Source: Octopus vulgaris (Eukaryota). From it: a DNA stretch of 64,000 nt. The translations under genes were made by a program, and so were the position numbers. The stretch spans positions 47,864,001-47,928,000 of the forward strand of contig OX597835.1 in assembly GCA_951406725.2 (NCBI GenBank). The letters are read 5' to 3'. The notes under the pieces are model-generated. The model was given only the letters and a program-made list of their open reading frames with translations. It did no database searches and was not told the origin of the DNA. Shown here piece after piece: positions 1 through 64,000 of the stretch (positions within the stretch are counted from its first letter, which is position 1; every line of letters starts with the position of its first letter).

Positions 1-100
1 TTATTATTATTATTTATTTTTTTTTTAAACCTTCAAAAGAAAAGCTCTACCTTGTAATTTGTTCTATCTGTGTGCAGCCCTGTGTGGCTAATAAAGAAAC

Positions 101-141
<41 letters not shown>

Positions 142-548
142 TGTGTGTGTGTATGTATGAAGATCACGTTTCGTCTACCTATCTCTCTTTATCTATCTGT
201 CTCTATCTATCTATCTATCATTCTATCAGTCTGTCTGTCTGTCTGCCTGTCTATGCATTAATTCGTGTATGCGTGTATGTTGACGAGTATATATATGTAA
301 ATGGACATAAAGGATATATGTATGCATGTATTCATGTATAAACACACATAGATGAACATGCGCACACAAACCCACATACATACACACACACACATACACG
401 AACACATACACATTACTGGTTGTCGAACAGTAATAAATAGATATAAAGATATACAGACAGAATAAAGCAAGCAGCCAGGCAACTTGCTTGATAGACAGAC
501 AGAAGGACAGACTGACAGATAGATAGACGAAGAGACATACACAAACAC

Positions 549-594
549 ATACATACATACATACATACATACATACATACATACATACATACAT

Positions 595-631
<37 letters not shown>

Positions 632-688
632 TAGACAGACGGGCAGACAGACAGACAGACAGACAGACAGATAGACAGACAGATAGAC

Positions 689-760
<72 letters not shown>
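549..760. repeat. Compound tetranucleotide microsatellite (ATAC)n-(AGAC)n-(AGAT)n
   Basis: Directly visible tandem 4-mers. Confidence 0.95.
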
Positions 761-762
<2 letters not shown>

Positions 763-1030
763 ATTGGTAGTCAGATAGTGCAGTATATTAAATTATTCTT
801 CCGTCGACAACTTTGAAATTAAAATTCAAAACTAAAACCTTGGGGATTTTTAATTTAGCTTATTCTGAGTACATGTCTGTCTGTCTGTATGTATGTACGA
901 ATGAAAGGATAGATAAATGTGTGTATGTGTATGTATATATATGTGTGCGTATGCATATATGAATGCATGTATGTATGTATGTATGTATGTATGTATGTAT
1001 GTATATATATATATATACACACACACACAC

Positions 1031-1113
<83 letters not shown>

Positions 1114-1389
1114 CACACATACATATGTATGTGCCACTGTCTATACGTATACTCTCCTATATAATATAGACAATTGTAAGTCAAAGTATGATAGAATTTC
1201 GTAAACATGTTTGGAATGGTTTTGGTAATATAGGATGAAGTCTACCTGGATTCTTTGCACAAAGGAAAGAGATGAATTGGTTACTGTAGAATCCGTCGTG
1301 TTTGTATTTTTGTTTCTTACGTAAGAGAAATTATTGCATGTCCTTAATGTATATGGGGTGAGTGTTAAAGGAAGGTAAACAAATACGCA

Positions 1390-1802
1390 TGGTGGTGGTG
1401 GTTGTGGTGGCGGTAGTGGTAGTGATGGTGATGGTGGTGGTGGTGGAGATGATGATGATGATGACGGCGACGATGACTATGGTGATGGTGGTGGTGGTGG
1501 TACTGATGATGGTGGTGGTGGTGGTGGTGGTAGTGGTGGCAGTGGTGGTGGTGCTACCGCTGCTGATGGCGGTGGCGGTGGAGGCGTGATGATGCTCATG
1601 ATGATGACCATGAGATAATGATGATGGTGATGACGATGAAGATGACGTTATTGATGTTAATGGTAATGAAGATAATGATGACGATGACGATGATGAGGCT
1701 GATGATGTCTCAGTAATGCTGATAAGGGGGGAGGAATGATGACGATGGCGGAGGAAGGATGATGCTGCTGGTGGTGGTGGTGGCAGTTCTAGTGTTAGTC
1801 GC

Positions 1803-1836
<34 letters not shown>

Positions 1837-2028
1837 GCGATGACGACGATGATGATGATGATGATGACGATGATGACGATGATGAGATGATGATGATGAT
1901 GATGATGATGGTGATGATGACGGTAGAAGGATGAGACTGCTGCTGGTGGTGGTGGTGATGATGATGATGATGGCGATGACGACGACGACGATGATGGTGA
2001 TGATGGTGATGATGATGATGATGATGAC

Positions 2029-2069
<41 letters not shown>

Positions 2070-2158
2070 CGATGATGATGATGATTGTGATGATGATGAT
2101 GATGATGATGATGATGTTGATGATGATGATGATAGCGACGACGACGACGATGACGATG

Positions 2159-2190
<32 letters not shown>

Positions 2191-2250
2191 GATGGCAATG
2201 ACGACGACGACGACGACGATGATGGTGATTGTCATGATGTTATGTTAATG
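1390..2250. repeat. Compound trinucleotide microsatellite (GGT)n/(GAT)n/(GAC)n
   Basis: Directly visible; the overlapping ORFs are homopolymeric peptides. Confidence 0.9.
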
Positions 2251-2492
2251 ATGTTGACGATGAAGATAATTGGATGGGTATGGGATGAACAATAATAAAT
2301 ATATATAAAAAGCAAAAGCAGAAGAACAAAATAATAGAAAAAAAAAACGGAGAAATAACAGTCCCATCACTGCACAGAAGTGTTGTCTCTATTTATAGAA
2401 GCGTTATTGGTTTAGGTTAAAGATGTCAGTAACAGATGGCTGTCACATCTTCGGATGAGTTGGGTAAAGACAGACTCAGTTTACACACTGCA

Positions 2493-2930
2493 AATTACTG
2501 TTTGCTGAGAGATGAGGCATGTGACACAACAACAACAACAGCAACCACAGCAACTACAGCAACACCGCATACTACAACTACGACCAACACCATTACAACT
2601 ACTACTACTACTATACTACAACCACCACCACCTCCACTACTATTACTACTACTACTGCAATTACCATCACCAGCACCACCAACACTACTACTACTATTAC
2701 TACTACTACTACTAGCACTAATTACTGTTTGCTGAGAGATGAGGCCCGTGACACAACAACAACCACCACCACCACCACCACCACCACCACCACAGCAACA
2801 ACAACAACACCGCATACTACAACTACCACCAACACCATTACAACTACCACTAATACTACCACTACTATTAATACTACTACTACAATTACCACCACCAGCA
2901 CCACCAACACTACTACTACTACTACTATTA
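2493..2930 (+). repeat. Two-copy tandem duplication (~228-bp unit) containing triplet repeats
   Basis: aattactgtttgctgagagatgaggc..gtgacacaacaac starts at 2493 and again at 2721; the downstream block order is the same in both. Confidence 0.85.
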
Positions 2931-4610
2931 TCATTTTTATTGTCAGTGTTATTGTCATTGTTATTGTGCTCTGGCCTGCATCGTTTGACACCCCCCCCCC
3001 TGTTTGGCTGACATGCTCTTTCATGATTACATGACAAGAAAGATTCTTTTTACCTCAGCTTTACTGGGCTTTCGGCATATTTCGGAGTCTTTCACTGTAC
3101 CGTGGGGGATAAAAGAAGGTTCGCCCTGAGACAATTTACTTGAATACACATAGCAATCATCCATGGTGTCCCTCTAAGACCGTGTCTTGAGTAAGTGGTG
3201 GTGGTGGGGAGATGCTTTTAACAAAGATGGTAGAAGGGGATACGCTCTCTGGTCTTTTTGAAATTTATGAAAACACAAAAATAGATTTTACAAAGAATTA
3301 TAAACGTTAAAAATGGCAATAAAACAGATCGAATTTATAAATAAAAGCAATCATGGTTTGACAATAACAACAACACCAACACCAATGCTAACACTGTCAA
3401 TAACTCAATAACAACAACAACAACAAGTGTTAAGAATAACAACCGTACTTGGTTTTTAATTCCGTAGAAATCCAAAAAAACAAATAATAAACATCGCTCA
3501 ACTTCAGAGAAAGAAAAAAGTGTATAATACGTAACAAACGATAGTGCTTCCTTGCTCTGAGGAAAATGAGCGAAAGTGGTTTGCATATACCTTCGAAAAA
3601 AGAATCTGGGGGGACAAGTTGATCGATGGATAAGATTAGTGTTACATTAATTGAGGCGGGAAGTATCGAAGCGAATGTCTGGTCTTTAAGAAGAACGAGG
3701 TGAAGGGATAATCAGAAGTGGTGTATCACACACATTGGTCACAAGATGGTGCGGGGAAAAGGAATACTCGGTTTATAGCCGCGGATATCGCTACAAAAGT
3801 AGCACTTGATTTCAGGTTACGTTTGTGTTACAGTTCAGTCGGGTTGTGAGTGCGGAGGCGTGGTAGAAGCCAAATAGACACTGGTTTATCTGCTCAAACC
3901 TCCAGATTATAATGGGTCCAAGACTCTCCAGAAGTTATACCTCATTGAAGCAACAGAGATATGGTCAATGACATTTGAAGTGAAGAACAAACGGCTCAAT
4001 TATTGTAGGTGTGATAATAAAACCTACTTGATGGTATTCTACCTAAATTGTTTTTTTTTTTAAATTATTATACGAATAGCAAGAGCAGACTGTTGGGAAT
4101 GTCTATGTGGACATACAGGTTCTATGGACTCCCGAAACCTACAAATGTCTCCCAAAATTATCCCGATGGTGCAGAGCAGAAGGTTCATTCCCTAGACACG
4201 TGGGGGGGGGTATGGCTATTGTTCTACCACCCAGATAAAGTAAAGTTTGTGATACTCTAAACATCCTAACAAGAGCTGCCGAAGCAGCAGCAATAATACA
4301 AGCAGTTGACGTGAATGTTTCACTGATGAGAGTCAGCAAGAGCGAAACATATCCGTTTACAAAGACCAGATTCGCTTCATGCAATTTTTGTATTGTGTGT
4401 GAGTTCAAACTCCGATGACTTTCAATTAATTGTTTTGCAGGAATCAGATCAGTTTTGAGAGAATATCTCATTGCAGTACGTTGCAATGGGTTAACCATTT
4501 AGAGGAATAGCTAAAACAAACAAAAAAACTCTGGACATGTACTAGTCATCAGCTAAAGTTCGATATATCAAAGATATTTTTATTGTTGTCATTTTGTTTC
4601 TAATGCAAGT

Positions 4611-4751
4611 TCTTTTATAAAAGACTGGTACTTATTCTATCGGTGCCTTCTGCCGAACCGCTAAGTTACAGGAACGTAATTACACCAGCACCAGTTGTTA
4701 AGCGGTGACAGGAGACAAACATGGACTCGCGCGCATACTCACACATGCACA

Positions 4752-4802
<51 letters not shown>

Positions 4803-4948
4803 GACGGGCTTCTTCAGTTTGCATCTACAAAAATCACTCACAAGGGTTTGGTCGGTCAGAGGCTACAGTAGAAGTTATTCCATCAAGGTGCCACGCAGTG
4901 GGACTGAACCCAGAACCATGTGATTGGGAAGCGCGCTTCTTACCACAC
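4611..4948 (-). mobile_element. SINE family A copy (tRNA-derived, internal microsatellite)
   Basis: Reverse complement matches the copies at 15712 and 54891; internal (CA)n linker. Confidence 0.85.
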
Positions 4949-5472
4949 ACTCACACACATACATATATGTATGTGTGCGTATGTTTGTATGCGCGCTCGC
5001 GAGTGTGTGTGTGTGTGTATGTAGGTTTTTATTCTGCTCTTCTGATCAGTTCAGTTTATGGCTTGGGTTAGATCCAAAATGTCGCATCAAATATTCTTGA
5101 AACACGTTGTCTCCCTTCATCATTTATCAGTTTGATTACCCAATACGAAATCTATACGTGTTAACATTAATAAGTGCAACAAAACCACAACAACAGCATA
5201 TACAGCAACAACAGCATCAAGAACATACACAACAGTATGGTGTGCTGTTTTTGGCACAAGGCCACAACATTTGAGGCAATGAATAGACCGGATCAGAACG
5301 GTTGAGGGATCCTCGACGCTACATTTGGGGCGAACGGCAGTAGAATGCGGACAGCATTACACGTGACTAAAGATGCAGTATAGCTGGGACTCTTTTTGAC
5401 GATACAGTAGAGAAGCAACAACAACTGTAAAAGATGCAGTATAAGCTGTGTCTTTTTTTTGTTTAGAAAACG

Positions 5473-5516
<44 letters not shown>

Positions 5517-5521
<5 letters not shown>

Positions 5522-5690
5522 GAATTTACGATGACGGGAGTGTAAACAACAAACAGGTGTATTAGTTTAACGCTCGAGAAGTGAGAAAGTCTTTTACGTT
5601 TCGAGCCAACGCTCTTCCACAGAAAGGAACACGGAATTAAGCAGGGAGAGAAAATAGAAAAAGGTCTAGTGGGTAGCGATCTATCATGGC
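5517..5690 (-). mobile_element. Penelope-like terminal repeat fragment with variant minimal hammerhead (5591-5626)
   Basis: Homologous to 55412-55580; minus strand reads cttt-ctgtgga-a-gagc-gttg-gctc-gaaa-cg-ta-aaag; starts right after (TA)n. Confidence 0.6.
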
Positions 5691-5707
5691 AATCTATCTA
5701 TCTATCC

Positions 5708-5842
<135 letters not shown>

Positions 5843-6079
5843 TTCGGGATTTATCACGACTTTGTAACACCTTGGGCAAGTTTCTTCTACTTTAGCCCTG
5901 GGCCGGACCAAGGCACCCCAAGTAGAGGACGGAGACTAAAAAGATCCCGTCACATGTATGTATTCACCATCATTTTATTTGTTTCATTCAGTTTTAGAAA
6001 AAATAAAACGTCTTTAACAATCCCGGAGCGTATTGATCTTATTTTGTGCGTAACTTTTGGCCCAGCCTGCACGAACGCA

Positions 6080-6157
<78 letters not shown>

Positions 6158-6762
6158 GCACACACATACCCACACATACATACTATATATATCACTCAAC
6201 TACGGTAGTATTCGAATAATATTCTTAAGGCTGCAATTTACTGACAAGCAGCATCTTTCAGAGCTTGTCGCTAATTCGCTTCTTAACCAAATTAAAATCT
6301 CTTAACATTTCTGAAGAGGGCTCGTCCCTAGCTACATTTTGGCATAAAAAATTGCCATTTGATCCTGTAGAAAAATGTTTACATCGAAATTTGTAACAAC
6401 GTTATAGGAGAGTAAGTAACACCTCCAATCAAGTTTAGATCTAAATAACTTTTTTAGTTTAAAAGGAAAATATATTTATCTTAGTTTAAATGACAGAAGA
6501 AAGCATCAAGAATTTCTTAGTTTTGGTACCATGCAACAAAAATTTGTATCAGAAGCGTTATGAGGTAAAATATCATGCAAAAAATCATAAGTTTTATAAG
6601 TTTTAAAGAAAAAACTTATGAGTGTTTCTCAAATTTGAGGGTGATAATATGGTTCTATACTTTTAATCTCTTTGTCTGTCTTTGTTTGTCCCTTCTATGT
6701 TTAGCTCCCTGAGGGCAATAAAGAAATAAATATATACATACATACATACATACATACATACA

Positions 6763-6794
<32 letters not shown>

Positions 6795-7586
6795 CATACA
6801 TACATACATACATACATACATACATGCATACAAACATACATACATACATACATACATACACACAGATATGGAATAAATGTGTTATAGTTATAATTTTCAT
6901 TTCACGTATTACTTTTTAGTCTTTCTTTGAAGAATTACAGAGAGAAGCTTCTACACATGTTTTTCTACATGTATACTTTTGTAACTCCTATTCTGTAATG
7001 AAACAAGTGTAACACAGAATGAAAAATAAACCAATTTTTCTTCAAGTCTTTTGCTTTGATATGTAATTTCTCTGCAAACAGAATTCAGAAATTTAAAATG
7101 CAATGAGTGCCCCATTTCAAAACAAAACATCCATATACATACCTTAGATTATTGTGTACATGCATATGAGCTTCATGAGGGCCCAACATGTGTTCTAACC
7201 CCTTCTATGCAATACACACACACACAATTCGATTTTGTATTTGGTTTGCAAGATTCTCGATGTGAATTCTTGTATTGTAAGCAACCGCACATACGCATAG
7301 AAACATACCAGCAAAGCATTACAATCGCATAGGGATGAGACTAATTCTGAAACAAACACAAGTCAGACCTTAAAGAGAAATTAAATGTCGTTGATGCGGT
7401 TGCCAATAACAACGAAAGAGCTATGAGCAGCAACTAACCGATTGATAGTATACAAAAGATCGATTATTTAGATGTTTCATCAATTGATCAATATTAAAGA
7501 AGTGAGACTGAATCAGTGTGTGTGTTTGTTATTACTGGTGTAATGACACTCCCGTGACGCCGAAACATGTATGTGTGTGTGTGTGT

Positions 7587-7637
<51 letters not shown>

Positions 7638-8024
7638 GTGTATGCTTGTATACATAAATGTATGTGTACGTTTCTCTTTGTATTTGTGGTTGTCTCTCAC
7701 CCCTGCTTGACAACTGGTGTTGTTTTGTTTAAGTCTCGTACCTTAGCATTTCGCCAAAAACCATTATCAACGAGTACGAAGCTTAGAAAAAGTAAGTAAA
7801 AGTGTTAATTTGTTCGACTAAACGCTTCTAGGCGGTGCTGCAGCATGGCAGCAGTCTTATGACTGAAGCAAGTAAAAGATTTTAAAAAAACCAACAGATA
7901 ATCGCTATGAGTGCATGTGGTGTGAGAGCTACTATTTCTAGCAGTGAAGTGACCGTGTGCAGCTGTGGACCCCAACCCCTAATGTCCTCGCAGAGTGGTC
8001 TGAAGAGAAATTCTTTTGAAATTC

Positions 8025-8425
8025 TTTTATTCGTTTATTCTTTTACTTGTTTCAGTCATTTGACTGCGGCCATGCTGGAGGACCACCTTTTAGTCGAGCA
8101 AATGGACCCTAAGACTTATTCTTTGTAAGCCTAGTACTTATTCTTTCGGTCTCTTTTTGCCGAACCGCTAAATTAATCGCATGTCTAGTAGTGGTGGACA
8201 AACACACACACACACACACATATACTTACATATACACATACATACACACACATACACATACACATATATATACCACGGGCTTCTTTCAGTTTCTGTCTAC
8301 CGAATCCACTCAGAAGGCTTTGGTCAGGCCGACGCTATAGTAGAAGACACTTGCCCAAGGTGCCATGCAGTGGGACTGAACCCGGAACCATGTGGTTGAT
8401 AAGCAAGCTACTTATCCCGCAGCCG
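8025..8425 (-). mobile_element. SINE family A copy
   Basis: Head (A/B-box-like), microsatellite linker and gtaaaaga tail all present in reverse complement. Confidence 0.9.
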
Positions 8426-8890
8426 CTTACTTTTGAAATGGGTTGTTAGTAAACCTAGCTGTTCATTGATATACTCTCTCCAATTTGCTGTGGTCCACTA
8501 ACTGGGCGCTGTGGCATCTCTGGTCACATCCCACTTTTCAAGAATTTTATTTTATCATTGCCTTTTCTCAAAACATCAAATGCGAGTGAAACGTCGACGG
8601 AAACTATTGAGAAGCCCGTCAGCAAAACTGTACCCGTAATCAAAAACGTCCGTCCTGGTCACACATTGTTGTGTCACGTTGGTTTAGCTTCAGGATTACA
8701 TTTAGAGGTTTATGTGACTGGACTGCATTCAAACATGTTGGTATTAATTTAAATAGTAAGTAATCTCCTTGATCGAATAATCGAATCTTCATCTTCGAAA
8801 CTGACGGAGATCCCAATTTCTTCTTATTTGTATTAATAATTTGAACCACAGCACAACATCTACAGCAATCAAGCGTTAATGAAAAATATT

Positions 8891-9175
8891 GGCACTCCGT
8901 CGTTGACGACGACGAGAGTTCCAGTTGACCCGATCAACGGAACAGCCCGCTGGTGAAATTAGCCTGCAAGTGGCTGAGCACTCCACAGACACGTGTACCC
9001 TTGACGTAGTTCTCAGGAAAATCAAGCGTGACACAGAATGTGAGAAGGTTGATTCTTTTGTATCCCAGGTACTTCTCATTTTGACAGCTGAATAGACTGG
9101 AGCAATGTGAAATAAAGTGTCTTGCTCAGGGACACAACGCGTCGTCGTGGCTCGAACTCTCGACCTTACGATCGC
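8891..9175 (-). mobile_element. SINE family D copy (tRNA-derived)
   Basis: Reverse complement of 33168-33490; B-box-like gagttcgag followed by gtgtccctgagcaagacactttatttcac. Confidence 0.8.
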
Positions 9176-9356
9176 GCCTTCACGATCAATCGCTGATCAG
9201 GATTACAACGAAACATAGACTACAAACAAAGAAACAAAGAAATAAACCGAAGACTATTTCATATGAAAAGGAGTATCAAATGGGAAGTACACCCAACCGG
9301 GTTATATTCGTTAAATTGTCTTTCTATTTAATTCATCATGAAGAGGAAGAGGACCT

Positions 9357-9537
9357 TGTGTTTAGGACCTCACTTCCCAACCACATGGTTCCGAGTTCAG
9401 TCCCACTGGCAGGCACTTTGCGCAAGTGTCTTTTACTATCGCCCTGGACCGAACAAAGCTTTGTGAGTGGATTTGGTAGACGGAATCTGAAAGAAGCCCG
9501 TCGTCTATCTATCTCTCTCTCTCTCTCTCTCTATCCT

Positions 9538-9588
<51 letters not shown>

Positions 9589-9845
9589 CATATAGCTATT
9601 TATGCATGTGTGTATCTATGTGTGTGCGTCTTTGCGCTAATGTTTGTCCCCACTGCTCGTTGACATCTAGCGCTGGGATTTGCTTATGCGCCCGTAACTG
9701 AGATGTTCGGTAAAATAAGATCGATAGAATAGGTACAAAGCTTATGAATAAGTCCTGGGGCAGATTTGCTGAACTAAACCTCTTCAAGGTCGTGTCCCAG
9801 CGCGACAGCGATCCGAAGACTGAGACTTGTGAAAGATAAAAGATT
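9357..9845 (+). mobile_element. SINE family A copy (diverged)
   Basis: ccacatggttccgagttcagtcccactg...gtgagtggatttggtagacgg, microsatellite linker, 3' module. Confidence 0.85.
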
Positions 9846-10756
9846 GGCGCACCTCAAGATTATGTTTCTCATAAAATCTTTCATCAAGGTAAAAAAAAGA
9901 AAGATATTGTGAAAACCAAAAGATGTAAAACACTAAACAAAGCAGAAATTCTAAATCTATTTTGTTGTTTGTTGTCCGGCGATATTTAATATCAAGAAAT
10001 TCATGGAATTTTATTGACAACGCAAAAAAAAAACAAGAAACAAAGGGTTTGTTTCTGTTATATTTTATTCCCAGAACTTTCCAAGCAAACAACGGACATC
10101 GGATGAGAACATCATGAGAGACCCAGAAAGGTCAGATATTTCATTATTAATTACTTAATACGCTTAATGCTCTTATACTCTACGCTGTTTCGGACCATCC
10201 CTTGGTTCTTTACATGTTTATTACCATATTTTTTGTTGTTTCATTCTTTAATTGTTCCATTTCTCTCGTGATTAATCATTTTTAGAAGCTTTTATTTTTT
10301 CATTTATCTTTTACTTGTTTCTCTCATGGAAATGCGGCCATGCTTGGGCCCCACCTTGTTGGATTTTAGTCGAACAACTCGACCCCAATACTTAGTTTTT
10401 CTACACTGTCTGGTATCGAAGAACTAAAGTTCGATTTTATTCAAACTTTTTGCAACTTTAGAAGCAATATCCAAGACTCTTGTTCGTGTGTGAGAGTTTA
10501 TCCTTATAATCCGGCGAAATCTACTTAATCTTACCGTGCTTTCCAAGATTGTCATAATTTTGAGAAAAAACGTCTCATGGTAACAACCAATGTCTATTCA
10601 ATACAAATGCGTAATTAAATATCAATTTCCAAAATGTTACCTTTGGTATCTTTACAAAATAATGAATTCATATCTCAGATGCTTTACCCCAATTTTACAT
10701 CATAAGATAATTTTCACCAAACCTTAGTTAATATTTTTGATGCGGTTTATATCAAC

Positions 10757-11048
10757 GGCACGTGGCCTAGTGGTTTAGGTGTTGTATTCCCGATCCCGAG
10801 ATCGTGGGTTCGATTCCCGGAGCGAGCTGCGCGTTGTGTTCTTGAGCAAAACGCTCCATTTCCCGTTGCTCTGCGATCATTTCGACACCTGAAGTGTGGT
10901 CAGACTTGTGCAGACGATGTCGATATTGATGGAGGGAGTGAGAGCTAATGCACAGCACATACCTTTGGTCACTGCAAAGAAATTACTTTTGTGCGGGTCG
11001 TTCAGCAAGAACTGAACAATCATGCGTCGTCTTCGACGGGAGAGGGCA
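10757..11048 (+). mobile_element. SINE family C copy (tRNA-derived)
   Basis: A box tggcctagtgg, B box ggttcgattcc; second copy on the minus strand at 37695-37958. Confidence 0.85.
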
Positions 11049-11743
11049 TTATATATCCTCTTGAGAGCTGGTTACTTTTTTAATAACATGAGGTTATGGT
11101 AAAGCAAGTGACAGCAAAAACATAACTAACAAAAGAAGGATGCGAAGTCAATAAAAATTATTTACTAGACAAAATTTGGGTCATACATTGTCAACATTTT
11201 ACGAAAAGAAAAAAAGAAAGAAAATTTGGAAACATTTTGCTTTGCAAGAAGCACTTTGGTGGAGAAAACTGCTTCAAATGTTTGTAACACATTTTTAGTG
11301 TTTAGATTTTGATTGAATATAACTTGTTCTAATAGAACATCCACGTTTAAGTAGGGCTACAGATTACTTCTCGGTACAAATACTGCTTCCGTCGCTAATA
11401 AATATTGTTAATGATGTCCAATGAGTTTCCATTTTGTAAAAATTGTTACCAGTTATTACACCCATCCCATTTCTTCTTTCGAAAATTACTCGAGACATTT
11501 TAATTGATTTTACTTACAAAGATTTATACAGACATTAGAGTTTATCATTTTCTGCCTTCCTAAATCGGTTTCTTTACTTTACAGAAATAGATTATATACC
11601 AATTAAAAAGAAGTGTATGGGTTTGCGCCCATCTACTGAACAACTCAACGCGTTCCATCAACGTAAAATCCAGGCAGCTCAGTTTTCCCATAATTTGCCA
11701 GATTATCGTTTCCAATAATGTCTCAGAATATCAGAATATCTGA

Positions 11744-12022
11744 GCGGGAGTGGCTGTGTGGTAAGTAGCTTGCTAACCAACCACATGGTTGTGGGTTCAG
11801 TCCCACTGCGTGGCATCTTGGGCAAGTGTCTTCTGCTATAGCCCCGGGCCGACCAATGCCTTGTATGGGTTTGCGCCCATCTACTGAGCAACTCAACGCG
11901 TTCCATCAACGTGAAATCCAGGTAGATATGGCAGCTCAGTTTTCCCATAATTTGCCAGATTATCGTTTCCAATAATGTCTCAGAATGACTGAAACAAGTA
12001 AAAGAGTTCAAGAGTAAAGAGT
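11744..12022 (+). mobile_element. Chimeric SINE A: head and tail retained, middle replaced by a copy of upstream flank
   Basis: 11862-11986 duplicates 11614-11729; SINE head before it and gactgaaacaagtaaaagag tail after it. Confidence 0.85.
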
Positions 12023-12789
12023 TTAATTTGGAGCTCAAAAATTGATTCCTGACAAAATTTTACTTATGAAAACATGTCCCTAAGTCCTTGGATGTCGACT
12101 TCTCCAAAGAGAGTCAAAATAATTAAACAAAATTCCACGAAAAGACCCTTCTTGTCAACTGAGTGAAAAGGGCTGAAGTGATAGACTTTCGTCTCCGACC
12201 AAGACCTCATAATCTTTTTCTGGGTCCACTTGGAAAGGAATGTAAGGGTGGGGAAGGAAGGGGATACCGTCTCCCAGTAAATTTGTTGAAAGACTTGTGA
12301 ATAGAGCGAGAAGGGTCCAAGTAAATGAGAAAACTTTAAACATGCTCTTAAAGGCTGAAAATTTCGGAGAGAGAAGCACTCAGCATGGTTCACCTGGTGA
12401 TCAGGGTGACTAGGGATCTATGGGGTTCCTTTGTTGCCCCTGGGTGGTGTTCCATGACCTCTGATAACTGATTATATTGTTTATAGTTTTACTGTTATCC
12501 ATTCATTGTTGACACATAAGCCCTCACTCTGCTTTGTCTTGTATCACCCCTTTGTTGTGTGCGCAGATCTTATGGCCTATGCAAATTTATTATTGTTATT
12601 CAAATATTCTGTATCTCACTCCTATAGTGAAATTTAGGTGGGTTTCCTCTAGGATAACAAGTCACCACCTGTAACCTCAACCATCCAAGAATGATCTCTG
12701 CTTCTAACAAGCAGGTCAGCTGAGTGTGTCCTATGTGCTTCTGCGGGCCAATCGTTTTCTATTCGCTCGTTGGGCCTCTTCCCTGTCTT

Positions 12790-13560
12790 CCACTAAGGCT
12801 TCAATGACGATTGGAAAGGCCTCACTTTTTCCATAACCTCACAATCTGTTTATCTCGCTCAAGTCCTGTTATATGTCTAAATCTTTGATTTATTTTCCTT
12901 TTATTCTTGTAGCAAATGTACAGGCCGCATTAATTATGTTGCAAGTCCGTTCCCTCTTCGCAACACCAAAATACCTGATCTGTTTTGCTCACGGCCATGA
13001 TCCGTTTAATTAAGTAAGTCCCCAAAATGTTGTGTCACTTGGTCATTCCCACTCACTTTTTCAGGTGAATTTTCATACCAGTTGTGCTTTGATGAAAGTC
13101 CATACTACTTACCCATTTCCCAGTGGATGATCTTTGCAACATTATCGTGTCTCCAAGATTTGTACTGTTTCTCTGTGTGTTTGGAACATTCACTTACTAT
13201 GTCAGTCGCTGTTGCTTCTCGTTCGTCGCACAATGGCATAACATTGACTTTTGCCCTACGTTTTGCACTATTTATCTAAAAGATTTCATCCTGAGCTACC
13301 ATGATTAATCCGTCTGTCTCGTTTTTTGAGAATCCCCTTTTTTAACCAATTCCAACTGACTCTGCATCTTTCCGCATCTCTACCTCTATATAACTCTGCT
13401 TTCTCTTTCCAGGCACTTCATATTTTGTTTGTCCTTCTCCTACCATGCTTGCATTGCTTACTGCTGCTAGTGTCTCTGCCGTATTTCCCTTAACACACTC
13501 ATTGACACTTTTCACTTCCTCCACACCGAGCATTCTCATCAATCCATTTTTACCTTTCAT
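12790..13560 (-). mobile_element. Old decayed R4/Dong-type non-LTR retrotransposon, C-terminal region
   Basis: Manual translation through stops and frameshifts gives SWNWLKKGILKK/ETDGLIMVAQDE...DIVSECSK..WRHDNVAKIIHWE..NWYENSPEKV..TCNIINAAC..QDLSEINRL..FPIVIEAL, colinear with the fragments at 59.0 and 60.0 kb. Confidence 0.8.
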
Positions 13561-13682
13561 GTCAATACCTGCCCTTCTTATGCAATGCTTTGTACATTGT
13601 CGTTATTATCATTACCGGCGTTTTGTCTGTCTGTACGTTAAATATTCAAATTCCGCCGAGTTCACTTTGGATGCATTCCCCT

Positions 13683-14140
13683 TTGGTGGAACTCTCATAG
13701 ACTCCGTCAAGTTTCACTTGAAAAGGAAATTGAGAGTGGAGAGGGAAGTGCTGTACTCGAGTGAGTTTATTGAAAGGTGAGTGAAAGTAGCGAAAATGGC
13801 AAGAGTGGATGGTACCTCTCTAAGTGTAGACCTGTAAGTCGGAGAGAAGGAATTGGAGAGGTCCCTTGCTCCTGGGGTTTCAGGGAAATCTCGGACTGTG
13901 GGGTTCCTCGATTATCCCTAGAGACCTTCCTATAACAGGAGGGTCACATCTCTATCATCCTCCCCACCGCTGTCTTAAACCTTTGTATGCGATGCATATG
14001 TCCCTTCTTTTTCAGTGTATACTTACTCTTTTTATACTTTTTTTATCCTTTCATTATTATATGTAAACCCAACACTTTATGTCTGTCTCTGTATTATCTC
14101 CCCCCCCCATTCTTCGCCCTTGAGGCAAATAAATGAAATT
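13683..14140 (+). mobile_element. 3' end of an L1/Tx1-like LINE
   Basis: ORF end GGTLIDSVKFHLKRKLRVEREVLYSSEFIER*VKVAKMARVDGTSLSVDL (stop 13835-13837), 3' UTR ending gcccttgaggc-aaataaa, then an (ATT)n tail. Clade assigned from recalled similarity. Confidence 0.55.
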
Positions 14141-14156
14141 ACTATTATTATATATC

Positions 14157-14199
<43 letters not shown>

Positions 14200-14242
14200 C
14201 ATTACTATTATTAATAATAATAGTAGTAGTAGTAGTAGTAGT

Positions 14243-14331
<89 letters not shown>

Positions 14332-14635
14332 CAGCAGCATTATTAAAATCACAATATAATTATGGAGATCGACTTGATATTATTGTAATAAACCTGCAGA
14401 GGTTCCACCTAAGCCGGCCATCTTCACTGCATTCACCCATTTTTCAACAAATTTATTTGATGACAGCACCTTACTCTCCACTCTTAATTTTCTTTCCTAG
14501 CAGAAGATGAAAAAGTTGATGCGGAGGAAAGTGCCTGTTTTTGGTCCTCTTCGTTGTGTCCACCCCACAGCTGCCTTCGTCGTAGCCACAGGACAGAAAC
14601 AAAGAAAAGAAAAAGAAAACTACCCGAACATCAAT

Positions 14636-15310
14636 AATCCTTTATACTCTAGGCATAAGGCCCGAAATTTTGGGGGAGAGGACCACTCGATGACATCGAG
14701 CTTGTTTATTTCTTTATTGCCCACAAGGGGCTAAAAATAGAGGGGACAAACAAGAGCTTTACTGCTACTTAATTTATCGACCCCGAAAGGATAAAAGATA
14801 AAGTCGACCTCAGCGGAATATGAACTTAGAACATAAAGACAGACGAAATACCACTGAGCATTTCGCCCGGCGTGCTAACGATTTTTTATTCTTTATTGCC
14901 CACAAGGGGCTAAACATAGAGGGGACAAACAAGGACAGACAAACGGATTAAGCCGATTACATCGATACTAGTGCGTAACTGGTACTTAATTTATCGACCC
15001 CTAAAGGATGAAAGGCAAAGTCGACCTCGGCGGAATTTGAACTTAGAACGTAACGGCAGACGAAATACCTATTTCTATTTCTTTATTACCCACAAGGGGC
15101 TAAACAAAGAGGGGACAAACAAGGACAGACATAGGTATTAAGTCGATTACATCGACCCCAGTGCGTAACTGGTACTTAATTTATCGACCGCGAAAGGATG
15201 AAAGGCAAAGTCGACCTCGGCGGAATTTGAACTCAGAACGTAAAGACAGACGAAATACCGCTAAGCATTTCGCCCGGCGTTGCTAACGTTTCTGCCAACT
15301 CGCTGCCTTA
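14636..15310 (-). mobile_element. Head-to-tail/nested array of SINE family B copies
   Basis: Three near-identical bodies (ttatcgacc.cgaaaggatgaaaggcaaagtcgacctcggcggaatttgaac) and three cccacaaggggctaaa tails. Confidence 0.9.
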
Positions 15311-15711
15311 CCCGAATATCAATAATGATAACGAGGACAACAACAACAACATCATCATTATATAATGATGATGATAATAATATGCCTCGATTTTAACTCT
15401 CCCACGGCGCTACACCGTAACACGATTGTGAAAAGGCGATTACTTAACCACCTATCCCGTTTTAATATCTTAGAAGGCGGTAAAGGTTTACGGTCACGAA
15501 TGATATATTTATATATATATAAGCATACGTGACGACATTTCGATCCTTCAAGCAAATGTACAGCCTCTAAATTATTAACATAATGATCAAACGGATAACC
15601 ACTGTGATTATATTAATTGGTCAGCATGTGCTTTTGTGTATTTATGCGTGCAAATGCATGCATATATACATACATGCAAGCATACAAGCATACATACACA
15701 TGCATATATAT

Positions 15712-15875
15712 AGGCGCAGGAGTGGCTGTGTGGTAAGTAGCTTGCTTACCAACCACATGGTTCCGGGTTCAGTCTCACTGCGTGGCACCTTGGGCAGCTG
15801 TCTTCCACTATAGCCTCGGGACGAATAAAGCCTTGTGAGTGGATTTGGTAGACGGAAACTGAAAGAAGCCCGTCG

Positions 15876-15939
<64 letters not shown>

Positions 15940-16155
15940 GTGTGTGCCTGTGTGTCCCCCAACATCGCCTGACAACCGATGCTGGTGTGTTTACGTCCCC
16001 GTCACTTAGCGGTTCGGCAAAACAGACCGATAGAATAAGTATTAGGCTTACAAAGAATAAGTCCCGGCGTCGATTTGTTCGACTAAAGGTGGTGCTCCAG
16101 CATGGCCGCAGTCAAATGACTGAAACAAATAAAAGAGTAAAAGAGTAAAAGAGTA
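15712..16155 (+). mobile_element. Full-length SINE family A
   Basis: A box tggctgtgtgg, B box ggttcagtctc, (TA)n(TG)n linker, (gtaaaaga)n tail. Confidence 0.92.
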
Positions 16156-16794
16156 AATACATATATATATACCTATATCTATATCCATGCATAAATATAT
16201 ATGTATATATATATACATATATACACACGCAGGTGCACGCAAATTTATGCTTCTAAGCAAGCGCACTTACCACAAATCCATTATGTATATATATATATAT
16301 ATATATATATACTCATATAGGCATAAAATTGCGTACACATATGTGTACATATACATATATATTCATTTTTTTTTTCAAATATATGAGAGTGTATCAAGGA
16401 CTTTCAATTTTTTATTCTGCTATGTGTGTATGTGTGTGTGCGTGTATGCATATATGGGTACAGGAAGTCACCAACTGTGCAAACAACATGAAATACTTAA
16501 ACGTAAGAGAAAGGATCCTCCATCAGTTGTCGTCTGTCTACTCCTCTTGAAAGTATTTTTGAAAGTTACTTGAAAATGTTTTTAAGTATAAAGGGAATCG
16601 TTTTTATAAAGTTTATTTTTTAAAACAATTATAAGATCTTTTATCAGGCTGTCACTAACCTTTTTTGGAAGAAGTTCTTATCCAGGTTTTGTGTGAGCGC
16701 TTTCGATTAATCCTTTCAAACTCACTTGCACTCCATTAATGCACGAAGTGGAAGTTGTTTTTTTTATTTCTTGTATTTCTGATAGTATTCATTT

Positions 16795-17345
16795 CTGTTC
16801 TAGGCACAAGGCCCGAAAGTTTTGAGGGAGGGGTGGGCAGTCGATTAGATCTACCCCAGTACGCAACTGGTACTTAATTTACCGACCCCGAAAGGATGAA
16901 AGGCAAAGTCGACCTCGGCGGAATTTGAACACAAGGGGCTAAACATAGAGGGGACAAACGAATACAGACAAACGGATTAAGTCGATTACATCGACCCCAG
17001 TGCGTCACTGGTACTTAATTAATCGACCCCGAAATGATGAAAGGCTAAGTTGACCTCGGCGGAATTTGAACACAGAACGCAGCGGCGGACGAAATACCAC
17101 AAAGCATTTCGCCCGGCGTGCTAACGTCTCTGCCAGCTCGCCGCCTTTAAGAGACGAAATACCTATTTTTTTACTACCCACAAGGGGCTAAACACATAGG
17201 GGACAAACAAGGACAGACAAACGGATTAAGTCGATTATATATCCCGAAAGGCTGAAAGACGAAGTCGACCTCAGCAGAATTCCAACTTAGAACATAATGC
17301 CATTAAGCATTACCCGGCGTACTAACAATTCTACTAACTCGCCTC
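16795..17345 (-). mobile_element. Array of three SINE family B copies
   Basis: Same body and tail motifs as 14636-15310. Confidence 0.88.
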
Positions 17346-17361
17346 TTTAAAGTGAACTATT

Positions 17362-17408
17362 TGGTCCCGGCGTGATTCGAACACGCAGCCCTCTCATCTG
17401 GAAACAGA
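17362..17408 (-). pseudogene. tRNA-Trp(CCA) 3'-half pseudogene fragment
   Basis: Minus strand tctgtttccagatgagagggctgcgtgttcgaatcacgccgggacca matches the anticodon arm to 3' end of eukaryotic tRNA-Trp; T-arm gcgtg/cacgc pairs; 5' half absent. Confidence 0.7.
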
Positions 17409-17733
17409 ATGAATAACAATAATAATAACGTAATACAAACAAATACCAAAAGCTTCAGTGCGTGACTTTTGGCCCACACTGCTTTATAACTAACGATGTA
17501 AAGTTGTGTCTGTTTTAATTGCTCCTGCATTTGCTTTGTAGTTCACGACCAGTAATAATGCTTCGTGTAGGAGTTTCTTAAGCCCTCCGCTGGGAGTACA
17601 CTGGATAAGGATAACCCATATGCAGCTGCAAATATAACAAAATCAGGCGTACATCTGTTTGCAACCCACAATGTACTATATACGATAAACTTCATGGTTG
17701 AGGCTCCGATAAAACTATTAGGTGTTACTCAGG

Positions 17734-17971
17734 AAGGCGGCGAGCTGGCAGATACGTTAGCACGCCGGGCGAAATGCGTAGCCGTATTTCGTCTGCCGTT
17801 ACGTTCTGAGTTCGAATTCCGCCGAGGTCGACTTTGCCTTTCATCCTTTCGTGGGTCGATAAATTAAGTACCAGTTACGCACTGGGGTCGATGTAATCGA
17901 CTTAATCCGTTTGTCTGTCCTTGTTTGTCCCCTCTGTGTTTAACTCCTTGTGGGAAGTAAAGAAATATATA
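17734..17971 (+). mobile_element. Full-length SINE family B with 14-bp TSD
   Basis: A box tggcagatacg, B box gagttcgaattcc; TSD aggtgttactcagg at 17720-17733 and 17972-17985. Confidence 0.93.
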
Positions 17972-18468
17972 AGGTGTTACTCAGGCACTCAACTACGAGT
18001 GCACTGCATCCTATAGCTGAAACAACTGTAAGCTAGTGACGTTCATAAGATAATCGTGTATCACTTTGGCATCACTTTTTCTCATATATGTACACACCCA
18101 CATATATATATATATGTGTTTGTTTCGGGCGCAGGCGTGTGTGTGTGAATTTGTGTCTTGCTCTTTGGCAACCAGTGGTGTTGATCGGCTTATATCTAAA
18201 TCGGTGGTCCAGCAAAAAGAAAAAGGCGGCGATACACTAAGTAGCACATTTAAAATATACATAAACACAGGACGACTAAAAAAACAAGCAAAAACAAAAA
18301 AGAGCAATGCTTCTGATTGGCCGCAGTCCAATGAGTGAAGCAATCAAAAGAACAACGAAATGAAAGAATACACTATGGCACATAAATATTGCACTGCGTC
18401 ACAACACAAACATAGATACTCACACACACACACACATGTAATACACGCATAGGCGTGTGTGTGTGTAT

Positions 18469-18503
<35 letters not shown>

Positions 18504-18554
18504 CATATATATAAATATACATACATGCATATATATATATGTGTATATATATAC

Positions 18555-18599
<45 letters not shown>

Positions 18600-20003
18600 C
18601 GTGTGTGTGTGTGCGCGTGTGCATATATATATATATATATATTTAATGTATGTATGTATATACATATATACTACAGACACATGCTCACATTATAACACAC
18701 ACACACACACACACATTTACACAAACGGTTTTTAAAGTAGCAAAAGCGTGGGTGAATTTCCAGCGATCTTCTCGACCAATTAAGGAGACAGGCGCATGCG
18801 TGTGTCAGTGGCAACAATTGAAAACCAGAAAAAGCGCGCCAATTCCCTGGTCGGCTGGTGTCAGGTAGAGATATTTTGAAATGTAACTCCTCTGAGGAAC
18901 AGCTAAATTCTATTCACTTGCGCAGGTGCTAAAGGCTTAAATGTTTATGATTAGTGGCTGTCTATTTAGGAGGAAGACGACGGCTAACGTTGAGTGGTGT
19001 GACGGGGCGGCGGGGGACGGGGCCAGAGTGCAGAGTGGTATGTAAATGATGGGGAGTAAATGGTTGTAGCGGTAGTCGTGATGGCGGATGTGGTGGTGGT
19101 GGTGGTGGTTGTGGCGGCTGTCATGATGATGGAGGTGGTGGTGCCGTGGCGGTGGTGGTTGTTCTTGGTGTGTTGGTGGTTGTGGCCGCTGTCGTGATGG
19201 TGAAGGTGGCGGTGGTGGTGGTGTTGTGATGGTGTTGGTGATGTTGTGGTGGTGGTGGTGGTTGTGGTGTTGGTGTTTGTGGCGGCTGTCGTGATGGTGA
19301 AGGTGGCGGTGGTGGTGGTGTTGTGGAGGTGGTGATGGTGGTTGTGGAGGTGATGATGGTGGTTGTGGTGTTGGTGCGGGTTCTCGTGGTAATGGTTGTG
19401 AGTGATTGCGTGGACGTAAGTGGTGCGTGAGAGAACCTGTTAATGTGTATGCTCTCAGGTGTGTATATGCGTGTATGTCTGTGCGCGTTTGTGCGTGTGT
19501 GTGTGTGTGTGTGCGTGTGCGTCTGTGAGAGAGAGAGAGGGGGGAGACAGTGTTTTGTAAATGTGTGTATAAGTGTGTGTGTGTGTGGAATGAGGTGTAA
19601 GTATATGTTTGTGGGACAGAAAGTGTGTGTGTATGCATCTGATGGTGAGGAGAGTGCGTATGGAGGCGATAGAGAGTGGAATCGATGTACGAGAATGTGT
19701 GTATGTGTTTAAATGAACGCTAATGTGTGAGTGTTCGGGAATAGGAAGGGTCTCTATGTATATGTGTGGGTACGCATGTACGTCGCTGGGTAGAAGGGTC
19801 TGCACGTGAGCATTTATGTGTGTGTGTGTGTGTGTGTCCCTGTCTGAAAGAAGGAGTTTGTATGTGTGTATACACGTGCATGTATATGTATGGTTGTATA
19901 TAAAACGTAGGATTATGCGTGTGTGTGTGTATGCGTGCGTGTATGTGTGCATGTGTGTATCTGTGTATCTGTAGATGTTTGTATGTGTGTAAGTATATGT
20001 GTG

Positions 20004-20043
<40 letters not shown>

Positions 20044-21483
20044 CGTGAGCATTTATATGTATATATATATATAAACTTATACGTATATATACATATATAT
20101 ATGTATATATATATACATGTATATATTTATACATGTATATATATATACATATATATGTATATATATATATGTATATATATTTATACGTATGGATGTGTAT
20201 ATATACGTTTGTTTGTGTGTGTGTGTGTGTGTGTGTGGTTATGTATGTGTATATATGTATATAAGCCGGTGAAACAGTGTCAGATATTGAAGAGCCTAGA
20301 GGGAGAATATTTTATTGTCAATAATTCATATAAAAGTAAATAATATAAATAAATAAATGAAACGGGAGGGAAGAAGGGAAGCAAGGAAGGCTAGAAATAG
20401 CAACCAAATACCTCTTAAATTACTCGCTACAAGAAATATCTCAAACCGGTGAGATGGTCATTGCTGGCGTGACTTTGATTATAAGTTTTGGAAAAAGCAG
20501 CCAAATATATACTTTAAAAATGATTGTTCTAGAAAAATTAGTTCAAATCTTGTTAAATGATTGATTTAACGTAATTTTTTGCTACGGTTTATACAATGCT
20601 GACGATTTCATAAAAGGATGAAATGAAGCTATACATGGCTACCAACGACTGGAAATTTGAAGATCTTAATGATGTGTAGGCAAAAGAAATATTAAATATA
20701 TATATTCTGCACACCTTCTTTGACTCGTTGATTCTTACTTTCACACCTGCTTCAACTTAACTTATTCTAGAAGGGATTGTCTCCCTTGTGAGGGTTTTCC
20801 ATGTGAAGTACATCACCAATATAGTAGTACTTCTCGCAAAAATTAAGGAACAGTCAAGGCTGGAATAAGTTAGATCATAATACTTCTCGATCAGGTCTAA
20901 CCAACGGTTAAACAATAACAACAACTAAAACAACAACAACAACAACAACAACAACAGCAAGAACAGTTATAACTCCTCGTAGGTTCGAGTGTAAGAATTA
21001 AGCAAACTGAGATGTTAAGGATTAACTGCAGATTAGAGCCCAGTCAACTTCGAAGCTTCTACACGGTCGTTCCAATGCTAGAAATAACCACCATACCTCT
21101 CTGAAATTTCAGAATACACTCCTAAAATACGAATGGGATGATGAATTAGACATTGTATTTTGAGGTTTATGTGAAAGGCGTGGGTGTGTGGTAAGAAGTC
21201 TGCTTCCCATCCACATGGTGCCGGGTTCAGTCCCACAACGAGGCACCTTAGGTAAGTGTCTTCTACTATAGCTCTTTCACTACCACAACCAAAAACAACA
21301 ACAACACCACGCACCGCCACCTGCTCCTTCTCCTTCTCTTCCTCCTCTTCAACAGCATCATCATCATCATATCATCATCATATCATCATCATCATCTCCG
21401 TCGTCGTCGTCGTCGTCATCAGCATAAGTATCAGAATCACTATCATCATAATTAGCAGCAGCAACAGCAGCAGCAGCAGTAGC

Positions 21484-21524
<41 letters not shown>

Positions 21525-21794
21525 AGGAGGAGGAGGAGTAGAAGGAAGAAGAAGAAATATATATGTCTGAGAGTATGTGTGCATGGAAGCATGTATGTAA
21601 GAATGTACGTGTATGTCCGAATTGGCGTAGGTATGTTTTCTGTACGTGTGATTACACGCACGCATGCGCGTGTATCGTACGAAAGTACGCACCTGTATAG
21701 GAATGTATGTATATATATGAAGAGATGTATGTATGTATGTAGCTGCGTAAGGGCAAAAGCAGGTAACTAAATACGTGCGTGCGTGTATGTGCGT

Positions 21795-21838
<44 letters not shown>

Positions 21839-22019
21839 TTATGTATGTCTGGTTAAGTAACGAATATGATCATGTTGTAGCAGTTTCGACGGTGGTGGTC
21901 ACTATAGTGGGCACGTGGTGCCGAAAGTGGTGAGGGTGGCGGTGGTTACTATTTGTGATTGTGGTGGTGATGGTGGACGTGCTTGCCATCATCGTGGTGG
22001 TACTAATAGCTAGGGGTGT

Positions 22020-22460
22020 GGAAGGCGGTGAGATGGCAGAATCGGTAGCGCGCCGGGGAAATTGATTGGCGGCATTTCGTCCGTCTTGAACGCTCTGAGT
22101 TCAAATACCGCTAAAGTCGACTCTGCTTTTTATCATTTCGGGGTCAATAAATTAAGTACCAGTCGAACACTGGGGTCGATGTAATCGACTTAACCCTCCT
22201 TCCGAATTTCAGTCCTTGCGCCTGTAGCAGAAAGGAATAATTATGGGCGTGTCAGGTGGAGAGATGGCAGAATCGTTAGTACACCGGGCAAAATGCTTTG
22301 CAGTATTTTTTCTGTCTTTACGTTCTGAGTTCAAATTCCACCGAGGTCGTCTTTGCGTTTCTTCCTTTCTGGATCGATAAATTTGGTTCCAGTTGAACAC
22401 TGGGTCAACTTACCCTCTCCCCTGCTAACATGCTGGCCTTGGGCTAAAATTTAAAGCCAG
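22020..22460 (+). mobile_element. Two tandem older SINE B copies with the alternative tail
   Basis: Family B head and body followed by ...ccttgcgcctgtag / ...gctggccttgggctaaaattt instead of the cccacaagggg-type tail. Confidence 0.8.
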
Positions 22461-22734
22461 TAGTTATGGTTGTGATGGTGGTGGCAGTTGAGATGAAGGT
22501 TCACCGTCGTCGTAGTGGTGGTGGTGATGATGGTGGTGGACATAGATAATCGAAGAAATGGAGCCTACATCATGGGGAGAGAGAGAGAGAGAGAGATGGG
22601 GCAGAGTGAGAAGGTCGAGAAACAGAGACGGCGCGAAAGAGAAAGACAAGTGGTGGGGAAGAGAAAGAGCGGGGTGCCGAGAGGCAAACGGTCAGACAGA
22701 TAGACAAGGATAGTGATAAATGTTGACAGATATA

Positions 22735-23020
22735 TAGAGTATTCCTTCACCATATCGCGGTTCACCTATCGCGGTTTATTATTTAAGCTTCTGACGATTC
22801 CTCCCGGGTGTTGTTTTGCATTTATAATAAAATAAGTATATACAAATTATAAAAAATATATAGCCGATAAAATAAGTAGTAGGCTGACAAAGAATAAGTC
22901 CTGGGGGTCGATTTGTTCGACGAAAATATACAGTACAGTAGTGTTTATACTTCACGGATTTCCATCTATCGCAGTGGGGTTTTGGAACGTAACACCCGCG
23001 ATAGTCGGGGGATTACTTTA
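22735..23020. mobile_element. Tigger/pogo-like MITE containing a SINE A 3' fragment (~22866-22922)
   Basis: Imperfect TIRs agtattcc..tatcgcgg / ccgcgata..ggattact, flanked by TA. Confidence 0.6.
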
Positions 23021-23264
23021 GATAGCTGGATTAGAAAAAAAGAGATAGATTAATAGATTGATTGATAGAATGATTGATACGGCGTAGAGAAAGATATATG
23101 AATGGAGAGATGTAGTGAGAGATTAAGTTATAAGGGAAGAAAAACAAAGGAGGGGGCTGAAAGGAAATGGAAGGAGTTTCAGAGAGAAATTAACGAAAAC
23201 TCTGAATGAAATCAGAAAACGAAAAAGAAAAAACAAAAATAAAGGAACAACAAAGAAGGGTTTC

Positions 23265-23440
23265 AAATTCTGGAACACAGCCAAAAATGTCTGGGGAAGG
23301 TGGGGAGTCGATGACATCAACCCGAGTTTTTGACTAGTACTTAATTTGTCGACCGCGAAAAGATGAAAGGCAAAATCGAACTCGGTAGGATTTGAACACA
23401 AATCGCAAAGAGGATCGAAATGTCGCTATGCGTTATGCCC
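23265..23440 (-). mobile_element. Diverged SINE B copy
   Basis: gtacttaatttgtcgaccgcgaaaagatgaaaggcaaaatcgaactcgg matches the family B body. Confidence 0.75.
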
Positions 23441-24167
23441 GTCGTATACAGATGTGATGTATGTATGTATGTCTATGTTTCCATATGTGAATGTATGTAT
23501 ACATGTGCGTGATGTGTACGGCTGTTTCTGAGGCTGTGTATGTAACCACATGTAGCCACATGTATAATGCATGCATCTCTTTTTATATGTGTGACTGTAT
23601 GAATGCATTGTGCATATATATATATATATATACTACATGGTGTATATATGCGTCTGTTTCTGTGTGTCGCCACAAGAGTGTGTGTGTGTTTGTGTGTGCA
23701 TTTTGTGTGTGCTCGCGCTCGCGTTTTGCCAACGATGGTGTGAAAGTGGAAGAAAGGAAAGATATGAACTGAAGCAACGCGGAAAAAGGACGATGAAAAG
23801 GTTTTGGAGAAATGACAAAACATAAAGAAATGGATAAACAACACTTCATCCTCTACTTCCCGCCCCTAACCTTGCCCCTGCCCCCGCACCCTCATCCGCA
23901 AAACAACAAAAAATGAACAAACACATGAACAACACAAATATAATGAAATTCAACAAAAAAGTAAACACAATTATACACACACGCGCGCACACACACACAC
24001 ACTTATATTTATGTATACAATTTTATTCATTTCAACCATGCGGCTCCGCTCATACTGGAGCACCACTGTGATTCTGCGTCGCCACTCACGATTCTCCTAC
24101 GGTTTATTTCCTCGGAGTGGTGGCACATAGGGTTAGAGAGAGAAACAAAATACATACAATGACCAAA

Positions 24168-24221
<54 letters not shown>

Positions 24222-24517
24222 GAGAGAGAGAGAGAGAGATGGATGGATAGATAGATAGAGAGGAAGAGAAATCATCAAAGACAGATAGAGACAAAGATAA
24301 ATAGACAGTTATGTTGAGGGATGTCAGACGTAAGACCAAAATTGTGTGACAGATGTCACATGAAGTGTGACACGGAGACAATAACATAAAGTGCAAGCAT
24401 ACACACAACTCATAAATACACATACACCGACACTGACACATACATACATACAGGCAGAGGCATTCATGTATACATGCTTTACATATATACACACAAATAC
24501 AATAACACACACAATTT

Positions 24518-24562
<45 letters not shown>

Positions 24563-24581
24563 ATATATATACATATATATA

Positions 24582-25195
24582 TATGACGTCTGATCAATAA
24601 GTATCTGGACTGTTGCCATAGTAACGAAGCCAAAGCGCGAAGAGTAAAGCCACTTAGCAAAGATTGACCTTGGACCGTTGTGCATGCGCACTGCGCTTTA
24701 ACGTTCTAGCTCACTTCTGCTGTGCTTGGAAGAACGGTTTGTAGAGTGTGGTCGTCACATTGACCATGACAGGGAAAGCTGTCATGTCAATACAGTGCTC
24801 GGAGTCCTACGCAAAGTTGCAGAAAGTGTATGGAGAGGAGTGTATGAGCCGCACATAAGTGTACGAGTGGTTCAGACGTTTCAAATATGGACAGAAAATT
24901 GTCAATATTGATGAAGGCTTTGGGAGACCTGCAACCAGCAGAACTGAGAAAAACATCGATGTGCGTGCAGCTGTGAGGGGAAGTGGTCGAATCACCATCT
25001 ATGAGTTATGAGAGGATGCGCAGATAAGTTAAGGTTCACTTCAATCCATTGTCACTGAAGTTTTGGGTATGAGACGTTTGTCTGCCAAGTTTGTGCCAAA
25101 ACTGCTTTCAGCTGACCAAAACGACTCTCGGGTTTCAGTTGCAAAAGATCTTCTTGACTGTGTCGAGAACGATGAAAACTTTTTTAAAACTTTGC
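24582..25195 (+). mobile_element. Truncated mariner transposon (left TIR plus transposase N-terminal pseudogene)
   Basis: TA followed by TIR-like tgacgtctgatcaataagtatctggact; translation YAKLQKVYGEECMSRT*VYEWFRRFK..GRPATSRT..LGMRRLSAKFVPKLL (WVPHEL-like motif) with stops; no DD34D domain. Confidence 0.85.
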
Positions 25196-25616
25196 GCAGG
25201 CCTCTGAGCTGTTCTCGGTCGAAGATCACTGCCAGCATATATGTCTACACCATAGAAATCTATGGGTGATTTAGCGAATCGAAATACACACACACACATA
25301 CGTACATATAAACATACAAACATACATGTACATACTCAATATTCCATTTTGTGAACTATAGTGTCGGTAGTAGCAAGATGTTGTCTTCAACATACTAATC
25401 TGATTGTTCGCAGCATTTACGACGCCGAGAGCGACAAAGTCTCGACCGCGTAACTTGGATGGAAGAAATATCTGACAGGGTCCTTTTATTTGAAAAATAA
25501 TAATCACCTGAAACATTTGTTTGAAAATTTTCACCCATGTACAGGTATATGTATGCATACAAATATATACATATATAAATGAACACATATCTACACATAT
25601 ATACATGCGCATATAT

Positions 25617-25775
25617 ATAGGAGTGGCTGTGTGGTAAGTAGCTTACTTACTAATCACATGGTTCCGGGTTCAGTCCCATTGCGTGGCACTTTAGGCAAGT
25701 GTCTTCTACTAGAGCCTCGGGCCGACCAAAGCCTTGTGAGTGGATTTGGTGCACGGAAACTGAAAGTAGCCCGTC

Positions 25776-25839
<64 letters not shown>

Positions 25840-26235
25840 GTGTGTGTGTATATGAGTCTGTTTGTGTATGTGTGTGTATGTCTGTGTTTATCCCCTCACC
25901 ATCGCTTGACAACCGACGACAACTGATGCAAAAGAACGGATAAAATAAGTAGTTGGCTGACAAAGAATAAATCCTGGGGCTCGATTTGTTCGACGAAAGG
26001 CGGTGCCCCAACATAGCTGCAGTCAGATGACTGAAACAAGTAACAGAGTTCAAATTCCGCCGGGGTCCACTTTGCCTTTCATCCTTTCGGGGTCGATTAA
26101 AGAAGTACCAGTTACGCACTGGGGTCGATATAATCGACTTAATCTGTTTGTCTGTCCTTGTTTGTACCCTCGGTGTGTAGCCCCTTGTGGGCAGTAAAGA
26201 AATATGAAACAAGTAAAAGAGTAAAAGAATAAGAG
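25617..26235 (+). mobile_element. SINE A with a 5'-truncated SINE B (26050-26204) inserted in its tail
   Basis: TSD tgaaacaagtaa(c/a)agagt at 26032-26049 and 26205-26222. Confidence 0.88.
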
Positions 26236-26260
26236 AATAGATAGATAGATAAATATATAA

Positions 26261-26306
<46 letters not shown>

Positions 26307-26578
26307 GGATGGATAGATTGATAGATATATAGATAGATGAATGGATTGATAGACCCTTGAACGTATGCGCATACAAAATGATAACGATGTTATGATGATA
26401 TTGGTGATGATGTTAATGACGATGATTGTGATGAAGATTGGGATGGTTCGTTATTTCTTTTTGTTTGTTTGTTTTTCGAATCGAAGCCCACGCTACAGCA
26501 GCACCGCTTCTTTAAGGATTATGTTAGTGACCACAACGAGAACAACGACAACGGCGATGAATACGAAAAATGAAACAT

Positions 26579-26610
<32 letters not shown>

Positions 26611-27313
26611 CCGATAACGACGACGAAGATGATGATGATGGTGATGATGATGATGATGATGATGATGCCGATGACGACAACGATGATGATGGTGATGTGG
26701 GATTTCCAGAGTCAACGAAATAACGTCTAAGTCTAGATTCTAAACTCTAAACAATCTCCAGATTTGCTAACAACCGCAGCTAAATCACCCGGCAGAAATA
26801 AATATGGTGAACTTTTCGTTAAAATGAATAAGAAAGACAGACGGACTCAATAGACAGTGTACTTCTAGATACACTATGCCAAAAACAAAAAAAATTCAGG
26901 AAATATTCAAGAAAACAAAAGTTGATGGTCAAACAGAACAGCTTCCAAGCCCACAATCATCACTATCACCACCACTAACACCACTACCATCACACCACCA
27001 ATACCACCACGAGTAGCAGCAGCAGCAGCAGCACCAGCAGCACCACCACCACCACCACCGCAACCACCACAACTAATATAACAATCGCCTTCAACACCAC
27101 TAACACCACCACCACCACCACCACCACCACCACCACCACCACCACCAGAATAGTAACATCAATAATAACAATAATAACGATGGTCACCATGCCAACCATC
27201 ACCATCACTATCAGCTACACCACTGCCACCGCAACTACAACAACCACAACTACCATTTCCACTGTAACCATCGCCCTCGCAAAAAGCACCATATCATCAC
27301 CACTTCAACTACC

Positions 27314-28690
27314 ACTCGCCTACTACCACCAGTACCACCAGACGCTTACTACCACCAGTACCACCACACGCTTACTACCACTTGTACCACTACACGCCTA
27401 CTACAACCAGTACCACCACACGCTTACTACCACTTGTACCACTACACGCCTACTACCACCAGTACCACCACACGCTTACTACCACCAGTACCACCACACG
27501 CTTACTACCACTTGTACCACTACACGCCTACTACAACCAGTACCACCACACGCTTACTACCACTTGTACCACTACACGCCTACTACCACCAGTACCACCA
27601 CACGCTTACTACCACTTGTACCACTACACGCCTACTACAACCAGTACCACCACACGCTTACTACCACTTGTACCACTACACGCCTACTACAACCAGTACC
27701 ACCACACGCTTACTACCACTTGTACCACTACACGCCTACTACAACCAGTACCACTACACACCTACTACCACTTGTACCACCACTCGCCTACTACCACCAG
27801 TACCACCACACGCTTACTACCACTTGTACCACTACACGCCTACTACAACCAGTACCACCACACGCTTACTACCACTTGTACCACCACTCGCCTACTACCA
27901 CCAGTACCACCACACGCTTACTACCACTTGTACCACCACTCGCCTACTACCACCAGTACCACCACACGCTTACTACCACTTGTACCACCATTCGCTTACT
28001 ACCACCAGTACCACCACACGCTTACTACCACTTGTACCACCACACGCTTACTACCACTTGTACCACCATTCGCTTACTACCACCAGTACCACCACACGCT
28101 TACTACCACTTGTACCACCATTCGCTTACTACCACCAGTACCACCACACGCTTACTACCACTTGTACCACCATTCGCTTACTACAACCAGTACCACCACA
28201 CGCTTACTACCACTTGTACCACCACACGCCTACTACCACCAGTACCACCACACGCTTACTACCACTTGTACCACCATTCGCTTACTACCACCAGTACCAC
28301 CACACGCTTACTACCACTTGTACCACTACACGCCTACTACAACCAGTACCACCACACGCTTACTACCACCAGTACAACCACACGCTTACTACCACTTGTA
28401 ACACTACACGCCTACTACAACCAGTACCACCACACGCTTACTACCACTTGTACCACCACTCGCATACTACCACCAGTACCACCACACGCTTACTACCACT
28501 TGTACCACCACTCGCGTACTACAACCAGTACCACCACACGCTTACTACCACTTGTACCACCACTCGCGTACTACCACCAGTACCACCACACGCTTACTAC
28601 CACTTCAACCACCACTCGCCTACTATCACCAGTACCACCACACGCTTACTACCACTTGTACCACCACACGCCTACTACAACCAGTACCGC
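27314..28690 (+). repeat. Minisatellite, 26-bp unit alternating as a 52-bp higher-order dimer
   Basis: Units gtaccaccacacgcttactaccactt / gtaccactacacgcctactacaacca, about 50 copies; open in all three plus-strand frames. Confidence 0.95.
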
Positions 28691-29154
28691 CACCTACAAC
28701 AACAACAACAACAACCGTAGCAACAACAATAACAGCAACAACAAACGAATGTCCACGAAAGCGAAGCAAGCTGTCTTCAAAACATGGCGCTCTAGTAGCT
28801 ACTTGCAACCGGAACCGAAGCATTTTAACGGTCACGTGTCTTTGTTCATGCTATAAAAGGCAATTATAAGTCTGTCACAGTGTTAGCGAGCACGCATGCG
28901 TATGTCGTCGCGTGGCAGGGTCACGTGCCTCCGTATAATGTCTACACACACCGACGAATAAACGTGCATAAAGCTTGTGTAACTCACACCGTTTATAATA
29001 CATTTGATGTGCCCTTGGACACACTTGAAATGCATTCTGCATCTTAAGGACATACGAATATAGAGCTACGAACGCGCTTCTGTACGTACGTATGGATGCA
29101 CGCAATGAATCTATGTATGTATGTGTGTATGTGTACGTGCATCAGCGGGTCCGT

Positions 29155-29603
29155 TCTTCTTCTTCTTCTTCTTCTTCTTCTTCCTCTCCTTCTTCTACTT
29201 CTTCTACTTCTTCTCCTTCTTCTTCTTCTTCTTCTTCTTCTTCTTCTTCTTCTTCTCCTTCTCCTCCTTCTTCTTCATTTTCTTCTTCTTCGTCTTCTTC
29301 TCCTTCTCCTCCGCCTTCTTCTTCTTCTTCTTCTTCTTCTTCTTCTTCTTCGTCTTCTTCTCCTTCTCCTCCTTCTTCTTCTTCTTCTTCTTCTTCTTCT
29401 TCGTCTTCTTCTCCTTCTCCTCCTTCTTCTTCTTTTCTTCTTCTTCTTCGTCTTCTTCTCCTTCTCCTCCTCTTCTTCTTCTTCTTCTTCTTCTTCTTCT
29501 TCTTCTCCTTCTTCTCCTCCTCCTCCTCCTCTTCTTTCTTCTTCTTCTTCTTCTTCTTCTTCTTCTTCTTCTTCTTCTTCTTCTTCTTCCTCCTCCTCCT
29601 TCT

Positions 29604-29650
<47 letters not shown>

Positions 29651-29661
29651 TTCTTCTTCTT
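29155..29661. repeat. (TTC)n/(TCC)n polypyrimidine tract
   Basis: Directly visible. Confidence 0.95.
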
Positions 29662-30157
29662 CCCTATATATGTATGCGTGTAGATATGTAAACAGAAAAC
29701 TTTTATCTGCATGTGTACGTGCGTTTCAACGTATGTGCGCGTATATGTGTGTGTGTATGTGTGCGTATACACATATTCATGCCTATATATATATAAATGT
29801 GCACATATATACGTATGAATATAGATAGACATGTCCCTATACAAATATATGCATGCACTCTGGGTCGTAAACATACAAGTACATAAACGTATACTTGCGT
29901 ATCAGCGTGTATAATACATATAAATATGTCATACACGGCATCAGATTTCTGTAAAAATTGCCATACGCGCGTATAAATCACATCTAGTGACATAAATAAA
30001 TAAACACACACACACACATACACATGCATACACACACGCATACACATGCATGTATCTGCAACATGCGTAGCCTCACATCACAGCGATAGTAAGGGTCTCG
30101 AATTTCATGGATGTCTTCAGCTACGCCATTAGCCTAATGTACACACGCACAAACCAA

Positions 30158-30201
<44 letters not shown>

Positions 30202-30373
30202 CACACACACACATCACACACATACATATATACACAAGGACACACACGGACAAACCCCCACACATAGCTTACAATTAACACAACGCCATCATCCAATAAC
30301 CACAACAACAACAATAACCACAACAAATTCGCCAACGTAAACAATAAAGACAGGAACATGCAACCATTTGTCG

Positions 30374-30376
<3 letters not shown>

Positions 30377-30418
<42 letters not shown>

Positions 30419-30587
30419 CATCTTATTATTATTATTATTATCATTATTATTATTATTTTTTATCATTATTATTATTATTGTTATTATTATTATTATCATT
30501 ATTATTATTATTTTTTATCATTATTATTATTATTGTTATTATTATTATTATCATTATTATTATTATTTTTTATCATTATTATTATTA

Positions 30588-30619
<32 letters not shown>

Positions 30620-30638
30620 TTTATCATTATTATTATTA

Positions 30639-30670
<32 letters not shown>

Positions 30671-30682
30671 TTATTATTATTA

Positions 30683-30755
<73 letters not shown>

Positions 30756-30804
30756 CATTATTATTATTATTATTATTATTTTTTATCAAATAGTATTATT
30801 ATTA

Positions 30805-30835
<31 letters not shown>

Positions 30836-30852
30836 GTATTATTATTATTATT
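30377..30852. repeat. (ATT)n microsatellite with internal higher-order repeats
   Basis: The block ttttttatcattattattattattgtt recurs about four times. Confidence 0.92.
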
Positions 30853-30919
30853 GAATCTTTCTCGCCTTTTTTATTCTTTTTCAATTTTCTAATACAAATA
30901 GTATTTAGTACGTAGGTAC

Positions 30920-30950
<31 letters not shown>

Positions 30951-30976
30951 TGTATGTATTTATGTATTTATGTATG

Positions 30977-31010
<34 letters not shown>

Positions 31011-31178
31011 TGCATGTATGTATGTATGTATGTATGTATGTATGTTTGTATGTATGTATGTATGTGTTTACGTAGGTTGATAGGAAGGTTTGTGTCCGTG
31101 CAAAAATGTATCGATGTTTATGTGCGTATGGTGTGTACTGTGTGTGTGTGGATATGTATATATATTTATATACACACA

Positions 31179-31229
<51 letters not shown>

Positions 31230-31783
31230 GTTTATATATATATTTATATACAGTATATGTGTGTGTGTTTCTATGTATGTATGTATGTATGTATGCATCT
31301 ATCTATCTATCTTTCTGCCTGTCTGTCTGTCTGTCTGTCAATCTGTCTGTATGTGTGTATGTATGCAATAACGTGTGTGCGTGTGTGTGTGTATTTGTCG
31401 GCGTCAGTTTGCGTTGAGCTAAGAATTTTTGCCTGGTTTACTGGATGTCATGGCACAAACCCGGACAAGATGAAACACTACCCCCTGCACCATGACCACA
31501 GCCATACCAGCACCAGCACCACCAGCACCAGCACCACCGCCACCGCCACCACCAAGAACGAAATCAGTCCCTCCCACCCCGTCACCACCACAACCAAGAC
31601 CCAGCTACGTCTTCTTTTGCGACGACAAAAACAGAATCCACCACCGCCACCGCAACAAACAAGTCCACCAACCACTACCATCACCACCATCATCATCACC
31701 ATAACCACCGCAACCATGACCTCCACTACCGCTACATCCCACCACCACCACTACCAAAGAAAGAACAAAAACAACAACCACAG

Positions 31784-31830
<47 letters not shown>

Positions 31831-32154
31831 GCTACTACCACCACCACCACTACTACAAAACAACCTCTCGTCTGACCCTGAAATATTTATATGGTTGTTG
31901 TGCCGTCATTATTTTCTGTTTTGTTGTGACATTTCTTCGGAAGATTCCCTTGAGTGGTGGCGGCAATGGTGGCGGTGGTGCTGGTGGGGGCAGGGCGGTG
32001 GTGGTGGTGGCGTTGGGCGTGGTAGTGGTTGTGATGATGGCAGCGGAGGTGGTAGTCGTGACGGTTCTGGCAGTAGTAATCGTGGTGTTGATGTTTGTGA
32101 CTGTGTTGGGCGGCGGTGATGGTGGTGGTGGTGGTGGTGGTGGTGGTGATTATG

Positions 32155-32560
32155 TTGGTGTTAGCGATGGTGGCGGTGCTGGGTGGCGGTGGTTGTGGGC
32201 GGCGGCGGTGGTGGTGGTGGTGGTGTTAGCGATGGTGGCGGTGCTGGGTGGCGGTGGCGGTGGTTGTGGGCGGCGGCGGTGGTGGTGGTGGTGTTAGCGA
32301 TGGTGGCGGTGCTGGGTGGCGGTGGCGGTGGTTGTGGGCGGCGTCGGCGGTGGTGGTGGTGGTGGTGGTGGTGTTAGCGATGGTGGCGGTGCTGGGTGGC
32401 GGTGGCGGTGGTTGTGGGCGGCGGCGGCGGCGGTGGTGGTGGTGGTGGTGGTGGTGGTGGTGGTGTTCGTGTTAGCGATGGTGGCGGCTAGGGTTAGGGT
32501 TAGGGTGCTGGGCGGCGGCGGCGGCGGCGGTGGTGGTGGTGCTAGCGATGGTGGTGGTGG
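32155..32560 (+). repeat. G-rich ~65-90-bp minisatellite
   Basis: The anchor gtgttagcgatggtggcgg recurs five times, separated by variable (GGC)n(GGT)n. Confidence 0.85.
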
Positions 32561-33167
32561 TGGTTGTAGTTGGTGTTGCCGGTGTCAGCGGTGCCACTGG
32601 GAATGGTGTTGACTGTGGTGACAGCAGTGGTTGTGGTAGTGGTGATAGCCAGCGCGGTGGTGGTTGAGGCGGTAGTAGTGGTAACTGTTGTTGTGGTGAT
32701 GGTGGTGTTGGTAGCGATAGTTGTGACTTTGGTGGCGGTAATGGTGCTGGTTACAAGTCTAGTGGCTTAGGCTGTAGTATTCATTGTAGTATTATCAGTA
32801 ATAGTAGTAGTAGTAGCAGCAGTAGTTTTTACAGTGATGTATATTGGTGCTACTGGCGGTATCGTTGGAGATGATGGTGAAGGTTATGGTAGTTGTTGAA
32901 TTTCTGGTGGTTGTAGTGGTGGTGGGGACGGTGGTGGTTACGGTAGTAGTATTGGTAGTTGAGGTGGTGGTTGGTGGCGGTGTTGATGATGATCGTTATT
33001 GTGGATGTGGTGGTGGTTGAGGCAGTAGTTAAGAAAGTGGTAGCTGTGCTGTTGATGGCGGTGGCTGTTGTGGTTGATGTGGTGGTCATGGTTGGAGTGG
33101 TGAGAACGGAGGCTGTAGTGGTGGCCATAGTGGTGGTGGTTATGCTGGTGGTATAAGTAGGTGAGGT

Positions 33168-33490
33168 GAAGGCGCTTGGCTTAGTGGTTAAAGATATTCG
33201 GTTCACTATCGTAAGGTGGGGAGTTCAAATCCCGTCGACGCGTTCTGTCCTTGAGCAAGACACTTTATTTTCACGTTTCTCCAGTCCTCTTAGCTGGCAA
33301 AAATGAGTCTTACCTGTAATTCAAAGGGTCAGCCTTGTTGCACTCTGTGTCCCGCTGAATCTCTCCGAGAACTACGTTAAGGGTACGCGTGTCTGTGGAA
33401 TACTCAGCCAGTTACACGTTAATTCCACGAGTAGGCTCTCCTGTTGATCGGATCAGCTGGAACAGTCATCGTCGTAACCGACGGAGTCCT
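33168..33490 (+). mobile_element. SINE family D copy
   Basis: A box tggcttagtgg, B box gagttcaaatccc; homologous to 8891-9175. Confidence 0.82.
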
Positions 33491-33554
33491 TCTTGTTTCG
33501 CAAAGAATGTGAACGTCAAGCGTTGTAAAGGGACCATGGAAAATACCTTCATGT

Positions 33555-34290
33555 TGTTGTGGTTATTTGGCCCCAGGTCAGGAGCGATTCAAGTGAAACT
33601 CTATGACCAAATCCTTCAAACCATGACCATCACTTAAGAAAATATATCCAGAAATACATTTACCCAATGTCAAGATGTACTTTGGGACAAATTTAGTTGA
33701 TATTTCTAGGAGACAGAATGACCAGATGGTGGCCGAGCAACAAATGCGATTCTACATTAGGCACGGGAAATCTTTATCTTGAAGCGGGCCGCATGGTCTA
33801 TGGCTCGTCATCAAGTGGGCCGCTCTGCTGAAACAAGTAATTTTTTGATAGGCATGTCGTTAATAAAATCCCGTGGGTTGCAAGCCTGTCTATGATTTGC
33901 TCCACAAGGCTTTTCGACTTGCTAACAATAGCAGGCAATTTCCCTTAAATCACATCTTGTCTTAAAGCAGAAAACGCATTGGACAATGTAGTTGTAGATA
34001 GCTTTGACAAGATTCAGTGGTCAAATTTAGAAGAATTTGACCACTGAATCAACACATGGAGCACTGAACTGGGACTAAAGAACAAGATGAACTAGAAACA
34101 ATGAAGAGGACCCTTGGTTAGTATCAAAAAGGGTCCTTGGTTGGTGTATGCCTAAGTTGAGATTCGGCCATTCAGTTTTTCCAAACATATCTAGGACACA
34201 TTATCTAATGTATTCTTTGCTGTTCTAAGGCAACAAAATGGAATTACAGAGGATTTTCCTGTTATTTCCAGCAAGTCGATTAACCACATA
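33555..34290. mobile_element. Cluster of old, diverged interspersed repeats (gctagaaatagcagccaaat-type family)
   Basis: Related motifs recur at about 20390, 21077, 33920, 50024 and 54119, and in reverse near 33700 and 34260. Confidence 0.5.
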
Positions 34291-34432
34291 AAGGCTCTTA
34301 GTCAAGCTCAATCACCGTTTGTATGCATATATGTAACCCTGTATAAATGAATCTATATAGCCATGTGTATATGCATATCTATATCTGTGCAAGTCCGCAC
34401 ACGCGCGCGCACACACACATACACAGACATAT

Positions 34433-34883
34433 CATTATCATCATTGTTCGACCGTGGTCGAGACAATGGAATTTACCATGCTACGCCAGACTTCACGGTC
34501 CATCATGGCATTACGGAGGTCTTGTTGTTGGATGCCTGTATCCCGGTAGATTACATCAGGGTAGGAGAGTGTGCGCCCTCTGGTATTGCGAGTAGATGAC
34601 TTCCAGAGGAGAAGAGGAGAAATTACCTCTTTTTCAGCTCTACAACAATGTCCAGCAAACTGGACTCTCTTACCCTTCACAAGAGATGATACAGATGGCA
34701 GTTTCCCATATATTTGCATTTTAGTTGGATGGCGCCTCCACGAGAGATTTTGAGCTCTCATAAGGAGGCGAGTGTAGGTTCCATCCAACCGCCTCTCAAG
34801 CTTCTTTGATAACGTCCAGGTTTCTGAGCCATATAGTAGAATTGGTTCAACTGTGGCTTTGAAGATTTCAAGTTTGAAGTCTC
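34433..34883 (-). mobile_element. 5'-truncated RTE-type LINE, ORF2 C-terminus, with 13-bp TSD
   Basis: Open frame KLEIFKATVEPILLYGSETWTL...FAGHCCR...AMMDREVWRSMV; short (TGA)n tail; TSD tacacagacatat at 34420-34432 and 34884-34896. Confidence 0.9.
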
Positions 34884-35082
34884 TACACAGACATATAAAT
34901 ACATATACATAGATACAGACATACACACACACATGTAGTATGATTCGGGTAAAAACCTCGTAACATGCTTTTAAGAGCTCATTTATTTGCATCCTACATG
35001 TTATGCAAGAGAAGGGTATATTTCGGGCCTGGATACACATGTGGAACTTCTCTTTGCATAAGGTTAATACAGGGATAATATA

Positions 35083-35322
35083 TATTTCTTTACTACCCAC
35101 AAGGGGCTAAACACAGAGGGGACAAACAAGGACAGACAAACGGATTAAGTCGATTATATCGACCCCAGTGCGTAACTGGTACTTTATTTATCGACCCCGA
35201 AAGGATTAAAGGCAAAGTCGACATCGGAGGAATTTGAACTCAGAACGTAGTGGCAGACGAAATACGGCTACGCATTTCGCCCGGCGTGCTAACGTTTCTG
35301 CCAGCTCCCCCCACCCCACCTT
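35083..35322 (-). mobile_element. Full-length SINE B with 21-bp TSD
   Basis: TSD ggttaataca(g/a)ggataatata at 35062-35082 and 35323-35343. Confidence 0.9.
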
Positions 35323-35594
35323 GGTTAATACAAGGATAATATAACACGAGGATGGAGGATATCAGGTTTTTATAGTAGAACACAACATTTGTTTCTGCAT
35401 CACACACCCGTTGCTGAGTTTCTATTAAGAAACCATTATTCAAGATATATTCAACTTTTATGTCAATTATAAAGAATACATTTGTATAATGGTATATGAT
35501 TATAGACTCAGCAACTTAGAACTGGTGTCCGGTGCAGAAACAAATGTTGGCGGTCTACTATGTCCTCCATGTGTCATATTATATATATATATAT

Positions 35595-35979
35595 ATAAAT
35601 GAAAGAATGGAGTCGAACGACGATTTAACAAAATTCCTTTATTCTCTACATATGTTTCGAAAACTGCATATTCTCAATTCCGAAGGAATAAAGGGTGCAT
35701 TATGCCGCCTTCTCATCAGGAAAGACAAGGAACTTATGTCAGCATCATGACGAACAAAAACTCTTAGATGACTGCCCACACGGAGTCCCTCCGTGTGGGC
35801 AGTCATCTAAGAGTTTTCGTGCATTTTGATGCTGACATAAGTTCCTTGTCTTTCCTGGTGAGAAGGCGGCATAATGCACCCTTTATTCCTTCGGAATTGA
35901 GAATATGCAGTCTTCGAAACATATGTCGAGAATAAAGGAATTTTGTTAAATCGTCGTTCGACTCCATTCTTTCATTTAT
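35595..35979. mobile_element. 385-bp fold-back palindrome, Penelope-like inverted terminal repeat
   Basis: The two arms are near-perfect reverse complements around a 3-nt loop (35786-35788); each arm carries a hammerhead motif. Confidence 0.85.
35643..35723 (-). ncRNA. Minimal type-I hammerhead ribozyme
   Basis: tttc-CTGATGA-gaaggcggcata...tatgcagttttc-GAAA-catatg-TA-gaga; palindromic stem III acatatgt. Confidence 0.75.
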
Positions 35980-36266
35980 TTATAATAAAAAGACACAAAT
36001 TTCCACACGAAAGCACGTGATTTCTGCCCTTGGCATGTAGCTTCAACCGTGTTTTCTGACGTGAATTTGCTACCCGGGTATCGATTAACCGAATTATCCA
36101 TACTAGATTATTCATTCAACTACACACACACACATATATATATAATTACGGAGATGTACTTGCATAGCAAGTGACCTGATATATATAATATATATTTCGT
36201 TTTGGGATTTGGTTTGCAGACTCTTTATGTGAGTTCGTGTGTCATTCTCTTTTAGTGCCTTATTAT

Positions 36267-36622
36267 TTAAACACACTCACCGGTAAAGTTTCCACTCATT
36301 TACTTATTTATTTTTCTCAAATTTTCGTTGCATCTTGCAGCCTTTTCAATAGGTGCTGACTATGTCTGTTATCCAAGCTGCGTTCTTTTTGCGTTATTTT
36401 TGTTTGTTTGATTTGTTGTTTTTGTGTTTATTTTTGTTTGTTTTTGCTTTTTCCTTTTTGTTTCTTTTTTTGCGTTAAAAATAAACAAACAAACAAACAG
36501 AAAGAACGCAGCTTGAATAACGGACAGAGTCAACAACTATTGAAAAGGTTGCAAGACACAACGAAAATTTGAGAAAAACAAATAAGTAAATGAGTGGAAA
36601 TTTTACCGGTGAGTGTGTTAAA
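36267..36622. repeat. Inverted repeat, ~120-bp arms (36267-36390 / 36500-36622)
   Basis: aacacactcaccggtaaagtttccactcatttacttattt...gctgcgttcttt versus its reverse complement; T-rich spacer; (TA)n nearby on both sides. Confidence 0.85.
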
Positions 36623-36867
36623 TTATGAGCCACTAAAAGTATATATATACATATATATACATACATATATATATATATATATATAATAAATATTAGGGAA
36701 TAAATCCAAATTTACAGGGAAAAATCAGATTTAGGATTGAATCCAATTTTATAGTAAAATATTATATTATATTAAATTAGAGACAAAACCACTATTATGC
36801 AAATCAAACAAAGAAAGACTTGAGCTAATACATAAAATAATTTATATAAATTAAATTTAATTAAAAT

Positions 36868-36921
36868 AACCACTACGATCGTTTCGTGTCAGCACTTCTA
36901 TGAGACATTCTTCAGGTGATT
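36868..36921 (-). ncRNA. Minimal type-I hammerhead ribozyme
   Basis: aatcac-CTGAAGA-atgtc...gacac-GAAA-cgatcg-TA-gtggtt; 6-bp stem I, palindromic stem III acgatcgt; host repeat homologous to 56750-56950. Confidence 0.75.
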
Positions 36922-37169
36922 TCAAAACCTAAAATATAATCAATATTTTTAAGATATAAATAATCTATATAATCTAAATAAATAATTTACTTATAATAAA
37001 CTCTATTATTAAATATGATTATATCGAAATCGACTATAATGTTAAATATTAACTTTAATTTATAAGGTAGAAAATCCATATTCTAATATCCATTTTAGTC
37101 TATATCTACTTATATAGATATTTGAAATGACTAATATATATAAATTATCAATGAAAATATATATATATG

Positions 37170-37343
37170 TAGGCGCAGGCGTGAAGCTGTGTGGTAAAAC
37201 AATTTCTTCCCAACCACATGCTTCCAAGTTCAGTCGTACTGCGTAGCACCTTGGGTAAAGGTCTTCTACTATAGACTCGGGCCGACCAGTGCTGTGAGTG
37301 GATTTGGTAGGCGGAAACTCAAAGAAGCCCGTCGTATATATAC

Positions 37344-37381
<38 letters not shown>

Positions 37382-37685
37382 GGAAACACACACACGCACA
37401 AACACACATATATATATGTATATTTATGTATATATATATGTGTGTGCATATATCTATGTGTGTGTGTATATTAGTCTGTCTGTGTTTTCCCCCCACCCCA
37501 TTGCTTGATACACGATTTTGGTGTATTTGCGTAAACTATCGGTTCGGTTAAAGAGATCGATAAAATAAGTAGTAGGCTTACAAAGAATGAGTGCTGTGGT
37601 CAGTTTGTTCGACTAAAGGCGGTGCTCCAGCAAGGCCGCGGTCAAAATGACTGAAACAAGTAAAAGAATAAAAGGAAAGGAAAGA
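37170..37685 (+). mobile_element. SINE family A copy
   Basis: Head, microsatellite linker and tail all recognisable. Confidence 0.87.
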
Positions 37686-37694
37686 ATATATATG

Positions 37695-37958
37695 ATGGCC
37701 GTTCTTGTCGAAGACGACGTGCACGAGAGTCGTTTATAGTGATCAAAGGTATGTGCTGTGCATTAGCTCTCACTCCCTCCAACAATATCGACATCGTCTG
37801 CACAAGTCTGACCACACGTCAGGGGTCGAAATGATCGCAGAGCAACGGGAAAATGAAGTGTTTTGCTCAAGAACACAACGGACTGCTCGGTACAGGGACC
37901 GAAACCACGATCTACCGATCGTGAGTGCAACTCCCACACCTCGTTGCCACGTGCCTTC
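37695..37958 (-). mobile_element. SINE family C copy
   Basis: Reverse complement of 10757-11048. Confidence 0.85.
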
Positions 37959-38587
37959 ACCCATACTTTGCCATAAAAATTAGTTGATACTTCGAGAAAA
38001 CAGACATCACCTAAAATTGAGGCTTATCCCCGGTAGTAGGCCGTTTAAAGCACGTTCGCTGTATTCGGCTACCTGATGTCATCAACAGAGTGAATACCGC
38101 ACTCACTTTCTCTCATATATTACACACATACACACACATACATGCTCACAAATATATATATACAAACACACACACACACACACACACATGCAGACACGCA
38201 CACACAGACACACAGACACACACAAACACATATATATGTGTGTTTGTATGTATATATATGTATATAGGCGTTCAGGAGAGTATACTGGCACTGATGTAGC
38301 AATATTTGAAATATTGTCCAGGTAAACCTCGCTGAAGAAGACTAATCAAATGTACGATAAGAAACGTATTTGAAAAGTCCGAAACCTAGGCACTAGATTA
38401 TCCGATTCTGGGTTGTCCGTTTATCTAATGTTCTTCCGAGAGGTAAGACGAAGTTTTATTAGGTTCGCTGCCCTCGCAATGTATTTGCCAGTTTATATGC
38501 AGTGAAGCTTTACTATAGCGTCGTAACTTTATCGACAATTTCCAGTAAACATTAGTGCCTTGTTGTACCACTTCTCTATATTTGTGA

Positions 38588-38660
<73 letters not shown>

Positions 38661-38757
38661 AGTAACAATAAAGGGTGAAATTAATTAATTTGGAATAATT
38701 ATTAATTACACCAAGTAGATTTCGGCATGTAAAAGCCTCATTCGAAGAAAATTTAAG

Positions 38758-39248
38758 TAATACTAAGCAATTAAGGGTTTAGCAACGAATTGCCTCACCA
38801 CACACCGAATTTAGAAATAGCAGTCAAAGAGTTATAGCTATTCTTTCTACTAAAACATTGTCAGAGCGAGCCAAAACAATGTTTTGGCTCGCTCTGACAC
38901 TGAGTTGAGATAATGCCTTCTAGTATCTCAAAATTTAATATACAATTATTCATAATTGTAGTATCCTACGCTGATGAGAAAAGAAGTTTGGGTAAGGTAG
39001 AATTTTCTAATTCTTATGCTTTCCTAAAACTTGATTTCGAAACGTACGTCCGTAGGTGACTTAAAATTGTATGATAGATTGCCGTCATTTCATTCTCTCT
39101 TACCTGTCTGTGTTTGCCTTTCAAGTGCTGTGTTTTTACTGAGATCTCCCTTTTAGTAGAAAGAATAGCTATAACTCTTTGACTGCTATTTCTAAATTCG
39201 GTGTGTGGTGAGGCAATTCGTTGCTAAACCCTTAATTGCTTAGTATTA
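38758..39248. mobile_element. Fold-back element with 98-bp inverted arms enclosing a 41-nt hairpin and a hammerhead
   Basis: 38758-38855 is the reverse complement of 39151-39248; inner palindrome at 38859-38899; lies between (TA)n tracts. Confidence 0.85.
38965..39056 (+). ncRNA. Minimal type-I hammerhead ribozyme (best example in the window)
   Basis: cctacg-CTGATGA-gaaa...tttc-GAAA-cgtacg-TC-cgtagg; perfect 6-bp stem I, extended stem II, palindromic stem III acgtacgt, GUC cleavage site. Confidence 0.88.
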
Positions 39249-39591
39249 TTTATATATATATATATATATCAAGCGAAACACGCTTGAGTCTGCTAGTGAC
39301 AGCTGATGAACTGGGGATTTTTCCTTGTGTAGTATGTCCTGTACCTTGTTTTTCTGTTGTAAAAAATGTTTTTCCCGTTTTCGTTTCTCGTTGAGTTCCA
39401 CGTCTCTGTTTTTTTGTAAAAAATGGCTTTTCCGTTTTCGTTTTTCGTTGAGTTCTACGTCTGGTTGTGGTGTCCTGTACTCACGTATATATATTTATAT
39501 ATGCATGTATATATACATGTAGATGTAGGTACGTACATATATGTTTGTATGTATGCATATATTTTATTTATTACATTATATATATATATAC

Positions 39592-39632
<41 letters not shown>

Positions 39633-40104
39633 TGTGCGTGTGTGTGTATGTATGTATGTAAAAATTATTTCGACACAAACATTCATATATGTCTTTTAGT
39701 TTGGTTACCCTTCTTCATTGTATATCGCCATTCTCAATCATTTCCACTCATGGGTCCTTAGTTAATAGTTCTTACGTTATAGTTTGGAATGTAATGCAGT
39801 TGACATCTCTTCCAACTACTTCGAGTCAAAAGTAAAGAAATGAAGAGTAGCAAGAATACATTTCCTGTTATCGTGAAAACCATAATTGACCTGGGATTTG
39901 CACACATCCCATTCCCCGGTTTTTCTTTTTACTTCAAGAGCAAAAAATATTACGAAAACACAACGCAGAAGTGAAAACTAGATAAAACAAATATAACAAA
40001 AATAGGGAAACGGGAAAAACAAAATGGTGGCGAAGGCTAATAAACAGAAAGAAAATTGCAGAAATGAGACACAAAGAAAGGAACATGTATACACACACAC
40101 ACAA

Positions 40105-40146
<42 letters not shown>

Positions 40147-40255
40147 ACATATATACACACAAACAGATACACACACAGGTACACACATACACAGATATAT
40201 ATTTATACACATATTTATATATATACACGTATGTATGTGTATATATATGTATATG

Positions 40256-40293
<38 letters not shown>

Positions 40294-40377
40294 TATGTAT
40301 GTATATTTATGTATATATGTCTATATATATGTATATATGTCTATATATGTATGTATGTATGTATATATTTGTATATA

Positions 40378-40469
<92 letters not shown>

Positions 40470-40799
40470 CATACATATCTGTGTGTGTGTGTGTGTAAAA
40501 TATATAGCGCCCTCTATTTTCCTTGTTTATTCTTCTTTATCGGAATGTTTTAAAATAAGAATAGACAGGTACATTCGCGAATTTTCACAAAGCAAAATCG
40601 AAAGGAAATGGAAAAAGAGAACCAAAAAAGGGACAGAAAAACGCTTCATCAAACACACACACGCACACACACGCACGCACACACACACACATACACACAC
40701 ACACACACAAACACACACACACGTATGTACCTACGTACGTGTGTATATGTGCAGACATGTATATTCAGATATTCAGATATATATATGTACGCTTAACTG

Positions 40800-41045
<246 letters not shown>

Positions 41046-41164
41046 ACTGTGTGTATGCATGTATGCACATGGATATATATATATACATACACGCATATAT
41101 ATAAATATATGTATGTATATATATACATACACATATATACATATATATGTATATGTTGTTGATG

Positions 41165-41204
<40 letters not shown>

Positions 41205-41214
41205 TATATATGTA

Positions 41215-41287
<73 letters not shown>

Positions 41288-41818
41288 GTACGCACAAACA
41301 AACACACACACACATAAAGTTTGCTACCACAAGATCAACAATAACAGCATCTTTAACAAAACAGTAAGATGCAAGAATTACAACGATAGGTCTAACTAAT
41401 AATAACAACAAAAAAATGAAATAAAACACACACACACGTCCACACACACATACATACAAATAAGAGACCCACAGAGCCAACCTATTACTACTAAGACTAC
41501 ACAACAAGTTTTCTGAAAGAAAACAACGACACAAACTCGAAATCTTCACGAGCTGTTTGAAGGAATCGTAACAGAACCGGACCAAAGACCCAACCAGTGC
41601 GTGTATGTGTGTGACTGAGGGAGTGTATATGTGTTTGTGTATATACGTGTGTGTGTGTGTGCGCGCACGTGTGTTATAATGCATACAGAGACACACATAC
41701 GCATATATATGTTATATAAAATCCGTTCTGTCTGTGTGTGTGTGTCTTCTAGGATCTCGGGCATCCTCCATCCGATTGCGCTCAAATTTGATATGTACAT
41801 ACCGACGGTATCAGGGCG

Positions 41819-42045
41819 GCGGACTGGCAGAATCGTTAGCACGTCGGGTGAAATGCTTAGCGGTATTTCGGCTGCCGTTACGTTGTGAGTTCAAATTCCG
41901 CCGAGGTCGACTTTGCCTTTCATCCTTTCGGGGTCGATAAATTAAGTACTATTTACGCACTGGGGTCGATGTAATCGACTTAATACCTATGTCTGTCCTT
42001 GTTTGTCCCCTCTATGTTTAGCCCCTTGTGGGTAATAAAGAAATA
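41819..42045 (+). mobile_element. SINE B with 12-bp TSD
   Basis: TSD ggtatcagggcg at 41807-41818 and 42046-42057. Confidence 0.92.
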
Positions 42046-42319
42046 GGTATCAGGGCGTGTATAAGTCTTGAAAAAATTACAAAAATCGATTCCAGGTGAG
42101 AATGCGATCGATAAATTGAATAAAATCGTTTTACTTTGGAATAGAAAAAAAGTCTATCTTTATTTCTTCTTTTGTTGGTGTTTCAAATTTAGATTAAATC
42201 AGCATTTCTCAAAGGGGAAGCCTATGGGACGGTCGGACAAGTTGTTTTGAGAAAATTTGGTTTAAATGTTTGACAACTCAGCAGCGTCCATTGGACGGGG
42301 GGGGGGGGGCGTTTTGCTC

Positions 42320-42370
<51 letters not shown>

Positions 42371-42599
42371 TATATTCCACGTATTTTGTATGAGTCATGA
42401 AGGGCCGTAAGAGAAGACGAAAGAAAGGTTAATAAATAGTTCAAGTTACTTCTTTTTTTTTTATCATTCTCTTTAATTTATTTGTATGTTCTTTAATGTC
42501 TCTTTGTGGTTTTCGTTTTCAAAATATTCTCCTCCATTATTATATGAATCGAAAAATACAAGGGAGAAACAGCGAACTTTTGCACCGCTTTCTTTAAAT

Positions 42600-42872
42600 G
42601 GTGACGCGTGGCTGTGTGGTAAGAAGCTTGCGTTCCAGCCACATGGTTCCCAGTTGACTCTCACTGCGCTGCACGTTGGTCAAAGGACTTCTAGTTTAGC
42701 CTCAGGACCACCTAAGAGTTGTGAATGGATTTGGTAGAGGGAAACTAAAAGAAACCCGTCGTATGTTCTTGCGCGCGCGATTGCGTGCCTCTGTGTGTGT
42801 ATGTGTATATTGTAGCTCATCACCGCTTGATGACCGGTGATGGTGTATTTCCGACCCCGTAAGTTAGCGGTC
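42600..42872 (+). mobile_element. SINE A copy, 3'-truncated
   Basis: gtggctgtgtggtaagaagcttg head through ccccgtaagttagcgg. Confidence 0.8.
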
Positions 42873-43061
42873 AATTCCAAGGTGAAGTTGTCTATCGGTC
42901 GAACCTGGAGCATCACCAGGCCACATCACCCGATCCTCTGTTCCAACATCACCAATGTGGTTGGGATTTTTCCACCCGTATACTGCTGAGCGGGGGCTGA
43001 TGCAGTCAACCTCAAAATCACGGAGACACCCTTCATTAGGAGGAAGACTCCCAGCCTTAAC

Positions 43062-43150
<89 letters not shown>

Positions 43151-43186
43151 AATCTATGTCTCTCTATTTATCTATCAATCTATCTA

Positions 43187-43221
<35 letters not shown>

Positions 43222-43791
43222 GCCTTTATGTTTGTCTGTTTGTCTATCTTATAGAATTGGTTGCACGTCGGCAAAATGCTTAGCGGCATTCCATCTGTCT
43301 TTGTGTTCTGAGGCTTTACGTCTCATGCTTTCGGGTGCAATAAAATAAGTACCGTTTAAAGACTGGGGTCGATGAAATCGACTTAGCTAATCCCCGAGAT
43401 TGCTGGCCTTGTGCCAAAATACACACTCAACGCAACACAGAAACACTCACACATACACACATCTTATTCTTCAGTCATACATACAATCTCGTTCCAAAGT
43501 TGGCCTCCACTAAAAGGAGAAAGACGCGCGCGCACATACACATTCTATCATTCGGCCATATTGACACCTAATTCCTAAAAAAGAAACGACGCGCATACAC
43601 ACACTTCGCAAAGAGGAATAACACTCACAAACACACACACACAAACACACACACACACACACACAGAGTTTATTATCCACTCAGATAGACACATATCTGC
43701 CTTTCTAAAAGTGGCCCTCACTCAAAATATATAACATAGAAACACACACACACGCGCACGCACATGCACACACATACACACACACTCAAAG

Positions 43792-43825
<34 letters not shown>

Positions 43826-43985
43826 ACACACTCACACACAGACGCATGAGTAATTACAGTCATCATTTAAACTAACTTGAAATCATCTCCCAAAGTGGAG
43901 ATTCACTCCGCCAGGTTTGGGAAGTCATTTATTCTTCTAAACTTGACACTCTTTTCATACTTTTGCTTTTTATGTATTGTTGTTG

Positions 43986-44017
<32 letters not shown>

Positions 44018-44039
44018 GTTGTTGCTGTTGTTGTTGTTA

Positions 44040-44082
<43 letters not shown>

Positions 44083-44394
44083 CATTAATATTATTCGAGT
44101 AAGGCTTGTCATTCTTTGCTGTAATGTACGAAATATATGATATATTTTTGTTTTCTTCGTGTGATATCATTTCACCTACCAACCTATCCCTACAACAACC
44201 ACCATCACCACCATCACCACCACCACCAACACCGTCGCCGCCGCCGCTGACGTCTCTTCTTTTTATCAGTTTCTAATTTATCACATGATTTAATTTCCTA
44301 ACTATAAATCATCTTTTATTGTGATGTACGCGTCAGACTTTCTAAAATCCTTAAAAACGTTTTCGTAGATACTCAAATATACGTCAACGATAAC

Positions 44395-44460
<66 letters not shown>

Positions 44461-46079
44461 TAATAATAATAATAATAATAATTGCAACAAGAACAACAAC
44501 AATGCTCTTTGTTTTGGTTGTAGGTCTACTAATAACAGAGTTATCAAACCATAGAACTTACTTTCAACCACTCATAATTAGGACGAGGGTCTTTTATTTC
44601 AAATTCCTTCACTCTATTTGTTGTTGTTATTGCTATTGTTTTTGTTGTTTGTTTGTATGTTGCTACAGCCGTTCTTGTTTAGCCGTGGCTGAACTCTGAT
44701 CAGGCAGAGCTTTGACAAATGAAATTCCCTCCCGCAAACATTTGCAAGTGAGTTCTTTTAGAAAGGAAAGGATATACTTGGTGCCCTCATACATCACTAA
44801 TATGGCGGCCAAGGGTATCCTTTCCTTTTACAAGACTTTAGCGTATGCGATATGAGAGAAATTTAATCCTTTGTCTCTTAGTACCTTGAGTGACGCTGAA
44901 AAGGCTCCTTTGGTGGATCTCTATTTCTTGTTTTGTCACAAATTGGTGTGTTTCTTTGGGTCGAGGACATTCCGGCCCACAAACTCACTAACTTTAACGA
45001 CAATCTTGACGTTAACTGACACACACCTTTCGAACTTGTATTCATATAAAGAAGATATCGGCAATTTCATTAGATGGAAGGGATTCAGTAACAGCATGGA
45101 GATCTTGTGGACCACTTACAGACTGTATTCCTAAACGCCCGTCGTGTGTGAGAGAGAGTATGTATATATATATATATATATATACACACACATACACTCT
45201 CTCTCACACACACACGACGGGCGTTTATGAATACAGACTGTAAGTGGTCCATATATATATATATCCACACACAAACCCACACACACCACAAGTGTAAACA
45301 CATATACATACATACATGTACATATGTATGTATATTTACACACATATACATACAAACGTATATATATGTAAGTATGTGTGTGTGCGTGCGCACGTGCCTG
45401 TGTTTGTCCCCCACAACAGCTTGAGAACTGGTATTGATTTGCTTCCGTCCACTTAAGTTAGCGGCTCAGCAAAGAGGGTTCGATAGAGTAAGTACCAGGT
45501 TTTAAAAATGTCTTGGGGTAGATTCATACGACTAAAACCTCCTCAATGCGGTGCCCCAGCATGGTCGCAGTCTAATGACTGTAACAAGTAAAATATACAT
45601 GATAAATAAAGAGATGTTTGCGCTTTCACGTACCTTACAAAGATGTTGGGGTGTTAGTGACTAGCCACCCATCCCGCCGATGACCTATTGACAGCATTAA
45701 CGTCGTCGGCCTCCTGTAATCGTATTACACCTTTCAGGTACGTGGCATGGATATTTGTTTCCAAAGTTTCAGGAGACTCATTGACACATCAGTTCGACTG
45801 GTCCAGCGGAAACCCCGCAAAAGCCCTCACGATTAAGGGCACCTTGCCCTATTGCATTTTGCATGCAGAACGTTGACGTGCGGTATTTTGCCGCCTCTGT
45901 ATAGTTAAGAGGGGAGAAGCACATTTGATAAATTGCTCGTAGAAACCAATATATTAACGGGATGGTCCCAAATGGAGTGCCGTTGAACCATTATATCAAT
46001 GTGATGGTTGCGAATGGAATGCCTCTACACCACTATATAGTAGAGATGGTCACGAATTTAGTGCCTCTGACCAGTATGT

Positions 46080-46410
46080 GTCTGGGTTGTAAGAAGTTTA
46101 TTTCTCAACAACGTGGTTCCAAGTTCAGTTCCACACCGTGGCACCTTGGGCAAGTGTCTTTTACAATAACCTCGGGCCGACCGAAGCCTTGTGAGGGGAT
46201 TTGGTAGACGGAAACTGGAAGAAGCCAGTCGTATGTGCCTTTGCCTCTGGGTTTATTGCCCACCACCGTTTAACAACAGGTGATGTCGTGTTTACGTCCC
46301 AGTAACATAACGGTTCGGCAAAAGAGTATGATAGAATAAGTACCAAGGTTCAAGGTGGTGCCCCAGTATAGCCGCAGTGTAAAGTCTGAAACAATTAAAA
46401 AATAAAAGAT
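46080..46410 (+). mobile_element. SINE A copy lacking the expanded microsatellite linker
   Basis: 5' and 3' modules joined by a short tatgtgcctttgcctctggg linker. Confidence 0.82.
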
Positions 46411-46908
46411 AAGTAAGACTCCACATAGATTTGAAACTGTAACCCGCAGATACGAAAAGCATTGGACAGGATGATGTGGACAATGGATGGACATTAACAA
46501 AGATATCTTTTATTTATGGATATGCATTCGCTATAATTGTGCCATATGTCAGGCCCGAAATATGGCAATAAAATCGTTGAACCCTATTAACGGAAATATT
46601 ATATCTGTTAAATCCCACCTACATTTTAGCTCTTTCGCCCCTTCCATACATACATACCTTTCCATCTGAACATTTACATACACACACATACAGACACACA
46701 CATAGAGACAAATGATCACTCCGCTGCATGTATACATACATATATATAGGTGCGCATATATATATATGTATATACATATATATACATATGTATATATATA
46801 TGTATATATATGTAAGCACACACAAACATCACTTAAGCGGAATTATATCCAGTTATCCAAGCTAAACGTATTACACAACTGTAATGCATAAAGGTCCCTG
46901 AATAGATA

Positions 46909-46954
<46 letters not shown>

Positions 46955-46994
46955 CATACATACATATATATATATATATCATATGTATGGATAC

Positions 46995-47039
<45 letters not shown>

Positions 47040-47047
47040 TACATATA

Positions 47048-47099
<52 letters not shown>

Positions 47100-47977
47100 T
47101 GCATGTATGTGTATACGTTCTTACACACGTATCTGCTCTCACACATGCACATGCGCACAAAACGCAGACCCAGAAACAATCCAAAACACATATTAATATA
47201 ATATAATCGCCACCGACATCGACAACAACGCTAACCCCAATGGCGCGCTATCGGGGGTTCGGGCTTGATATGGCTGCCTTATATGAAAAGGTTAATCTGG
47301 AAGAAGAGAAAGAAAATAATAATAATAACAATGAAATAAATACAGATTAAAAAAGAAAGAACAAAACAAAAAGAAATTACCTCCTCCTTCTCCTCCCCAA
47401 CGTCTCAGTTCTGTCCCAGCTACCAAGCTACCAGTTTACCGCCACCAACTGCAAGAGCCATCGGCGCCTCCGTCTCTTTCTCTCTAAATGTTTTGCCACT
47501 GAGCGCGCGAACCCCCCACGACTAAGACTACTATAAACTATAAAGGGATCCATTTGTAGATCGCCTATCTGTTTCCTCCAATGGTTTGATGCCATCTCTA
47601 AATACATCGGCCTAATCGCTAATTGTTCAAGCCTTAAACGTATCATTCACTCTCCCTGTATCTGTGACAACTGTTTCCGCACCGAAATAAGAAACAACAA
47701 TCAAACAAAACAATAAAAATACAAAGGGGAAGAAAGAAAGGAAAACAAAACAAAATCGTGCATGGATAGAGAATGCGCATTCGCTTCGTGTGCATCCATG
47801 CGAACCAGCAACATCCATGCTTCTCCATAAACACGTGAATGTATAATTGTGTTTAAATATGGAGAGCTTAACCAATGTGTGTGTGTGTGTCTGTGTGTGC
47901 ATGTGCGCGTGTGGCTGTGGGTCTCTGTGTGTTAATGTAACTATGCACATATATACACCTATGTATGCGCTTATGTA

Positions 47978-48216
<239 letters not shown>

Positions 48217-48454
48217 AATTATATATACAGACAGAATATGTATTCATATATATATAGGTAGGTAAGAGAATACATGTATATATATATATATATATATATG
48301 TTATATATATGCGTGTGTGTGTGTGTGTGCATTTCTATGTGTATACATTTGCGTATATGTAATTATCCAGTTACTCAAATAGGTCTGTAATATTCTGTCA
48401 AAGTATTGCTGACAGCAAGCATGTCAATGCATGATCTATCTGTGGAGATATGTG

Positions 48455-48528
<74 letters not shown>

Positions 48529-48608
48529 TATATACATACACATACCTACACGCACGCACACACATTAATGCATACATACATACATACTTGTATATGTACA
48601 CTTATACA

Positions 48609-48654
<46 letters not shown>

Positions 48655-48736
48655 GTATGAATGTATGTAGATAGTATGCATGAATACATACTTGCATGAT
48701 CGTATACTTAAACGAGTCTATTAGTGAAGGTACGCA

Positions 48737-48787
<51 letters not shown>

Positions 48788-48833
48788 TACATACATACAT
48801 ACATATACATATATATATATACGTATATATATG

Positions 48834-48885
<52 letters not shown>

Positions 48886-50291
48886 TATATACATGCATGT
48901 ATATATATATATATGTATTATACATTGTAAACCCACACATAATATATATAATTGACTCTATGCTTGTATATATTTTCGTGACGTGTGTATATATGTGTAT
49001 GATGGTGTGTGTTTGTGTATGCAAGTATGTATGCATATGTGCGCATGTGTGTGTGTATGTAGCTATGTATGCGTGTGTGTGTGTGTGCGTGTGTGAATAG
49101 CACTGATCCCTTGTGCAGCGAGGTGGACAAAACAGTGTCACAAGGGGACTTAAGCAGAGACAGCTTTATATCGACTTAGGTGTTATCACCTCCTCTCCCC
49201 TCCTCCGCTCACACACACAAACACACGCACACATACACCGACACACAAACTCTCTCTCCCCCTTTCTTTCCTTCTTACTCTCTCCCTCTCTCTCTCTCTC
49301 ACTCTCACTCTCTCTCCTTATAGAGTTGGCTGTTCTCTGCTGTTATCTCCATTATTCCGGCCACCGTTTAATAGCCGGCCAATCTCTTCTTCCCCGCTAC
49401 CCAATCCCACGCCACCCTAACAACACCAACAACATCTACAGCGGTAGCAGCAGCAGCAGCAGCAGCAGCATTATAACACAACAACTGCATTGAAGACAAC
49501 AGCAATGACAACAACTTTTACTGCAACCGCGAAATTGGGTTCCCTTCCATCAACACCACTACTGCCATGACCCCCCCCCCCCCCCCACCAGCAAGAACAA
49601 CAATAACACCATCACTACTTCTATTGCCTCCAATACCTCCAACACCACCACCATCACCACCGCCACTGGTAACATCAAAAACACCATTTTATGGTCACAC
49701 AACTAATCTTTGCCAAAATTATTTGGTTTACATACCACCACCACCACCACCGCCACCACCACCAAACCATCACCACTGTCTCACCATCGCCACTACCAAC
49801 GTCAGCATCTCCACCACTACCACCACCACTATCTCAACAAGAACATCCATGATAATGCAGTACCCATTACTAAGAACAATAGCAACATCAACAATACGTT
49901 GTATAACCACTGCTCAACCACCACCACCACCAAAACCACCACCACCACCACCTGCAACAACAACAACAACGATAGAATGCTTAGCTAAGCCAACGATTAT
50001 GCACCTATGTAGTGGCTTCAGTTGCTAAAAATAGCAGTCAAACGTGCTTTAAATCACATCTCACCATCTTAGAAGCGGACACAGCATTCTCAGTACATAA
50101 GTTGGATGGTCACGAGTGGACCATCGGCTGGCCTTGGGCTGAACGCCTACTACAGAGTGATCTCATATCAAGATAAACAGCGCATGAACTTGCAGGTAGG
50201 GCCCATTCAGAATTTTCTTTAGGTCGAGTAACCCATCCCGCTCAAAAGGTCCCTGAATGAGGTTTGTTTAGGGATAATGAACAAAACATCC

Positions 50292-50840
50292 TACTTTGCC
50301 TTCGATCTTTTCGGGGTTGATAAAATAAGCCCCATTGAGCACTGAGGGTCGGCGTAATCGATTTAACCCTCCTCCAAATTGCTGGCCTTGTGCCAACATT
50401 TAAAATTAATATAAACAATAATTATATTAATTTTAAATGTTGGCACAAGACCAGCAATTTGCGGGAAGGGTTAAATCGATTACGTCGACTCTCAGTGTTC
50501 ACTGGGGCCTATTTTATCAACCCCGAAAGGATCAAAGGCAAAGTAGGCTTTGACGGCATTAGAACTCAGATATTGCAAGAAATGCCCCTAAGCATTTTGT
50601 TCGACGCGGTAACAATTCTGTCAGCTCGCTGCATTACTACAAACAATAATAATCCTTTCTACTAAATACAAATTTGTGGAGAGGGGACCCCAGTGTTTTA
50701 CTGGTACTTAATTAATCGACCCCGAAAAAATGAAAGGCAAAGTCGATCTCGACGGAATTTGAACTCAGAACTCAGCGACGGACGAAATACCGCTAAGCAT
50801 TTAGTCCAGCGTGATAACGATTCTGCCAGCTCGGCGCCTT
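50292..50840. mobile_element. Three diverged SINE B copies (one plus, two minus)
   Basis: Family B body at 50292-50405 (+), 50435-50630 (-) and 50650-50840 (-). Confidence 0.78.
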
Positions 50841-50994
50841 GGTTGCAAACACTAATAATAAGAATCTACAATGCAAGCCGACAATCACGTTTAAGACCCT
50901 AACACCATCATCAGGATTCCTGTTTGGATCTTCACCAAGATTACCCACGACCACAATACTACCACCTATACTAGAACCAGTTTGACCATAACCA

Positions 50995-51389
50995 GTTGAG
51001 CATGCCCCTTAGTGGCTGACGATATGTGCATCTCTGATCACAAGCAACGTAGTGGGGAAGCATTACAGCCATATGTTGAGAGTAATTCTTTCAGGTTTGG
51101 ATAATTCACTTCTGCAAACATGGGTGTTTTGTTCATTATCCTTTGTTCATTATCCTTAAACAAACCTCATTCAGGGACCTTTTGGGTGGGATGGGCTACT
51201 CGACCTAAAGAAAATTCTGACTGGGTCATGCGCTGTTTATCTTGATATGAGATCACTCTGTAGCGCACATATGGTTGTGATGCATGTGCCTGGTGAAACC
51301 TTATCAGACGGGTAGTCATGATGGGTATACTGGGCTTCGTATATCTGTATCGCAGTGTCACTTTGATGGAATGCGCTGCTCTCTCACTC

Positions 51390-51390
<1 letters not shown>
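50995..51390 (+). mobile_element. Retroposon 3' region ending in (AAT)n; partial inverted copy at 50150-50291
   Basis: 51140-51263 is the reverse complement of 50150-50291; ends gctctctcactc followed by (AAT)n. Confidence 0.6.
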
Positions 51391-51446
<56 letters not shown>

Positions 51447-51450
<4 letters not shown>

Positions 51451-51732
51451 TCTTTTATTGGCCACAAGGGCTGACAAAAATCAATTATCACATAAAGGGA
51501 CAAAAACAGGACGAAAGTTACAAAGGGTTTTGTCCGTTAAGCAGTTTAACAACGTAAATATAACAACGAAAACCTCCCAAAAGGGGGAGGCGTTACGAAA
51601 GGTTCCTGGTGAAAAAACCCATAAAAGCCAACGGGAGCCTGGTCAAAAGTGGAGTAGAGAGCCCCTTTCTCCTTTAATATTACCTTTTTAAATCACAGGT
51701 GTAACCTCAGTATGGCTCCTTTCATACTAGCC
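51447..51732 (-). mobile_element. LINE-like 3' UTR fragment inside (AAT)n
   Basis: Minus strand ends gcccttgtggcc-aataaaagaattt-(ATT)n, like the 13683-14140 element and the SINE B tail. Confidence 0.5.
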
Positions 51733-51814
<82 letters not shown>

Positions 51815-52075
51815 GTTGTTACTTCATATTTTGGCAGAAGGTTAAGGAAATGTTTTTAGAAAGGGTCAAGTTGATTACATGAATCCCGGTTCTTGAACGG
51901 TCCATTATTTTATCGACTACAGGAGGAAGAAAGGCAAAGTTAACAGATTTGAACTCAGAAGGTAAAGAAACCGGAAGAAATTCTGCAAAGCATGCCGGCT
52001 TTTTCTCATCATCATCCTCAACATCATCACCACCACCACCAACACTATAATCATCATCATCATCACCGCCACCAC

Positions 52076-52119
<44 letters not shown>

Positions 52120-52990
52120 CCACCAACATCACCACCACCATCACCATCATCATCATCATCATCAACAGCTGCAGTAGCATCATCAACAAGAACAACAACA
52201 GCAACAACAATGCATAATACTGCCACCATTAACAACAAACAAGCAATTCTGGAAGGTGGACAATGGCAGCAACAACAATGACTGGAAGTACATTGGCGAC
52301 AACAACAACAACAACAACAAGAAACAAAGGAAAGCGACATCGAGTTGTGCTTAACTGTCGCTCTCCCGCCCTTCCCTGGGTCTTTCTTCCCCAAACCAAA
52401 CATTGTCACCATTAATATCAACAACAGAATCCCCCCAAGCCCACCACCACTGCCACCCATTAATCGTGGGGCTGATGCTGTTTGTTGATATTTCACAAGG
52501 CCTCCGACCTCGCCTCCACGCCACCACCATCAGCACCGCTCCACCACCGTCACCACCACCACCACCACCGTTGCAAATACCACTTCAGTCACAACAACCA
52601 GCCTCACCACTACCACCACCACCACCACCACCACCACGATCACCACCACCACCACCACGATCACCACCACTGCCAACACCACCACCACCACTACGATCAC
52701 CACCATCACCACTACTAACGCTATCGTCGTCGTCGTCGTCATCATCATCATCATCATCACTACCACTACCATCACCATCATCGTCTCCAAACTCCACAAT
52801 AACCACCGTCACCACTACGACCACTACCACCAGCGCCCCCCCCACAGGCACCACCAGCAGCACTAGCACCACCGCTTATGCCGTCACCATCATCACAATC
52901 ACCATCACCAACAGCATCAGCATCGCTACCACCACAGACTGAAACCAGTACTAGCATTACCAACCTCACCACCAACATCCCCACCCCCAC

Positions 52991-53031
<41 letters not shown>

Positions 53032-54837
53032 CCTCCTTATATACAAGCATAGCACAACCAAAATACCTCCAATGCCACCAACACCACTCCCACCACTATG
53101 ACGTCATCACGATGACCAGTATAACCACTGAACTACCACCGTCATATCTGCCCTCCCCCCATACACACACACATCTTTGCCATCATGGAGCCAGCGCCAC
53201 CATCACTGCCATTAACACCGCTACCCCTACCACTGCCACCACTTCCACCACTACCACCACCACCACCACCACCACCACCACCACCACCACCGTCACTAAC
53301 GGCATCGACAACAACCTCATCCATGTCGCCACACGGACAAGATACCATCACTACTACAACCGTCACTACCACCACCACCACCACCACCAATATCTCCGCT
53401 ACTACCACCACCACCACCACCACCAGTAACAACTATAAAAATTACAGCATTCATCACGACTAATGACACACCACCACCATCACCACCACCCCGACCAACA
53501 CCACGACAACCATCAGTAACAACAACAACAACAACAATAACAACACTGTAATATTATTACTAGAAACACATTATCAACTTCACACCAAAAACCATTGCCG
53601 CCATCTTGTCTATTTATTTATCTATTTATCACATGACTCCCTGCCCTCACATCATACATTCACCATTACCACAACAACAGCAGCAACAACAAAACATCGT
53701 CGCCCCCTCACCCCCACCTCCACCACCGCATTATCTACACCTCAGCCTTCACCTCCACCTAAAACATAATCCTTTTTCTCACTAATAAAGCTATTATCTT
53801 CAATGACGGCTGACACACCGGTGACACTTATTAACATCTCTCCTTAACACTTACACATCTCCTCTTCTACATCCTCCTCTTCATCTTCCTCCTCCTCCTC
53901 CTCCTCCTCCTTCCCCTTCTCCTCTGATCACGACGACTACCACCACCACCACTACGAGCGTAACCGCCACCGCCACCGCCACACCCATCATCCCTATCAA
54001 CTCTCTCTGTCTCCTCCTTCTCCTCTTCCTTCTCGTTGCCTTCCTCTCCCTTTCATCTCTACTCCTACAACTCCTCCGCGAGAGAAAAGAGTGAGTTCGA
54101 TATGCGGTTGTTCGACATGCTAGAAATAGGCACTAAATTTCCTTCAAATCAAAACCTCTCTAGTTTTCGTGGGGGTGTGTGTGGAAGAGATGGGCTATGT
54201 CCAATGCCTAAACAGCAATATCAACAACAACCACAACACTACTGCCACCACGAATGTTTTGTTCTTATTTATCTAAGGCACGAGGGCTAGAAATTATGAA
54301 AGAATGAATGAGAGAAAGAGGGAGAGAGAGTGTGGAAGAGAGGGTGGAGGGAAACAGGCAGACAGAGAACACGCGGTTATTAAATCGACGTTTGTTATTC
54401 ACTGGTTAAGACCAATGGAAACCTAAGTTTTGCCGGCGACGAAAGGAAAATCCACATCAAGAACGACGTTGAGGCATTTGAGGAAGCATTTAGAGGTGAA
54501 TAGTGGGAGGAGGAGGAAGGAGGAGGAGCGGAATGGCGCGTGAAGTCAAGCCAGGCATTGACCAACGTAGGTCAGCTTGTTTGGATGTGGGTGTATGGTA
54601 TATGATCCGAAACAGCCAATGACCTCAGGTTACAACACTCCGATGTATCCAAGCATTGCTCCTGAAAATGTGTGGTGAACTAGTATAGGTATGCCTCTCT
54701 GTCTGTCTATATGTCTATGTATGTATGTATGTATGTATGTATGTATGTATGTATGTATGTATGTATCTATCTACCTATCTATCTATCTATCTATATATCT
54801 ATCTCTCTGTCCATCTATGTATCTATGTATCTATCTA

Positions 54838-54890
<53 letters not shown>

Positions 54891-54892
<2 letters not shown>

Positions 54893-55062
54893 GCGCAGGA
54901 GTGGCTGTGTGGTAAGTAGCTTGCTTACCAACCACATGGTTCCGGGTTCAGTCCCACTGCGTGGCACCTTGGGCAAGTGTCTTCTACTATAGCCTCGGGC
55001 CGACCAAAGCCTTGTGAGTGGATTTGGTAGACGGAAACTGAAAGAAGCCCGTCGTATATATG

Positions 55063-55134
<72 letters not shown>

Positions 55135-55358
55135 TGTGTGTGTTTGTGTGTCTGTGTTTGTCCCCCTAGCATTGCTTGACAACTGATGCTGGTGTGATAC
55201 ATCCCCGTCACTTAGCGGTTCGGCAAAAGAGATCGATAGAATAAGTACTGGGCTTACAAAAAGAATAAGTCCCGGGGTCGAGTTGCTCGATTAAAGGCGG
55301 TGCTCCAGCGTGGCCGCAGTCAAATAACTGAAACAAGTAAAAGAATAAAAGAATAAAA

Positions 55359-55360
<2 letters not shown>
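54891..55360 (+). mobile_element. Full-length, well-preserved SINE family A
   Basis: A box tggctgtgtgg, B box ggttcagtccc, (TA)n(TG)n linker, (taaaagaa)n tail; inserted in (TA)n. Confidence 0.93.
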
Positions 55361-55399
<39 letters not shown>

Positions 55400-55411
55400 T
55401 ATTTATATATA

Positions 55412-55580
55412 TAGGGAGAGTTCACGAAAAAAACAAAAGACGAAGACAGGTGGTGTACAAAACAAACAGATGTATTAGTATAACGCTCAGGAATAGAAAA
55501 GTCTTTTACGTTTCGAGCCTACGCTCTTCTACAGAAAGGGACACAGAAAAACAAGGAGAGAAACAAGGAGAGGGTAGATG
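55412..55580 (-). mobile_element. Penelope-like terminal repeat fragment with variant hammerhead (55503-55538)
   Basis: Homologous to 5517-5690; cttt-ctgtaga-a-gagc-gtag-gctc-gaaa-cg-ta-aaag. Confidence 0.6.
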
Positions 55581-55749
55581 AAGAGTAGGTAAAGAGTCCA
55601 GTGGAGAAGTTCATGTATGTATGTATGTATGTATGTATGTATATAATACTAGAGTAAGCACAGAAATGTGAAAGAAGATAGAAAAAATAGTACTCGAATA
55701 CCAGAGGTAGAGTAATATGTTTTATTAATAAAGCTGCAACAACATCAGA

Positions 55750-55794
55750 AAAACTGTTACTCAAGTTTCACATTCTCGTTCGTCGGACAGTTTT
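55750..55794 (-). ncRNA. Minimal hammerhead ribozyme, CCGACGA core variant
   Basis: aaaactgt-CCGACGA-acg-agaa-tgt-GAAA-cttgag-TA-acagtttt; perfect 8-bp stem I. Confidence 0.7.
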
Positions 55795-56885
55795 GGTTGT
55801 GAACGGAACAAAATATGGTTATGTGCATAAATACACATCTACGTCGATAGATACACATTTGAAAATGATTTTATTTTTCATTGGTCCTTTCAATTAACGG
55901 TCTTTTTAATAGCCAGGTTTATTAAATTACAATTACGATTTAAAATCATATTATTATAAAAATCGAAGAAAACCTTAAATCAAAAATTAGCTTTTATAGA
56001 AGGAAAAAGACCTGTATAGCCAGGATAAATTAATCAATGGTAAAAATAAATTTAAGGAAATCAAAAAGACATATCCGTTTAAAATAAAAACATTTACAAA
56101 GAGCTAACATCTTAGACATACATATACATTTAGTAATACATACGCATACCAAAATCCTATATATACATATATACACTAAACATACAACCGTTGGTACACA
56201 CCAACATACATATACATACAAATACAGGTAAAACCTAAATATATACAAATCCATATATAGGTATATACGTACTTATATATATATACGCACATAATATTTG
56301 TCCGTGTGTGTTTCAAATATGCAACGTAGTTGTTACAAGCTAGAGAAAGAAAGCGAAATGAAAATCAAGGAATAATAAATGGTGGGAGAAAGAAAATGAA
56401 AGAGAAAAGAAAAAAGAGAGAGGAAGAGAAAATGGATAGATAAATAGATAAATGGGGAGAGAGAGAGAAAGGATTTGGAAGTTGGTGTTCCTAAAAAGTA
56501 TCTAACAAATGTTTGATACTTTAGTAAGCTTGCAAACGCATACATATGGAAACGCACACATATAAAAAGACATGCCTATCTACATAAATACATACATACA
56601 TGCAATAGTAACACACATATAGATACACATACAAATATACAAATAAACATATACGTAGATATATATTCTTTGTGGTTAGATCGTAGGTGATCTTCTTCTA
56701 GCATATTGGATGTCCACTTAGTGGTTATACCTTATTATATGTATATATATATATTATATTAAATTAGAGACAAAACCACTATTAGGCAAATCAAACAATG
56801 AAAAACTTAATCCAATACATAATATTATTTAATTTATATTATTTAAATATATAACAAAATTATTAAAAAAATATAATTAATATCA

Positions 56886-56949
56886 CACTACGATCGTTTC
56901 ATGCCTGCTAACATCTTCAAATTTTTGAGTCGCAGTCATTCATCAGGTG
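56886..56949 (-). ncRNA. Minimal type-I hammerhead ribozyme
   Basis: cac-CTGATGA-atgactgc...gcaggcat-GAAA-cgatcg-TA-gtg; same family as 36868 but with a different stem II sequence. Confidence 0.78.
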
Positions 56950-57013
56950 GTTTAAATATTTAACTTGGCGAGGTTTAAACAATGTATACAATGTTTAAAC
57001 GTGTATACATTAT

Positions 57014-57063
<50 letters not shown>

Positions 57064-58509
57064 ATAATGTATACACGCATACAGATATATCTAAAAAATG
57101 TCTGGTGTACAATAAATCAATATGATATAATTAAATGTAATACAACTATATAAATTTATAAGAAATATATATAAATTTTAAATAATAATTTAAAATTTAA
57201 AATCAGTAAAAATGAGTGAAAATTTAACCTCAGCAAAATTTAAATTTAAATTTCCAAAATAGTCGAAAGCTTTCTTAAAAGTCGAATGTAAAGTGTGGAG
57301 GTGAAATATGTACCCGCGTTGTAATACTAACAGATGTCTAATTATTAGGTGTAAAAGCCAAATTCAAATGTGGAAGTGAAAAAATTATGTCATTTCTTAC
57401 TTTCCCTCCATGACCTCTCAGTCTATTCAGTCCCGTTGCAAGTCTGCGTAGTTTGAAGCATAAGTGACAAACGAAATGTGTCTCTTACTGTGTGCTTCCA
57501 ACTGGTTAGGATTGCACACGTCGCCACTTTTCCAACACCATAGGACTTTCAATGGATACGACGACAAAAGAGACACGTATACATCATTGGTCTATCGTTA
57601 TAAAGGATTGAACAACATGAGTACCACTTTGTGAGTCTTTGTTATTAACATTTACTGACAGACCGAAGAAAACCGGTTAGTAATCACGTGAAGTCGAAAA
57701 CTTTACTTCCGGGTGTCCCTCTCCTAGTAGGATGCCTTTACAACAGTTAGGGGTCCCTTACAGTCGATAGTTTTGTGTCGCATCCTGATACCAACAAAGG
57801 AAGTTCTGCATCCCCGCGCTCATGTGGATTCACATCACACAGGCTAATTAACTCATAGCTGTGAACCTGACAGAACCGGGTCAGAGTAGATCTGGGAACA
57901 AAAGCGGTTAAGAAGTGGTTTCCCACTCCTCAGAACTCTGGAACTCCCGAGTCAGAGCCCCATTACCGGACACAGTTTAAAGTCCTACCCAACCACACAC
58001 ACACACATAACAAATGTTAGATTTAGAAAATGGAATATACCAGGGACTTTATTGCTCACAACGATTCTTGTGAACCATAAAGTTTCTTGTATATTCCATT
58101 TCCGTTTCTATCATTTGCTATGTACTCGACGAACCCTGAGAAATTCATGAGGAAGATCCAGCGACAATTGTGTAAATAATGTGGATGACATTAGGTAGCC
58201 AGAGGCAGTGAGGGTGCTTCACCAGCTAACTATACTAGGTACACACCAAGTGCTTAAATATTTACTTGTTTGTCGTGAAATGCTCGAAATATGGATTAGA
58301 AAAACAGCCGAGAACAGATGAAGGGTCGTTCTTTGTGTTGTTTGTCTTGTTTTCCATTTGTTTCTTTCGTTGCTCGCAAAAAAAGTTCATATTCCATGTC
58401 CTCGTATTTTTTGTTGTTTACGTTTTTTGACGTTCTGTGCTCATATGATGTAATTGATTGATCTTCGCTCATTAAAATTGCTGGCCTTGTCACTAAACCA
58501 GATGCCATT

Positions 58510-58675
58510 ATCAAATATTTCTTCTTTACGTTCTGAGTTCGAATTCCACCGTGGTCGACTTTGCTCTTTATTCTTTCGGTGGTCGACAAAATAAGTCCCA
58601 CTTGAGCACTGGGGTCCACATAATCGACTTTCACCTTCCTCGAAATTGCTGGCCTTGTGCCAAAATTGGAAACCG
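58510..58675 (+). mobile_element. Diverged SINE B copy with the alternative tail
   Basis: ttacgttctgagttcgaattcc...ggtcgactttg...gctggccttgtgccaaaatt. Confidence 0.78.
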
Positions 58676-58928
58676 TTGTTAGATATTTATTCGTAGTTTC
58701 CGTGTTTCATCCCAGCCCTTTACATCAACATTCTGATTTCAAATCTCGTCTTTGATTTCAAAATTTCAGCTTTAATTTTCATACCCGGCGTTGCTCGTCA
58801 GCATCAACGATCAGTTCACCTGTTAGACTCAGCTTAATCTACTATGTGCTTCCTTCCCTCTTAATGTGATATTTCGTCTACTCTAGTAGAAGTTGTAGCA
58901 GCAGCAGCAGCAGCAGCACAAGCAGTGG

Positions 58929-58997
<69 letters not shown>

Positions 58998-58999
<2 letters not shown>

Positions 59000-59584
59000 T
59001 CACAGACATGACAGAGTTGGAACCTACATACATTGGAAGCTATGCCAACATTATGGAATAACAACAGAAAAAAGATGGTATAGGCACACACCAGAAAAGG
59101 TCACAGAAAACGAGAAAGCAACCCCATACTCTGGGATATGCCGATACACACAGATAGAGAAATTAAGGCCAACAGACCAGATATAGTTGTCAGAGATCAT
59201 GAAGAAAAAAATGCTTTCTAATTGATGTATCAATACCGGCAGATGACAACGTGTCTCTAAAAGAAATGGAGAAACTCTCCAAATACAAAGACCTGGAAAT
59301 AGAGGTAACTAGAATGTGGAATCTGAAAACAGAAACAATTCCTATCATAGTAGGTGCATTAGGCATGATAAAAAAATATTCAGACAAATACATAACAAAA
59401 ACACCAGGACTTACAAACACATATAACATACAGAAAATTGCACTACTAGGCACTGCACACATCCTACGCAGAACACTTTCCATACAATAACCATCAGAGC
59501 ATCACAACAAATCACAGCACATACCCAAGGCACACAGAGCTACGCTCGGTAGTGAAGTGAAAGCACGCTATAAAAATAAAACTA

Positions 59585-59587
<3 letters not shown>
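58998..59587 (+). mobile_element. 5'-truncated R4/Dong-type retrotransposon (restriction-like endonuclease) in (TAA)n
   Basis: HRHDRVGTYIHWKLC..ILWDMPIHTDREIKANRPDIVV..FLIDVSIP..KLSKYKDLEIEVTRMW..PIIVGALG; two frameshifts; stop at 59490; (AAT)n on both sides. Confidence 0.92.
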
Positions 59588-59668
<81 letters not shown>

Positions 59669-59674
59669 TATTAT

Positions 59675-60716
<1,042 letters not shown>

Positions 60717-61179
60717 TGTTGTTGTTGTTGTAGTCGCTATGGTGTAATCGCTGATCAGCCCTGATCTGAGGTGAGACCTATGACGAGTGGCCTCCGTCTA
60801 GGATTGCATATTATCGAACGCACACACTGCATTTGTATCTTTTACTCATTTATCTAGTTTTAAGACTGTACAGGTTGATCTTCATTAGTTCTAGACTTTG
60901 TGGTGCAGCAGTTCCATTGGGCCAGCTCGGTTTCAATCTACCGCTATTGGTTAGCGGATCTGCCACTGGCGCAGCTCTGATATGTGCCAGACTTGTTTAT
61001 GTTTACACTGAAATTACCAGCAGAGTCCAGTTAGGTTCATATATTCAGCGATATTTTAACCCATCAGACCTTGGAGTACAGAAGATTGTTAGTGTTAAAA
61101 GTACATGGATTTGTGGTCGGGCAAATAGCAGGTCCCAAGGTTATCATATTACACAAATTCAGCTTCAAATAGACGTATA

Positions 61180-61400
61180 TTACGGGGATGTAAACACACC
61201 AACAACAGTTGTCTTGGCGCGGGAGTGGGAGAAAAATAGACACAAAAATACGACAGGCTTTTATCAGTTTCCGTTCACCGAATCTACTCAGAGGGCTTTG
61301 GTTGGCCGGAAGCTACAGTAGGGACACCTATCGAATGTGACATATAATGGAACTGGATCTGGAACCAGGTATTTGAGAAGCAAAGTTCTTGCCATACACC
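61180..61400 (-). mobile_element. Diverged SINE A copy
   Basis: tacggggatgtaaacacacc...acgacaggcttttatcagtttccgt..ccgaatctactca. Confidence 0.72.
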
Positions 61401-62124
61401 CAAACCTTTTCTATCGGACCATAATGCCCCTTGACTTCCTTTGCGGGTCGAAAAACCAAATAGAGGCATGGCTCTGGTTGCAATAATAGAGGTTGCAGTT
61501 GTTGCTACGGCTGTAGTTTATCAATAAACATAACATTGAAGTATTTAACCAAGTCATATCCGGCTCAAATATTCTACTTGTTTTATGTACAAAGTAGCCA
61601 GATCTGGCCTTTCACACCATCCCTACAATATCCTCCTAAAAATTAATAATTTACTCATCGAAATCTCAAAGCCACAAAATAAGGCAAGATTAATTAAAGA
61701 CATGTGAATAAATGAGACGTTGGACAGAATAATGAGGACAGTAAGGGGTTATTCTTGACATTTTAAAAGCGGCGGGGCCTTGTGGTTACGTTGTTTGGCT
61801 CTTGATCACGAGATCGAGAGTTCGATTCCTTGAATGGGTGGTGCGTTGTGACCGTAAGCACGAAACTCCATTTTACGTTGCTACTTGTTTATTACACTGT
61901 ATACCAGACGGATATAGGGGCTGCCCATTCCCCCTCCAGCTGTTTCATCTTGAATGTTCCATTCGGTCAAGGGTTAAGGGACCCACTGTGCGTTCTTGTC
62001 TTCTCATGGCTTCATAGGCACCCGAAACGGTAAGCAGCATTCCAGCCGTGACAGTCCAGCCATGTTAATTGTATTGAAGACTGTGTTACGGGATACTTGT
62101 ATTCGTAATAGTGGTGATCATAGT

Positions 62125-62221
62125 TTCTTCTTCTTCTTCTTCTTCTTCTTCTTCTTCTTCTTCTTCTTCTTCTTCTTCTTCTTCTCCTCCTCCTTCTTCT
62201 TCTTCTTCTTTTTCTTCTTTT

Positions 62222-62253
<32 letters not shown>

Positions 62254-62435
62254 TTCTTCTTCTTCTTCTTCTTCTCCTCCTCCTTCTTCTTCTTCTTCTT
62301 CTTCTTCACCTCGTTCTTGTTCTTTTGCACGATGTTGTTGTTGTTGTTGTTGTTGTTGTTCTTTCTCCGCCTCCTTCTCGTCTTTTTTATCTCCTTCTCC
62401 CCACCCTCTTCCTCCTTCTTCTTCTTCTTCTTCCG
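62125..62435. repeat. (TTC)n/(TTG)n compound microsatellite
   Basis: Directly visible. Confidence 0.93.
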
Positions 62436-63027
62436 CATCTTCCAGTATGAGGTAGGGCTGTGTGTGACTGTGAAGGTATCGGTCTTGGAGTTTTTATTGT
62501 TGTAGTTGTTTGTGTTGTTGTTGTCGACGACGCTGTCGGAGTTGGTGCGGTCGGTGGTGGTGTTGGTGGCGGGGCGGGGCGGCACGGGACGGAACGGGGA
62601 AAATATTGGACGATAAAGGAAATTGCCTTCTTGACAGAAATCGAAGTCGACTGGAAGAGATCAAGTCAACAAGAATCAAGCAATGGTCAGCCAAGCATGA
62701 AGAATCGCCAGTAACGCTGAAAGTTGATATGATAGCGTTCTCTGGAGACTCTAGCATGGCCATTCCTGTTTGTTGTTGCAGCTTTTCTGACAAAACAACA
62801 CAAAAACATCGGTGGACACCTTGACAAGACAGACTGGACATATTGGGGGAAAATACGCACACATACATACGCATGCGCACGCACACACGTACATACACAC
62901 ACACAGACACACTGCACACTTATACGGACATTCACATAATCATTTATACACACACACACACACACGTACTTGTGAATATAGTTAAATAAATGTATATATA
63001 TATATATATATATATACATATACACAC

Positions 63028-63062
<35 letters not shown>

Positions 63063-63341
63063 TACATACAGATATATATATATATATATATATGCATACA
63101 TATATATATATATGTATACATATAGAAGTGTATGTGTTTGTGGGTGTATATAAGCAAGTATGCATGAAAGTATTGTATATCTATGGATGTATATATGTAT
63201 GCGTGTATGTGTGTGCAAGTGTGTGTGTATGTGTGTATGTGTGTGTGTGTGTGCGCGTGTGCATATGCACTAAATCACAATTATTCAGAAAACAAATACA
63301 CCCATGCACACATATACAAATACTAGCACTTTCATACTCCA

Positions 63342-63403
<62 letters not shown>

Positions 63404-63861
63404 GTGTGTGTGTTGCACAGACTCACTCACACGAACAGTCACACACACACACATTCTGTCTCCAACTCTGAAACATTTATGCACACAGATTCGCTCACAA
63501 ATATTTTCACGCGCTTACATTTACACATACACATTCACAGCCGTCACACACACATTCTCTCTCTCTCTCTCTCTCTCGTTTTTCTTTTTGTTTCTCTCTT
63601 TCTCTCCCCCCCCTCTCTCTCTTCTTATATCTTTCTCGCTAGCGGTGCAGTTTCGATGTAATGGAGATCGAGAAACTGTGAACTGGGAAGGAGAGAGAAT
63701 ATAAGGAAAGAAAGAAAGAAAGAAAAAAAGAAAATCAGGAAGAAAGAACGGAGAGGAAGAGGAAGAAAGGAAAATTAAGCGAAGACGGAATAAGGAAGAG
63801 AGAATTCGGAGAAGGTAAAGAAAGTATGAGAGAGATTTTCAGAAGGCTGCAGTGAATAACG

Positions 63862-63907
<46 letters not shown>

Positions 63908-64000
63908 CCGCTCAGTCGAAGTCGACTCTCGGTCACTCGTTGGATCAGTGTCCTCCAGTCAGTTTTATCCTGGGCCGCTTCTTTCAGATTGGCTATGTCC

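Follow-up and report, generated by a model that had tools for sequence, protein, structure and literature searches.

We identified an insertion with a predicted hammerhead ribozyme motif in a 64,000-nucleotide stretch of the Octopus vulgaris genome (the whole stretch analyzed, hereafter the window). With a probability of roughly 0.78, this element is a 5'-truncated, partly inverted insertion of a young non-LTR retrozyme with a 583-bp monomer, copied into a TA microsatellite by a Penelope-like reverse transcriptase (RT) and endonuclease. The single locus is ordinary; however, the family to which it belongs is a useful test bed, in which a retrozyme appears to be tied to Penelope machinery by its insertion marks and not by sequence kinship.

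The whole insert spans approximately 38660-39246 and is framed by a 15-bp direct repeat inside a TA run. The left copy of this target-site duplication (38645..38659, plus strand) lies in a (TA)n run interrupted by TTT and its edges are blurred by TA overlap with the element, and the right copy occupies 39247..39261 (plus strand). Monomer positions are given on a ruler, m, defined by one natural 583-bp monomer (locus L027, 918-1500), such that on the direct arm m is obtained by subtracting 38877 from the window position. On this ruler the insertion reads m274-472 inverted, then m3-25 inverted, then m1-371 direct. The inverted arm (38657..38855, minus strand) carries a long 3' end pointing outward and consists of an unpaired tail of approximately 101 bp (m372-472; 38657..38757, minus strand) followed by the left paired arm (m274-371 inverted; 38758..38855, minus strand). 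Next comes a short filler of inverted m3-25 (38856..38878, minus strand), where four A's at 38852-38855 are compatible with either side of the junction. The direct arm (38878..39248, plus strand) is a 5'-truncated monomer, m1-371, with a short 3' end. It contains a type I hammerhead motif (38965..39056, plus strand) and ends in the right paired arm (m274-371; 39151..39248, plus strand), which is part of a block conserved in sister families. The GC content of 38001-40000 is 33%.

An earlier reading made from the sequence alone had described a compact element at 38758..39248. Its features are real: the arms at 38758-38855 and 39151-39248 are 98 bp long and 100% complementary, and the inner palindrome at 38859..38899 has perfect 20-bp arms around a single central base (38879). 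However, the tail was overlooked, so the element starts approximately 100 bp further left, and it is not a fixed unit. The suggestion of a recent event agrees with the closest relatives of the window copy, which are 99.5% identical over 369 bp. The predicted fold of the 491-nt region is very stable (-251.9 kcal/mol, z of -23, with none of 100 shuffles equally good). The rod with the ribozyme in its loop, which that reading expected of a transcript, is a by-product of this insertion and not the mobile RNA. The window copy holds only one ribozyme motif, and release of a unit-length RNA from it is therefore impossible.

Searches covered a genome assembly of 2.8 Gb in 227 contigs. The element produced 149 matches among the 40 scored of 1,875 candidates. 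Genome-wide, a 25-mer from the arm has 1,067 exact matches, a ribozyme motif has 260, and a motif from the sequence that follows the ribozyme has 908; the reversed controls for all three motifs gave 0 exact matches. The 583-bp monomer recurs in tandem with periods of 583-594 bp, in arrays of two to six laps with a hammerhead in consecutive units. Its longest stop-to-stop frame is 69 codons, and the mapped loci contain no LTR pair. The window copy is a member of a young non-coding repeat family that often occurs in tandem, and the family fits the definition of a non-LTR retrozyme at the level of sequence. One proposal of the sequence-only reading, a non-autonomous ribozyme retroelement, thus holds for this non-coding hammerhead monomer, and its two alternatives, a Penelope pseudo-LTR or a distinct ribozyme retroelement, turn out to be one thing: a non-autonomous hammerhead repeat inserted in the Penelope way. 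Monomers inside an array differ at 0-8 of 573 positions. We rejected this near-identity as proof of a circular template because some arrays at separate loci are equally alike (1-3 differences). A multi-kilobase segment that includes one retrozyme insertion is a repeat in its own right, occurring three or four times (L203-L204).

Two sister families (L074-L102 and L323-L352) share with this one a common block, m278-479, as well as TA targets and the head-to-head layout, and carry different hammerheads. They have a period of approximately 562 bp, and the third family, with 636 exact motif matches, often has U at core position 3. The sharing of m278-479 suggests that this block is what the enzyme recognizes. 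A consensus fold of the common 3' block from ten sequences, one of which (L217) is poorly aligned, has 30 pairs, six with two-sided change, and receives no covariation bonus; it is only suggestive of a conserved structure. By eye, a common short motif is visible upstream of the ribozyme at m524-540 and at the equivalent sites of the sister families. In the third family it is followed by a TATA-like box, a possible internal promoter. Contigs of the family are present in sequencing runs of uncertain nature (RNA or DNA), and such contigs cannot reveal RNA ends or circles.

We mapped 106 insertion sites, all on two contigs. Sixty of them are all the distinct sites represented in the first 100 of the 1,067 arm matches as listed, and another 46 come from the first 100 of the 908 post-ribozyme matches as listed; L204 and the second copy in L203 were dropped as segmental duplicates. 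Fifty-six sites were scored as inverted, and removal of a false pairing of two separate elements (L217) left 55 of the 106, all of them head to head and none tail to tail. The 3' ends of copies fall into two groups, one short (approximately m369; m369-371) and one long (m459-484; approximately m472). Among the 55 inverted sites, 47 pair a short end with a long end, one pairs short with short, none pairs long with long, and in seven one end lies elsewhere. The 47 of 55 compare with an expectation of approximately 41% short-long pairs, calculated by hand from the 35:14 ratio of short to long ends at non-inverted sites. TA-type repeats follow 152 of the 155 short or long 3' ends. The fixed short and long ends, the head-to-head inversion, and the AT or microsatellite target together make up, as judged from the mapped sites, a Penelope-type insertion architecture. 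Arm lengths and junction positions, by comparison, vary by locus, and the perfect hairpin is private to the window insertion. The layout thus arises afresh with every insertion.

These observations bear on the view that the element is a distinct small one with fixed terminal inverted repeats (a MITE or fold-back element), or a rod-shaped ribozyme RNA moving as a 491-nt unit. Consistent with such an element, the 98-bp arms are perfect and the fold is very stable. Yet within the target duplication the insert continues for approximately 100 bp past the left arm, and each locus has its own arm lengths and junctions. The sequence-only reading had raised the question whether the arrangement of arm, hairpin, and ribozyme is a repeated unit; genome-wide, the hairpin pattern occurs at two places, and the second has a different junction and lacks the long arms. 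With no copies of the window layout, movement as such a unit is refuted, and we consider this explanation as a whole highly improbable.

An assembly or library artefact, such as a chimeric fold-back read, is equally improbable. Perfect palindromes can arise in sequencing. However, the target duplication surrounds the whole insert and the window copy obeys the family-wide pairing of a short with a long end. Moreover, an 84-nt contig of sequencing run X2, which may be the assembly's own sample, matches 38827-38910 with 0 differences across the hairpin centre, reaching 29 nt to the left of the arm junction.

In the mechanism that we favor, a Penelope-like enzyme would make a staggered cut in (TA)n, and each end of the cut target would prime DNA synthesis on the RNA of the retrozyme, one at a short site (m369-371) and the other at a long site (m462-479). 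The two cDNAs would stop at variable points and then be joined head to head. In the window copy, the long-site cDNA would have stopped at m274, while the short-site cDNA would have stopped near m2, snapped back over approximately 20 nt to give the hairpin, and then been linked to the long-site cDNA by an overlap of 4 nt. The 98-bp arms would correspond to the stretch copied by both. The template would probably be circular or multimeric RNA, and sometimes linear RNA cut by the ribozyme acting as a dimer. We infer that two cDNAs made from two target ends at two fixed sites are the simplest account of the window copy. According to the available text of PMC11167929, an Anolis Penelope protein cuts AT-rich DNA, extends both strands, has two internal RNA start sites, and is a predicted dimer. 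Portions of other papers report an inverted 5'-truncated copy with a tail at one end for Penelope-like elements (PMC8557442) and head-to-head palindromic junctions for Penelope elements (PMC3846280).

The arms could instead derive from one cDNA of the same family that folds back and copies itself, the second end being set by nuclease cutting and not by a second priming event. Self-priming of this kind has been proposed for rotifer Penelope in the available text of PMC3846280, and 18 of the 47 junctions lie within 30 nt of a palindrome, as opposed to 5.7 in shuffles, with none of 20,000 shuffles reaching so high a count. Such near-palindromic junctions fit single-cDNA fold-back as well as they fit twin priming, and a pure fold-back route may operate at those loci. 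Across 43 loci, moreover, the two arms of an insertion differ at 82 of 6,520 positions, and most arms are nearer in sequence to their partner than to other loci. Against this, 23 of the 47 short-end arms are more than 30 nt longer than the copyable part of the other arm, and at L174 and L211 the arms do not overlap at all. In the window copy each arm has sequence absent from its partner (m372-472 on the left and m26-273 on the right), which means that neither was copied from its partner; fold-back as a general explanation is quite unlikely. The sequence-only reading had offered, as one of two alternatives, template fold-back within a Penelope-type process as the source of the inverted layout. 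The Penelope-type origin is retained, and the 98-bp arms are better read as the inferred overlap of two separately made cDNAs. Snap-back accounts only for the 20-bp hairpin. A rare T at m5, found in two of 92 copies, is common to the filler and the direct arm, as expected for snap-back on the same strand. A similar snap-back hairpin is found at L025, at a different junction position.

In LINE-1 twin priming, two primers on opposite target strands produce an inverted, truncated insertion within one target duplication, and the octopus insertions share this outcome. However, LINE-1 arms do not overlap and derive from the poly(A) end and a variable internal site, whereas in the octopus family both starts are fixed and the arms usually overlap.

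The hammerhead motif in the window has the features that had been claimed for it. Stem I (38965-38970/39051-39056) is a perfect 6-bp helix, the core box is at 38971, the stem II region (38978-39038) is 61 nt long, GAAA is at 39039, and the GUC triplet ends at 39050 (m173), after which cleavage is predicted; the core is standard. Stem III has only two base pairs and is closed by a self-complementary (palindromic) loop. A single motif is best predicted to fold without stem III (-24.1 kcal/mol, as opposed to -20.9 kcal/mol when it is forced), and two motif copies are predicted to form an 8-bp helix through stem III and its loop. Hammerheads with a short stem III are described as acting as dimers in the available text of PMC4209133 and PMC7229834. 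Rfam gave no hammerhead among 14 matches for 38680-39470, nor among the 150 listed of the 314 matches for the window, but only microRNA-type chance matches.

Stems I-III are paired in 99.8% of 405 cells in a comparison of the window copy with 23 multi-copy variants. One two-sided compensatory pair is found in stem I and one in stem II, one of the two with changes in 8 of the 24 sequences and the other in 4 of the 24, and each is probably the result of one event. Core position 4 is C instead of U in 24 of 91 distinct variants, which form a large subfamily; C at this position should weaken cleavage. The usual contact between loops 1 and 2 seems doubtful given the long stem II. We also considered stem II as an intron because of splice-like motifs and dropped the idea, as subfamilies differ at the donor-like site. 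At 38328-38395, a different repeat immediately to the left of the TA run contains a second hammerhead-like motif, degenerate and with an altered cleavage triplet, and similar motifs are present in L067 and L089.

Hammerhead cleavage in vivo is possible, and the stem covariation and a modest cluster of 5' ends bear on it indirectly. Twelve arms, representing 11 loci, have their 5' end within m172-184, immediately beyond the predicted cut, as opposed to 4.2 expected; this interval was chosen after the first sample, and the second sample alone provides five loci. In raw counts, 14 of 138 passes stop at m172-184, one stops in the next 13 nt, and 124 of the 138 read through the cut site. Other 13-nt intervals (from m216 and from m266) are about equally enriched for 5' ends. 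At L120 (1334-1352), a copy starts exactly at m174 with a 6-nt snap-back. Published results, in the available text, include mutants of the PAc ribozyme that had no effect on insertion in vitro (PMC11167929) and eight of nine tested Xenopus retrozymes that gave no cleavage (10.64898/2026.07.22.740005).

The genome contains several young Penelope-like families with intact RT and GIY-YIG frames, which also end in TA runs and are candidate sources of the enzyme. One of these (L061-L068) is a very young TA-inserting family in which a distinct frame of up to 479 codons comes before the 781-codon RT and GIY-YIG frame, an arrangement of two frames that is unusual relative to elements described as having just one open reading frame (ORF). 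Three more young families (L263-L322 and L357-L386) have open frames of 727, approximately 1,312, and 784 codons, many of them in inverted pairs.

In a rival reading the monomer would serve as pseudo-LTR to some autonomous Penelope-like element, and the window copy would be a heavily truncated end fragment of that element. The architecture matches that of truncated Penelope ends in the available text of PMC3846280 and PMC8557442, and an autonomous family likewise shows an inverted pair (L315/L316) in which one end is short and the other long. Nevertheless, long monomer copies continue upstream into further monomers, for up to six laps, and not into ORFs, and no RT and GIY-YIG ORF was found between monomer pseudo-LTRs in the examined loci. 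The 3' ends of the 781-, 784-, 727-, and approximately 1,312-codon families bear no resemblance to the monomer. Among top-scored candidates, the ends and flanks of the sampled Penelope-like families show no homology to it, near neighbors sharing only TA runs; as only top candidates were scored, a rare parent could be missed. Four Penelope-like proteins compared with 250 overlapping loci matched 18 of them, 16 of which carry the monomer, and in 14 of these 16 the match is at least 81 bp away with a TA run between (at L202, other sequence lies between). The two exceptions are L010, where the monomer adjoins a decayed Penelope-like end, and L141 (1311-1635; L353), where the short 3' end of a retrozyme abuts a 5'-truncated ORF of the 784-codon family through a few TA units. 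The latter arrangement could represent co-integration or a nested insertion and, if co-integration, would be a lead to the partner. On balance a pseudo-LTR origin is unlikely, and a non-autonomous retrozyme remains our preferred reading. Homology between retrozymes and the pseudo-LTRs of autonomous Penelope-like elements is not required, as in the available text of 10.64898/2026.07.22.740005 it is found in 24 of 57 Xenopus families; that text also proposes non-LTR retrozymes as non-autonomous Penelope derivatives.

Metazoan non-LTR retrozymes, as described in the available portions of Cervera and de la Pena 2020 (PMC7229834) and Li, Clavereau and Pollet 2026 (10.64898/2026.07.22.740005), share many features with the octopus family: non-coding tandem monomers that each carry a type I hammerhead, a short stem III with a palindromic loop, low GC content, a target duplication of more than 4 bp (15 bp at the window locus), and Penelope-like elements in the same genome. 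The octopus monomer of 583-594 bp compares with 150-450 bp in the first of these papers and 51-972 bp in the second. Unlike those described there, the octopus family has a 61-nt stem II region and short, dispersed arrays framed by Penelope-type ends. It also has no sister pseudo-LTR among the Penelope-like families sampled, and is known here from sequence alone. The form of the arrays points to ready-made products of reverse transcription, as opposed to arrays that expand locally through unequal crossover, a route considered in the available text of the second paper.

Endonuclease-positive Penelope-like elements (Penelope/Poseidon, Neptune, and Naiad), in the available text of PMC8557442, PMC3846280, and PMC11167929, resemble the octopus copies in 5' truncation, partial tandems, an inverted 5'-truncated head-to-head copy, junction palindromes, a one-sided tail, two 3' end sites, and AT or microsatellite targets. 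In contrast, the octopus family has no RT or GIY-YIG frame, its repeating unit is a whole non-coding monomer, and its tail is approximately 100 nt rather than the 30-40 bp described. The hammerheads of Penelope pseudo-LTRs, as far as given in the available text of Cervera and de la Pena 2014 (PMC4209133), are likewise of type I with a G-C pair closing stem II and a palindromic loop III suited to dimer cleavage, and occur in opposite-strand pairs a few hundred base pairs apart. The 6-bp stem I of the octopus family corresponds to the canonical class of that paper. The octopus motif differs in lacking an extra base before stem II and in a stem II that greatly exceeds the 7-8 bp given there.

A broader proposal can be made only tentatively, and we regard it as somewhat doubtful. 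The insertions would document the Penelope mechanism at work on a retrozyme. A two-site enzyme would prime from each end of the target on one circular or multimeric RNA, using two fixed positions separated by 100 nt, deposit ready-made tandem arrays, and sometimes run off an RNA end made by the hammerhead, with at least three retrozymes sharing the priming region while their ribozymes diverge. If true, run-off at such ends would be evidence for ribozyme cutting in the germ line. The near-strict pairing of short and long ends quantifies a feature for which the available text of the Penelope papers (PMC8557442, PMC3846280, PMC11167929) gives a qualitative description only, and it constrains the formation of inverted pseudo-LTRs, which that text calls unresolved. 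The 583-nt monomer with its two mapped end sites would also be a small substrate for studies of priming and cleavage in vitro. Our literature search, in which subscription journals were poorly covered and preprint supplements lay outside the scope, returned no description of this family or of such a pairing rule for a retrozyme. An annotation of octopus repeats (PMC13282606) lists active Penelope-like families, and the word "ribozyme" is absent from its main text.

The rest of the window is microsatellite-rich non-coding DNA, and microsatellites dominate the output of a repeat finder. A 52-bp minisatellite occupies 27299-28693 (26.8 copies, 93% matches). Other hairpin-forming inverted repeats lie at 50359-50478 and 56999-57078, with sub-threshold microRNA matches. 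Frames at 34441-35106 and 60005-60421 resemble what we take to be fragments of LINE reverse transcriptases.
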